NCBI GenBank assembly: GCA_964457525.1
Contig: CAYWGS010000010.1
Span: 1 to 27,875 of the forward strand
Source: an uncultured Erysipelotrichaceae bacterium
GTDB taxonomy: Bacteria > Bacillota_I > Bacilli_A > Erysipelotrichales > Erysipelotrichaceae
Reading direction: 5' to 3'
Length of the DNA stretch: 27,875 nt
Below, one piece after another: positions 1 to 27,875 of this stretch (positions within the stretch are counted from its first letter, which is position 1; every line of letters starts with the position of its first letter). A program made the translations under genes and the position numbers. Under the pieces are notes generated by a model. That model was not told the DNA's origin and ran no database searches. It saw nothing but the letters and a program-made list of their open reading frames with translations.

Positions 1-1
1 T

Positions 2-337
2 TACTCTACAAGTGATTATCGCCATGGTCCAATTGTGACCGCAAACGCAAATAAATATCCTGCACTATTTTTTGTGGCGGATCCATTTACCAAGTAAGAT
101 GTTTATCAATTAATGAAAGATATGCATCAAAAAGGAGTAGAAGTTATCGTATTTACGGATGTTAAAGAGATAGCAAATAATTTCCCTTCGATATTAATTG
201 ATTCGGATGGCGATTATCTTAATGCTTTGATCATGAATCTAGTCCTATCTCAAATCTTATCCTTTAAATGTTCGATTGCTAGAGGATATAATCCAGATGC
301 TCCTATTGGAGTCACAAAGAATACTGTTACGTATTAA
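2..337 (+). pseudogene. SIS-domain sugar-phosphate isomerase-like protein (GlmS/FrlB/AgaS-type C-terminal fold). It is 5'-truncated by the window edge and interrupted by an in-frame TAA at 95..97.
   Basis: The frame starting at nt 2 reads YSTSDYRHGPIVTANANKYPALFFVADPFTK-stop-DVYQLMKDMHQKGVEVIVFTD...ARGYNPDAPIGVTKNTVTY. The xxRHGP motif and the C-terminal RGxxPDxPxxxxKxVT tail resemble GlmS-type SIS domains. The listed ORF 113..337 is in the same frame as the upstream part. Confidence 0.55.
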
Positions 338-338
338 A

Positions 339-363
339 AAAGTTGTGGAATTTCCACAACTTT
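339..363. terminator. Bidirectional rho-independent terminator between convergent genes
   Basis: Perfect 10-bp stem AAAGTTGTGG (339..348) / CCACAACTTT (354..363) with loop AATTT. It is flanked by an A-run upstream and T-rich sequence downstream. Confidence 0.7.
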
Positions 364-368
364 GTTGT

Positions 369-1109
369 TTATAAATCAACTTCGACTTTGAACTTGAAGT
401 AATCCGCTGCTGACCAAATCTCAGATACTTCAACTAAATGACCCGTAGAATTAAATGCTTTAGAGAATGTGTGATGGGCAGGTACACCTTCATTTTGTTG
501 TAGAGGAACTGAGAACTCTTTAGGCAGACTTTCGATACTGAATTCACGATAAACTTTATAGGTATCTCTATAATTCTCGAATATATAAGGGTAGAAGAAG
601 AACTTACTCAAATCGAGTTTGTCCATTTCAGGCAAATACTTAAGAGATAAATATTCGTTTAAGTATACAATCGGATGACTATTACCTGTATAAATACGTT
701 TCACAAGAATAACTTGATCATCTTCATCAAACCCAAGATTTAATTTCTGCAATACTTTTCCACTTATTATTAATTGATCAATCGGTTGAATTTCAGGTTC
801 TAAACCAATAGACTGAATACTTTGAACAATCGCCTTAAGTTCATAATTCTGAGCTGTTGGTAGTATATTCTTACGAATATAATAATCGTTCTCTAAATTC
901 TCGATTACATTTAACTTAATCAAAGATTGATACGCTTCAATTGTTTCACTCGAATTAACTTGAATAAACTCAGCTAAGGCATCGGGTCTTGGAAGAACAT
1001 AATCATCAGGGAAACTCTTAGACATAATAATTGAATAAATCGACATCTCTAATTGTTTTGCGATGGATTGATTACGTCGTTTATCTAATTGAATCAATTT
1101 CTCGATCAT
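369..1109 (-). CDS. GntR/HutC-like regulator paralog with a divergent winged-HTH (UTRA-like C-terminal half)
   Basis: 246-aa ORF. The N-terminus aligns to the GntR wHTH pattern (LPRPDALAEFIQVNSSETIEAYQSLIKLNVIE), but the usual basic residues of the recognition helix are replaced. It has a 4-nt ATGA overlap with the upstream GntR gene. Confidence 0.5.
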   Translation of the reverse strand: MIEKLIQLDKRRNQSIAKQLEMSIYSIIMSKSFPDDYVLPRPDALAEFIQVNSSETIEAYQSLIKLNVIENLENDYYIRKNILPTAQNYELKAIVQSIQSIGLEPEIQPIDQLIISGKVLQKLNLGFDEDDQVILVKRIYTGNSHPIVYLNEYLSLKYLPEMDKLDLSKFFFYPYIFENYRDTYKVYREFSIESLPKEFSVPLQQNEGVPAHHTFSKAFNSTGHLVEVSEIWSAADYFKFKVEVDL

Positions 1110-1852
1110 GATTTCACCTCGAACTCGTAGACGTGTTTATTTGTTTTACCATAAAGCACAATACTGGAATAGAGTTGAATCTGATCCTGTTCATCTTTAT
1201 AACAAATCGTATAATGAATCACAGCAGAACTTGGTTCAATCCCCAATGACTTAGCATAGATATCACGCACACGTTCACCACGATAGATAACCTCAGCTTT
1301 CTTCAACTTTAATTGAAGTACTTTATCAATGGCTAGGAAGGTATCATCACTGTGTAAGATTGTCTCAGATTGATACAGATTAACTTCATGTGGAATAAAG
1401 TACTCAACCAATGCAAAAGGCATATGATCCAGTTGTATCAGTTGGGTGATACGAAGAGCCTCTTTTCGAATAGGTTTCAGTAGTTCTGGAAACTGTACAT
1501 TATCGGATTGAATGCGCTCAATGAGTAGGTTGCGTTGACTATAATGATAGCCTTGACTCTCAATCAAGTGTTTTATACGTACAATCTCAACATCTTTAAA
1601 GGATAAAGTAGGACGTTTGGATACAAAGGTTCCTCTACGCTTGATACGTACAATTAGACCTTCATTGGCTAAAGCTTCATATGCCATTCGTACTGCAATG
1701 CGGCTTACATTATAAAATTCAGCGATTTCTTCTTCGAACGGAAGAGGTGCATTGTTTTCAAGTTCTCCACTCAGTATGGCATTACGAATGCTTTGGTGTA
1801 TTTGCTTATACAAAGGCATTCTTAATTCTTTATTGAGATAAATATAGTTCAT
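1106..1852 (-). CDS. GntR family transcriptional regulator, HutC subfamily (wHTH + UTRA effector domain)
   Basis: 248 aa. It carries the canonical GntR signature PLYKQIHQSIRNAILSGEL...LPFEEEIAEFYNVSRIAVRMAYEALANEGLIVRIKRRGTFV. Its length is typical of HutC-type regulators. Confidence 0.8.
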   Translation of the reverse strand: MNYIYLNKELRMPLYKQIHQSIRNAILSGELENNAPLPFEEEIAEFYNVSRIAVRMAYEALANEGLIVRIKRRGTFVSKRPTLSFKDVEIVRIKHLIESQGYHYSQRNLLIERIQSDNVQFPELLKPIRKEALRITQLIQLDHMPFALVEYFIPHEVNLYQSETILHSDDTFLAIDKVLQLKLKKAEVIYRGERVRDIYAKSLGIEPSSAVIHYTICYKDEQDQIQLYSSIVLYGKTNKHVYEFEVKS

Positions 1853-1915
1853 ACAAAAAGTCTATCACTAAAGGATATTATTGTATAGAGCAATTCATAT
1901 AATTAACATTATGTA

Positions 1916-3178
1916 TTAAATATGATGCATTTTACGATAATCTTCTAAAGACATCTGTACAGGATAAGCATCCACAATACGACTTAATTTATCTGGATTG
2001 TGCATAATATCCTCAATCGTAGACAATAGAACATAAGCAGGATACACAAGCGCTTCATCTGCATTTGCCATACAGAAGTTCTTGCCATGAACCAGTCCCT
2101 TACAACCTGAGAAACCAAGTTGAATGGTTGGTTTGAATAAGGATAAGTCACCCATATCACCAGCCGCAAATGATTTTTGATGATCCACAATATTATTTGA
2201 AGGAATTAATTCTTCGATATAAGGAAGGCACAAATCACTTAGTTCTCTTGATTGAATCAGTGGCATATAACCCATACGATCTTCGATCTCAACCGAAGCA
2301 AATAAAGCTTCTGAACAATGTCTTGCGATATGATTTAACTTATCGTTAAGTTCTAATAATTTTTCAGGATTAATCGAGCGAACATATCCTTCAAGAACAG
2401 TATCAGAAGGAACAGAGTTTACACTATGTCCACCATTGGTTGTGATGAGATGTAGTCGAATACGATCATCTTCTTGGAAGGTTTCTCTTAATAATGCGAA
2501 TGCATTCTGTGTGAGTATTTGAGCATTTAATGCATTAATTCCCATATGAGGCATAACTGCCGCATGAGCTGCTTGACCTTTGAAATGAAATTTCTTATAG
2601 ATAAATCCACTTAGAGATGCATTAATCTCCATCGATGGTTTATTGGTTTCTCCCATGGTATGAACAGATAAGAAACAATCCACATCCTTAAATGCATCTT
2701 GTAAGATAAGATTTTGTTTACCCGATAATAATTGTATTTTATTCTCAGCCTGTAACTGTAAACGATAATCCAAATCCACAAACTCTTCTGCAGCTATGAA
2801 GTAACAACTCAATGTTCCATGAGGTTTATCTTTGTACTCATTCCATAACTTAAAGACATGTGAAAGAATCGTCGATTGAAGATGATGACCACATGCATGT
2901 GCTGCACCATCAGGACCAGCATTCGGATGTTCTAACACAACCAATGCGTCCATTTCGGAGATCAATCCAATATGAGGCTTACCACTTCCAACTTTGATGG
3001 AAAAACCACTTACCCCAAAATCTTGATCAATGGTTATATTGTGTTGATTCAAATACTTTAAGATAAGTTCTCGAGTTTTCTTTTCTTTAAATCCTAGTTC
3101 TGGATTATTAAATAAGACAGATTCCATCGTCTCAAGAGACATCTTCTCTTGTTCAAGTTTTTGTTTCCAATGATTCAT
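1916..3178 (-). CDS. M20-family (M20D/AbgB-like) metal-dependent amidohydrolase/peptidase
   Basis: MDALVV...GAAHACGHH metal-binding motif, about 420 aa. The start was moved to ATG 3178 because AAGAGG lies 8 nt upstream; the GTG at 3199 lies inside that RBS. Confidence 0.7.
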   Translation of the reverse strand: MNHWKQKLEQEKMSLETMESVLFNNPELGFKEKKTRELILKYLNQHNITIDQDFGVSGFSIKVGSGKPHIGLISEMDALVVLEHPNAGPDGAAHACGHHLQSTILSHVFKLWNEYKDKPHGTLSCYFIAAEEFVDLDYRLQLQAENKIQLLSGKQNLILQDAFKDVDCFLSVHTMGETNKPSMEINASLSGFIYKKFHFKGQAAHAAVMPHMGINALNAQILTQNAFALLRETFQEDDRIRLHLITTNGGHSVNSVPSDTVLEGYVRSINPEKLLELNDKLNHIARHCSEALFASVEIEDRMGYMPLIQSRELSDLCLPYIEELIPSNNIVDHQKSFAAGDMGDLSLFKPTIQLGFSGCKGLVHGKNFCMANADEALVYPAYVLLSTIEDIMHNPDKLSRIVDAYPVQMSLEDYRKMHHI

Positions 3179-3207
3179 CGTGTTACCTCTTTCTTTCACT
3201 ATAACAA

Positions 3208-3230
3208 AAACATTACGAATTGTAATGTTT
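3208..3230 (-). terminator. Hairpin overlapping the amidohydrolase stop codon (partial terminator or RNA-stability element inside the operon)
   Basis: 9-bp stem AAACATTAC / GTAATGTTT with a 5-nt loop. On the minus strand it is followed by TTTTTGTTAT. The M20 RBS begins about 10 nt after it. Confidence 0.45.
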
Positions 3231-4539
3231 AAGAATTAATGGATTGGTTTATACGTTCAATACTTTGATTAAACTGAGTAGATGCTTCAATACATTCTTG
3301 TTTGAGTTGTTTAACATCGATATCAACACAGTTTTTATGTCTTACTTTTAAGACTCCATCGACCCAAACAGAATCAACATTCGATGGATTTGCACTATAA
3401 ACAAGAAGAGAATAAGGATCATGATTCGGATACATGTTTATGGAATCTGTTTCGATGAGCACGAGATCGGCTTTCTTACCAACTTCAAGTGATCCAATTA
3501 AATGATCGAGATGTAAAACAGAAGCACCACCCAAGGTAGCCATCTGTACAATTTGTTTAGCAGGGAAGAGTCTACGATCATGATTATGTACTTTATGACA
3601 TTTAGCCACACTATTCATTTGTACAAACAAGTCTAGGGTATTACCACTGGATGGACCATCTGTTCCAAGTCCAATTCGTAACTTAGCTTCAACCATTTCT
3701 TTTAAAGGTGGAATACCTTTACCTGCTTTAGTATTTGCCCCAATACAATGTGCAACAGCAACATTGTGTTTCTGTAAGATATTAATATCTTCCTGTGTAG
3801 GGTGAATGGTATGAACAGATATAAAGTTAGAATCAAGTAAATCAATCGATTCTAAATATTGAATCGGTGTCGTTTGTTGGTTTCTGAAATAAGCCATTTC
3901 ATCATCCATCTCAGCTACATGCATGGATACTAATATATTATTTTCCTTAGAGAACTTACTTATCTTTTTTAACGTATCAGACGTTAGTGTTGTGGTTCCA
4001 TGAGGGCCTAAGGCAGGAATGATTCTAGGATGATCTTTCCATTTATAGTAGAATTCCTTCGCCAACTCAAAAGCTTCAACTTCATCCTTCGCATCACACA
4101 TGGATTGATTAATCATATTCTGAGCTACAACTGCTCGAACACCCATTTCATCATAGGTTTGTGCTAAACCATCCGCATAATAATACATATCCATGAATGT
4201 TGTGATACCGGATAATAAACTCTCAATCACCCCAATCTTAGCGCTCTTAAGAGCTAATTCATGGGTCATGGATTCCTTTTCGAGTGGAAATAAGAATTTA
4301 CGTAAGCGATCATAGAGATCATCTTGTAAGGATCTAAATGGAATCATGGATAAATGAGTATGGGTATTTACAAAACCAGGAATAAGTATTCCGTTTTTAC
4401 CATCAATGCATTCATCGTAATCAACATTCTCATTTATCGCAATAATACGGTCATTCTCGAATGTTAGAGAACTATTGTAATACGTTGTTAAATCCTTATC
4501 ACAACATAAAATTGTAATATTCTCAATTCTTGTTCGCAT
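3229..4539 (-). CDS. Amidohydrolase-superfamily deaminase/chlorohydrolase-like enzyme (MtaD/TrzA/SsnA family)
   Basis: Complete metal-ligand set: NTHTHLSM (HxH), MHVAEMDDE (H..E), VHTIH, GLGTDGPSSGNTLD. The start was set to ATG 4539 (MRTRIENITIL...) with GGAG upstream. It overlaps the LacI gene end by 17 nt. Confidence 0.75.
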   Translation of the reverse strand: MRTRIENITILCCDKDLTTYYNSSLTFENDRIIAINENVDYDECIDGKNGILIPGFVNTHTHLSMIPFRSLQDDLYDRLRKFLFPLEKESMTHELALKSAKIGVIESLLSGITTFMDMYYYADGLAQTYDEMGVRAVVAQNMINQSMCDAKDEVEAFELAKEFYYKWKDHPRIIPALGPHGTTTLTSDTLKKISKFSKENNILVSMHVAEMDDEMAYFRNQQTTPIQYLESIDLLDSNFISVHTIHPTQEDINILQKHNVAVAHCIGANTKAGKGIPPLKEMVEAKLRIGLGTDGPSSGNTLDLFVQMNSVAKCHKVHNHDRRLFPAKQIVQMATLGGASVLHLDHLIGSLEVGKKADLVLIETDSINMYPNHDPYSLLVYSANPSNVDSVWVDGVLKVRHKNCVDIDVKQLKQECIEASTQFNQSIERINQSINS

Positions 4540-5545
4540 GTTTAGGTTCTCCACACGTTTCACGTATGATTAATTTTACAAATGAATTCTCAGTGTAATC
4601 ATCAATATTACGATTCTCAATCTTCTCAATCAATTCAATCGTCGCATCCCAACCTAAAGCATATCGATTTGGATTCACACTGGTTAAGCCAGGTGTTAGG
4701 TACTGGTTGGTATCAATATCATCATATCCAATAACACTGAAATCTTCAGGAACAGATTTATTTAGTTCACGTAATGCTTTTAATACACCATAAGCAATGA
4801 GGTCATTTCCACAAACAATCGCACTTGCCTTGGTCTCTTTTAATACAGGAAGAAGTTCTTCATAGCCTGCTTCTGCACTAAAACCAGATAAAAAGAATCG
4901 ATTCTTCGTATGGAATGTTAGACCTTTTTCTTTAAGTGCTTCTTGATATCCAAGAAGTCCATGATTGGAATGATTGTAAACACTAGGACCTGTCGCAAAT
5001 AGAATTTCTTTATGACCAAGATCGATTAGGTGTTGAGTTGCGACATAACTACCTTCATTATTTAAACTTAGTTTTGATTCATTGATATAATTCTTCTTAT
5101 TGCCAGTTACGAAACAATAAGGAACATTTAATTTAAGTTGATGATTCTTAATTTTACTTTCAATTTGTAGACCCGACAATACAATCCCATCAATATGACG
5201 TGACTGCAGGGAACGAATATAATTAACTTCTTTCTCTAGAATATTATCAGAATTACAGAATACTAATGAATAACCATATTTATTCGCACAATCTTCACAA
5301 CCACGAATAACATCCGTAAAAAAAGGATTACGTACATCTGGTATCATGAGCGCAATGAGTTTCATCTGTGAGTTGCGCATACTTTGAGCCAAGATGCTAG
5401 GATAGTAATTCTCTTGTTCGATAATAGCTTTTACACGTGCAATCGTGGCTTGACTTAAATCATGGTCCTTGCCATTTAATATTTTTGATACTGTAGTGAT
5501 GGATACGCCTGAAAGTTGGGCGATTTTCTTGATTGTCGTTGGCAT
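4523..5545 (-). CDS. LacI family transcriptional regulator (RbsR/PurR-like)
   Basis: The N-terminal HTH IKKIAQLSGVSITTVSKILNGK is followed by a periplasmic-binding-protein-like sugar-binding fold, 340 aa. Confidence 0.85.
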   Translation of the reverse strand: MPTTIKKIAQLSGVSITTVSKILNGKDHDLSQATIARVKAIIEQENYYPSILAQSMRNSQMKLIALMIPDVRNPFFTDVIRGCEDCANKYGYSLVFCNSDNILEKEVNYIRSLQSRHIDGIVLSGLQIESKIKNHQLKLNVPYCFVTGNKKNYINESKLSLNNEGSYVATQHLIDLGHKEILFATGPSVYNHSNHGLLGYQEALKEKGLTFHTKNRFFLSGFSAEAGYEELLPVLKETKASAIVCGNDLIAYGVLKALRELNKSVPEDFSVIGYDDIDTNQYLTPGLTSVNPNRYALGWDATIELIEKIENRNIDDYTENSFVKLIIRETCGEPKHANKN

Positions 5546-5554
5546 AGTATTTCA

Positions 5555-5568
5555 GTTAAGCGTTTTCA
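5555..5568 (-). promoter_or_regulatory. LacI-family/cre-like operator candidate in the lacI-type gene leader
   Basis: The minus strand reads TGAAAACGCTTAAC, which has a central CG and a TGnAAnCGnnTA core shared with sites at 5703 and 5781. It lies 10 nt upstream of the regulator start codon. Confidence 0.35.
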
Positions 5569-5688
5569 TATATATCACTATCTTACTGAACTCAAATTAA
5601 TTATGCAAATGATTTTAGTCAATTTCTTAAATTTATTAAATCGATTTAGTTTATCGATTTAAATATTGAAAAATTCACATTAAAACGA

Positions 5689-5718
5689 TTGACATATAAA
5701 AATGTAATCGTATACAAT
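5689..5718 (+). promoter_or_regulatory. Sigma-A type promoter of the nucleoside transport/catabolism operon
   Basis: TTGACA (5689..5694), then either TATACA at 16-nt spacing or TACAAT (5713..5718) at 18-nt spacing. Confidence 0.55.
5703..5716. promoter_or_regulatory. LacI-family operator candidate overlapping the -10 region
   Basis: TGTAATCGTATACA is a 14-bp pseudo-palindrome with central CG. It has 1 mismatch to the cre pattern TGWAANCGNTNWCA. Confidence 0.45.
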
Positions 5719-5780
5719 GAACTAAAGTGATTTAAATCTTTAAAAACTACATCCACTCAAAATAGGAATATAAAAAAAAC

Positions 5781-5794
5781 TGTAAGCGGTTACT
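5781..5794. promoter_or_regulatory. cre-like / LacI-family operator candidate in the operon leader
   Basis: TGTAAGCGGTTACT has 1 mismatch to TGWAANCGNTNWCA. The inner GTAAGCGGTTAC is 10/12 palindromic. Confidence 0.5.
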
Positions 5795-5864
5795 TAATTT
5801 CTATCAGAGTATTGTTTAAAGATTAATCTCTCGATCATTTATTCAAAACAAGGAGGAACAATAA

Positions 5865-6941
5865 ATGAAAAAATTAGCATTAGTATTACTAACGCTCATT
5901 CTTCTTGCGGCATGTGGCACAGCAGCACCTGAAGAAGAACCTGTAGAAACAAAAGTCTACAAGGTAGCATTACTTGTTGGTGAATTAGGGGACTTATCCT
6001 TTAATGATTCAGCTGCACGTGGTGTTAAACAAGCAGACGAAGAATTTGATGATGTCGAAGTTGAAATTATTGAATACGGTACAGCAGTAGATAAATACGA
6101 ATCTTCTTTATTAGACACAGCTGATAAAGGTTATGACATGATCTTTACAAGCTCAACTTTACAAGAATTCGTTGAAGCTCATGCAGCTGAATTCCCAGAC
6201 ACAGTGTTTGGTGTATTCGATACAGAAATCGATTTCTCTAAAGGAAATCTAGACAATGTTTACGGTATTATTTATAAAGCAAATGAAGCTTCTTTCTTAG
6301 GTGGTTACTTAGCTGCTAAATTATCTCAAACAGGCGTTATTTCATTCTTAGGTGGTATGGATATTCCTGTTATCTCCGACTTCTTAGTTGGTTACATCCA
6401 AGGTGCTCAATTAGCTAATCCTGATGTTAAAGTAGCAATTACTTACGCTGGTAGCTGGTCTGATTCTGCTAAGGGTAAAGAATTAGCATTAACGATGTTT
6501 AACAACCAAAAAGCAGACGTTATCTTTAACGTTGCTGGTGGTACTGGTATTGGTGGTATCGAAGCTTCTGTTGAAACTGGAAAATGGTCACTCGGTGTTG
6601 ACTCTGACCAAGCTATGATCTATGACGCAGCTGGTAAGACTGACTTTGCTAACGCAATCGTTTCTTCCGTTTTAAAGAATGTTGATTACTCATTATACCG
6701 TGCAATTAGCTTACACCGTGAAGGTAAATTAGCTGTTGGTACAAACGAAACTTTAGGTATCGTTGAAGGCGGCGTTGGTTTAGCTGACAACAAATACTTC
6801 CAAGCAAACGTTTCTGAAGAAATTCGTAATGAAATCAAAGCTTTAGAAGAAAAAGTCACTGCTGGTGAAATTGAAGTTATCAGTGCTTATGGTAAGACAA
6901 CTGAAGAAATCACTGCTATCCGTGATGCTGTTAAGCCTTAA
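5865..6941 (+). CDS. BMP-family (PnrA/TmpC/Med-like) ABC transporter substrate-binding lipoprotein, probably nucleoside-binding
   Basis: Signal peptide with lipobox LLAAC. The GELGDLSFNDSAARG motif is typical of BMP-family proteins. A strong AAGGAGG RBS precedes it. Confidence 0.85.
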   Translation: MKKLALVLLTLILLAACGTAAPEEEPVETKVYKVALLVGELGDLSFNDSAARGVKQADEEFDDVEVEIIEYGTAVDKYESSLLDTADKGYDMIFTSSTLQEFVEAHAAEFPDTVFGVFDTEIDFSKGNLDNVYGIIYKANEASFLGGYLAAKLSQTGVISFLGGMDIPVISDFLVGYIQGAQLANPDVKVAITYAGSWSDSAKGKELALTMFNNQKADVIFNVAGGTGIGGIEASVETGKWSLGVDSDQAMIYDAAGKTDFANAIVSSVLKNVDYSLYRAISLHREGKLAVGTNETLGIVEGGVGLADNKYFQANVSEEIRNEIKALEEKVTAGEIEVISAYGKTTEEITAIRDAVKP

Positions 6942-6964
6942 TATTTAAAAATCAAAAAAACTGA

Positions 6965-6995
6965 AAGTGAGCACTGATTCGTTCAGTGCTTACTT
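6965..6995 (+). terminator. Strong intercistronic hairpin after the binding-protein gene (attenuator or mRNA stabiliser)
   Basis: 13-bp stem AAGTGAGCACTGA / TCAGTGCTTACTT (one G-U pair) with loop TTCGT, followed by a moderately T-rich tail. Confidence 0.55.
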
Positions 6996-7015
6996 TACTA
7001 TTATGGAGGATTACC

Positions 7016-8572
7016 ATGTCGAATAATGTCGTCCTAGAGATGAAGAATATTACAAAAATTTATCCTAACGGTGTAATCGCTAATAAAGATGCGAATTTAT
7101 CTGTTAGAGAATCAGAAATCCATGCGTTGTTGGGGGAAAACGGTGCTGGTAAAACAACTTTAATGAAAATTCTGTTTGGAATTGAACACTACACTTCTGG
7201 TGAGATTCTATTAAATGGAAAACCAATTAAGGTAACAAGCCCTCTTGAAGCCATTGACTTAGGGATTGGGATGGTTCATCAACACTTTATGTTAGATGAG
7301 CGTTTAACCGTAACTGAAAACATTATTTTAGGCATGGAACCTAAAAAAGGTTTAAGTCTTGACTATAAAAAAGCCACTGAAATGGTTAAAGAAGTCTCTG
7401 AGAAATACAATTTCAAGGTTGATCCAAATAAACTGGTTATGGATTTATCCGTTGGGAAAAAGCAGAAAGTTGAAATCTTAAAAGCTTTAATCCGTGGTGC
7501 TAAAATCCTTATTTTGGATGAACCTACTGCGGTATTAACACCTCAAGAAACCGAAGAACTATTTGAACAACTTGAAAACTTGAAGAAACAAGGTCACTCA
7601 ATCGTCTTTATTTCACATAAACTAAATGAAGTTAAAGAAATTTGTGATCGTGCAACCGTTATGCGTTTAGGGGTTTATCAAGGAACTTACAACATTGAGG
7701 ATGTTACGGTAAAAGATTTATCTCGATTAATGATTGGTCGTGATGTCGTACGTTCTATTGAAAAGAAACCACAAAATCTTGGAGATGTTGTCCTAAAGGT
7801 TGAAAACCTAAAAGTCATTAATGATGAAGGTAAGATTGTTGTGAATGATGTTAACTTTGCGGTTCGTCAAGGTCAAATTCTTGGGATTGCTGGGGTTGAA
7901 GGAAATGGTCAAAGAGAATTGATTGACTGTATCACAGGCTTAGAAACAACCTTTGTAGGGAAAGTATCCTTACATGGTTTAGAAGATCATAAGGAGTTTA
8001 ATGTTAAGAATTTACGATTACATGGTATGAATCATATTCCAGAAGACCGTTTGGTTTATGGTGTTGCGGCTGAAGCGAGTATTATGGAAAATATCATTTC
8101 TAATCGTTATGATCAAGAAAGTTTAAACAAAGGAATTTTCCAAGATCGTAAAGCAATTACAGCCTTATCCAATGATCTAATCAAACAGTATCAAATTAAA
8201 ACAGATAGTAAAGACACCTTGGTAAGAATGTTATCGGGTGGTAATATGCAAAAAGTGGTTGCGGCTCGTGAGATGAGTAATGAAATGAAAATCTTAGTTG
8301 CGGATCAACCAACCCGTGGTATTGATGTCGGTACAGCCGCATTTATCCACGATAAGATTGTTGAATTGAGAGATAAAGGTGTTGCAGTTCTACTCGTTTC
8401 TGCAGATATCAATGAAGTTATGGATGTTTCGGATAGCTTGATTGTTATGTATGAAGGTAAGATTGCGGCTTACTTTGAAAGTATCAAAGATTTATCTCAG
8501 GAAACCTTGGGAGAATATATGCTTGGAATTAAGAAGATGTCTGATGAAGAAATTCGAGGTGCCACCGTATGA
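7016..8572 (+). CDS. ABC transporter ATP-binding protein with two fused nucleotide-binding domains (sugar/nucleoside importer type)
   Basis: Walker A GENGAGKTT, signature LSVGKKQKVEI, Walker B ILILDEPT, plus a second degenerate NBD (LSGGNMQKVV, LVADQPTRGID). The start was set at ATG 7016 behind GGAGGA. Confidence 0.9.
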   Translation: MSNNVVLEMKNITKIYPNGVIANKDANLSVRESEIHALLGENGAGKTTLMKILFGIEHYTSGEILLNGKPIKVTSPLEAIDLGIGMVHQHFMLDERLTVTENIILGMEPKKGLSLDYKKATEMVKEVSEKYNFKVDPNKLVMDLSVGKKQKVEILKALIRGAKILILDEPTAVLTPQETEELFEQLENLKKQGHSIVFISHKLNEVKEICDRATVMRLGVYQGTYNIEDVTVKDLSRLMIGRDVVRSIEKKPQNLGDVVLKVENLKVINDEGKIVVNDVNFAVRQGQILGIAGVEGNGQRELIDCITGLETTFVGKVSLHGLEDHKEFNVKNLRLHGMNHIPEDRLVYGVAAEASIMENIISNRYDQESLNKGIFQDRKAITALSNDLIKQYQIKTDSKDTLVRMLSGGNMQKVVAAREMSNEMKILVADQPTRGIDVGTAAFIHDKIVELRDKGVAVLLVSADINEVMDVSDSLIVMYEGKIAAYFESIKDLSQETLGEYMLGIKKMSDEEIRGATV

Positions 8573-9687
8573 CTTGGTTAAAAAAGAAACCAGAAGCAAA
8601 AAAGGATGTCATCAAAGAAATATCGAATATTGAAAAGCGATTTGAAGTATTTAGAATTGGAATTGCTTTACTTATCTCGATGCTTCTCATTATTTTAATT
8701 ATTGCGTTAATTTCCGATGATCCACTGGGTGCTATTCGTGAGTTGCTTGTTGGACCTCTACAATCCGTTCGTCGTTTTGGGAATGTTATTGAGTTGATGA
8801 TTCCACTTACCTTTACAGGTTTAGCGATTACGATGGTATTTAAAACCAATCGTTTCAACCTAGCGTCTGAAGGTGCATTCTATATGGCGACTATGGTTGC
8901 GGTTCTTGTTGCATTGAACTCACCATTCCCACCATTTATTACGGTTATTCTTGGTTTATTAGCTGGGTTTATCGTAGGTGGTTTATTGGGTCTAATTCCT
9001 GCTTTAATTAACTATAAATTTGGAGCGAATGAACTTGTTGTTTCATTAATGCAAAACTATATTGTGGCATTCTTTGTCCAATATTTATTAAACTATGTTG
9101 TTCGTGATCCAGATTCCTATGCAATTCAATCCTATGCTTTACCTGAAGGGGTAAGTTTATATCGCTTTATCCCAGGTACTCGTATTCATATTGGATTAAT
9201 CTTGTTATTAGTAGTTGTAGTTGTTGCATACATTATTCTATATCGTACTAAATGGGGTTATGTCCTTCGTGTTACGGGATTAAATGAAAAGTTTGCGAAG
9301 TATAGTGGAGCGAAAGTAGCGTTTATCATTATTATTGCTCAAGTCTTAGGTACAGCAATCGCTGGTCTTGGTGGAGCTGTAGAAATGTATGGTATTTATA
9401 ATACGTTTAAATTTGCGGCAAGTCCTGGTTATGGTTGGGATGGTGTCATCGTTGCGACATTAGCGAAATTAAATCCAGCGTTTGTTCCAGTTGCGGCATT
9501 TTTTATTGCTTATATTCGTGTTGGGGCAGATATCTTAAATCGTTCGACGAACATTCCACCAGAAATTGTTTCAATCGTTCAAGCAATCATTATTCTATTC
9601 ATTGCGGCTAAAGCATTCATGAAGTCAGCGAAAGAGAAGAAGATTGTTGAGAAGTCACGCGAAGTGGCTAGTGAAGGAGCAAACTAA
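8569..9687 (+). CDS. ABC transporter permease (nucleoside/sugar importer, first membrane subunit)
   Basis: 372-aa polytopic membrane protein. Its ATGA overlaps the ATPase stop. The position fits the BMP-type operon layout. Confidence 0.85.
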   Translation: MTWLKKKPEAKKDVIKEISNIEKRFEVFRIGIALLISMLLIILIIALISDDPLGAIRELLVGPLQSVRRFGNVIELMIPLTFTGLAITMVFKTNRFNLASEGAFYMATMVAVLVALNSPFPPFITVILGLLAGFIVGGLLGLIPALINYKFGANELVVSLMQNYIVAFFVQYLLNYVVRDPDSYAIQSYALPEGVSLYRFIPGTRIHIGLILLLVVVVVAYIILYRTKWGYVLRVTGLNEKFAKYSGAKVAFIIIIAQVLGTAIAGLGGAVEMYGIYNTFKFAASPGYGWDGVIVATLAKLNPAFVPVAAFFIAYIRVGADILNRSTNIPPEIVSIVQAIIILFIAAKAFMKSAKEKKIVEKSREVASEGAN

Positions 9688-9688
9688 C

Positions 9689-10636
9689 ATGGAATTCTTT
9701 ACAATATTTCTAAATCCAGGGTTCTGGTTCTCGCTCATTCGTTCAAGTACACCACTTATCTTTGCAGGTATGGCAGCGTTGATTGCTTCTCGTTCTGGTA
9801 TTACAAACATGGCAATTGAAGGTAGTATGACCTTAGGTGCTCTAGCAGCGGTTGTTGCGTCATGGTACTTCCAAAATGCTTGGTTGGGTTTACTTGCTTC
9901 CGTATTGGTTGGTATATCAATCGCATTATTCTTAGCGTATTTCAAGCTTAAGATGATGGCAGATGAAATACTGGTCGCCATTGCGTTGAATCTCTTCGCA
10001 ACAGGCGCATCCATCTTTATTCTCTTCTTACTCACAGGTGATAAGAGTAATTCATCCGCATTAAATAGCTTAGTCTTACCAACAGTATCGTTTGCATTCT
10101 TAAATAATATTCCATTCATTGGTCAAGTGATCAATGGACAAAATATTCTAGTGTATGTTGCGATTATTAGTACATTCATACTTAATTACTTCTTATTTAA
10201 GACGCCAATGGGATTACGTATTCGATCGGTTGGTGGAAATGAACACGCAGCTGAATCAGTAGGGGTCTACGTTAATAAGACAAAATACATCGGTCTAGCA
10301 ATTTCCGGTATGTTTGCTGGATTAGGCGGTGCCTTCATGTCTTTAGGTTATATGTCTCTCTTTACACGTGGTATGGTTGCAGGTCGTGGATTTATCGCGA
10401 TTGCGGCTGCTAACGTAGGTGGACGTTCACCAATTCCTACACTCTTTGCGGCAACTCTCTTTGGTTTCTTTGATAACCTAGGTAATAACCTACAACAATT
10501 TAAAGTAATTAATGAGTTCGTATTTATGATTCCATACATTGCGACAATCGTAATGTTCGCATTCTCTTCTTATCGTCAAATGACTGAAAAGAAACGTTTA
10601 AATAAAAAAATATTGGCTTCACAGAAAGCAGAATAA
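9689..10636 (+). CDS. ABC transporter permease (second membrane subunit)
   Basis: Polytopic membrane protein. The start was set at ATG 9689 (MEFFTIF...), 9 nt after GAAGGAG. Confidence 0.85.
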   Translation: MEFFTIFLNPGFWFSLIRSSTPLIFAGMAALIASRSGITNMAIEGSMTLGALAAVVASWYFQNAWLGLLASVLVGISIALFLAYFKLKMMADEILVAIALNLFATGASIFILFLLTGDKSNSSALNSLVLPTVSFAFLNNIPFIGQVINGQNILVYVAIISTFILNYFLFKTPMGLRIRSVGGNEHAAESVGVYVNKTKYIGLAISGMFAGLGGAFMSLGYMSLFTRGMVAGRGFIAIAAANVGGRSPIPTLFAATLFGFFDNLGNNLQQFKVINEFVFMIPYIATIVMFAFSSYRQMTEKKRLNKKILASQKAE

Positions 10637-10654
10637 AGGGTGTGAATACCCTTT
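10635..10654 (+). other. Weak intercistronic hairpin
   Basis: AAAGGGT / ACCCTTT stem (7 bp) with loop GTGAAT. It overlaps the permease stop codon and is followed by ATTTAT. Confidence 0.3.
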
Positions 10655-10672
10655 ATTTATAATTGGAGTACT

Positions 10673-11596
10673 ATGAAACAAAAATATTCAATCATTATTG
10701 ATTGTGACCCAGGCATTGATGATTCCTTTGCCCTTGTCTATGGTCATCTTTCAAATAGCTTTGATATAAAAGCGGTATTCAGTGTTGCGGGAAATGTTCC
10801 TATTGAAATGACAACCCTTAATTCAGAATTTATTCTCTCTGAACTTAATCTTAATGTTCCACTTTATCGAGGAGCAGAAGGTCCTATTGTTGGAGAACCC
10901 ATTATTGCGAAATATGCGCATGGATCCAATGGTTTAGGTGGTTATCAATTTGAACCAAACTTAAAAGTACATGCGAATACAAAGAATCCAACAGATGCTT
11001 ATTATGAGTTATTAAAGAGTTTTGATGAACCAGTAATTATTGCGGCGATTGGTCCATTAACCAATCTTGCGAAATTATTCATGGCATATCCTGATGTAAA
11101 TCAATACATCAAGGCAATCTATGTCATGGGTGGTGGAATTGTGAAGGGGAATTATACCGCTTCTGCAGAATTTAATATTGCGGCTGATCCATTAGCAGCT
11201 CAGATTGTGATTAACTCTGGGGTTAAACAATACTATGAACCTCTTGATACAACAACGGCTTATGGGTTCAATCGTGATTTCATGATGAAACTAAAGGATT
11301 CTAAACATCCTACATCACAACTTCTATTTAAGATAATTGATGCGAAAGAAAAACTCGATGTTAATCCAAATGCAGTTTACTATTTACATGATTTAATCAC
11401 TCTCATTGCGATTAATCATCCTGAATGGTTTGATTTTATCGATGTTCATATTGCGGTAGAACTCCATGGTGTTCATACAACCGGTATGACCATCTTCGAT
11501 CTTCGTGGTGAAAGAGCACAAAAACCAAATGCGATTTATGTCGCAAATCCTAAGTTTAGTGAGATTCAGAAACATGTCTTGGAGGTCTTAGTATGA
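10673..11596 (+). CDS. Nucleoside hydrolase (IUNH family), paralog 1
   Basis: N-terminal DCDPGIDD calcium/ribose-binding motif and a C-terminal LHD motif, 307 aa. Confidence 0.85.
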   Translation: MKQKYSIIIDCDPGIDDSFALVYGHLSNSFDIKAVFSVAGNVPIEMTTLNSEFILSELNLNVPLYRGAEGPIVGEPIIAKYAHGSNGLGGYQFEPNLKVHANTKNPTDAYYELLKSFDEPVIIAAIGPLTNLAKLFMAYPDVNQYIKAIYVMGGGIVKGNYTASAEFNIAADPLAAQIVINSGVKQYYEPLDTTTAYGFNRDFMMKLKDSKHPTSQLLFKIIDAKEKLDVNPNAVYYLHDLITLIAINHPEWFDFIDVHIAVELHGVHTTGMTIFDLRGERAQKPNAIYVANPKFSEIQKHVLEVLV

Positions 11597-12516
11597 TCGA
11601 AAAAATTCCATGTATTATTGATACAGATCCAGGGGTTGATGATGCATTTGCTATTCTATATGCAGCTAAACATCCCAAATTAGATTTGCTTGCGATTACG
11701 ACAGTATTTGGGAATGTAGGTTTACAATACACATCCAAGAATGCTCAACTCTTAGCTGGCTATATCTCTAAGGAAATTCCTGTTGCTCTAGGTCATAAAC
11801 AAGCCTTAGTGGTACGTAAAGAAGATGCGGGAGATACACATGGTTCGGATGGATTTGGTGGACGATATGAAACATACAAGCAAAATGCGAGTACTCGTCC
11901 CTATCATCCCAATTCAGTTCAACTTTTAAAAGAAACGCTTATCGAATCAAAAGAACCTGTTGTTTTATTCCCTATTGGACCTTTAACCAATATTGCGAGT
12001 TTATTATCAGCGTATCCTGAACTCAAATCAAAGATTCGTTGTATTAGTTTAATGGGTGGCGCGTTTGCCCATGGTAACCGTTCATCTGCAGCAGAGTTCA
12101 ACATTCTATCCGATCCAGAAGCTGCACAAATTGTGTATGAAAGTGGAGTGCCCATTGTGATGTCAGGCCTTGATATCACAGACCAAGCGAGTTTAAGTCA
12201 AACTGAACTTGAACGTATTCTAGAGATTGGTAAAGCAGATAGTAAATTACTATATGATATCTTTGGATTATATGCGAGTCATGATCGCAACTTACATGAT
12301 CCAATCGCAATTATGGCGATTACAGACCCTGAATTATTTGAGTTTGTAGACGTACATGTGGATGTTGAAACGGGTGGACATTTTGCAGTTGGCGCAACCA
12401 TTCCTGATTTCAGATCAAAAGCAAATCCTAATGCTAGCTTAGTCAAAGTAGCGATGAAATTAGATCATAGTGCATTTGTAGATCGACTCATTGAAATATT
12501 ACAAAAAGACGCATAA
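11593..12516 (+). CDS. Nucleoside hydrolase (IUNH family), paralog 2
   Basis: DTDPGVDD motif, NLHDPIA motif, 307 aa. It has an ATGA overlap with paralog 1. Confidence 0.85.
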   Translation: MIEKIPCIIDTDPGVDDAFAILYAAKHPKLDLLAITTVFGNVGLQYTSKNAQLLAGYISKEIPVALGHKQALVVRKEDAGDTHGSDGFGGRYETYKQNASTRPYHPNSVQLLKETLIESKEPVVLFPIGPLTNIASLLSAYPELKSKIRCISLMGGAFAHGNRSSAAEFNILSDPEAAQIVYESGVPIVMSGLDITDQASLSQTELERILEIGKADSKLLYDIFGLYASHDRNLHDPIAIMAITDPELFEFVDVHVDVETGGHFAVGATIPDFRSKANPNASLVKVAMKLDHSAFVDRLIEILQKDA

Positions 12517-12524
12517 TCATCACA

Positions 12525-12553
12525 AAAGGACAATACGATTTGTGTTGTCCTTT
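12525..12553 (+). other. Intercistronic hairpin
   Basis: 9-bp stem AAAGGACAA / TTGTCCTTT with an 11-nt loop and only a short T tail. Confidence 0.35.
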
Positions 12554-12567
12554 ATTGAAAGGAAACT

Positions 12568-13845
12568 ATGAATACCGATAAACGAGTCTTAAATCATTGT
12601 ACCTTACTCGACGAAGAAGGAAATATATACAGCGATAAAACCATTGTGATTCAAAATGGCATTATTGAACGAATAACCGATGAATTTATAGATGGGGAAG
12701 ATTGTTCCGGTTTAATAATTTCACCAAGCTTTGTGAACTGTCATACGCATGCCGCAATGAATATCTTCAAAGGGATTGCGGAAGATGTTCACATCGATGC
12801 ATGGTTTAATGAAGAGATCTGGCCATATGAAAGTAAGATGTTAGATGATGATGTAAGAGTAGGCACAAAACTTGCGATTGCGGAAATGTTAAACAATGGG
12901 GTTACTGCATTTGCGGATCATTACTTTAATCCAAAATCAATCATTGACGCAACCGAAGAGATGAACATCAAGGCTGATATTGCGATTACGTTGTTTAGTC
13001 AGTTTCCAGGTTATGAAGAACAACTCAAAGAAGCAATCAATCTCATACAATCAAGTAAGAAAGAAAATATCAACTTAAGACTCGGTCCACATTCACCTTA
13101 TACCTGTACAAGAGAGGCATTAAAGGAAATGAGTGATTGGGCAAAGAAGTTAGACTGTGGACTTCATTTACATGTATCTGAAACCCAAAGACAGGTCGAT
13201 GATAGTATTAAATTGCATGGCAAATCACCTTTACAAATCGTTTATGAAACAGGTTGTTTAGATGTTCCATGTGTCATTGCTCATGGATTATACATCCATC
13301 CGAATGAATTTAAGTTGTTAAGCGATGATACACTGATCGCATTAAGTCCAAAAACTTATCAAAAATTAGCGATGGGAACAGGGTATCTATGGGATAACTT
13401 AGATCTTGAACATTATGGTATTGGAACGGATGGAGCCGCATCAAGCAACACCTTATCCCCATTAGAACAAGCTCGTACACTCGCTTTACTACATAAACAT
13501 GAGAAACAAGATTCCACATTATCCGATGTTAAGTCAATCTGGAAACTACTCATGAACGGACATCGTGCATTTAAGTTCAATAGTGGTAAACTGAAGGTAG
13601 GTTACAGTGCAGATTTAATTGTCTGGGACTTAAATCGCATTAATACCATACCACTCTATAATCCACTAGCATCCATCATTTATAGCAGTGATTCATCCAA
13701 TATAAAAGCAGTCATGATTAATGGAGACTATGTTAAAGAAGATTATCATCTAGAAGTAGATGAACAAAGCCTTATTCAAGAAGTCCAAGTTCGTGTAAAT
13801 GACTTACTTGAAAGAGGTAAAGGAAAAGCAAAAGTACAATTCTAA
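12568..13845 (+). CDS. Amidohydrolase-superfamily nucleoside/nucleobase deaminase (MtaD/TrzA family)
   Basis: NCHTHAAMNIFKGIAEDVHIDAWFNEEIWPYE resembles the MtaD N-terminus. LHLHVSETQRQ, AHG and GIGTDGAASSNTL complete the metal site. Confidence 0.75.
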   Translation: MNTDKRVLNHCTLLDEEGNIYSDKTIVIQNGIIERITDEFIDGEDCSGLIISPSFVNCHTHAAMNIFKGIAEDVHIDAWFNEEIWPYESKMLDDDVRVGTKLAIAEMLNNGVTAFADHYFNPKSIIDATEEMNIKADIAITLFSQFPGYEEQLKEAINLIQSSKKENINLRLGPHSPYTCTREALKEMSDWAKKLDCGLHLHVSETQRQVDDSIKLHGKSPLQIVYETGCLDVPCVIAHGLYIHPNEFKLLSDDTLIALSPKTYQKLAMGTGYLWDNLDLEHYGIGTDGAASSNTLSPLEQARTLALLHKHEKQDSTLSDVKSIWKLLMNGHRAFKFNSGKLKVGYSADLIVWDLNRINTIPLYNPLASIIYSSDSSNIKAVMINGDYVKEDYHLEVDEQSLIQEVQVRVNDLLERGKGKAKVQF

Positions 13846-13871
13846 ATTGTGAAGTTATAAAAAGGAGAAAT

Positions 13872-14780
13872 ATGGGAAAAATAGTCATCGTTGGTAGTAT
13901 TAATATGGATTATACGGCTCTATTAGAAGAATTACCGAATCCAGGAGAAACGCTCATGGCGAAGGGATTTAAGATGTCTGGAGGAGGTAAAGGTGCGAAT
14001 CAAGCAATGGCAGCCGCAATCTTCTCAAAAGATGTCTTAATGGTCGGTTGTTTAGGAGATGATCCAGCAGGACATGCTTTATACGAAAAGATGAAGAACA
14101 AAGGCATTGATATGTCCTGTGTTGAATTTACACAGACACCAACAGGCAATGCATTGATTTATGTAGCGGAACAAGGCAAGAACACAATCGTTGTTTATCC
14201 AGGTGCTAACCAAGATTGTACACCTGCCTATGTTGAGAAATATCGTAGTGTTATTGAGAAGGCAAGTTTAGTGATGATGCAACTGGAAATTCCAATGGAA
14301 ACCGTTGAGTATGTTGCAGATATTGCATACAAAGCAAATGTACCGATTCTTCTAAACCCTGCTCCAGCCAATACACTTAGTGATGAGTTAATCTCAAAGA
14401 TTACCTATTTAACCCCAAATGAAACAGAACTCTTACGCATCACAAACCAATATGATGCGAAAAAGGGTGGAATTGTTTTACAAGAAATGGGTGTTAAGAA
14501 CATCGTCGTAACCCTTGGATCCAATGGTTGTTACATGAAGACTGAAAAGGAAGAAGATCGTATTCCAACTTTCAAAGTGAATGCGATTGATACAACCGCT
14601 GCCGGAGATTCATTCAGTGGTGCTTTAGCTGCTCATCTTGCAAAGGGGTATGAATTAAAAGAGGCTCTTAAGATTGCGAACGCAACTGGAGCACTTACCA
14701 CAACAAAGATAGGAGCTCAAGAAGCATTGCCAACCGAAGAAGAAGTTCATCAACTTATAAAATCACAAAAAGCAGAGTAA
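13872..14780 (+). CDS. rbsK: Ribokinase
   Basis: PfkB-family signatures GGKGANQA and DTTAAGDSFSGAL, 302 aa, in a ribose-releasing operon context. Confidence 0.85.
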   Translation: MGKIVIVGSINMDYTALLEELPNPGETLMAKGFKMSGGGKGANQAMAAAIFSKDVLMVGCLGDDPAGHALYEKMKNKGIDMSCVEFTQTPTGNALIYVAEQGKNTIVVYPGANQDCTPAYVEKYRSVIEKASLVMMQLEIPMETVEYVADIAYKANVPILLNPAPANTLSDELISKITYLTPNETELLRITNQYDAKKGGIVLQEMGVKNIVVTLGSNGCYMKTEKEEDRIPTFKVNAIDTTAAGDSFSGALAAHLAKGYELKEALKIANATGALTTTKIGAQEALPTEEEVHQLIKSQKAE

Positions 14781-14792
14781 TTCTGCTTTTTT
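14767..14792 (+). terminator. Rho-independent terminator of the nucleoside operon
   Basis: Stem AGCAGA / TCTGCT extended by A/T pairs, loop GTAAT, followed by a T6 run. Confidence 0.65.
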
Positions 14793-14822
14793 CGTCGAAA
14801 TATAAAAAAATACACTCTATAG
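14790..14822 (+). promoter_or_regulatory. Bipartite motif copy 1 (TTTCGTCGAAA-N13-ACTCTATA) in front of the sigma factor gene
   Basis: The 11-mer and the ACTCTnTA box are identical, and identically spaced, to the copy at 15335..15367. It ends 8 nt before ATG 14830, and there is no SD. Confidence 0.55.
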
Positions 14823-14829
14823 TATTAGT

Positions 14830-15333
14830 ATGAGAAATACAAAAGAAGAATTTGAAACAATCTATAACGCAACCTTTGAGACACTCAGTAAGCATGTCTA
14901 TTTTAAAGTCGCAAAGTTGGAAGATGCTCAGGATTTAGTACAAGAAGTCTATCTTGATTTCTATAAATACATTATTTCAAAAGGGAAACAAGTAGAAAAT
15001 GTACAAGCGTATCTTATTCAAATGGCGAATAATAAGTTATCAAACTATTATAAGAATAAAACTTTTGAGACAACTCTATTAAATGAAGATCATTTACTCG
15101 AAACAATTGAAGATGAGTTTGATCTCGAGTTCGATGTATTAGATCGAATCACATTAGATGAGATATGGAAAGAAATACAAAGTTATTCTAATCTAGACCA
15201 ACATATTCTGATTGATTATTATCGTTTTGGTTTAAATTTCAGGGAAATATCAGAACGATATAATATTCCTGAAAGTACAATTAAGAGTCGTTGCCAAAAG
15301 ATGATAAAAGAACTTAAAGATAAATTCAAATAA
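14830..15333 (+). CDS. RNA polymerase sigma-70 family sigma factor, ECF-like (regions 2 and 4 only)
   Basis: 167 aa. Region 2-like DAQDLVQEVYLDFYKYI; region 4.2 HTH LNFREISERYNIPESTIKSRCQKMIKELK. Confidence 0.8.
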   Translation: MRNTKEEFETIYNATFETLSKHVYFKVAKLEDAQDLVQEVYLDFYKYIISKGKQVENVQAYLIQMANNKLSNYYKNKTFETTLLNEDHLLETIEDEFDLEFDVLDRITLDEIWKEIQSYSNLDQHILIDYYRFGLNFREISERYNIPESTIKSRCQKMIKELKDKFK

Positions 15334-15334
15334 A

Positions 15335-15367
15335 TTTCGTCGAAAATAATAAATTAGTACTCTGTAT
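15335..15367 (+). promoter_or_regulatory. Bipartite motif copy 2 (TTTCGTCGAAA-N13-ACTCTGTA) in front of the anti-sigma-like gene
   Basis: See copy 1. It begins 2 nt after the sigma gene stop. Confidence 0.55.
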
Positions 15368-15388
15368 AAGTGAAAGGACTAGGTAAAT

Positions 15389-16381
15389 ATGAACAAACTC
15401 GAAAAAAGCATTCAAAAAAATGCGTTTAATCAAGAAGAGATGTTACTAAAAATTCAACGTGAAACATATGGCCTAAAGTCCAAAACACTTTTTGGAGGAA
15501 ACCCTATGAAAAAGATCATTGGAATACTAGCATTAAGCTTTACCTTAATTTTTGCGGTATGGTTTGGATTAAACCAACAAACACCAATTGATAAGGATGA
15601 AGTCGTATTGCTTGTTGGAGTTGATATCAATCCAAGTTTTGAACTGTCGGTTAATCGTAATGATAATGTCGTGAAGATTGAGGCATTAAATGATGATGCA
15701 AAAACCATTGATGTATCCGATTTACTCGATCAACCGGTTGAAGATGTCGTAGAAGAAATTATCAAAAGAGCTGAACAGGCTGGATTTATCAATATCGACG
15801 ATTTAGAAGAAGATTATGTTGTCGTATCATCGGTATCCTTAATCGATGATGAGGATGATCAAGATGATTTAGAAGATGAGATTGAAGATAAGATTAAAGA
15901 TAGTGAATACTTACAATCCCTCAATATCGTTCAAATCAAGGCAACTCAACGTGAAAAGTTTGAAGCGGAAGGGAAAAATGTTCCAGTTGGTTTATATGTT
16001 ATTAATGGATATGTTTTACAAGAAGATGGAACATTCTTAAGTGCTAAAGAATTCTTCTCTGATCCAGAAAACAAAGAAGCCATCCGTAATCGTTCAAATA
16101 TCACTGAAGAGAAACAAGAAAGACTACAATTACGATTAGAAGAAACATTGAATCAATTAGAAGAAAATGGATTTGATGTAACACAATATCGTTTAAGACT
16201 TGAAACAGCTGATTATGAACAAATGTTACAAATACAATCTGAATTAAAAGTAGAATCCAGAAATTACAACAAATCACAAAAACCAAAAGATGATGAGGAT
16301 GAAGAATCAGAAATAACTGAGCCGCGTGGTAATTCTAATGTATTGCCCAAAGAGAATAAAAACGCTGGCAAAGGGAACTAG
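15389..16381 (+). CDS. Single-pass membrane protein with an RsgI-like juxtamembrane ectodomain and an acidic low-complexity tail (putative anti-sigma factor)
   Basis: TM segment IIGILALSFTLIFAVWFGL, then VGVDINPSFELSVNRNDNVVKIEALNDDAKTI...EEIIKRAEQAGFI...YVVVSSV, which resembles the RsgI post-TM module. This is followed by DDEDDQDDLEDEIED and a K/E/D-rich tail. An alternative in-frame start at 15506 has GGAGGA upstream. Confidence 0.6.
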   Translation: MNKLEKSIQKNAFNQEEMLLKIQRETYGLKSKTLFGGNPMKKIIGILALSFTLIFAVWFGLNQQTPIDKDEVVLLVGVDINPSFELSVNRNDNVVKIEALNDDAKTIDVSDLLDQPVEDVVEEIIKRAEQAGFINIDDLEEDYVVVSSVSLIDDEDDQDDLEDEIEDKIKDSEYLQSLNIVQIKATQREKFEAEGKNVPVGLYVINGYVLQEDGTFLSAKEFFSDPENKEAIRNRSNITEEKQERLQLRLEETLNQLEENGFDVTQYRLRLETADYEQMLQIQSELKVESRNYNKSQKPKDDEDEESEITEPRGNSNVLPKENKNAGKGN

Positions 16382-16406
16382 AAAGAGATAATCTCTTTCT
16401 TTTTTT
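16381..16406 (+). terminator. Rho-independent terminator
   Basis: GAAAGAG / CTCTTTC stem with loop ATAAT, followed by a T7 run. Confidence 0.7.
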
Positions 16407-16438
16407 AGGTTATAATAAGTTTACGATTGAGGATCAAT

Positions 16439-17704
16439 ATGAAGAAATATTTAATCTGTTTAGTCATACTACTTTTAAGTGCTTGTGCGAGTGAGACAGC
16501 ACCCATAGAATCTGGAAAAGATCTTCGTTTTTATGTCGCAACGGATATCCATTTACTATCCAAAGACTTGATGAAAAACGATGAACTCATGGCACAAGTG
16601 TTTGAATATGGGGATGGTCGATTTGTACACTATTCCAATGAGATTATGAGTACATTATCTGATACCGTTAAGAATAATGAAGTTGATGTTTTAATCCTAA
16701 GTGGTGATTTAACACACGATGGTGAGAAAGCAAGTCATCTTGCGATGGCAGCTCAACTCAAGGAAATAGAGAAGAATGGAACACGTGTATATGTTGCGCC
16801 GGGTAACCATGATTTAGAGAATCCATTCGCAAAAGATTATGCGGAAGGTGGATGGGTTACAGCTGAAACCATCACAAAGGATGATTTTGAAGATATCTAC
16901 AAGAATTATGGTTATAAAGAAGCTATTTTAAGAGATCCCAATGGATTAAGTTACTTAGTTGCGCCTTCAGAAGATGTATATCTACTAATGCTCGATTCCA
17001 ATAAATATGGCATGTTAAATATGCCAACAGGGGGTGGAGTCATTAAAGAAGAAACGCTTGAATGGATAAAAGAAGCCACACAAATCGCACGAGATGCGAA
17101 TGCACAAATTATTACAGTGATGCATCATAATTTAATTAAACACAGTGAACGTCTCTATCAGGGATATGTTATTAATAACAGTGAAGAGGTTGTGCCAGTG
17201 TTTGATGAATTAGGGTTATCGATTGTGTTAAGTGGTCATATGCATGCACAATCCATTAAATCAACTGAACAAAAGAATCATACAATCTATGATATTGTGA
17301 CATCTTCAATGAGTATCTATCCAATGAATGTAGGTGTACTTGAATATAAAAAGAATGAAGGATTTAGTTATCATCTTGAATCCTTGGATATCGAATCTTG
17401 GGCAAAAGTGAATAGTACAGATCCCAATTTATTGAACTTCAATGCGTACTCAAAAGAAATGAACTATCTACAGAACTATAATCGAGCAGTTAGTTCCCTT
17501 ATCGAAGAAGAATATGATGTGGATGAGTCGCTCGTCTTGAGTGATGAAGTTGTACAACGATTGAAAAATGCGAATTTCAATGGAGTTATACGTCAAATCA
17601 AGAATGAATTACTTATCTTACATGGTTATAAAACAGAATCAGAGATTGAATCAATCCCAAGCATTCAACCTGTAACAGAGGTTGATATACAGGAACAAAA
17701 ATAA
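16439..17704 (+). CDS. Lipoprotein metallophosphoesterase (calcineurin-like phosphoesterase) with an uncharacterised C-terminal domain
   Basis: Lipobox LLSAC. MPE motifs DIH, GDLTHDG, GNHD, HH, GHMH. The start was set at ATG 16439 behind GAGGA. Confidence 0.75.
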   Translation: MKKYLICLVILLLSACASETAPIESGKDLRFYVATDIHLLSKDLMKNDELMAQVFEYGDGRFVHYSNEIMSTLSDTVKNNEVDVLILSGDLTHDGEKASHLAMAAQLKEIEKNGTRVYVAPGNHDLENPFAKDYAEGGWVTAETITKDDFEDIYKNYGYKEAILRDPNGLSYLVAPSEDVYLLMLDSNKYGMLNMPTGGGVIKEETLEWIKEATQIARDANAQIITVMHHNLIKHSERLYQGYVINNSEEVVPVFDELGLSIVLSGHMHAQSIKSTEQKNHTIYDIVTSSMSIYPMNVGVLEYKKNEGFSYHLESLDIESWAKVNSTDPNLLNFNAYSKEMNYLQNYNRAVSSLIEEEYDVDESLVLSDEVVQRLKNANFNGVIRQIKNELLILHGYKTESEIESIPSIQPVTEVDIQEQK

Positions 17705-17717
17705 AAGGGCCCTTTTA
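17702..17717. terminator. Palindrome TAAAAGGGCCCTTTTA spanning both convergent stop codons
   Basis: Perfect 16-bp palindrome. TAA of the plus gene is at 17702..17704 and TAA of the minus gene is at 17715..17717. It could form only a short hairpin. Confidence 0.35.
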
Positions 17718-18383
17718 AAATTCTCTCTTTTGATAATGTTTCTGTGCCTGTTTAATCGATATCAATATTCCTACTAACCAAATGATTACGATTAGTATAA
17801 TAGGAATCATAGGCATCTGAGTAACCCAACCTAAGACTGTATCAAATAATTCTGGAAATACAGGATAAAGTTGCCCAAAGATCACAACTAATACAGGAAC
17901 AATCAGAAATGGTAAATAAGCGGATACACGTGCCTTGGAATAGCCATTCTTGAAATAAATTGGAAGTTGAATTAATTGTGAAAAGCTAAAGAATATAAAT
18001 AGAACTAACATAACAGCTAAACTCTCTAATAAATTGAATGGAATAGAAAGGATAAGTGTAATCATTCCAGTCAATAAGAAACCAAATAAACAGAAGACTA
18101 AATCAATCACAAGTGCATAGAGATATCGCCCAATCACAACCGTTTCACGATTGATGCCTAAGAAAATATATAAACTATCAATCCCATTCTTCTCTCCAAC
18201 CGCGAATGGATACGTCACATACAATGTCCCAAAACCCATCAAGATACCTAAGGCTGTGACACTTGTTTTTGATCCAAACATTACGAGGAATGCGGATATA
18301 CCGAAGATTAGAAAATTCTTTATCGTAATATAAGGTTTAATGGTAATTAAATCGAGTTTAATAAAATTAAGATAGTTTTTCAT
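17715..18383 (-). CDS. ABC-2 type transporter permease
   Basis: 222-aa protein with about 6 hydrophobic segments. It has an ATGA overlap with the upstream ATPase gene. Confidence 0.65.
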   Translation of the reverse strand: MKNYLNFIKLDLITIKPYITIKNFLIFGISAFLVMFGSKTSVTALGILMGFGTLYVTYPFAVGEKNGIDSLYIFLGINRETVVIGRYLYALVIDLVFCLFGFLLTGMITLILSIPFNLLESLAVMLVLFIFFSFSQLIQLPIYFKNGYSKARVSAYLPFLIVPVLVVIFGQLYPVFPELFDTVLGWVTQMPMIPIILIVIIWLVGILISIKQAQKHYQKREF

Positions 18384-19222
18384 CGATTATACTCCTTATT
18401 CATAAAGACAATAATTTCATCTAAGCTACAAGGCTCTATAAGAATGGATGAATTTAATTGATCAATTTCAAGTTTAGGATAAAGTGCTTCAAACCCTGTC
18501 GAATATTGTCTTAGACCAATCGCATGTTTCTTTACTTGAAAATCTAAATCATCATGTCCACCTTTGATTAAGACATAGTGATTCATCAAATCATCTTTCT
18601 CACCAGAATAAAGTATCTGACCATTTAAGATAAACACAATATAGTCCGCAATCTTTTCTAAATCACTTGTTATATGTGTTGAGAAGAATACAGTATGATC
18701 TTCATCCGCTACAAATGTACTTAATAAATCACAGATTTCTTCACGAGCAACAGGATCTAAACCACTGGTTGGCTCATCCAATATCAATAATTTTGCTTGA
18801 TGAGAAAGTGCAGTTGCTAACATGAGTTTAACTTTCATACCACGTGATAAATCTTTGACTTTCTTTTGCTTGTTTAGATTAAATTTAGATAGATAATAAT
18901 CATACATCTTAGAATCCCAATTCTGATAGAAAGGCTTAAGTGCACTTTCCACATCCATCAAATTCCAATCCTCTACAAAGAAAGGCATATCCATCACTAT
19001 TCCTATATCAGAATGTGAATATTCATTATTCTCAAAAACTTGGATAACTCCTTCATCAATTTGAATTAAGTTCAAGATCGACTTCAAACTCGTTGTTTTA
19101 CCGGCTCCATTCGGCCCAATAAATCCTGTGATGTAACCAGATGGAACATTAAACGAAATTGAGTTTAGATTAAAATCAGGATAGTGCTTAGTTAAAGAAG
19201 AGACATTAATTGCGGTTTTCAT
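18380..19222 (-). CDS. ABC transporter ATP-binding protein (YtrB-like exporter ATPase)
   Basis: Walker A GPNGAGKTT, signature LSRGMKVKLMLA, Walker B LLILDEPTSGLD. The start was chosen as the third ATG of an ATGATGATG run, 7 nt after GAGGAG. It overlaps the regulator gene end. Confidence 0.85.
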   Translation of the reverse strand: MKTAINVSSLTKHYPDFNLNSISFNVPSGYITGFIGPNGAGKTTSLKSILNLIQIDEGVIQVFENNEYSHSDIGIVMDMPFFVEDWNLMDVESALKPFYQNWDSKMYDYYLSKFNLNKQKKVKDLSRGMKVKLMLATALSHQAKLLILDEPTSGLDPVAREEICDLLSTFVADEDHTVFFSTHITSDLEKIADYIVFILNGQILYSGEKDDLMNHYVLIKGGHDDLDFQVKKHAIGLRQYSTGFEALYPKLEIDQLNSSILIEPCSLDEIIVFMNKEYNR

Positions 19223-19598
19223 CATCATACTCCTCACTTAGATTATTAAAAATATCGAACACTTCAGAAACGGATATTGAATGTTTCTGCGCGATATTTA
19301 AGATATGTTCAAAGGATTGTTCAATATCACGATATGCATTCTCTTTAACCAAATCTAAATTTCGTGGCAACACGAAACAACCTTTTCCTTGGATGTTTAC
19401 CACAAAACCTTCAACTTCAAGATCGTTGTAAGCACGAGTTGTCGTAATAACACTAATCTTCAAGTCTTTAGCAAGTTGACGAATAGAAGGTAAAGCTGTA
19501 TCTTCCTTCAACTCACCACTCAAGATCGCATCTTTAATTTGATTTTTAATTTGTTCATAAATCGGTACAGAACTACGGTTAGAGATAATTAGTTTCAT
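19206..19598 (-). CDS. GntR family transcriptional regulator, YtrA subfamily
   Basis: 130 aa. PIYEQIKNQIKDAILSGELKEDTALPSIRQLAKDLKISVITTTRAYNDLEVEGFV, with the short C-terminal region typical of YtrA. AAGGAG precedes ATG 19598. Confidence 0.8.
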   Translation of the reverse strand: MKLIISNRSSVPIYEQIKNQIKDAILSGELKEDTALPSIRQLAKDLKISVITTTRAYNDLEVEGFVVNIQGKGCFVLPRNLDLVKENAYRDIEQSFEHILNIAQKHSISVSEVFDIFNNLSEEYDDENRN

Positions 19599-19618
19599 AA
19601 CACTCCTTATATACACAT

Positions 19619-19652
19619 ATATACGGTATATTCAGATATGTTCACTTGTCAA
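19619..19652 (-). promoter_or_regulatory. Promoter of the ytrA-like operon with an overlapping palindromic operator candidate
   Basis: On the minus strand: TTGACA (19647..19652), 16-nt spacer, TATACC (19625..19630). The perfect inverted repeat ATATAC-G-GTATAT (19619..19631) covers the -10/TSS region. Confidence 0.45.
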
Positions 19653-19687
19653 GAGTTAATTAAAATAATTAGTTAATTAGTAAAACA

Positions 19688-19696
19688 TGATAAAAT
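19688..19696 (+). promoter_or_regulatory. Extended -10 element TGATAAAAT directly upstream of the EIIA start
   Basis: TGnTAAAAT ends 8 nt before ATG 19704. There is no SD in between. Confidence 0.45.
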
Positions 19697-19703
19697 AAGT
19701 AAT

Positions 19704-20156
19704 ATGAATCAGAAATTTATCATACCAGCCCATTCAAGAATTCTAACCCTCGAACAAGTCCCTGATGAGATGTTTAAACAACGTTTATTAGGGGATGGGT
19801 TTGCCTTAGAACTCCTTGACGGAGAGATTATCGCTCCGATGGATGGTGTTGTAAGTGCTCTGTTTCCAACAGGGCATGCGATTGGGTTATTACTGGAAGA
19901 TGATATCGAAATTCTTATGCATATTGGGATTGATACGATAAAACTAAAAAATAAACCAATCGAAGTATTTGTTCAATTAAATGATTCAGTAAAACAAGGA
20001 CAAACACTTGTAAAAGTGGATTTGAATAAGTTTAAAGAGGGAAATGTACCAGCTATTATGCCAATTGTATTTACTCGTAATACAATCTTTACAGTAAAGA
20101 GAAACGCGGGTGAAGTTCAATTAGGTGCGGAAGATGTTGTTCAAATCTTGGATTAA
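19704..20156 (+). CDS. PTS EIIA component, glucose family (Crr-like), stand-alone
   Basis: VPDEMF...GDGFAL...APMDG...TGHAIGL...MHIGIDTIKL matches both conserved His regions of EIIA-Glc, 150 aa. Confidence 0.85.
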   Translation: MNQKFIIPAHSRILTLEQVPDEMFKQRLLGDGFALELLDGEIIAPMDGVVSALFPTGHAIGLLLEDDIEILMHIGIDTIKLKNKPIEVFVQLNDSVKQGQTLVKVDLNKFKEGNVPAIMPIVFTRNTIFTVKRNAGEVQLGAEDVVQILD

Positions 20157-20232
20157 CTCATTTCCTCGGAAATAAGCATTAAACTTGAAAAGAGAGTTTG
20201 ATTCGACTATTCTATGCGTATTGAGGTGAAGT

Positions 20233-20598
20233 ATGAAGAAATTAAGTCTAATATTGATCGGAGCGTTACTCATGAGTGCATGTACAAGTGAAAGCAGTTA
20301 TCATAAAATAAGCGCAAAAGAAGCCAAAGAAATGATGGATACACAAGAAGTCATTATTGTGGATGTGCGTACGCAAGAAGAATATGACGAAGGGTATATT
20401 GAGAATGCGATTTTAATTCCAAATGAAACCATTAATGAAGCTCCAAGTGAACTTCCTGATAAAGATGCGGTGATATTAGTGTATTGTCGAAGTGGCAATC
20501 GTAGTCGACAAGCCGCAAATAAATTGGTTGATCTAGGGTATACCAATATCTATGATTTTGGTGGAATCATCGATTGGCCATATGAGATTGTGGATTAA
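20233..20598 (+). CDS. Rhodanese-domain lipoprotein (sulfurtransferase-like)
   Basis: Lipobox LMSAC. Rhodanese fold with active-site loop CRSGNRS, 121 aa. Confidence 0.8.
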   Translation: MKKLSLILIGALLMSACTSESSYHKISAKEAKEMMDTQEVIIVDVRTQEEYDEGYIENAILIPNETINEAPSELPDKDAVILVYCRSGNRSRQAANKLVDLGYTNIYDFGGIIDWPYEIVD

Positions 20599-20617
20599 TG
20601 CAGAAATGCATTTTTTT
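20597..20617 (+). terminator. Rho-independent terminator
   Basis: AATGCA / TGCATT stem with a GAAA tetraloop and a T7 run. Confidence 0.6.
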
Positions 20618-20648
20618 AACCAAGTAACAGGGACAGAACTTGATAATT

Positions 20649-21323
20649 ATGGCAAGACAAGCAAGAAAATCTTTACAATCAAATCTAGTGCTCGTAACAC
20701 AAAACTGTAACGCTCTTTTGTATCGTGATGAACAAGATCGTCTTTTCTTCTTGGATTTGTTAAAGAAGGTTCAGTCAAACTATAACTGTCATATCTTAGC
20801 ATTCTGTTGTGGAGAGAATGATCGATTCCAAATTATTATCGATACACAAGGCGCAAACATTTCTAAGATTGTTCAATCGCTTACCATTGCATATTCCATG
20901 CATCGTAAGAGTGAAGTTAAACTGTTTACCCAACGATTCAAGACAAAACCAATCTTCTCAGAGGATCAACTTAAACAGGTTATCCAAGAAATTCAGAAGA
21001 ATCGAACAGACTATTCAGCGTGTTGCATGATGTCAGAATCAATGTCACGTTATGACTGGTTAAAACCGTATAATCCTATTATCTTTGTTCAACCTGAGAA
21101 AAGTAAGAAATCATTAAGTATTGATGATGTTCGTAATCAATTAAATAAATTATTAGAAATAAATGAGTTAAGTCTAGTTGAGTTCAAAAAGAATAAATCA
21201 TTACGTAATGAATGGATAAAAGATCTAAGACAGAAATATGATTGTAACCTCAAATGCTTAGCAGAAGTATTGGGATTAACAGAATCATCCGTCTCAAAGA
21301 TTATCAATACGGTTGAGCAATAA
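20649..21323 (+). CDS. RayT/IS200-like (Y1 HUH fold) protein lacking catalytic residues, with a C-terminal DnaA-domain-IV-like HTH
   Basis: MARQARK...LYRDEQDRLFFLDLL...ILAFCCGENDRFQIII...LFTQRFKTKPI...QEIQKN is collinear with REP-associated tyrosine transposase-like proteins. The C-terminus NLKCLAEVLGLTESSVSKIIN is HTH-like. The start was set at ATG 20649. Confidence 0.6.
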   Translation: MARQARKSLQSNLVLVTQNCNALLYRDEQDRLFFLDLLKKVQSNYNCHILAFCCGENDRFQIIIDTQGANISKIVQSLTIAYSMHRKSEVKLFTQRFKTKPIFSEDQLKQVIQEIQKNRTDYSACCMMSESMSRYDWLKPYNPIIFVQPEKSKKSLSIDDVRNQLNKLLEINELSLVEFKKNKSLRNEWIKDLRQKYDCNLKCLAEVLGLTESSVSKIINTVEQ

Positions 21324-21325
21324 AC

Positions 21326-21354
21326 TTGAAATTCAAGATGTGTCCCCGTATACT
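21326..21354 (+). promoter_or_regulatory. Sigma-A type promoter of the reductase gene pair
   Basis: TTGAAA-N17-TATACT. The -35 is embedded in the palindrome CTTGAA-A-TTCAAG (21325..21337). Confidence 0.55.
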
Positions 21355-21374
21355 AATATTGTAAGGAGATTGAT

Positions 21375-22340
21375 ATGTCATTTAACTTTAATATCGGAAA
21401 TCTAAATAAACCTAAAGTAGACCTCGATCAAATATTCGATTTTGTAAGTATTGGTGGTGGGCCTGCTAGTTATAATGCGAGTTTATACGCAAAACGCAAA
21501 GGATTAAATGTATTAATTATTGCGAAGAAACCGGGTGGACAGTTATTGAATACATCATCGGTAGATAATTACCTAGGATTTAAAGAATTATCGGGTGAAG
21601 CATTGTATGAACAATTTCATGAACATGTAAAGACATTGGATATCAGTGAAATCAATGATCAGAATGTGATTCATATCGATAAGAATAAAGACGTATTCTA
21701 CCTAAGTTTAGAGGATGGAAGTGTTGTGAAGAGTAAAACAATACTAATAGCGACAGGATCCAATCCACGTAAGTTAGGCGTTAAGGGTGAAGTTGAATTC
21801 TCAAATGCAGGAGTTGCTTATTGTGCCATCTGTGATGCGCCACTCTTCAAAGGTAAAGATGTGATTATTGCAGGGGGTGGAAACTCTGCAGTAGAAGCTG
21901 CGATTGATGTCGCAAAAATCGCAAGACACGTAACACTGGTTCATCGCAGTCAATTAAGAGCAGATAAGATCTTAGTTGATAAGATGAATGAACAAGCGAA
22001 TATCAAAGTCTATTTGGAATCACAGATTCTAGAAATAGAAGGTGATACAAAGATGCGTTCAATTCGTGTATTAGATAAACAAAGTAATACAGAATTTAGA
22101 TTAGAAGCAGATGGTATCTTTATTGAAATCGGTAATATACCTAATTCTGATTTAGTTAAGAATTTAGTAGAACTCAATGATCGTAACGAAATCATTGTGA
22201 ATCATAAACAAGAAACATCCTTGGAAGGATGTTACAGCGCAGGTGATGTAACAAATACACCGTATAAACAAATTATTATCGCAACGGCAGAAGGTGCTAA
22301 AGCAGCACTCGCAGCCAATGAATATATCAATACCCATTAG
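21375..22340 (+). CDS. AhpF C-terminal-module-like FAD/NAD(P)H disulfide reductase (thioredoxin-reductase fold)
   Basis: GGGPASYNASLYAKRKGL...GGQLLNTSSVDNY, redox centre CAICDAPLFKGKDVIIAGGGNSAVEAAID, and TPYKQIIIATAEGAKAALAANEY. From memory, this is closely collinear with the reductase half of AhpF. Confidence 0.8.
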   Translation: MSFNFNIGNLNKPKVDLDQIFDFVSIGGGPASYNASLYAKRKGLNVLIIAKKPGGQLLNTSSVDNYLGFKELSGEALYEQFHEHVKTLDISEINDQNVIHIDKNKDVFYLSLEDGSVVKSKTILIATGSNPRKLGVKGEVEFSNAGVAYCAICDAPLFKGKDVIIAGGGNSAVEAAIDVAKIARHVTLVHRSQLRADKILVDKMNEQANIKVYLESQILEIEGDTKMRSIRVLDKQSNTEFRLEADGIFIEIGNIPNSDLVKNLVELNDRNEIIVNHKQETSLEGCYSAGDVTNTPYKQIIIATAEGAKAALAANEYINTH

Positions 22341-22352
22341 GAGGAATAAACA

Positions 22353-22988
22353 ATGGAAAAATTATTAAATGCAGATGTGCAAAAACAACTAAAACAAGTA
22401 TTTGAAGAATTGGTTAATCCAGTTACCATGGTTCTTTTCACAGAAGATGATTGTGAAAGTTGTGAACCAACCTTAAGTTTATTAACAGAAATCGCTGAAC
22501 TCAGTGATAAATTAAATTTACGAGTTTACGACATCAATTCAGATGAAGCGAAGAAGTATGACATTGAAATGGCCCCAAGCTTTGTATTACTCGATCACAA
22601 AGATGAATATCACCGTGTAAAATTCAATGGTATTCCTGCAGGTCATGAAATCAACTCTTTCATTTCCGCACTTATCGAAATGTCTGGTGCTGAAAGTGAA
22701 GTTCCTGCAGAACTCTTAGAACGTATTCAAAAGATTGATAAACCAATTAATATTAAGGTCTTCGTTACCTTGTCTTGTCCACATTGCCCAGGTGCAGTTC
22801 AGAAGGCACATAAACTTGCAATGTTAAACAAGAATGTGACAGGCGAAATGATTGAAGCACAGACCTTCTATGAACTTTCTGAGAAGTTCAATGTAACAGG
22901 TGTTCCTAAAATCATTATCAATGATTCACTTGAACTCGTAGGTAATCAACCAATCGAACGTTTCTTAGAACAAATCGAAAGCTTATAA
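22353..22988 (+). CDS. AhpF N-terminal-domain-like / protein-disulfide-oxidoreductase-like double thioredoxin-fold protein
   Basis: LLTEIAELSDKL, PSFVLL, GIPAGHEINSF and LSCPHCPGAVQKAHKLAMLN match the AhpF NTD pattern. There is a second CxxC (CESC) in the first fold, 211 aa. A GGAGGA RBS precedes it. Confidence 0.75.
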   Translation: MEKLLNADVQKQLKQVFEELVNPVTMVLFTEDDCESCEPTLSLLTEIAELSDKLNLRVYDINSDEAKKYDIEMAPSFVLLDHKDEYHRVKFNGIPAGHEINSFISALIEMSGAESEVPAELLERIQKIDKPINIKVFVTLSCPHCPGAVQKAHKLAMLNKNVTGEMIEAQTFYELSEKFNVTGVPKIIINDSLELVGNQPIERFLEQIESL

Positions 22989-23011
22989 GAATGAGGTAAC
23001 TCATTCTTTTT
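22987..23011 (+). terminator. Rho-independent terminator
   Basis: 9-bp stem AAGAATGAG / CTCATTCTT with loop GTAA and a T-run. Confidence 0.7.
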
Positions 23012-23027
23012 ATGATACTATTGAGTT

Positions 23028-23924
23028 ATGGAAAAACTACAACTTAATCATGAAGTTAGCTTATCACGTATTGTGCAGGGATTATGGAGATTAACGAGTT
23101 GGAATATGAGTTCACTTGAAATTGTCGACTTTGTATACCAATGCATCGATCTAGGTGTTACCAGTTTTGATACGGCGGAAATCTATGGCAACTATGAGGC
23201 AGAAAGAGTCTTTGGTGAAGCGTTAAAACTGGATCCAAGTCTACGATCAAAAATTGAAATTATCACGAAAACAGGCATTAATATGAAGAGTGTTAAACGT
23301 GATTATCGTATTGGGCATTATGATACGACCTATAATAAAATCATTGCGTCCTGTAAGAAGAGTATCGAACTCATGAATTGTGAATACTTAGATGTGTATT
23401 TAATTCATCGTGAAGATCCACTCATTGATCATAAGGAAGTAGCACGAGCACTCAATGATTTGAAATCAATGGGACTCATTAAATCCTATGGTGTATCTAA
23501 CTTTGATCCTTTCAAGTTCGAAGCCTTACAACACTTCACAAATAATCAACTCGTTACGAATCAAATCGAGATATCGCCACTTTGTTTTGAACACTTTAAT
23601 TCGGGCATGATGGATGTCCTACAGAAACATGAAGTTCATCCTATGATTTGGTCACCTTTAGCAGGTGGAGAAATCTTTACATCAGATGATGAAAAAGCAG
23701 TTAAAGTGAGAAATATTCTAAAAGTGATTGCGGATCGTCACCAAGAAGAAATGGATACTATTGTATATGCATGGTTATTAAAACATCCGACAAAAGGATT
23801 ACCAATTAGTGGAAGTGGTAAGATAGAGCGTCTAAAGAATGCAGTTAGAGCGCTTGATGTAGAATTAAGTTTAGAAGAGTGGTATGAAATCTATACCGCA
23901 TCTCAAGAACAGGAGCTACGTTAA
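23028..23924 (+). CDS. Aldo/keto reductase (YdhF-like oxidoreductase)
   Basis: 298 aa. GLWRLTSWNMS...DLGVTSFDTAEIYGNYEAERVFGEALKL resembles E. coli YdhF-type AKRs. Confidence 0.8.
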   Translation: MEKLQLNHEVSLSRIVQGLWRLTSWNMSSLEIVDFVYQCIDLGVTSFDTAEIYGNYEAERVFGEALKLDPSLRSKIEIITKTGINMKSVKRDYRIGHYDTTYNKIIASCKKSIELMNCEYLDVYLIHREDPLIDHKEVARALNDLKSMGLIKSYGVSNFDPFKFEALQHFTNNQLVTNQIEISPLCFEHFNSGMMDVLQKHEVHPMIWSPLAGGEIFTSDDEKAVKVRNILKVIADRHQEEMDTIVYAWLLKHPTKGLPISGSGKIERLKNAVRALDVELSLEEWYEIYTASQEQELR

Positions 23925-24214
23925 TGGAGTTTTATTACTATTCATTGATTGGACTTGTTTATTACATTATTGTTTACCTATTGTCCAAGAAGTTTAAATT
24001 TAAGATCATTCATGGCTTATGGTTACCGTTAGGTTTGAATATACTCTTCTTTTCTTTGTTTATCTATTCATCTTATACAGAACCATCAGGATGGACCTCC
24101 TTAGGTTATCTGATATTCTTTATACTAGCGCTAAGCATTCTCTTAATGTATTTAGCAACTTGGGGCATTCATAGTCTTGTACAATATTTAATTAAGAAGA
24201 ATCAATCAAATTAA
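23924..24214 (+). CDS. Small hypothetical membrane protein (3 predicted TM segments)
   Basis: 96-aa hydrophobic ORF. Its ATG overlaps the AKR stop (TAATG). Confidence 0.5.
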   Translation: MEFYYYSLIGLVYYIIVYLLSKKFKFKIIHGLWLPLGLNILFFSLFIYSSYTEPSGWTSLGYLIFFILALSILLMYLATWGIHSLVQYLIKKNQSN

Positions 24215-24223
24215 TCCATAAAT

Positions 24224-24256
24224 AACATCACTTGCATATTAGGTGATGTTTTTTTA
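24224..24256 (+). terminator. Rho-independent terminator
   Basis: 10-bp stem AACATCACTT / AGGTGATGTT (one G-U pair), 7-nt loop, T-run. Confidence 0.7.
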
Positions 24257-24285
24257 TACTTAGGGTGCATTTAAAGGAGGATGAG

Positions 24286-24477
24286 ATGGGAGATTTCATT
24301 GTATTATCAACAATCATACTTATCCTAGGATTAGCGTTTCGATATCTCTACCAACAACAGAAACTCGCAAAGAAGTTGTGTAAGAGTGTTTCCTGCTTGG
24401 GTTGTGCTAAACTAACTGAGGGTTGTGGAGAAGCTCGAGATATTGTGTCTGAATTAAGAAAAGAGTACCATAAATAG
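24286..24477 (+). CDS. Small Cys-rich single-TM protein (FeoB-associated Cys-rich membrane protein-like)
   Basis: 63 aa. N-terminal TM FIVLSTIILILGLAFRYLY, then CKSVSCLGCAKLTEGCG. AAGGAGG lies 5 nt upstream of ATG 24286. Confidence 0.5.
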   Translation: MGDFIVLSTIILILGLAFRYLYQQQKLAKKLCKSVSCLGCAKLTEGCGEARDIVSELRKEYHK

Positions 24478-24500
24478 GAAGCCAAGGCTTCCTTTTGTTT
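24477..24500 (+). terminator. Rho-independent terminator
   Basis: GGAAGC / GCTTCC stem, loop CAAG, then TTTTGTTT. Confidence 0.65.
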
Positions 24501-24526
24501 AGTATAATAAGATAAAGAGGTGGAAT

Positions 24527-25429
24527 ATGGACGCAAAACAAAAAGCATTAAGAATGATTTGGAACCAGATTGCTAAAGAAGATGAAAACTATTACCGAAG
24601 TGCACAAATGCCAAGTGGATCTGTTTTAAGTTTAGATCATGCTTATCATGTAGATAATGATCCAATGCATCGCTGTGATATCGCACGTCCTGAGAATCAT
24701 AAAGGTAAGTTACCGGTTATATTACACATTCACGGGGGTGGTTGGGTATATGGACATAAGGATAGTTATTACCGCTACTATGCGATGGAAATGTCAAAGT
24801 ATGGTTATGCAGTCGTCACAATCAATTATCGTTTAGCCTTTGAACATCCTTTCCCATCGATGGTAGAAGATATCTTCTCTGCACTCGCATGGATTGAAAA
24901 GAATGCAGAAGTAGAAGAGTTTGATATCAATCGAGTATATCTTGTTGGTGATTCTGCAGGAGCACATCTCTCTGCACTAACATCAATTATTCATAAGAAT
25001 CCTACCCTTTTAGAACAATACAATTTAAAACAAACGAAGTGTAATATTCTTGCCTGTGGATTAAGTTGTGGAGTCTATGATTTTGATCGACTTGTTCATG
25101 GTGATAATCCAATGCCATTAAGAGATACCTTGATGGAAACCATCTTTAATCGTAAGGATTTCGAGAATCATCCTTTATATAAGTTATCATCCGTTTCTTA
25201 TTTAATGGATCATGATTTTACCCCATCCTATATCATTAGTTCTGAAGCGGATTCGCTCTATAATGAAACGAAGTTATTGATTGATGATTGTATGAAATAT
25301 CATGTGAATTTCCGTTTCCATATTTTCCCTGAATCACTTCAATTACCGCATGTATTTAACTTGAAATCCATTTATCCTGAGTCGAAAATTGTCATGGATG
25401 AAATGTTTGCCTTCTTTAATTCGTTTTGA
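24527..25429 (+). CDS. Alpha/beta hydrolase (esterase/lipase, Abhydrolase_3-like)
   Basis: Oxyanion motif HIHGGGW and nucleophile elbow GDSAGAH, 300 aa. Confidence 0.8.
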   Translation: MDAKQKALRMIWNQIAKEDENYYRSAQMPSGSVLSLDHAYHVDNDPMHRCDIARPENHKGKLPVILHIHGGGWVYGHKDSYYRYYAMEMSKYGYAVVTINYRLAFEHPFPSMVEDIFSALAWIEKNAEVEEFDINRVYLVGDSAGAHLSALTSIIHKNPTLLEQYNLKQTKCNILACGLSCGVYDFDRLVHGDNPMPLRDTLMETIFNRKDFENHPLYKLSSVSYLMDHDFTPSYIISSEADSLYNETKLLIDDCMKYHVNFRFHIFPESLQLPHVFNLKSIYPESKIVMDEMFAFFNSF

Positions 25430-25431
25430 TA

Positions 25432-25460
25432 TTGAAATAAAATGTGTCGCGTGATAAACT
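25432..25460 (+). promoter_or_regulatory. Candidate promoter of the tRNA cluster
   Basis: TTGAAA-N17-TAAACT, ending 16 nt before the first tRNA. Confidence 0.45.
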
Positions 25461-25475
25461 AAAAACGCACACTTT

Positions 25476-25551
25476 GGACGCTTAGCTCAGTTGGGAGAGC
25501 ACCTGCTTGACGTGCAGGGGGTCAGGGGTTCGAGTCCCTTAGCGTCCACCA
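25476..25551 (+). tRNA. tRNA-Val (anticodon GAC)
   Basis: Hand-folded cloverleaf: acceptor GGACGCT/AGCGTCC, D arm GCTC..GAGC, anticodon stem CCTGC/GCAGG with loop TTGACGT, T arm AGGGG-TTCGAGT-CCCTT, encoded CCA. 76 nt. Confidence 0.85.
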
Positions 25552-25556
25552 TTGAT

Positions 25557-25633
25557 GTGCCCGTGGCGCAATTGGATAGCGCATTTGATTCCGATTCAAA
25601 AGGCTGCAGGTTCAAGTCCTGTCGGGCGCGCCA
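25557..25633 (+). tRNA. tRNA-Arg (anticodon CCG)
   Basis: Acceptor GTGCCCG/CGGGCGC (one G-U pair), D arm GCGC-AATTGGATA-GCGC, anticodon stem TTTGA/TCAAA with loop TTCCGAT, T loop TTCAAGT, encoded CCA. 77 nt. Confidence 0.85.
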
Positions 25634-25661
25634 TTGCATTTTGAATTAGGATATTCCAGAT

Positions 25662-25737
25662 GGGGCTGTAGCTCAGCTGGAAGAGCACAACGCTGGCAGC
25701 GTTGGGGTCGAGGGTTCGAGTCCCTTCAGCTCCACCA
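25662..25737 (+). tRNA. tRNA-Ala (anticodon GGC)
   Basis: Acceptor GGGGCTG/CAGCTCC with the G3:U70 alanine identity pair, anticodon loop CTGGCAG, T arm GAGGG-TTCGAGT-CCCTT, encoded CCA. 76 nt. Confidence 0.9.
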
Positions 25738-25752
25738 TATGATCATTCTTGG

Positions 25753-25775
25753 GTATTCCGAAAGGATACTTTTTT
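25753..25775 (+). terminator. Terminator after the tRNA cluster
   Basis: GTAT(T)CC / GGATAC stem with one bulge, a GAAA tetraloop and a T6 run. Confidence 0.55.
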
Positions 25776-25819
25776 ATTTATTTCTAAAGGCTTATAATAC
25801 GAATAATGAGGATTGATCT

Positions 25820-26254
25820 ATGAATAAAATAACCTGTATTTGCTTAGGTGTTCGGAATATGACGCAATCGATCCATTTCTATCGTGATAAGCTTGGGTTT
25901 AAGACGGATGAGACAAGCGATAATCCACCTGTCATTTTTTTTAATACCCCAGGAACAAAGTTCGAGTTATTTCCACTAGAAGGTTTAGCACAAGATATTT
26001 CTCATGATAATCCACCTAAGATAAATAGTGGTTTTGCGGGGATAACACTCGCGTACAATGTTAAGAATAAAGAAGAAGTGAATCAAGTAATAGATGTGGT
26101 AAGAAGCTCTGGTGGAACCATCGTAAAAGAACCACAAGATGTTTTCTGGGGTGGATATCATGCCTATTTTACAGATCTTGATGGGTATTATTGGGAAGTC
26201 GCATGGGGACCAAATTTCAAATATGATGAGAATGAAATGTTAGATTTTAATTAG
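25820..26254 (+). CDS. VOC family protein (glyoxalase/bleomycin-resistance/dioxygenase fold)
   Basis: 144 aa. ICLGVRNMTQSIHFYRDKLGF ... HAYFTDLDGYYWEV is the typical VOC pattern. GAGGA RBS. Confidence 0.75.
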   Translation: MNKITCICLGVRNMTQSIHFYRDKLGFKTDETSDNPPVIFFNTPGTKFELFPLEGLAQDISHDNPPKINSGFAGITLAYNVKNKEEVNQVIDVVRSSGGTIVKEPQDVFWGGYHAYFTDLDGYYWEVAWGPNFKYDENEMLDFN

Positions 26255-26263
26255 AAGGACATT

Positions 26264-27433
26264 ATGATAAAAACAATTATTAAACGCTTTGTGAAGGAAG
26301 ATATCCATACGAATGATGGACGAGCAGAAGTCATTCGATTATCGGGAATATTAGGTATTCTATGCAATACGATGATATTCAGTTTTAAGTTGGGTTTGGG
26401 ATTATGGGTTAATAGTATTGCGATTATATCGGATGCGTTTAATAATCTATCGGATATTGGATCATCTCTCGTTTCGATTATTACCGCTAAACTCTCCAAT
26501 CTACCACCCGATGATGAACATCCCCATGGTCATGGTCGATACGAGTATATCGGATCATTGGTTGTGGCATATATTATTGGGACGGTTGGCTTTGAGCTCC
26601 TTAAACAATCCTATAGTAAGATACTAAATCCAACACCGGTTATATTTAGTGTTTGGGTGTTTGTTATTTTGGGTATAAACTTATTGATAAAATTATGGAT
26701 GTATCGTTATAACATGGTTATCTATAAATTAATTAATTCAAATTTAAACAAGGCAACTGCCTATGATAGTTTAAGTGATATGATTGGGACGAGCGCGATT
26801 ATGGTCGCAATGATTCTTGGAATCTATATTGATTTACCAATTGATGGATTTATGGGGATTATTATCGCTGGAATGATTATGTTAACAGGGTTTAATATCG
26901 CTAAAGAAACCGTTAGTATGTTAATTGGATCGGTTCCTGATATTGAAGTCCAACAAAAAATTCAAGAGATTGTGAACGCGGGTGACTATGTTATTGAATC
27001 ACATGACTTAAAGATTCATGATTATGGACCAGGACGTGTGAGTGCTTCAATCCATGTCGAAATCCCCGATTTTGTGAATATTGTAGATGCACATACGGCA
27101 GTGGATGAGTTAGAGAAGAAGATTAAGGATGAAACCAATGTGGATATTACCATTCATATTGATCCAATTTCAACCAATAAGGAAAAAGTCGATCACGTAC
27201 ACGGTCAAGTTCAAGATGTATTGAATGAAATCAATGATTACTATACAACCCATAACTTTAGACTTGCGGAAACTCAACATAAACTAATTGTCATCTTTGA
27301 CTTAATGGTTCCAAGTGATATTAATCCACATGACTATAGTGTAATTAAACATCAAGTGGAAGATAAACTGAGTGAGAATTATCCAAACTATGATGTTGTT
27401 ATTGATGATGTATACCCTGAAGAGAGAAAATAA
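26264..27433 (+). CDS. Cation diffusion facilitator (CDF) family metal efflux transporter with an extended C-terminus
   Basis: SDAFNNLSDIGSSLVSI...PPDDEHPHGHGRYE, 6 TM segments, a cytoplasmic domain, and an extra roughly 80-aa repeat-like extension. 389 aa. Confidence 0.85.
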   Translation: MIKTIIKRFVKEDIHTNDGRAEVIRLSGILGILCNTMIFSFKLGLGLWVNSIAIISDAFNNLSDIGSSLVSIITAKLSNLPPDDEHPHGHGRYEYIGSLVVAYIIGTVGFELLKQSYSKILNPTPVIFSVWVFVILGINLLIKLWMYRYNMVIYKLINSNLNKATAYDSLSDMIGTSAIMVAMILGIYIDLPIDGFMGIIIAGMIMLTGFNIAKETVSMLIGSVPDIEVQQKIQEIVNAGDYVIESHDLKIHDYGPGRVSASIHVEIPDFVNIVDAHTAVDELEKKIKDETNVDITIHIDPISTNKEKVDHVHGQVQDVLNEINDYYTTHNFRLAETQHKLIVIFDLMVPSDINPHDYSVIKHQVEDKLSENYPNYDVVIDDVYPEERK

Positions 27434-27447
27434 TTTCTCTTTTTTTC
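27423..27447 (+). terminator. AT-rich terminator-like hairpin
   Basis: AGAGAAA / TTTCTCT stem, loop ATAA (contains the stop codon), T7 run. Stem stability is low. Confidence 0.45.
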
Positions 27448-27492
27448 TTGACTTATATCGGTGAACGATATAATATAACGGTAGACGATATA
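27448..27492 (+). promoter_or_regulatory. PadR-gene promoter with two tandem 19-bp inverted repeats (operator candidates)
   Basis: TTGACT (27448..27453), with TATAAT at 27469..27474. Inverted repeats TATATCG-N5-CGATATA (27454..27472) and TATAACG-N5-CGATATA (27474..27492) sit 20 bp apart. Confidence 0.5.
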
Positions 27493-27506
27493 ACGGGAGA
27501 CTATAT

Positions 27507-27848
27507 ATGAGTGATATCACAAGTGGTGCTTTAACAGAAGCAGTCTATTACATTCTATTATCTTTAATTGAACCCTGTCATGGTTATGGAATCATGCAAC
27601 ATGTCGAGAAACTATCAGGGGGAAGAGTACGGCTTGCGGCTGGAACACTCTATGGCGCTATCAATAGTCTATTAGAGAAGAACTGGGTGCGAGCATTAGA
27701 TAATTCCAGTGATAGTCGTAAGAAGGATTATCAGATAACGACACTAGGTTTAAAAGCGTTGGATCTTGAAATACTTCGATTAAAAGAACTCTATGACAAT
27801 GGGATGATGATCTTAAAGGAGAAATCAAATGAAGAAAACGATCTATAA
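27507..27848 (+). CDS. PadR family transcriptional regulator
   Basis: AVYYILLSLIEPCHGYGIMQHVEKLSGGRVRLAAGTLYGAINSLLEKNWV is the PadR wHTH signature, 113 aa. GGGAGA RBS. Confidence 0.85.
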   Translation: MSDITSGALTEAVYYILLSLIEPCHGYGIMQHVEKLSGGRVRLAAGTLYGAINSLLEKNWVRALDNSSDSRKKDYQITTLGLKALDLEILRLKELYDNGMMILKEKSNEENDL

Positions 27849-27875
27849 ATTATTCTTTGCATGGCAATTTGATAA
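27829..27875 (+). CDS. 5' end of a DUF2812-like protein (typical PadR operon partner), truncated by the window edge
   Basis: ATG 27829 follows AAAGGAGA and overlaps the PadR gene end. MKKTIYKLFFAWQFD resembles DUF2812 N-termini. Only 15 codons are visible. Confidence 0.4.
   Translation, partial: MKKTIYKLFFAWQFD

What the first reader, a model, noticed from the sequence alone, without database searches (positions are those of the whole stretch)
14790..15367. Bipartite motif TTTCGTCGAAA-N13-ACTCTnTA duplicated at identical spacing before both the sigma and anti-sigma genes
An exact 11-mer TTTCGTCGAAA occurs at 14790..14800 and 15335..15345. In both copies it is followed after exactly 13 nt by ACTCT(A/G)TA (14814..14821 and 15359..15366). 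Two intergenic copies with identical spacing are very unlikely by chance. I found no third full copy by eye; two partial GTCGAAA hits inside genes lack the second box.

Two readings are possible:
- It is the cognate, autoregulated promoter of the encoded sigma factor, with -35-like and -10-like boxes.
- The 11-mer is itself a perfect inverted repeat (TTTCG-T-CGAAA) and could be an operator for a dimeric regulator, placed over a weak sigma-A promoter (TCGAAA-N17-TATAGT in copy 1).

Copy 1 ends 8 nt before the SD-less ATG 14830, which implies a leaderless sigma mRNA.
Basis: seen in the sequence. Interest (0 to 1): 0.66.

Follow-up and report, generated by a model that had tools for sequence, protein, structure and literature searches.

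The report
Conserved promoter pair of sigma/anti-sigma operon
The duplicated two-box motif is real and conserved in related bacteria; it is most likely the promoter read by the neighbouring alternative sigma factor, driving both its own gene and, more anciently, its inhibitor's gene, which is a well-known circuit seen here with an unusual recognition sequence.

Summary
TTTCGTCGAAA-N13-ACTCT(A/G)TA occurs at 14790-14821 and 15335-15366. The first copy precedes an ECF-type sigma gene. The second precedes a membrane anti-sigma gene with an RsgI-type self-cleaving (SEAL) domain.

Statistics within the window are weak, because repeated 11-mers are common there. Comparison with other loci settles it:
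- About 12 distinct related loci (sigma 57-80% identical) keep both copies with the 13-nt gap unchanged.
- Four more distant groups (42-50% identical) keep only the copy before the anti-sigma gene.
- Between groups, that copy's boxes are 84% and 73% identical, while its spacer is 32% identical.

No conserved RNA fold, Rfam match or further site was found. The palindrome is not kept in the copy 1 of relatives. The sigma-A-like -10 hexamer is not kept in copy 2.

Best reading: these are cognate ECF promoters, with cores GTC and CTC 18 bp apart. P1 gives positive autoregulation. P2, the older element, gives feedback through the anti-sigma. E. coli (rpoEp plus rseAp3) and C. glutamicum (the rshA promoter) have the same layout.

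The leaderless sigma mRNA fits the geometry but is specific to this lineage, since most relatives carry a Shine-Dalgarno sequence there. Nothing here has been tested experimentally. This is a new member of a known kind, of modest interest.

The parts
14772..14792 (+). Intrinsic terminator of the upstream ribokinase gene. Stem GCAGA/TCTGC, loop GTAAT, then a run of six T. The last three T are the first three bases of box 1 of copy 1.
   Evidence: A hairpin plus T-run directly precedes copy 1 in all group-A relatives.
14790..14800 (+). P1 box 1 (-35-like), TTTCGTCGAAA. The conserved core is TTT-GTC-A.
   Evidence: PWM 31.2 bits. Conserved upstream of sigma in all group-A loci and in 2-3 group-C loci.
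14814..14821 (+). P1 box 2 (-10-like), ACTCTATA. It overlaps a sigma-A-like hexamer, TATAGT, at 14818-14823.
   Evidence: Copy-1 box 2 is 95% identical across loci.
14830..15333 (+). ECF-type sigma factor gene (167 aa). There is no Shine-Dalgarno sequence. The predicted transcription start falls at 14828-14830, so the mRNA would be leaderless or nearly so.
   Evidence: Start position confirmed by the ortholog alignment. Relatives carry AGGAG here.
15335..15345 (+). P2 box 1 (-35-like), TTTCGTCGAAA. It begins 1 nt after the sigma stop codon.
   Evidence: 29.5 bits. 84% identity between groups A-E.
15359..15366 (+). P2 box 2 (-10-like), ACTCTGTA.
   Evidence: CTC is invariant; 73% identity between groups.
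15370..15379 (+). GTGAAAGGAC, which is invariant apart from one position. It is the predicted start region of the P2 transcript and the Shine-Dalgarno sequence of the anti-sigma gene.
   Evidence: Alignment A2. It always lies 3 nt after box 2.
15389..16381 (+). Anti-sigma factor: about 42 cytoplasmic residues, one transmembrane segment, an RsgI_M/SEAL domain with an N81|P82 site, and a charged, low-complexity (probably disordered) tail.
   Evidence: PF23750, 82 bits. P82 aligns with residue 1 of chain B in 8HEP and 8HDJ. That chain B is the fragment left after RsgI self-cleavage is inferred, not stated in that output.
16380..16400 (+). Intrinsic terminator that ends the two-gene operon. TATAAT at 16411-16416 then serves the next gene, a lipoprotein phosphoesterase.

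Best explanation
Both copies are most likely promoters read by RNA polymerase carrying the ECF-type sigma factor encoded at 14830-15333.

**Recognition (inferred).** Box 1 (TTTCGTCGAAA, core GTC) would be bound by sigma domain 4 as the -35 element. Box 2 (ACTCTATA, core CTC) would be bound by domain 2 as the -10 element. The two cores are 18 bp apart. That corresponds to a spacer of 14-16 bp, depending on where the elements are taken to end.

**P1 (14790-21).** It transcribes sigma plus anti-sigma, giving positive autoregulation. In this lineage it should start at or within 2 nt of the ATG, so the sigma mRNA would be leaderless. P1 may also be read by sigma-A through TATAGT, which would supply basal expression.

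**P2 (15335-66).** It transcribes only the anti-sigma gene, starting at its Shine-Dalgarno sequence. This makes the anti-sigma factor in excess whenever sigma is free. That would damp the response and replace an RsgI-type anti-sigma that is destroyed during signalling. P2 is the older and more constrained of the two.

**Shown versus inferred.** Shown: the conservation, the geometry, the gene families and the operon boundaries. Inferred: that the adjacent sigma is the factor that reads the motif, the transcription start sites, and the logic of the circuit.
For: 1. **Both sites are conserved at fixed spacing.** About 12 distinct loci with sigma 57-80% identical keep both copies. Loci with sigma 42-50% identical (groups B-E) keep P2.
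2. **The conservation profile looks like a promoter.** For P2 between groups, box 1 is 84% identical, box 2 is 73%, the spacer is 32%, and the last 20 coding nt of sigma are 53%. The information content is concentrated on TTTCGTC.A and CTCT.
3. **The motif is exclusive to these two positions.** In about 297 kb of related loci, only these two positions score at least 16.6 bits. The runners-up are the reverse read of the palindrome and an antisense site inside an ORF.
4. **The genome-wide scan points the same way.** Of 119 stretches returned for a degenerate pattern, three lay at this sigma family's locus. The only stretch with two hits was that locus in the 2.0-Mb chromosome OW818653.1, and it was that record's only listed stretch.
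5. **It is not a sigma-A -10.** The invariant bases are CTC, upstream of the TATAAT register. In P2 that hexamer reads TGTATA, GTAGAG, TTAAAG and similar.
6. **It is not an RNA element.** The consensus fold is -0.8 kcal/mol, the z-score is +1.1, and there is no Rfam match.
7. **The geometry is consistent.** Box 2 is followed after a fixed 3 nt by GTGAAAGGAC (P2). In the closer relatives (sigma 68-80% identical), P1 is followed by AGGAG 8-10 nt after box 2.
8. **The sigma domain-4 helix tracks the motif.** It reads PE(S/T)T(I/V)KS(R/K) in groups with the motif (PETTIKTK in group E) and (S/P)ENT(I/V)KTR in groups F/G, which lack it.
9. **Terminators bracket the two-gene unit**.
10. **There are precedents.** ECF sigmas usually autoregulate, and their promoters are predicted in exactly this way (PMC7826278). 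Spacers of 14-17 bp are reported (PMC5758882). Sigma-dependent promoters placed before the anti-sigma gene are known in E. coli (rseAp3, PMC8595263) and in C. glutamicum (rshA, PMC3489674).
Against: - No transcription start, binding or expression data exist for any member of this family.
- The motif lacks the AAC (-35) and CGT (-10) signatures typical of characterised ECF promoters (PMC5758882).
- No target outside the operon was found, so a regulon is undefined.
- The consensus of box 1 is a perfect palindrome, and two lineages keep the dyad through paired changes: TTTAGTCTAAA and TTCCGTCGGAA.
- P1 box 2 overlaps a good sigma-A -10 hexamer (TATAGT or TATAAT).
- The link between the domain-4 helix and the motif is confounded by phylogeny.
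- Group F carries AGTCGATT only 6 nt from CTTCTATT, a spacing the promoter model does not explain.
Confidence: 0.74

Rival explanations
1. P1, and possibly P2, is an ordinary sigma-A promoter: TCGAAA-N17-TATAGT, giving a leaderless sigma mRNA. On this view the conserved extra bases would be incidental or modulatory.
For: - TATAGT or TATAAT is present in all group-A copy-1 sites, and TATACT in one of the group-C copy-1 sites (L182).
- TATAGT at 14818-14823 places +1 exactly on the A of ATG 14830.
- A terminator lies immediately upstream, so sigma needs some source of basal transcription.
- Groups B and C drive sigma from TGnTATACT-type promoters.
Against: - The -35 match is poor and varies: TCGAAA, TCGATT, TCTATC, TCCATC.
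- The consensus scan hit is no better than chance: 15 sites found against 18.9 expected.
- In P2 the hexamer in the same register lacks A2/T6 in most lineages, yet P2 is the better conserved copy.
- The invariant CTC and GTC bases have no role in sigma-A recognition.

This idea is best kept as an add-on, a dual-specificity P1, rather than as a replacement.
Confidence: 0.15
2. The 11-mer palindrome TTTCG-T-CGAAA is an operator for a dimeric DNA-binding regulator that controls the sigma and anti-sigma genes. Box 2 would be a separate element.
For: - The consensus is a perfect dyad.
- L167 (TTTAGTCTAAA) and L170 (TTCCGTCGGAA) keep the dyad through paired substitutions.
- A TetR-family gene lies directly upstream in some loci: L001, L003 and L006.
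Against: - The dyad is broken in 7 of 8 distinct copy-1 variants and 3 of 6 copy-2 variants.
- Conservation is asymmetric, with the left arm and centre stronger than the right arm.
- A4 and T8 are each common variants, so finding them together in L167 is not surprising.
- Half-site centres only 6 bp apart are unusually close for a helix-turn-helix dimer (general knowledge).
- The window and L005 have no TetR gene nearby.
- This model does not explain box 2 at a fixed 13 nt, nor the fixed distance to the Shine-Dalgarno sequence.
Confidence: 0.06
3. The conserved sequence between the sigma and anti-sigma genes acts in the RNA, for example as a processing site or a structure controlling translation of the anti-sigma gene.
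For: - It lies inside the P1 transcript.
- GTGAAAGGAC next to it is nearly invariant.
Against: - There is no conserved fold: -0.8 kcal/mol, with a single compensatory pair, and that pair lies in the Shine-Dalgarno region.
- The window sequence folds worse than its shuffles (z = +1.1).
- There is no Rfam match.
- The same two boxes recur upstream of sigma, directly after a terminator, where no upstream transcript is expected.
Confidence: 0.03
4. It is a chance repeat with no function.
For: Repeated 11-mers are abundant in this AT-rich window. A comparable two-box coincidence arises in 18% of simulations.
Against: The motif is conserved at two orthologous positions across loci whose sigma proteins are only 42-80% identical, while the spacer is neutral.
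Confidence: 0.01

Closest known systems
E. coli rpoE-rseABC, with two sigma-E-dependent promoters, rpoEp and rseAp3 (PMC8595263)
   Same: There is one sigma-dependent promoter before the ECF sigma gene and a second one that transcribes the anti-sigma gene on its own. This combines positive and negative feedback.
   Different: - A different ECF lineage and a different consensus: GTC/CTC here, not the E. coli sigma-E consensus.
- The anti-sigma here is an RsgI/SEAL type, not RseA.
- The internal promoter lies in a 55-nt intergenic gap.
- Nothing has been tested experimentally here.
Corynebacterium glutamicum sigH-rshA (PMC3489674)
   Same: Housekeeping-type promoters drive sigma plus anti-sigma, and a sigma-dependent promoter drives only the anti-sigma gene. 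The authors propose that this shuts the response off quickly. Groups B, D and E of this family show the same layout (group C adds a P1-like site).
   Different: - RshA is a cytoplasmic zinc-binding redox sensor, not a membrane SEAL-domain protein.
- The window's own group adds a sigma-dependent P1.
SigI/RsgI systems of Bacillus subtilis and Clostridium thermocellum (PMC10328401, PMC10556640)
   Same: The anti-sigma factor has the RsgI middle (SEAL) domain next to the membrane, with the Asn-Pro self-cleavage site and a charged, probably disordered tail. The operon has two genes.
   Different: - The sigma is a 167-aa ECF-type protein, not a SigI-type sigma.
- No RsgI_N domain was detected.
- From memory, the motif is unlike the SigI promoters (C-rich -35, CGWA -10).
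Autoregulated ECF promoters of B. subtilis sigma W/M/X/V (PMC5758882) and the ECF promoter-prediction framework (PMC7826278)
   Same: The promoter is bipartite with a fixed short spacer, sits upstream of its own operon and adheres closely to consensus. It was found by the same comparative logic.
   Different: It lacks the AAC (-35) and CGT (-10) signatures. The cores here are GTC and CTC.

Membership tests
ECF (group 4) sigma-70 family sigma factor | Only the sigma-2 and sigma-4 domains, in a protein of about 160-200 aa | tested here: met
   The protein is 167 aa. TIGR02937 scores 61.4 bits (cut-off 42.9). Sigma70_r4 scores 25.2 (cut-off 24.1). Sigma70_r2 scores 23.2, just under its cut-off of 24.
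ECF (group 4) sigma-70 family sigma factor | A cognate anti-sigma factor is encoded immediately downstream | tested here: met
   A single-pass membrane protein with RsgI_M follows after 55 nt. The pairing is conserved in every locus with sequence downstream.
Autoregulated ECF promoter | A conserved bipartite motif with fixed spacing upstream of its own operon across orthologs | tested here: met
Autoregulated ECF promoter | Transcription starts downstream of the -10 box and depends on the sigma | not testable with these tools
   No transcriptome or biochemical data are available. The start sites are inferred from geometry only.
Autoregulated ECF promoter | The common AAC (-35) and CGT (-10) signature (typical, not strictly defining) | tested here: not met
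   The conserved cores are GTC and CTC, against AAC and CGT in PMC5758882.
Sigma-dependent internal promoter for the anti-sigma gene (rseAp3 / PrshA type) | A second site matching the sigma's own consensus, placed between the sigma and anti-sigma coding regions | tested here: met
   P2 at 15335-15366 scores 29.5 bits. It is conserved in groups A-E.
SigI/RsgI system | An RsgI-type juxtamembrane SEAL domain with the Asn-Pro self-cleavage site | tested here: met
   PF23750 scores 82.4 bits. N81|P82 aligns with the first residue of chain B in 8HEP and 8HDJ. That chain B is the cleaved fragment is inferred. Cleavage itself was not tested.
SigI/RsgI system | A SigI-type sigma factor | tested here: not met
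   The top NCBIfam matches are all ECF-type models; no SigI model is among the 25 listed of 46 matches. The protein is 167 aa. There is no PDB sequence match at E <= 1e-3.
SigI/RsgI system | An RsgI_N anti-sigma domain at the N-terminus | tested here: not met
   Only RsgI_M (plus a sub-threshold DUF724 match) was found at E <= 0.01. The cytoplasmic part is about 42 residues.
Palindromic operator of a dimeric regulator | Dyad symmetry maintained across orthologous sites | tested here: inconclusive
   The dyad is perfect in 3 of 6 copy-2 variants and 1 of 8 copy-1 variants. There are two apparent compensatory cases and many dyad-breaking changes.
Palindromic operator of a dimeric regulator | A linked regulator gene conserved with the site | tested here: not met
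   A TetR gene is present upstream in L001, L003 and L006. It is absent from the window and L005.

The most novel reading that the evidence does not exclude
In this family of uncultured Bacillota (one group-B genome is labelled Erysipelotrichaceae), the oldest and most constrained target of the sigma factor is the gene for its own inhibitor (P2). In three of the four distant groups there is no sigma-dependent site within 400 nt upstream of the sigma gene; two groups (B, C) show a sigma-A-like promoter there.

The sigma specificity (GTC...CTC) would lie outside the usual AAC/CGT ECF code.

Positive autoregulation (P1) and a leaderless sigma mRNA would be later additions in particular lineages.
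Probability: 0.4. Interest if true: 0.45.

Novelty: new member of a known kind. Interest (0 to 1): 0.3.

Why it matters
- **A testable promoter for an unstudied family.** It gives a concrete consensus, TTTCGTCGAAA-N13-ACTCTATA, for an uncharacterised ECF sigma family. This family pairs with an RsgI/SEAL-type self-cleaving anti-sigma factor, a pairing studied so far only with SigI.
- **A route to the regulon.** The consensus can be scanned across complete genomes to find what this envelope-sensing system controls.
- **A design point.** The promoter in front of the anti-sigma gene is more conserved than the one in front of sigma. That suggests resupply of the anti-sigma is the key feature of the circuit.
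- **Possible use as a part.** Its bases differ from the usual ECF code, so it may be useful as an orthogonal sigma/promoter pair.

The circuit layout itself is already known from E. coli and C. glutamicum.

Tried and rejected
- **Regulon search, genomes.** All but the three sigma loci were single chance hits in unrelated taxa. A viral-collection control gave 24 single hits.
- **Regulon search, related loci.** A PWM scan of all related loci found no extra site. The best extra candidate, L157 at 14.9 bits, is antisense inside an ORF. The regulon therefore remains unknown.
- **RNA element.** The alignment fold, single-sequence fold and Rfam search were all negative.
- **Solved structure for the sigma.** No PDB sequence match.
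- **Copy 1 in distant groups.** A search with the spacing relaxed to 11-15 nt, over 400 nt upstream of sigma, found nothing in groups B, D, E, F or G.
- **Chance, using window statistics alone.** This turned out weak, at 37 of 200 simulations, so the argument rests on conservation instead.
- **Sigma-A promoter scan.** Hits in the region are no more frequent than in shuffles.
- **Group F boxes.** I tried to fit AGTCGATT-N6-CTTCTATT to a -35/-10 model and found no consistent register. This is left unexplained.
Full report
**1. The observation**

The window reads TTTCGTCGAAA at 14790-14800 and again at 15335-15345. Exactly 13 nt later come ACTCTATA (14814-14821) and ACTCTGTA (15359-15366).

- Copy 1 ends 8 nt before ATG 14830. 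That ORF is 167 aa and matches the ECF-type sigma superfamily: TIGR02937 61.4 bits (cut-off 42.9) and Sigma70_r4 above its cut-off.
- Copy 2 begins 1 nt after the sigma stop codon. It precedes the 330-aa ORF at 15389-16381. That protein has a short cytoplasmic N-terminus, one transmembrane segment and an RsgI_M domain (PF23750, 82 bits).
- There is no third copy. With up to three mismatches only these two sites match (0.05 expected). A PWM built later scores them 31.2 and 29.5 bits, and the next-best site in the window scores 10.5.

One correction is needed. The window contains 338 pairs of repeated 11-mers, against a simulated mean of 259. Some pair sharing an 11-mer plus at least 7 of 8 bases at the same offset appeared in 37 of 200 Markov simulations. 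The case for function rests on position and on conservation.

**2. Conservation in relatives**

A protein search found 45 relatives of the sigma factor at 44-99% identity. I recovered their loci in three ways:
- by exact-protein look-up;
- by a metagenome scan with a sigma alignment;
- as a by-product of a DNA-pattern scan of 185,579 species genomes.

The loci fall into groups.

| Group | Sigma identity to window | Loci | Motif before sigma (copy 1) | Motif before anti-sigma (copy 2) |
|---|---|---|---|---|
| A | 57-100% | window; L155/L156 (identical sigma; both motif copies identical); L157, L158, L071, L005, L171, L159, L001, L160, L003, L161, L162, L006/L007 | Yes, directly after a terminator hairpin | Yes, directly after the sigma stop codon |
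| B | about 50% | L125 (a MAG labelled Erysipelotrichaceae), L164 | No | Yes |
| C | 45-47% | L172, L167, L182 | Yes, about 100-130 nt upstream (degenerate in L172) | Yes |
| D | 45% | L166, L170 | No | Yes |
| E | 42% | L174 | No | Yes |
| F, G | 41-52% | several | No | No |

In every site the gap between the boxes is exactly 13 nt. In groups B and C a sigma-A-like extended -10 (TGnTATACT type) sits before sigma, in place of copy 1 in B and in addition to it in C. In groups B, D and E no site scores above 5 bits within 400 nt upstream of sigma, even with the spacing relaxed.

The conservation profile is what a promoter would give. For copy 2 compared between groups:
- box 1 is 84% identical;
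- box 2 is 73% identical;
- the 13-nt spacer is 32% identical, essentially neutral for this base composition;
- the last 20 coding nucleotides of sigma are only 53% identical.

Information content is concentrated on TTTCGTC.A and on CTCT.

The sites are also exclusive. In about 297 kb of related loci, only these two positions reach 16.6 bits. The runners-up are the reverse-strand read of the palindrome (16.3) and an antisense site inside an ORF (14.9).

In the genome-collection scan, 3 of 119 returned stretches were sigma loci of this family. The only stretch with two matches was the sigma locus of the 2.0-Mb chromosome OW818653.1, and that was the only stretch listed for that record. All other hits were single matches in unrelated taxa. 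A viral-collection control gave 24 single hits.

**3. What it is not**

*RNA element.* Thirteen diverse copy-2 regions give a consensus fold of -0.8 kcal/mol, with pairing only inside the Shine-Dalgarno region. The window sequence folds worse than its shuffles (z = +1.1). Rfam finds nothing relevant.

*Plain sigma-A promoter.*
- The invariant bases of box 2 are CTC, which lie upstream of the TATAAT register.
- In copy 2 the hexamer in that register reads TGTATA, TATAGA, GTAGAG, TTAAAG, TATAAG and so on. It usually lacks the A2 and T6 that sigma-A requires.
- The -35 register is a poor match and varies.
- The consensus scanner finds no more sigma-A-like sites in the region than in shuffles.

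*Palindromic operator.*
- TTTCG-T-CGAAA is a perfect dyad in the window. Only 1 of 8 distinct copy-1 variants and 3 of 6 copy-2 variants are perfect dyads.
- The left arm and centre are more conserved than the right arm.
- No regulator gene is consistently linked. A TetR gene lies upstream in L001, L003 and L006 but not in the window or L005.
- Two lineages do keep the dyad through paired changes (TTTAGTCTAAA and TTCCGTCGGAA), so I cannot rule the dyad out completely. In the first case the paired changes (A4 and T8) are each common on their own.

**4. Most likely mechanism**

The only DNA-binding protein that travels with the motif is the sigma factor. The motif has these properties:
- two dissimilar boxes;
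- a fixed gap and a fixed orientation;
- a fixed short distance to the downstream translation signals.

The conserved cores GTC and CTC are 18 bp apart. This corresponds to a spacer of 14-16 bp, depending on how the elements are delimited, and falls inside the 14-17 bp reported for ECF promoters (PMC5758882).

ECF sigmas usually autoregulate, and their promoters are routinely predicted from exactly this kind of conserved upstream motif (PMC7826278). The domain-4 recognition helix also tracks the motif. It reads PE(S/T)T(I/V)KS(R/K) in groups A-E (PETTIKTK in group E), which carry the motif, and (S/P)ENT(I/V)KTR in groups F/G, which lack it. That link is suggestive only, because it is confounded by phylogeny.

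I therefore read both copies as cognate promoters.

The operon is bounded by terminators at 14772-14792 and 16380-16400. The next gene, a lipoprotein phosphoesterase, has its own TATAAT at 16411-16416 and its own Shine-Dalgarno sequence. It follows that:
- P1 transcribes sigma plus anti-sigma;
- P2 transcribes only the anti-sigma gene.

*Predicted start sites (inference from general sigma-70-family geometry, with the last -10 base at -7).*
- For P2, +1 falls on an A at about 15373, at the start of the near-invariant AAAGGAC Shine-Dalgarno sequence. That sequence always lies 3 nt after box 2.
- For P1 in the closer relatives, +1 falls at the AGGAG sequence 8-10 nt after box 2.
- For P1 in the window, +1 falls at 14828-14830, on or 1-2 nt before the ATG.

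*Circuit (inference).* When the anti-sigma is removed, free sigma raises its own synthesis through P1. It raises anti-sigma synthesis through both P1 and P2. This caps the response and restocks the inhibitor.

The same two-promoter layout is documented for E. coli rpoEp and rseAp3 (PMC8595263). The layout with a promoter serving only the anti-sigma gene is documented for C. glutamicum sigH-rshA, where it is proposed to shut the response off quickly (PMC3489674).

Here the anti-sigma is an RsgI/SEAL type. Its P82 aligns with residue 1 of chain B in the RsgI structures 8HEP and 8HDJ; I infer that chain B is the fragment left after self-cleavage. The Asn81-Pro82 self-cleavage site described for RsgI therefore appears to be present (PMC10328401, PMC10556640). 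Such a protein is consumed during signalling, which makes a dedicated resupply promoter plausible.

P1 sits directly behind a terminator, so sigma needs a basal promoter. The TATAGT/TATAAT embedded in every group-A copy 1 may supply it. That would make P1 a dual sigma-A/ECF promoter (inference).

**5. The leaderless claim**

- ATG 14830 is the true start. Orthologs begin at the same place, and no in-frame alternative exists.
- There is no Shine-Dalgarno sequence in the 8 nt after box 2.
- Close relatives have ACTCTATAgtat(a/g)(g/t)gtAGGAG....ATG at the same place. The window lacks about 9 nt, including the AGGAG.
- The same sequence is seen in L155 and L156, which come from two separate sequence records, so an assembly error is unlikely.
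- Under both the ECF reading and the sigma-A reading, +1 falls at 14828-14830.

The leaderless inference is therefore reasonable, but it is specific to this lineage. Very short leaders recur in the family:
- about 5 nt in L003, L006, L161 and L162;
- TATACT-N6-ATG in group C;
- no Shine-Dalgarno sequence in group F.

**6. Comparison with known systems, and novelty**

The sigma passes the ECF-type tests and fails the SigI tests. The anti-sigma passes the RsgI_M/SEAL test but has no detectable RsgI_N domain. The motif lacks the AAC/CGT signature of characterised ECF promoters (PMC5758882).

The kind of element (an autoregulated ECF promoter plus an internal promoter for the anti-sigma gene) is well known. 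What is new:
- this particular consensus;
- its pairing with a SEAL-type anti-sigma;
- the finding that the promoter before the anti-sigma gene is the older and more constrained of the two.

I rate it a new member of a known kind, with modest interest (0.3). All functional statements are inferences from sequence and comparison, and none has been tested.

Noticed in passing
window 14822-14829, compared with L159 5981-5997 and L157/L005/L001: The window lineage has lost about 9 nt, including the AGGAG Shine-Dalgarno sequence that relatives carry between box 2 and the sigma ATG. L155 and L156, from separate sequence records, show the same sequence. In this lineage copy 1 has also become a perfect match to the family consensus (31.2 bits); close relatives read TTTAGTCGATT.
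   Followed up: partly
L125 2260-2291; L164 6514; L166 2572; L170 3429; L172 2035; L167 6514; L174 6514: In sigma groups only 42-50% identical to the window's, the motif is kept only between the sigma and anti-sigma genes (group C also has a copy before sigma). It is followed after 3 nt by (G/C)GAAAGGAC. In groups B and C the sigma gene is preceded by a sigma-A-like TGnTATACT; groups D and E show no clear promoter. The promoter for the anti-sigma gene therefore looks like the ancestral element.
   Followed up: yes
L165 about 1880-1925; L168, L008, L179, L173, L176, L177, L181 (upstream of sigma): Group F paralogs have sigma and anti-sigma genes only 9-12 nt apart and no copy 2. Upstream of sigma they have TATAAT, then AGTCGATT, then 6 nt (3 nt in L179), then CTTCTATT, then about 13 nt to an ATG with no Shine-Dalgarno sequence. 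The GTCGATT box resembles group-A copy 1, but the spacing does not fit a -35/-10 pair. This is unexplained.
   Followed up: partly
L172 1490-1524; L167 5970-6003; L182 1985-2019: In group C a TATACT hexamer lies exactly 6 nt before the sigma ATG. An AGGAGG lies too far upstream (about 24 nt) to serve as a Shine-Dalgarno sequence. That geometry predicts a leaderless sigma mRNA from a sigma-A-type promoter. A copy-1-like site lies a further 100-130 nt upstream.
   Followed up: partly
window 15629-15634 (residues N81-P82 of the anti-sigma): The anti-sigma contains VDIN|PSFEL. P82 aligns with the first residue of chain B in the RsgI structures 8HEP and 8HDJ, taken here to be the self-cleaved fragment. 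The Asn-Pro self-cleavage site of SEAL domains is therefore probably functional, yet the partner sigma is ECF-type rather than SigI-type.
   Followed up: partly
Sigma residues about 146-154 (window 15265-15291): The domain-4 recognition helix reads PESTIKSR in groups that carry the motif (A-E; PETTIKTK in group E). It reads SENTIKTR in groups that lack it (F, G). This may be a specificity determinant, but the link is confounded by phylogeny.
   Followed up: partly
window 16380-16442 and 16427-17704: A terminator follows the anti-sigma gene, then TATAAT (16411-16416), GAGGA and ATG 16440. This is a lipoprotein-like metallophosphoesterase with a cyclic-nucleotide phosphodiesterase C-terminal domain. 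The listed TTG 16427 start is probably too early. The gene is syntenic downstream of the anti-sigma gene in most group-A loci but has no copy of the motif.
   Followed up: partly
window 10673-14780, and L006 1-8034: Upstream lies a nucleoside-salvage cluster: two inosine-uridine nucleoside hydrolase-like genes, an amidohydrolase and a ribokinase. In relatives there are also ABC transporter genes and an ADP-ribosylglycohydrolase. Relatives carry extra genes between the ribokinase and sigma genes (a flavodoxin-like reductase and TetR, or DUF6036). Sigma's upstream neighbour therefore varies, while the motif stays.
   Followed up: no
window 25476-25737: A cluster of three tRNA genes on the + strand: Val-GAC, Arg-CCG and Ala-GGC.
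   Followed up: no
window, whole: Exact repeated 11-mers are common in this window: 338 pairs, against about 259 in composition-matched simulations. A shared 11-mer on its own should not be taken as evidence of a motif in sequence this AT-rich.
   Followed up: yes

Follow-up and report, generated by a model that had tools for sequence, protein, structure and literature searches.

An ECF sigma factor gene paired with a gene for a single-pass membrane protein bearing an RsgI-type SEAL ectodomain

Introduction

Can the SEAL ectodomain of RsgI serve a sigma factor other than SigI? Canonical RsgI binds SigI (about 250 aa, with its own C-terminal domain) through an RsgI_N domain of about 50 aa. To our knowledge, SEAL signalling, in which autoproteolysis is constitutive and dissociation is triggered by force or by a ligand, has been linked to SigI/RsgI only. 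Among alternative sigma factors, the ECF class is the largest. The question is raised by a two-gene locus in a 27,875-nt stretch of DNA from an uncultured Erysipelotrichaceae bacterium (hereafter the window), for which an original prediction, made from the sequence alone, had proposed a hybrid signalling module: an ECF-type sigma factor paired with an RsgI-like ectodomain that lacks RsgI_N. Here, we used profile searches, structure prediction and comparison with related loci to analyze both genes. The two products are probably a cognate pair, in which a single-pass anti-sigma factor with an RsgI-type SEAL ectodomain would tether the ECF sigma factor to the membrane.

Results

The sigma factor belongs to the ECF group

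The locus consists of two open reading frames, one for the sigma factor (14830..15333, 167 aa) and one for the membrane protein (15389..16381, 330 aa); their features are listed in Table 1. Pfam identified Sigma70_r2 (residues 21–77) and Sigma70_r4 (residues 123–163) in the sigma factor, region 3 being absent, and the NCBIfam sigma70-ECF model TIGR02937 matched it with 61.4 bits at a cut-off of 42.9. The predicted structure showed two helical domains, sigma-2 (approximately residues 4–82) and sigma-4 (approximately residues 99–166), together with an acidic, disordered linker (residues 79–97). Sequence matches in the PDB were ECF sigma factors only; in the Foldseek search, all matches down to rank 28 were ECF sigma structures except one other complex, and CnrH and SigL appeared again at ranks 32 and 34. 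These results agree with the earlier description of an ECF-like protein with regions 2 and 4 only. As to a named ECF subgroup, the specific NCBIfam models (BldN family, SigZ, SigX, SigM, SigY, and others) scored far below their cut-offs.

One might suspect a normal SigI/RsgI pair here, too diverged to be recognized easily, as the SEAL domain described below is common to RsgI and the homologue P0008 is named "anti-sigma-I factor RsgI family protein" by NCBI. Against this, the sigma factor is a 167-aa protein with a clear Sigma70_r4, in which neither a SigI-specific profile match nor a SigI-C domain replacing sigma-4 was found; SigI models were absent among its 25 best NCBIfam matches listed, and BLASTP against a SigI gave no significant alignment. 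Three relatives of the sigma factor (L008, L040, and L044) also left the SigI models unmatched at E ≤ 1e-8, whereas SigI proteins adjoining canonical RsgI genes score 150–400 bits on the NCBIfam SigI models. Together with the ECF-only sequence and fold matches, the lack of significant BLASTP alignment between the N-terminal peptide of the membrane protein and RsgI_N or the N-terminus of a true RsgI, and a promoter motif (TTTCGTC-N18-CTCT[AG]TA) that differs from the SigI type, these data make a diverged SigI/RsgI pair highly improbable. A check for grouping with SigI had been set beforehand, and it returned generic ECF models only. We conclude that the sigma factor belongs to the ECF family (group 4), without a link to SigI.

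Table 1. Coordinates of the features of the sigma/anti-sigma locus (positions in the window)
Feature	Position (nt)	Strand	Evidence
Terminator hairpin AGCAGAgtaatTCTGCTTTTTT of the upstream pfkB-kinase gene	14767..14791	+	Terminator-like hairpin search
Promoter-like motif P1, TTTCGTC-N18-CTCTATA, 8 nt before the sigma start codon	14790..14821	+	Motif scan
ECF-type (group 4) sigma factor, 167 aa	14830..15333	+	Pfam, NCBIfam, PDB sequence and fold matches
Promoter-like motif P2 in the sigma/anti-sigma spacer, TTTCGTC-N18-CTCTGTA	15335..15366	+	Family-wide conservation
Conserved TGAAAGGAC, likely transcript 5' end and Shine-Dalgarno sequence for the start at 15389	15371..15379	+	Kept in most of 23 aligned sites
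Cytoplasmic N-terminal peptide, residues 1–27, MNKLEKSIQKNAFNQEEMLLKIQRETY; proposed sigma-binding element	15389..15469	+	Conserved motif, purifying selection
Internal ribosome-binding site GGAGGA, 6-nt spacer, ATG (Met40); candidate second start	15494..15508	+	Sequence
Single TM helix, residues 43–61, IIGILALSFTLIFAVWFGL	15515..15571	+	Hydrophobic segment; helix 45–60 in the model
SEAL / RsgI_M juxtamembrane domain, residues 72–206	15602..16006	+	Pfam, PDB phmmer, AF2, Foldseek
Asn81-Pro82, predicted autoproteolytic (site-1) bond	15629..15634	+	Conservation; alignment to solved RsgI domains
Family-specific conserved extracytoplasmic module, residues 207–297	16007..16279	+	pLDDT, conserved columns, module HMM
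Disordered tail, residues 298–330, and stop codon	16280..16381	+	pLDDT <50
Intrinsic terminator closing the two-gene unit	16380..16407	+	Hairpin 16380..16400, then T-run

The membrane protein carries an RsgI-type SEAL domain with a predicted self-cleavage site

The single TM helix of the 330-aa protein is preceded by KK and followed by acidic residues, which indicates an N-in, C-out topology. The segment after this helix had been recognized as RsgI-like, and profile and structure searches upheld the assignment: Pfam RsgI_M (PF23750) matched residues 75–205 (E = 5.6e-23), phmmer against the PDB retrieved only the periplasmic domains of clostridial and B. subtilis RsgI proteins, and the ten best Foldseek matches in the PDB were all RsgI SEAL or periplasmic domains. 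Among them, 8t9n_A (E = 2.3e-7, target-normalised TM score 0.84, rmsd 2.0 Å over 138 columns) was followed in the list by 8hdj, 8heq, 8her, 8u9o, and 8hep. The AF2 model reached a pLDDT of approximately 86–97 over residues 71–190. For residues 65–150, the comparison with RsgI ectodomains suggested at the outset gave significant similarity in both profile and structure.

The Asn-Pro dipeptide singled out previously lies on the aligned cleavage point of RsgI, as chain B (the autoproteolysis-released fragment) of 8hep, 8her, 8hdj, and 8heq starts at the position aligned with P82. In the model, N81-P82 sits in a three-residue hairpin between strands 72–79 and 83–89; N81 and P82 were invariant in 72 homologues, and D79 and I80 were at least 90% conserved. 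Cleavage between Asn and Pro within a conserved three-residue hairpin has been reported (PMC10556640), as have autoproteolysis of the RsgI SEAL domain and RasP/RseP-dependent intramembrane proteolysis (PMC10556640, PMC10328401). By analogy, we infer that the SEAL domain of the window protein would cleave itself between N81 and P82.

The remainder of the ectodomain had been likened to the disordered sensor tail of RsgI on account of a poly-acidic tract and a K/E/D-rich tail. This likeness did not hold: the tract (residues 152–170, nt 15842..15898) corresponds to helix 155–171 within the SEAL domain in the AF2 model, and residues 207–297 form a conserved module that is predicted to be folded, with short elements followed by helices 243–259, 265–272, and 276–297 (pLDDT 84–94 over residues 221–290). 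The claim of disorder survives for residues 298–330, the length and composition of which differ among homologues, but not for residues 207–297. An HMM of the module recovered it in family members, and searches of it against Pfam, NCBIfam, and the PDB gave no match; the module is a candidate sensor or interaction module.

A conserved N-terminal peptide takes the place of RsgI_N

As predicted, RsgI_N is missing from the membrane protein, for which Pfam gave no RsgI_N match even at E ≤ 1, and none of the known anti-sigma domain models in Pfam matched its N-terminal peptide. True RsgI proteins in loci L045–L077 begin with an MKxG[IV]V...-type sequence; the peptide of the present family follows the consensus MNKLxKSIxxNAFNE[DE]xMLxxI. 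Two helices (residues 3–11 and 15–27) were predicted in it by AF2 at a low pLDDT of 54–60, and hydrophobic residues were kept at L4, I8, A12/F13, M18/L19, and I22. Over codons 2–22, synonymous sites were saturated (pS 0.6–1.0) at a pN of 0.12–0.29, a coding-type pattern of substitution indicating that the peptide is under purifying selection, and the motif was retained in relatives with only approximately 23–35% overall identity. Translation of the N-terminal 39 aa, on which the hybrid proposal depended, is supported by this pattern and by the persistence of the motif to approximately 25% identity.

An HMM of the peptide matched 34 loci, every time at the start of a SEAL gene, and a sigma gene lay upstream in 33 of them; in the 34th (L043), only 88 nt of sequence are available before the SEAL gene. 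No match was obtained in RsgI/SigI loci or in the sigma-less paralogues L029–31. For six sigma-linked loci, which scored under the HMM threshold, the assessment was made by eye only. When the N-termini of the 148 best 50%-identity cluster representatives were classified by HMMs and regular expressions, the peptide was present in at least 41. From this distribution, we infer that the peptide of approximately 27 residues may replace RsgI_N as the sigma-binding element.

The coding sequence also contains a second potential start. A Shine-Dalgarno-like pentamer precedes a Met just N-terminal of the TM helix in 21 of 32 homologous genes, the residues encoded at this site differ between clades, and the database gene calls P0092, P0106, P0112, and P0119 begin at the equivalent Met. 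Given these gene calls and a strong Shine-Dalgarno sequence, conserved across clades, 6 nt before the ATG at 15506, Met40 could be the true and only start, which would leave the 39 upstream codons untranslated and the SEAL protein without a cytoplasmic part. We regard this as improbable, since codons 2–22 show coding-type substitution, the amino acid motif is kept in highly divergent relatives, and the upstream Shine-Dalgarno-like TGAAAGGAC is conserved; for the same reasons, Met40 would more probably supplement the upstream start than replace it. The conserved internal ribosome-binding site and Met40 suggest a second isoform that would lack the N-terminal peptide and be free of sigma factor.

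Gene pairing and a shared promoter motif link the two genes

A same-strand gene for an ECF-like sigma factor was found directly upstream of the anti-sigma gene in 39 related loci from Erysipelotrichaceae, Mageeibacillus, Eubacteriales, and other Bacillota metagenome-assembled genomes (MAGs), including some Clostridia MAGs, and the pairing persisted at approximately 23–30% anti-sigma identity. Canonical RsgI loci have RsgI_N and SigI in place of the peptide and the ECF sigma factor. The preserved gene order, and a peptide that was found only beside an ECF sigma gene, speak for the hybrid signalling module. The terminator of the pfkB-kinase gene isolates the two-gene unit on its 5' side, and the terminator noted earlier downstream of the pair was located (Table 1). 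A metallophosphoesterase lipoprotein gene (16427..17704) was considered as a regulon member and rejected, because this terminator lies between and the synteny holds only in the close relatives L002–L007.

A bipartite, ECF-like promoter motif, TTTCGTC-N18-CTCT[AG]TA, precedes each of the two genes as P1 and P2. No Shine-Dalgarno sequence follows P1, so that the sigma transcript would be nearly leaderless. P1-type motifs also precede the sigma gene in L004, L007, L009, and L018, and are degenerate in L001–L003 and L006; a weak sigma-70-like promoter (TCGAAA-17-TATAGT) can be read in P1 as well. Across 1.19 Mb of related loci, 28 strict copies of the motif were counted, and 18 of them fell in the spacer of approximately 60 nt between the sigma and anti-sigma genes, where the position of P2 was aligned by eye across family loci. 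Further copies preceded sigma genes, N-truncated paralogues, and the gene of one secreted protein. An exact-pattern search of metagenome sequences gave 50 matches: seven were sigma/anti-sigma loci of the family, with the motif at the same spacer position, and most of the remaining matches were chance occurrences in unrelated DNA of higher GC content. On the low-GC contig L088, a copy 26 nt before a gene for a multi-pass membrane protein was not counted, as no related context was present. The -35-like TTTCGTC differs from the common "GAAC" type of ECF promoters. The conservation of the motif suggests that TTTCGTC-N18-CTCT[AG]TA may be the promoter recognized by the sigma factor.

Scans of the window for the exact motif and with 1–3 mismatches returned only P1 and P2, and a looser pattern gave noise; neither regulon members beyond the two genes nor a site-2 protease gene were visible in the window. 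The statement that the regulon is not obvious from context is qualified by the discovery of a conserved sigma-type promoter motif.

A conserved promoter directly before the SEAL gene would also fit a SEAL protein that is a mere target of the sigma factor. It would then be an envelope protein and the main target of the adjacent sigma factor, which would be controlled elsewhere or solely by way of its own transcription, and the N-terminal peptide would serve another cytoplasmic role. In most relatives, the motif indeed stands directly before the SEAL gene and not before the sigma gene, and the paralogues L019 and L023, free of both sigma gene and peptide, carry the same promoter. The internal start could likewise yield a peptide-less isoform, the peptide is very short and modeled with low confidence, and SEAL proteins without an anti-sigma domain have been reported (PMC10556640). 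What weighs against such a role is that detection of the peptide was confined to genes adjoining a sigma gene, the peptide being absent from sigma-less paralogues, and that it is under purifying selection. Moreover, the order of cytoplasmic peptide, single TM helix, and SEAL domain mirrors RsgI exactly, and class II anti-sigma domains with two helices are known at a comparable size (PMC6101532). On balance, we consider it unlikely that the SEAL protein is a target and not an anti-sigma factor.

Discussion

If the two proteins form a cognate sigma/anti-sigma pair, as we favor, the following sequence of events can be proposed. The peptide of approximately 27 residues, as two short amphipathic helices, would bind the ECF sigma factor in the cytoplasm. 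By homology, the SEAL domain would cleave itself at N81/P82, the fragments remaining joined through their shared β-sheet. An external cue acting on the module of residues 207–297 and the short tail could then pull the fragments apart, leaving a stub of approximately 20 residues that, judging from work on RsgI, a site-2 protease would cut within the membrane, thereby releasing the sigma factor. The free sigma factor would transcribe from TTTCGTC-N18-CTCT[AG]TA promoters, as the conservation of the motif suggests. With almost all relatives carrying such a promoter before the anti-sigma gene, activation would lead to negative feedback and resetting; its presence before the sigma gene in this lineage would add positive feedback.

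The closest known counterpart is SigI-RsgI of Bacillus subtilis and Clostridium (Hungateiclostridium) thermocellum, which likewise combines a cytoplasmic sigma-binding element (in the present pair, a proposed one), a single TM helix, and a SEAL (RsgI_M) domain with its Asn-Pro site in a three-residue β-hairpin, and has the sigma gene immediately upstream; constitutive autoproteolysis, regulated dissociation, and site-2 cleavage would be expected here by homology. The present pair differs in having a 167-aa ECF protein with a canonical sigma-4 instead of a SigI of approximately 250 aa with SigI-C, an unrelated peptide of approximately 27 residues instead of RsgI_N, and a different promoter motif. 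Its ectodomain ends in a conserved module of approximately 90 residues, predicted to be folded, and a 33-residue tail; a long disordered region and a carbohydrate-binding module are both absent.

In its very short two-helix cytoplasmic element (here predicted with low confidence), the window protein would resemble the class II anti-sigma proteins NepR and CnrY, the latter of which is also attached to a single TM helix and has an ECF sigma factor, CnrH, as its partner. The class II domain is defined by two short helices clamping sigma-2 and sigma-4. Neither protein shows detectable sequence similarity to the peptide, and in CnrY a SEAL domain and autoproteolysis are both absent. With sigmaE-RseA, SigW-RsiW, and SigV-RsiV, the locus shares an ECF sigma factor and, presumably, its sequestration by the single-pass product of the downstream gene and sequential proteolysis ending in a site-2 protease. 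Those systems rely on a class I anti-sigma domain of four helices, with site 1 cut by a separate protease (DegS, PrsW, or signal peptidase), whereas site 1 here is a predicted self-cleavage of the SEAL domain.

The family would show the SEAL ectodomain to be portable, open to use by ECF sigma factors as well, with a cytoplasmic coupling apparently reducible to a peptide of approximately 27 residues. Two proteins of 167 aa and 330 aa and a defined promoter would be a tractable model of SEAL signalling, and perhaps an orthogonal switch. The family also exposes an annotation problem, as homologues are labelled as anti-sigma-I factors of the RsgI family although they are not partnered with SigI. 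Should the internal-start isoform be real, it would represent a new means of setting the sigma/anti-sigma output.

A more far-reaching reading is offered tentatively, as a whole that is less likely to be right than wrong. The locus may represent an undescribed and fairly widespread class of ECF signalling in which a mechanosensitive, self-cleaving SEAL domain is used through the short peptide, in a self-referential, surface-sensing circuit. The anti-sigma gene would give two products, a long isoform tethering the sigma factor and a sigma-free Met40 isoform. Besides the anti-sigma gene, the sigma factor would drive short paralogues that stand alone, and in one genome or more it would also drive a secreted protein composed of repeats of the anti-sigma C-terminal module.

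SEAL proteins without an anti-sigma domain, such as the SEAL-PepSY fusions (Brogan et al., 2023), have the conserved hairpin residues and no Pfam-recognizable cytoplasmic domain in common with the window protein, which differs from the fusions in its conserved cytoplasmic peptide, its adjacent ECF sigma gene, and the absence of PepSY. Several lipoprotein-type cluster representatives and the sigma-less paralogues L019, L023, and L029–31 fit the description of SEAL proteins without an anti-sigma domain.

Ectodomain and predicted cleavage site

The 330-aa protein has a single hydrophobic segment (residues 43–61), and its sole significant Pfam match is RsgI_M (PF23750; residues 75–205, E=5.6e-23), the RsgI-type juxtamembrane SEAL domain. 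A phmmer search against PDB sequences returned RsgI periplasmic domains and nothing else. AlphaFold2, run with 72 homologues, modelled residues 71–190 at a pLDDT of about 86–97. When the ectodomain model was compared with the PDB using Foldseek, the ten best matches were RsgI domains, led by B. subtilis RsgI (8t9n_A; E=2.3e-7, target-normalised TM 0.84, rmsd 2.0 Å), and no non-RsgI match was found at E ≤ 0.001. The profile, sequence and fold searches agree with the original prediction that the segment after the transmembrane (TM) helix resembles RsgI ectodomains.

Brogan et al. mapped SEAL autocleavage to the Asn/Pro bond in a conserved three-residue β-hairpin, and Chen et al. described this same cleavage for C. 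thermocellum RsgIs (PMC10556640, PMC10328401). In our model, I80-N81-P82 forms a three-residue turn joining strands 72–79 and 83–89. P82 aligned with the exact first residue of the released chains B in 8hep, 8her, 8hdj, and 8heq, which bears out the earlier placement of this Asn-Pro at the autoproteolytic site-1 position. N81-P82-S83-F84-E85 is identical across the 72 homologues, with conservation of D79 and I80 at 90% or above. On sequence and model, the ectodomain is assigned as an RsgI-type SEAL domain that retains the cleavage site, and the 330-aa protein is predicted to undergo autocleavage.

Assignment of the sigma factor

Pfam placed Sigma70_r2 on residues 21–77 and Sigma70_r4 on residues 123–163 of the window sigma, and the generic ECF model TIGR02937 scored 61.4 bits against a cut-off of 42.9, in keeping with the proposed ECF-like sigma having regions 2 and 4 only. 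Scores were far under the cut-off of each specific ECF model (BldN family, SigZ, SigX, SigM, SigY, and others). The structural model consists of two helical domains separated by a disordered acidic linker (residues 79–97). Sigma-factor matches among PDB sequences at E ≤ 1 were exclusively ECF sigmas, SigI not being among them. Foldseek returned ECF sigma structures down to rank 28, bar one other complex; the ECF structures matched were SigL, SigH, EcfG, BldN, SigK, sigmaE, SigW, and AlgU, with CnrH at rank 32, and no SigI structure was present among the top 50.

SigI models were also absent from the 25 best NCBIfam matches of the window sigma, a BLASTP comparison with one SigI gave no significant alignment, and no SigI model matched the family sigmas of the related loci L008, L040, and L044 at E ≤ 1e-8. 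As a positive control, the sigmas encoded 5' of canonical RsgI genes in Fredinandcohnia, Sedimentibacter, and Wukongibacter scored 150–400 bits with NCBIfam SigI models. The window sigma did not cluster with SigI in any of the model, BLASTP, PDB sequence, or fold comparisons, and is assigned on these grounds as an ECF sigma, not SigI.

The N-terminal peptide

RsgI_N, the SigI-binding domain of canonical RsgI, had no Pfam match on the 330-aa protein even at E ≤ 1, and the N-terminal peptide showed no similarity to it, as had been predicted. The protein instead starts with the consensus M-N-K-L-K-x-S-[IF]-x-x-[HN]-A-[FL]-N-E-[DE]-x-[ML]-L-x-[RK]-I, after which come a variable basic segment and the TM helix. 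When codons 2–22 were compared pairwise among the window and six orthologues, pS was mostly 0.6–1.0, at or near saturation and lower in the closest pairs, against a pN of 0.12–0.29; this is the pattern of a coding sequence and shows the peptide to be translated, a point on which the original prediction depended.

A 27-position HMM of the peptide matched 34 loci, each time where the SEAL gene begins. The sigma gene lies 5' of the SEAL gene in 33 of them; in the other, L043, the contig starts 88 nt before the gene. Neither the RsgI/SigI loci nor the sigma-less paralogues (L029–L031) yielded a match. Six sigma-linked loci fell under the HMM threshold and carry a related motif by eye, such as LKRSLEDHVFNQQTMADRI in L040. 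Two short helices (3–11 and 15–27) were predicted at low confidence, and conserved hydrophobic residues (L4, I8, A12/F13, M18/L19, and I22) recur at helical spacing. The class II anti-sigma domains of CnrY and NepR are two-helix clamps (PMC6101532), so there is established precedent for an ECF sigma being held by a small two-helix element, and by analogy the peptide is a putative ECF sigma-binding element.

Conservation of the pairing

Scanning a single genome for each GTDB species gave 77 loci. An ECF-like sigma gene, whose product is 32–81% identical to the window sigma, lies directly 5' on the same strand in 39 of these, from Erysipelotrichaceae, Mageeibacillus, Eubacteriales, and other Bacillota MAGs, with anti-sigma identity down to about 23–30%; the remaining loci are canonical pairs of an RsgI_N-type start and SigI. 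PF23750 stood alone in every homologue of the 330-aa protein. When 1.84 billion cluster representatives were searched with the full profile, 6724 relatives passed E ≤ 1e-3, of which 793 also passed E ≤ 1e-10 and 95 passed E ≤ 1e-30. The short N-terminal motif was recognised by iterated HMM in at least 41 of the best 148 representatives, and by eye in about a dozen more; the RsgI_N type accounts for at least 50, and some show a TM helix alone or a lipoprotein signal. The sigma/SEAL pairing is a conserved family and not an accident of the window, and the proposed hybrid of an ECF sigma with an RsgI-like ectodomain holds in 39 loci.

The SEAL ectodomain is common to the SigI/RsgI system and the 330-aa protein, whereas the RsgI_N domain and the SigI partner, two defining features, are found in SigI/RsgI only. 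The pair belongs to the SEAL-domain family and the ECF sigma family, and the 330-aa protein is RsgI-like outside and would act like a minimal ECF anti-sigma factor inside, with sigma binding and autocleavage both predicted. One homologue is named 'anti-sigma-I factor RsgI family protein' by NCBI, a label that fits the ectodomain but misnames the partner. SEAL or RsgI periplasmic domains have been described for SigI/RsgI and for proteins without an anti-sigma domain, e.g., SEAL-PepSY fusions; we found no ECF sigma pairing in the searched literature on these domains. The ECF reclassification paper leaves SigI-like sigmas out and contains no mention of RsgI, and the window-type sigmas may fall in an unnamed ECF group.

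Promoter-like element and gene neighbourhood

Features of the sigma/anti-sigma unit in the window
Feature	Position	Strand	Remarks
Hairpin terminator	14767..14791		5' boundary of the unit
TTTCGTC-N18-CTCT[AG]TA	14790..14821		copy before sigma
Sigma ORF	14830..15333	+	167 aa
TTTCGTC-N18-CTCT[AG]TA	15335..15366		conserved copy, before anti-sigma gene
Anti-sigma ORF	15389..16381	+	330 aa
Internal RBS and start	15494..15508		GGAGGA 15494..15499, 6-nt spacer, Met40 ATG 15506; just before TM helix
Hairpin terminator	16380..16400		3' boundary; terminator after the pair, as predicted

The two co-directional ORFs are each preceded by the motif, and a scan of the window revealed no third site. A strict form, TTTCGT[CT]-N18-CTC[TG], has 28 occurrences in 1.19 Mb of related loci when both strands are counted, 18 of them in the ~60-nt sigma/anti-sigma spacer. 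TGAAAGGAC lies 3' of the motif in most aligned sites, with the start codon about 10 nt beyond. The divergent loci L024 and L026–L028 keep the spacing with GCAACGA-type upstream halves. Further copies lie 5' of sigma in L004, L007, L009, and L018, and a third copy in L025 (5076..6442 region) is 50 nt 5' of a gene for a 428-aa secreted protein downstream of the anti-sigma gene. Among metagenome contigs scanned for the exact pattern, the further family loci L089, L096, L098, L101, and L103 have the motif at the same position, between the sigma and anti-sigma genes. This fixed-spacing bipartite element at the sigma locus and its paralogues looks like an ECF target promoter, and we infer that the window sigma uses it.

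In L022 (3912) and L025 (3892), the 3' end of the sigma gene, stop codon included, runs into the -35-like TTTCGTC belonging to the intergenic promoter (TTTCGTCTAAATAA). On metagenome contig L088 (low GC; 2121..2152, minus strand), the exact pattern lies 26 nt 5' of a 371-aa multi-pass membrane protein gene, with a TATAAT box between motif and start codon; the gene may belong to the regulon of a relative, or the match may be due to chance.

TATACT-type -10 elements precede the sigma gene in more distant relatives, so the common design may be basal sigma expression with sigma-dependent anti-sigma expression. An added copy before sigma marks the window lineage: its -10-like CTCTATA ends 8 nt from the ATG, and the ATG has no Shine-Dalgarno sequence before it (14815..14832), which implies a nearly leaderless sigma message. 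The close relatives L001 and L002 have AGGAG in a longer spacer before sigma.

Around the unit lie genes for nucleoside hydrolases, an amidohydrolase, a pfkB kinase, a metallophosphoesterase lipoprotein, an ABC transporter with a GntR regulator, and a PTS EIIA protein. As none carries the motif, the regulon visible in the window would not extend past the sigma and anti-sigma genes; the regulon had been called not obvious, which stands for the neighbours, while the conserved motif makes the two genes candidate members. A nucleoside-salvage-like cluster (10673..14780; two inosine-uridine nucleoside hydrolases, the amidohydrolase, and the pfkB-family kinase) lies 5' of the unit, with a terminator between. 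In the lipoprotein (16427..17704), a calcineurin-like phosphoesterase domain is combined with a cyclic-nucleotide-phosphodiesterase C-terminal domain; its gene keeps synteny with the pair in close relatives only (L002–L007).

A putative internal start site

The GGAGGA before Met40 is stronger than the ribosome-binding site of ATG 15389. A Met lies 3–6 residues before the TM helix in 23 of 32 sigma-linked genes, and 21 of these 23 (21 among the 32 overall) have an SD-like pentamer 4–13 nt upstream of it. Clades differ in the encoded residues (FGG, QGG, PKE, RKE, RRI, PRR, and AKEE), whereas the DNA keeps GGAGG or AAGGAG. Such conservation indicates selection at the level of the nucleotide motif and suggests, as a lead, a putative second isoform of about 291 aa without the sigma-binding peptide. 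Stand-alone genes with this peptide-less architecture occur in L019, L023, and L029–L031.

These paralogous SEAL genes lie at ~2380..3470 (L019), 2350..3320 (L023), and ~4010 (L029–L031). In L019 and L023 the paralogue is directly 5' of the sigma gene, with a TTTCGTC-N18-CTCT motif; those of L029–L031 have neither an adjoining sigma nor the motif.

Acidic tract and C-terminal module

The acidic tract and tail had been likened to a disordered sensor. In the model, the poly-acidic tract (residues 152–170) is a helix (155–171) within the SEAL domain and aligns with the corresponding part of solved RsgI domains. Module 207–297, beyond that domain, is predicted to fold as short elements followed by three helices (residues 221–290 at pLDDT 84–94) and had no counterpart in Pfam or PDB; conserved columns in this region include P199, G201, L202, Y203, F222, F223, R249, G261, L271, and A274. 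In the tail region, predicted disorder is limited to residues 298–330, and the earlier likening does not hold for residues 207–297.

The secreted protein of L025 (5156..6442) has a signal-peptide-like N-terminus and five to six tandem repeats. In this one locus, the repeats weakly match an HMM of anti-sigma module residues 243–297, with the common pattern L..L...G.D.T.YE..L..A...L..LY.
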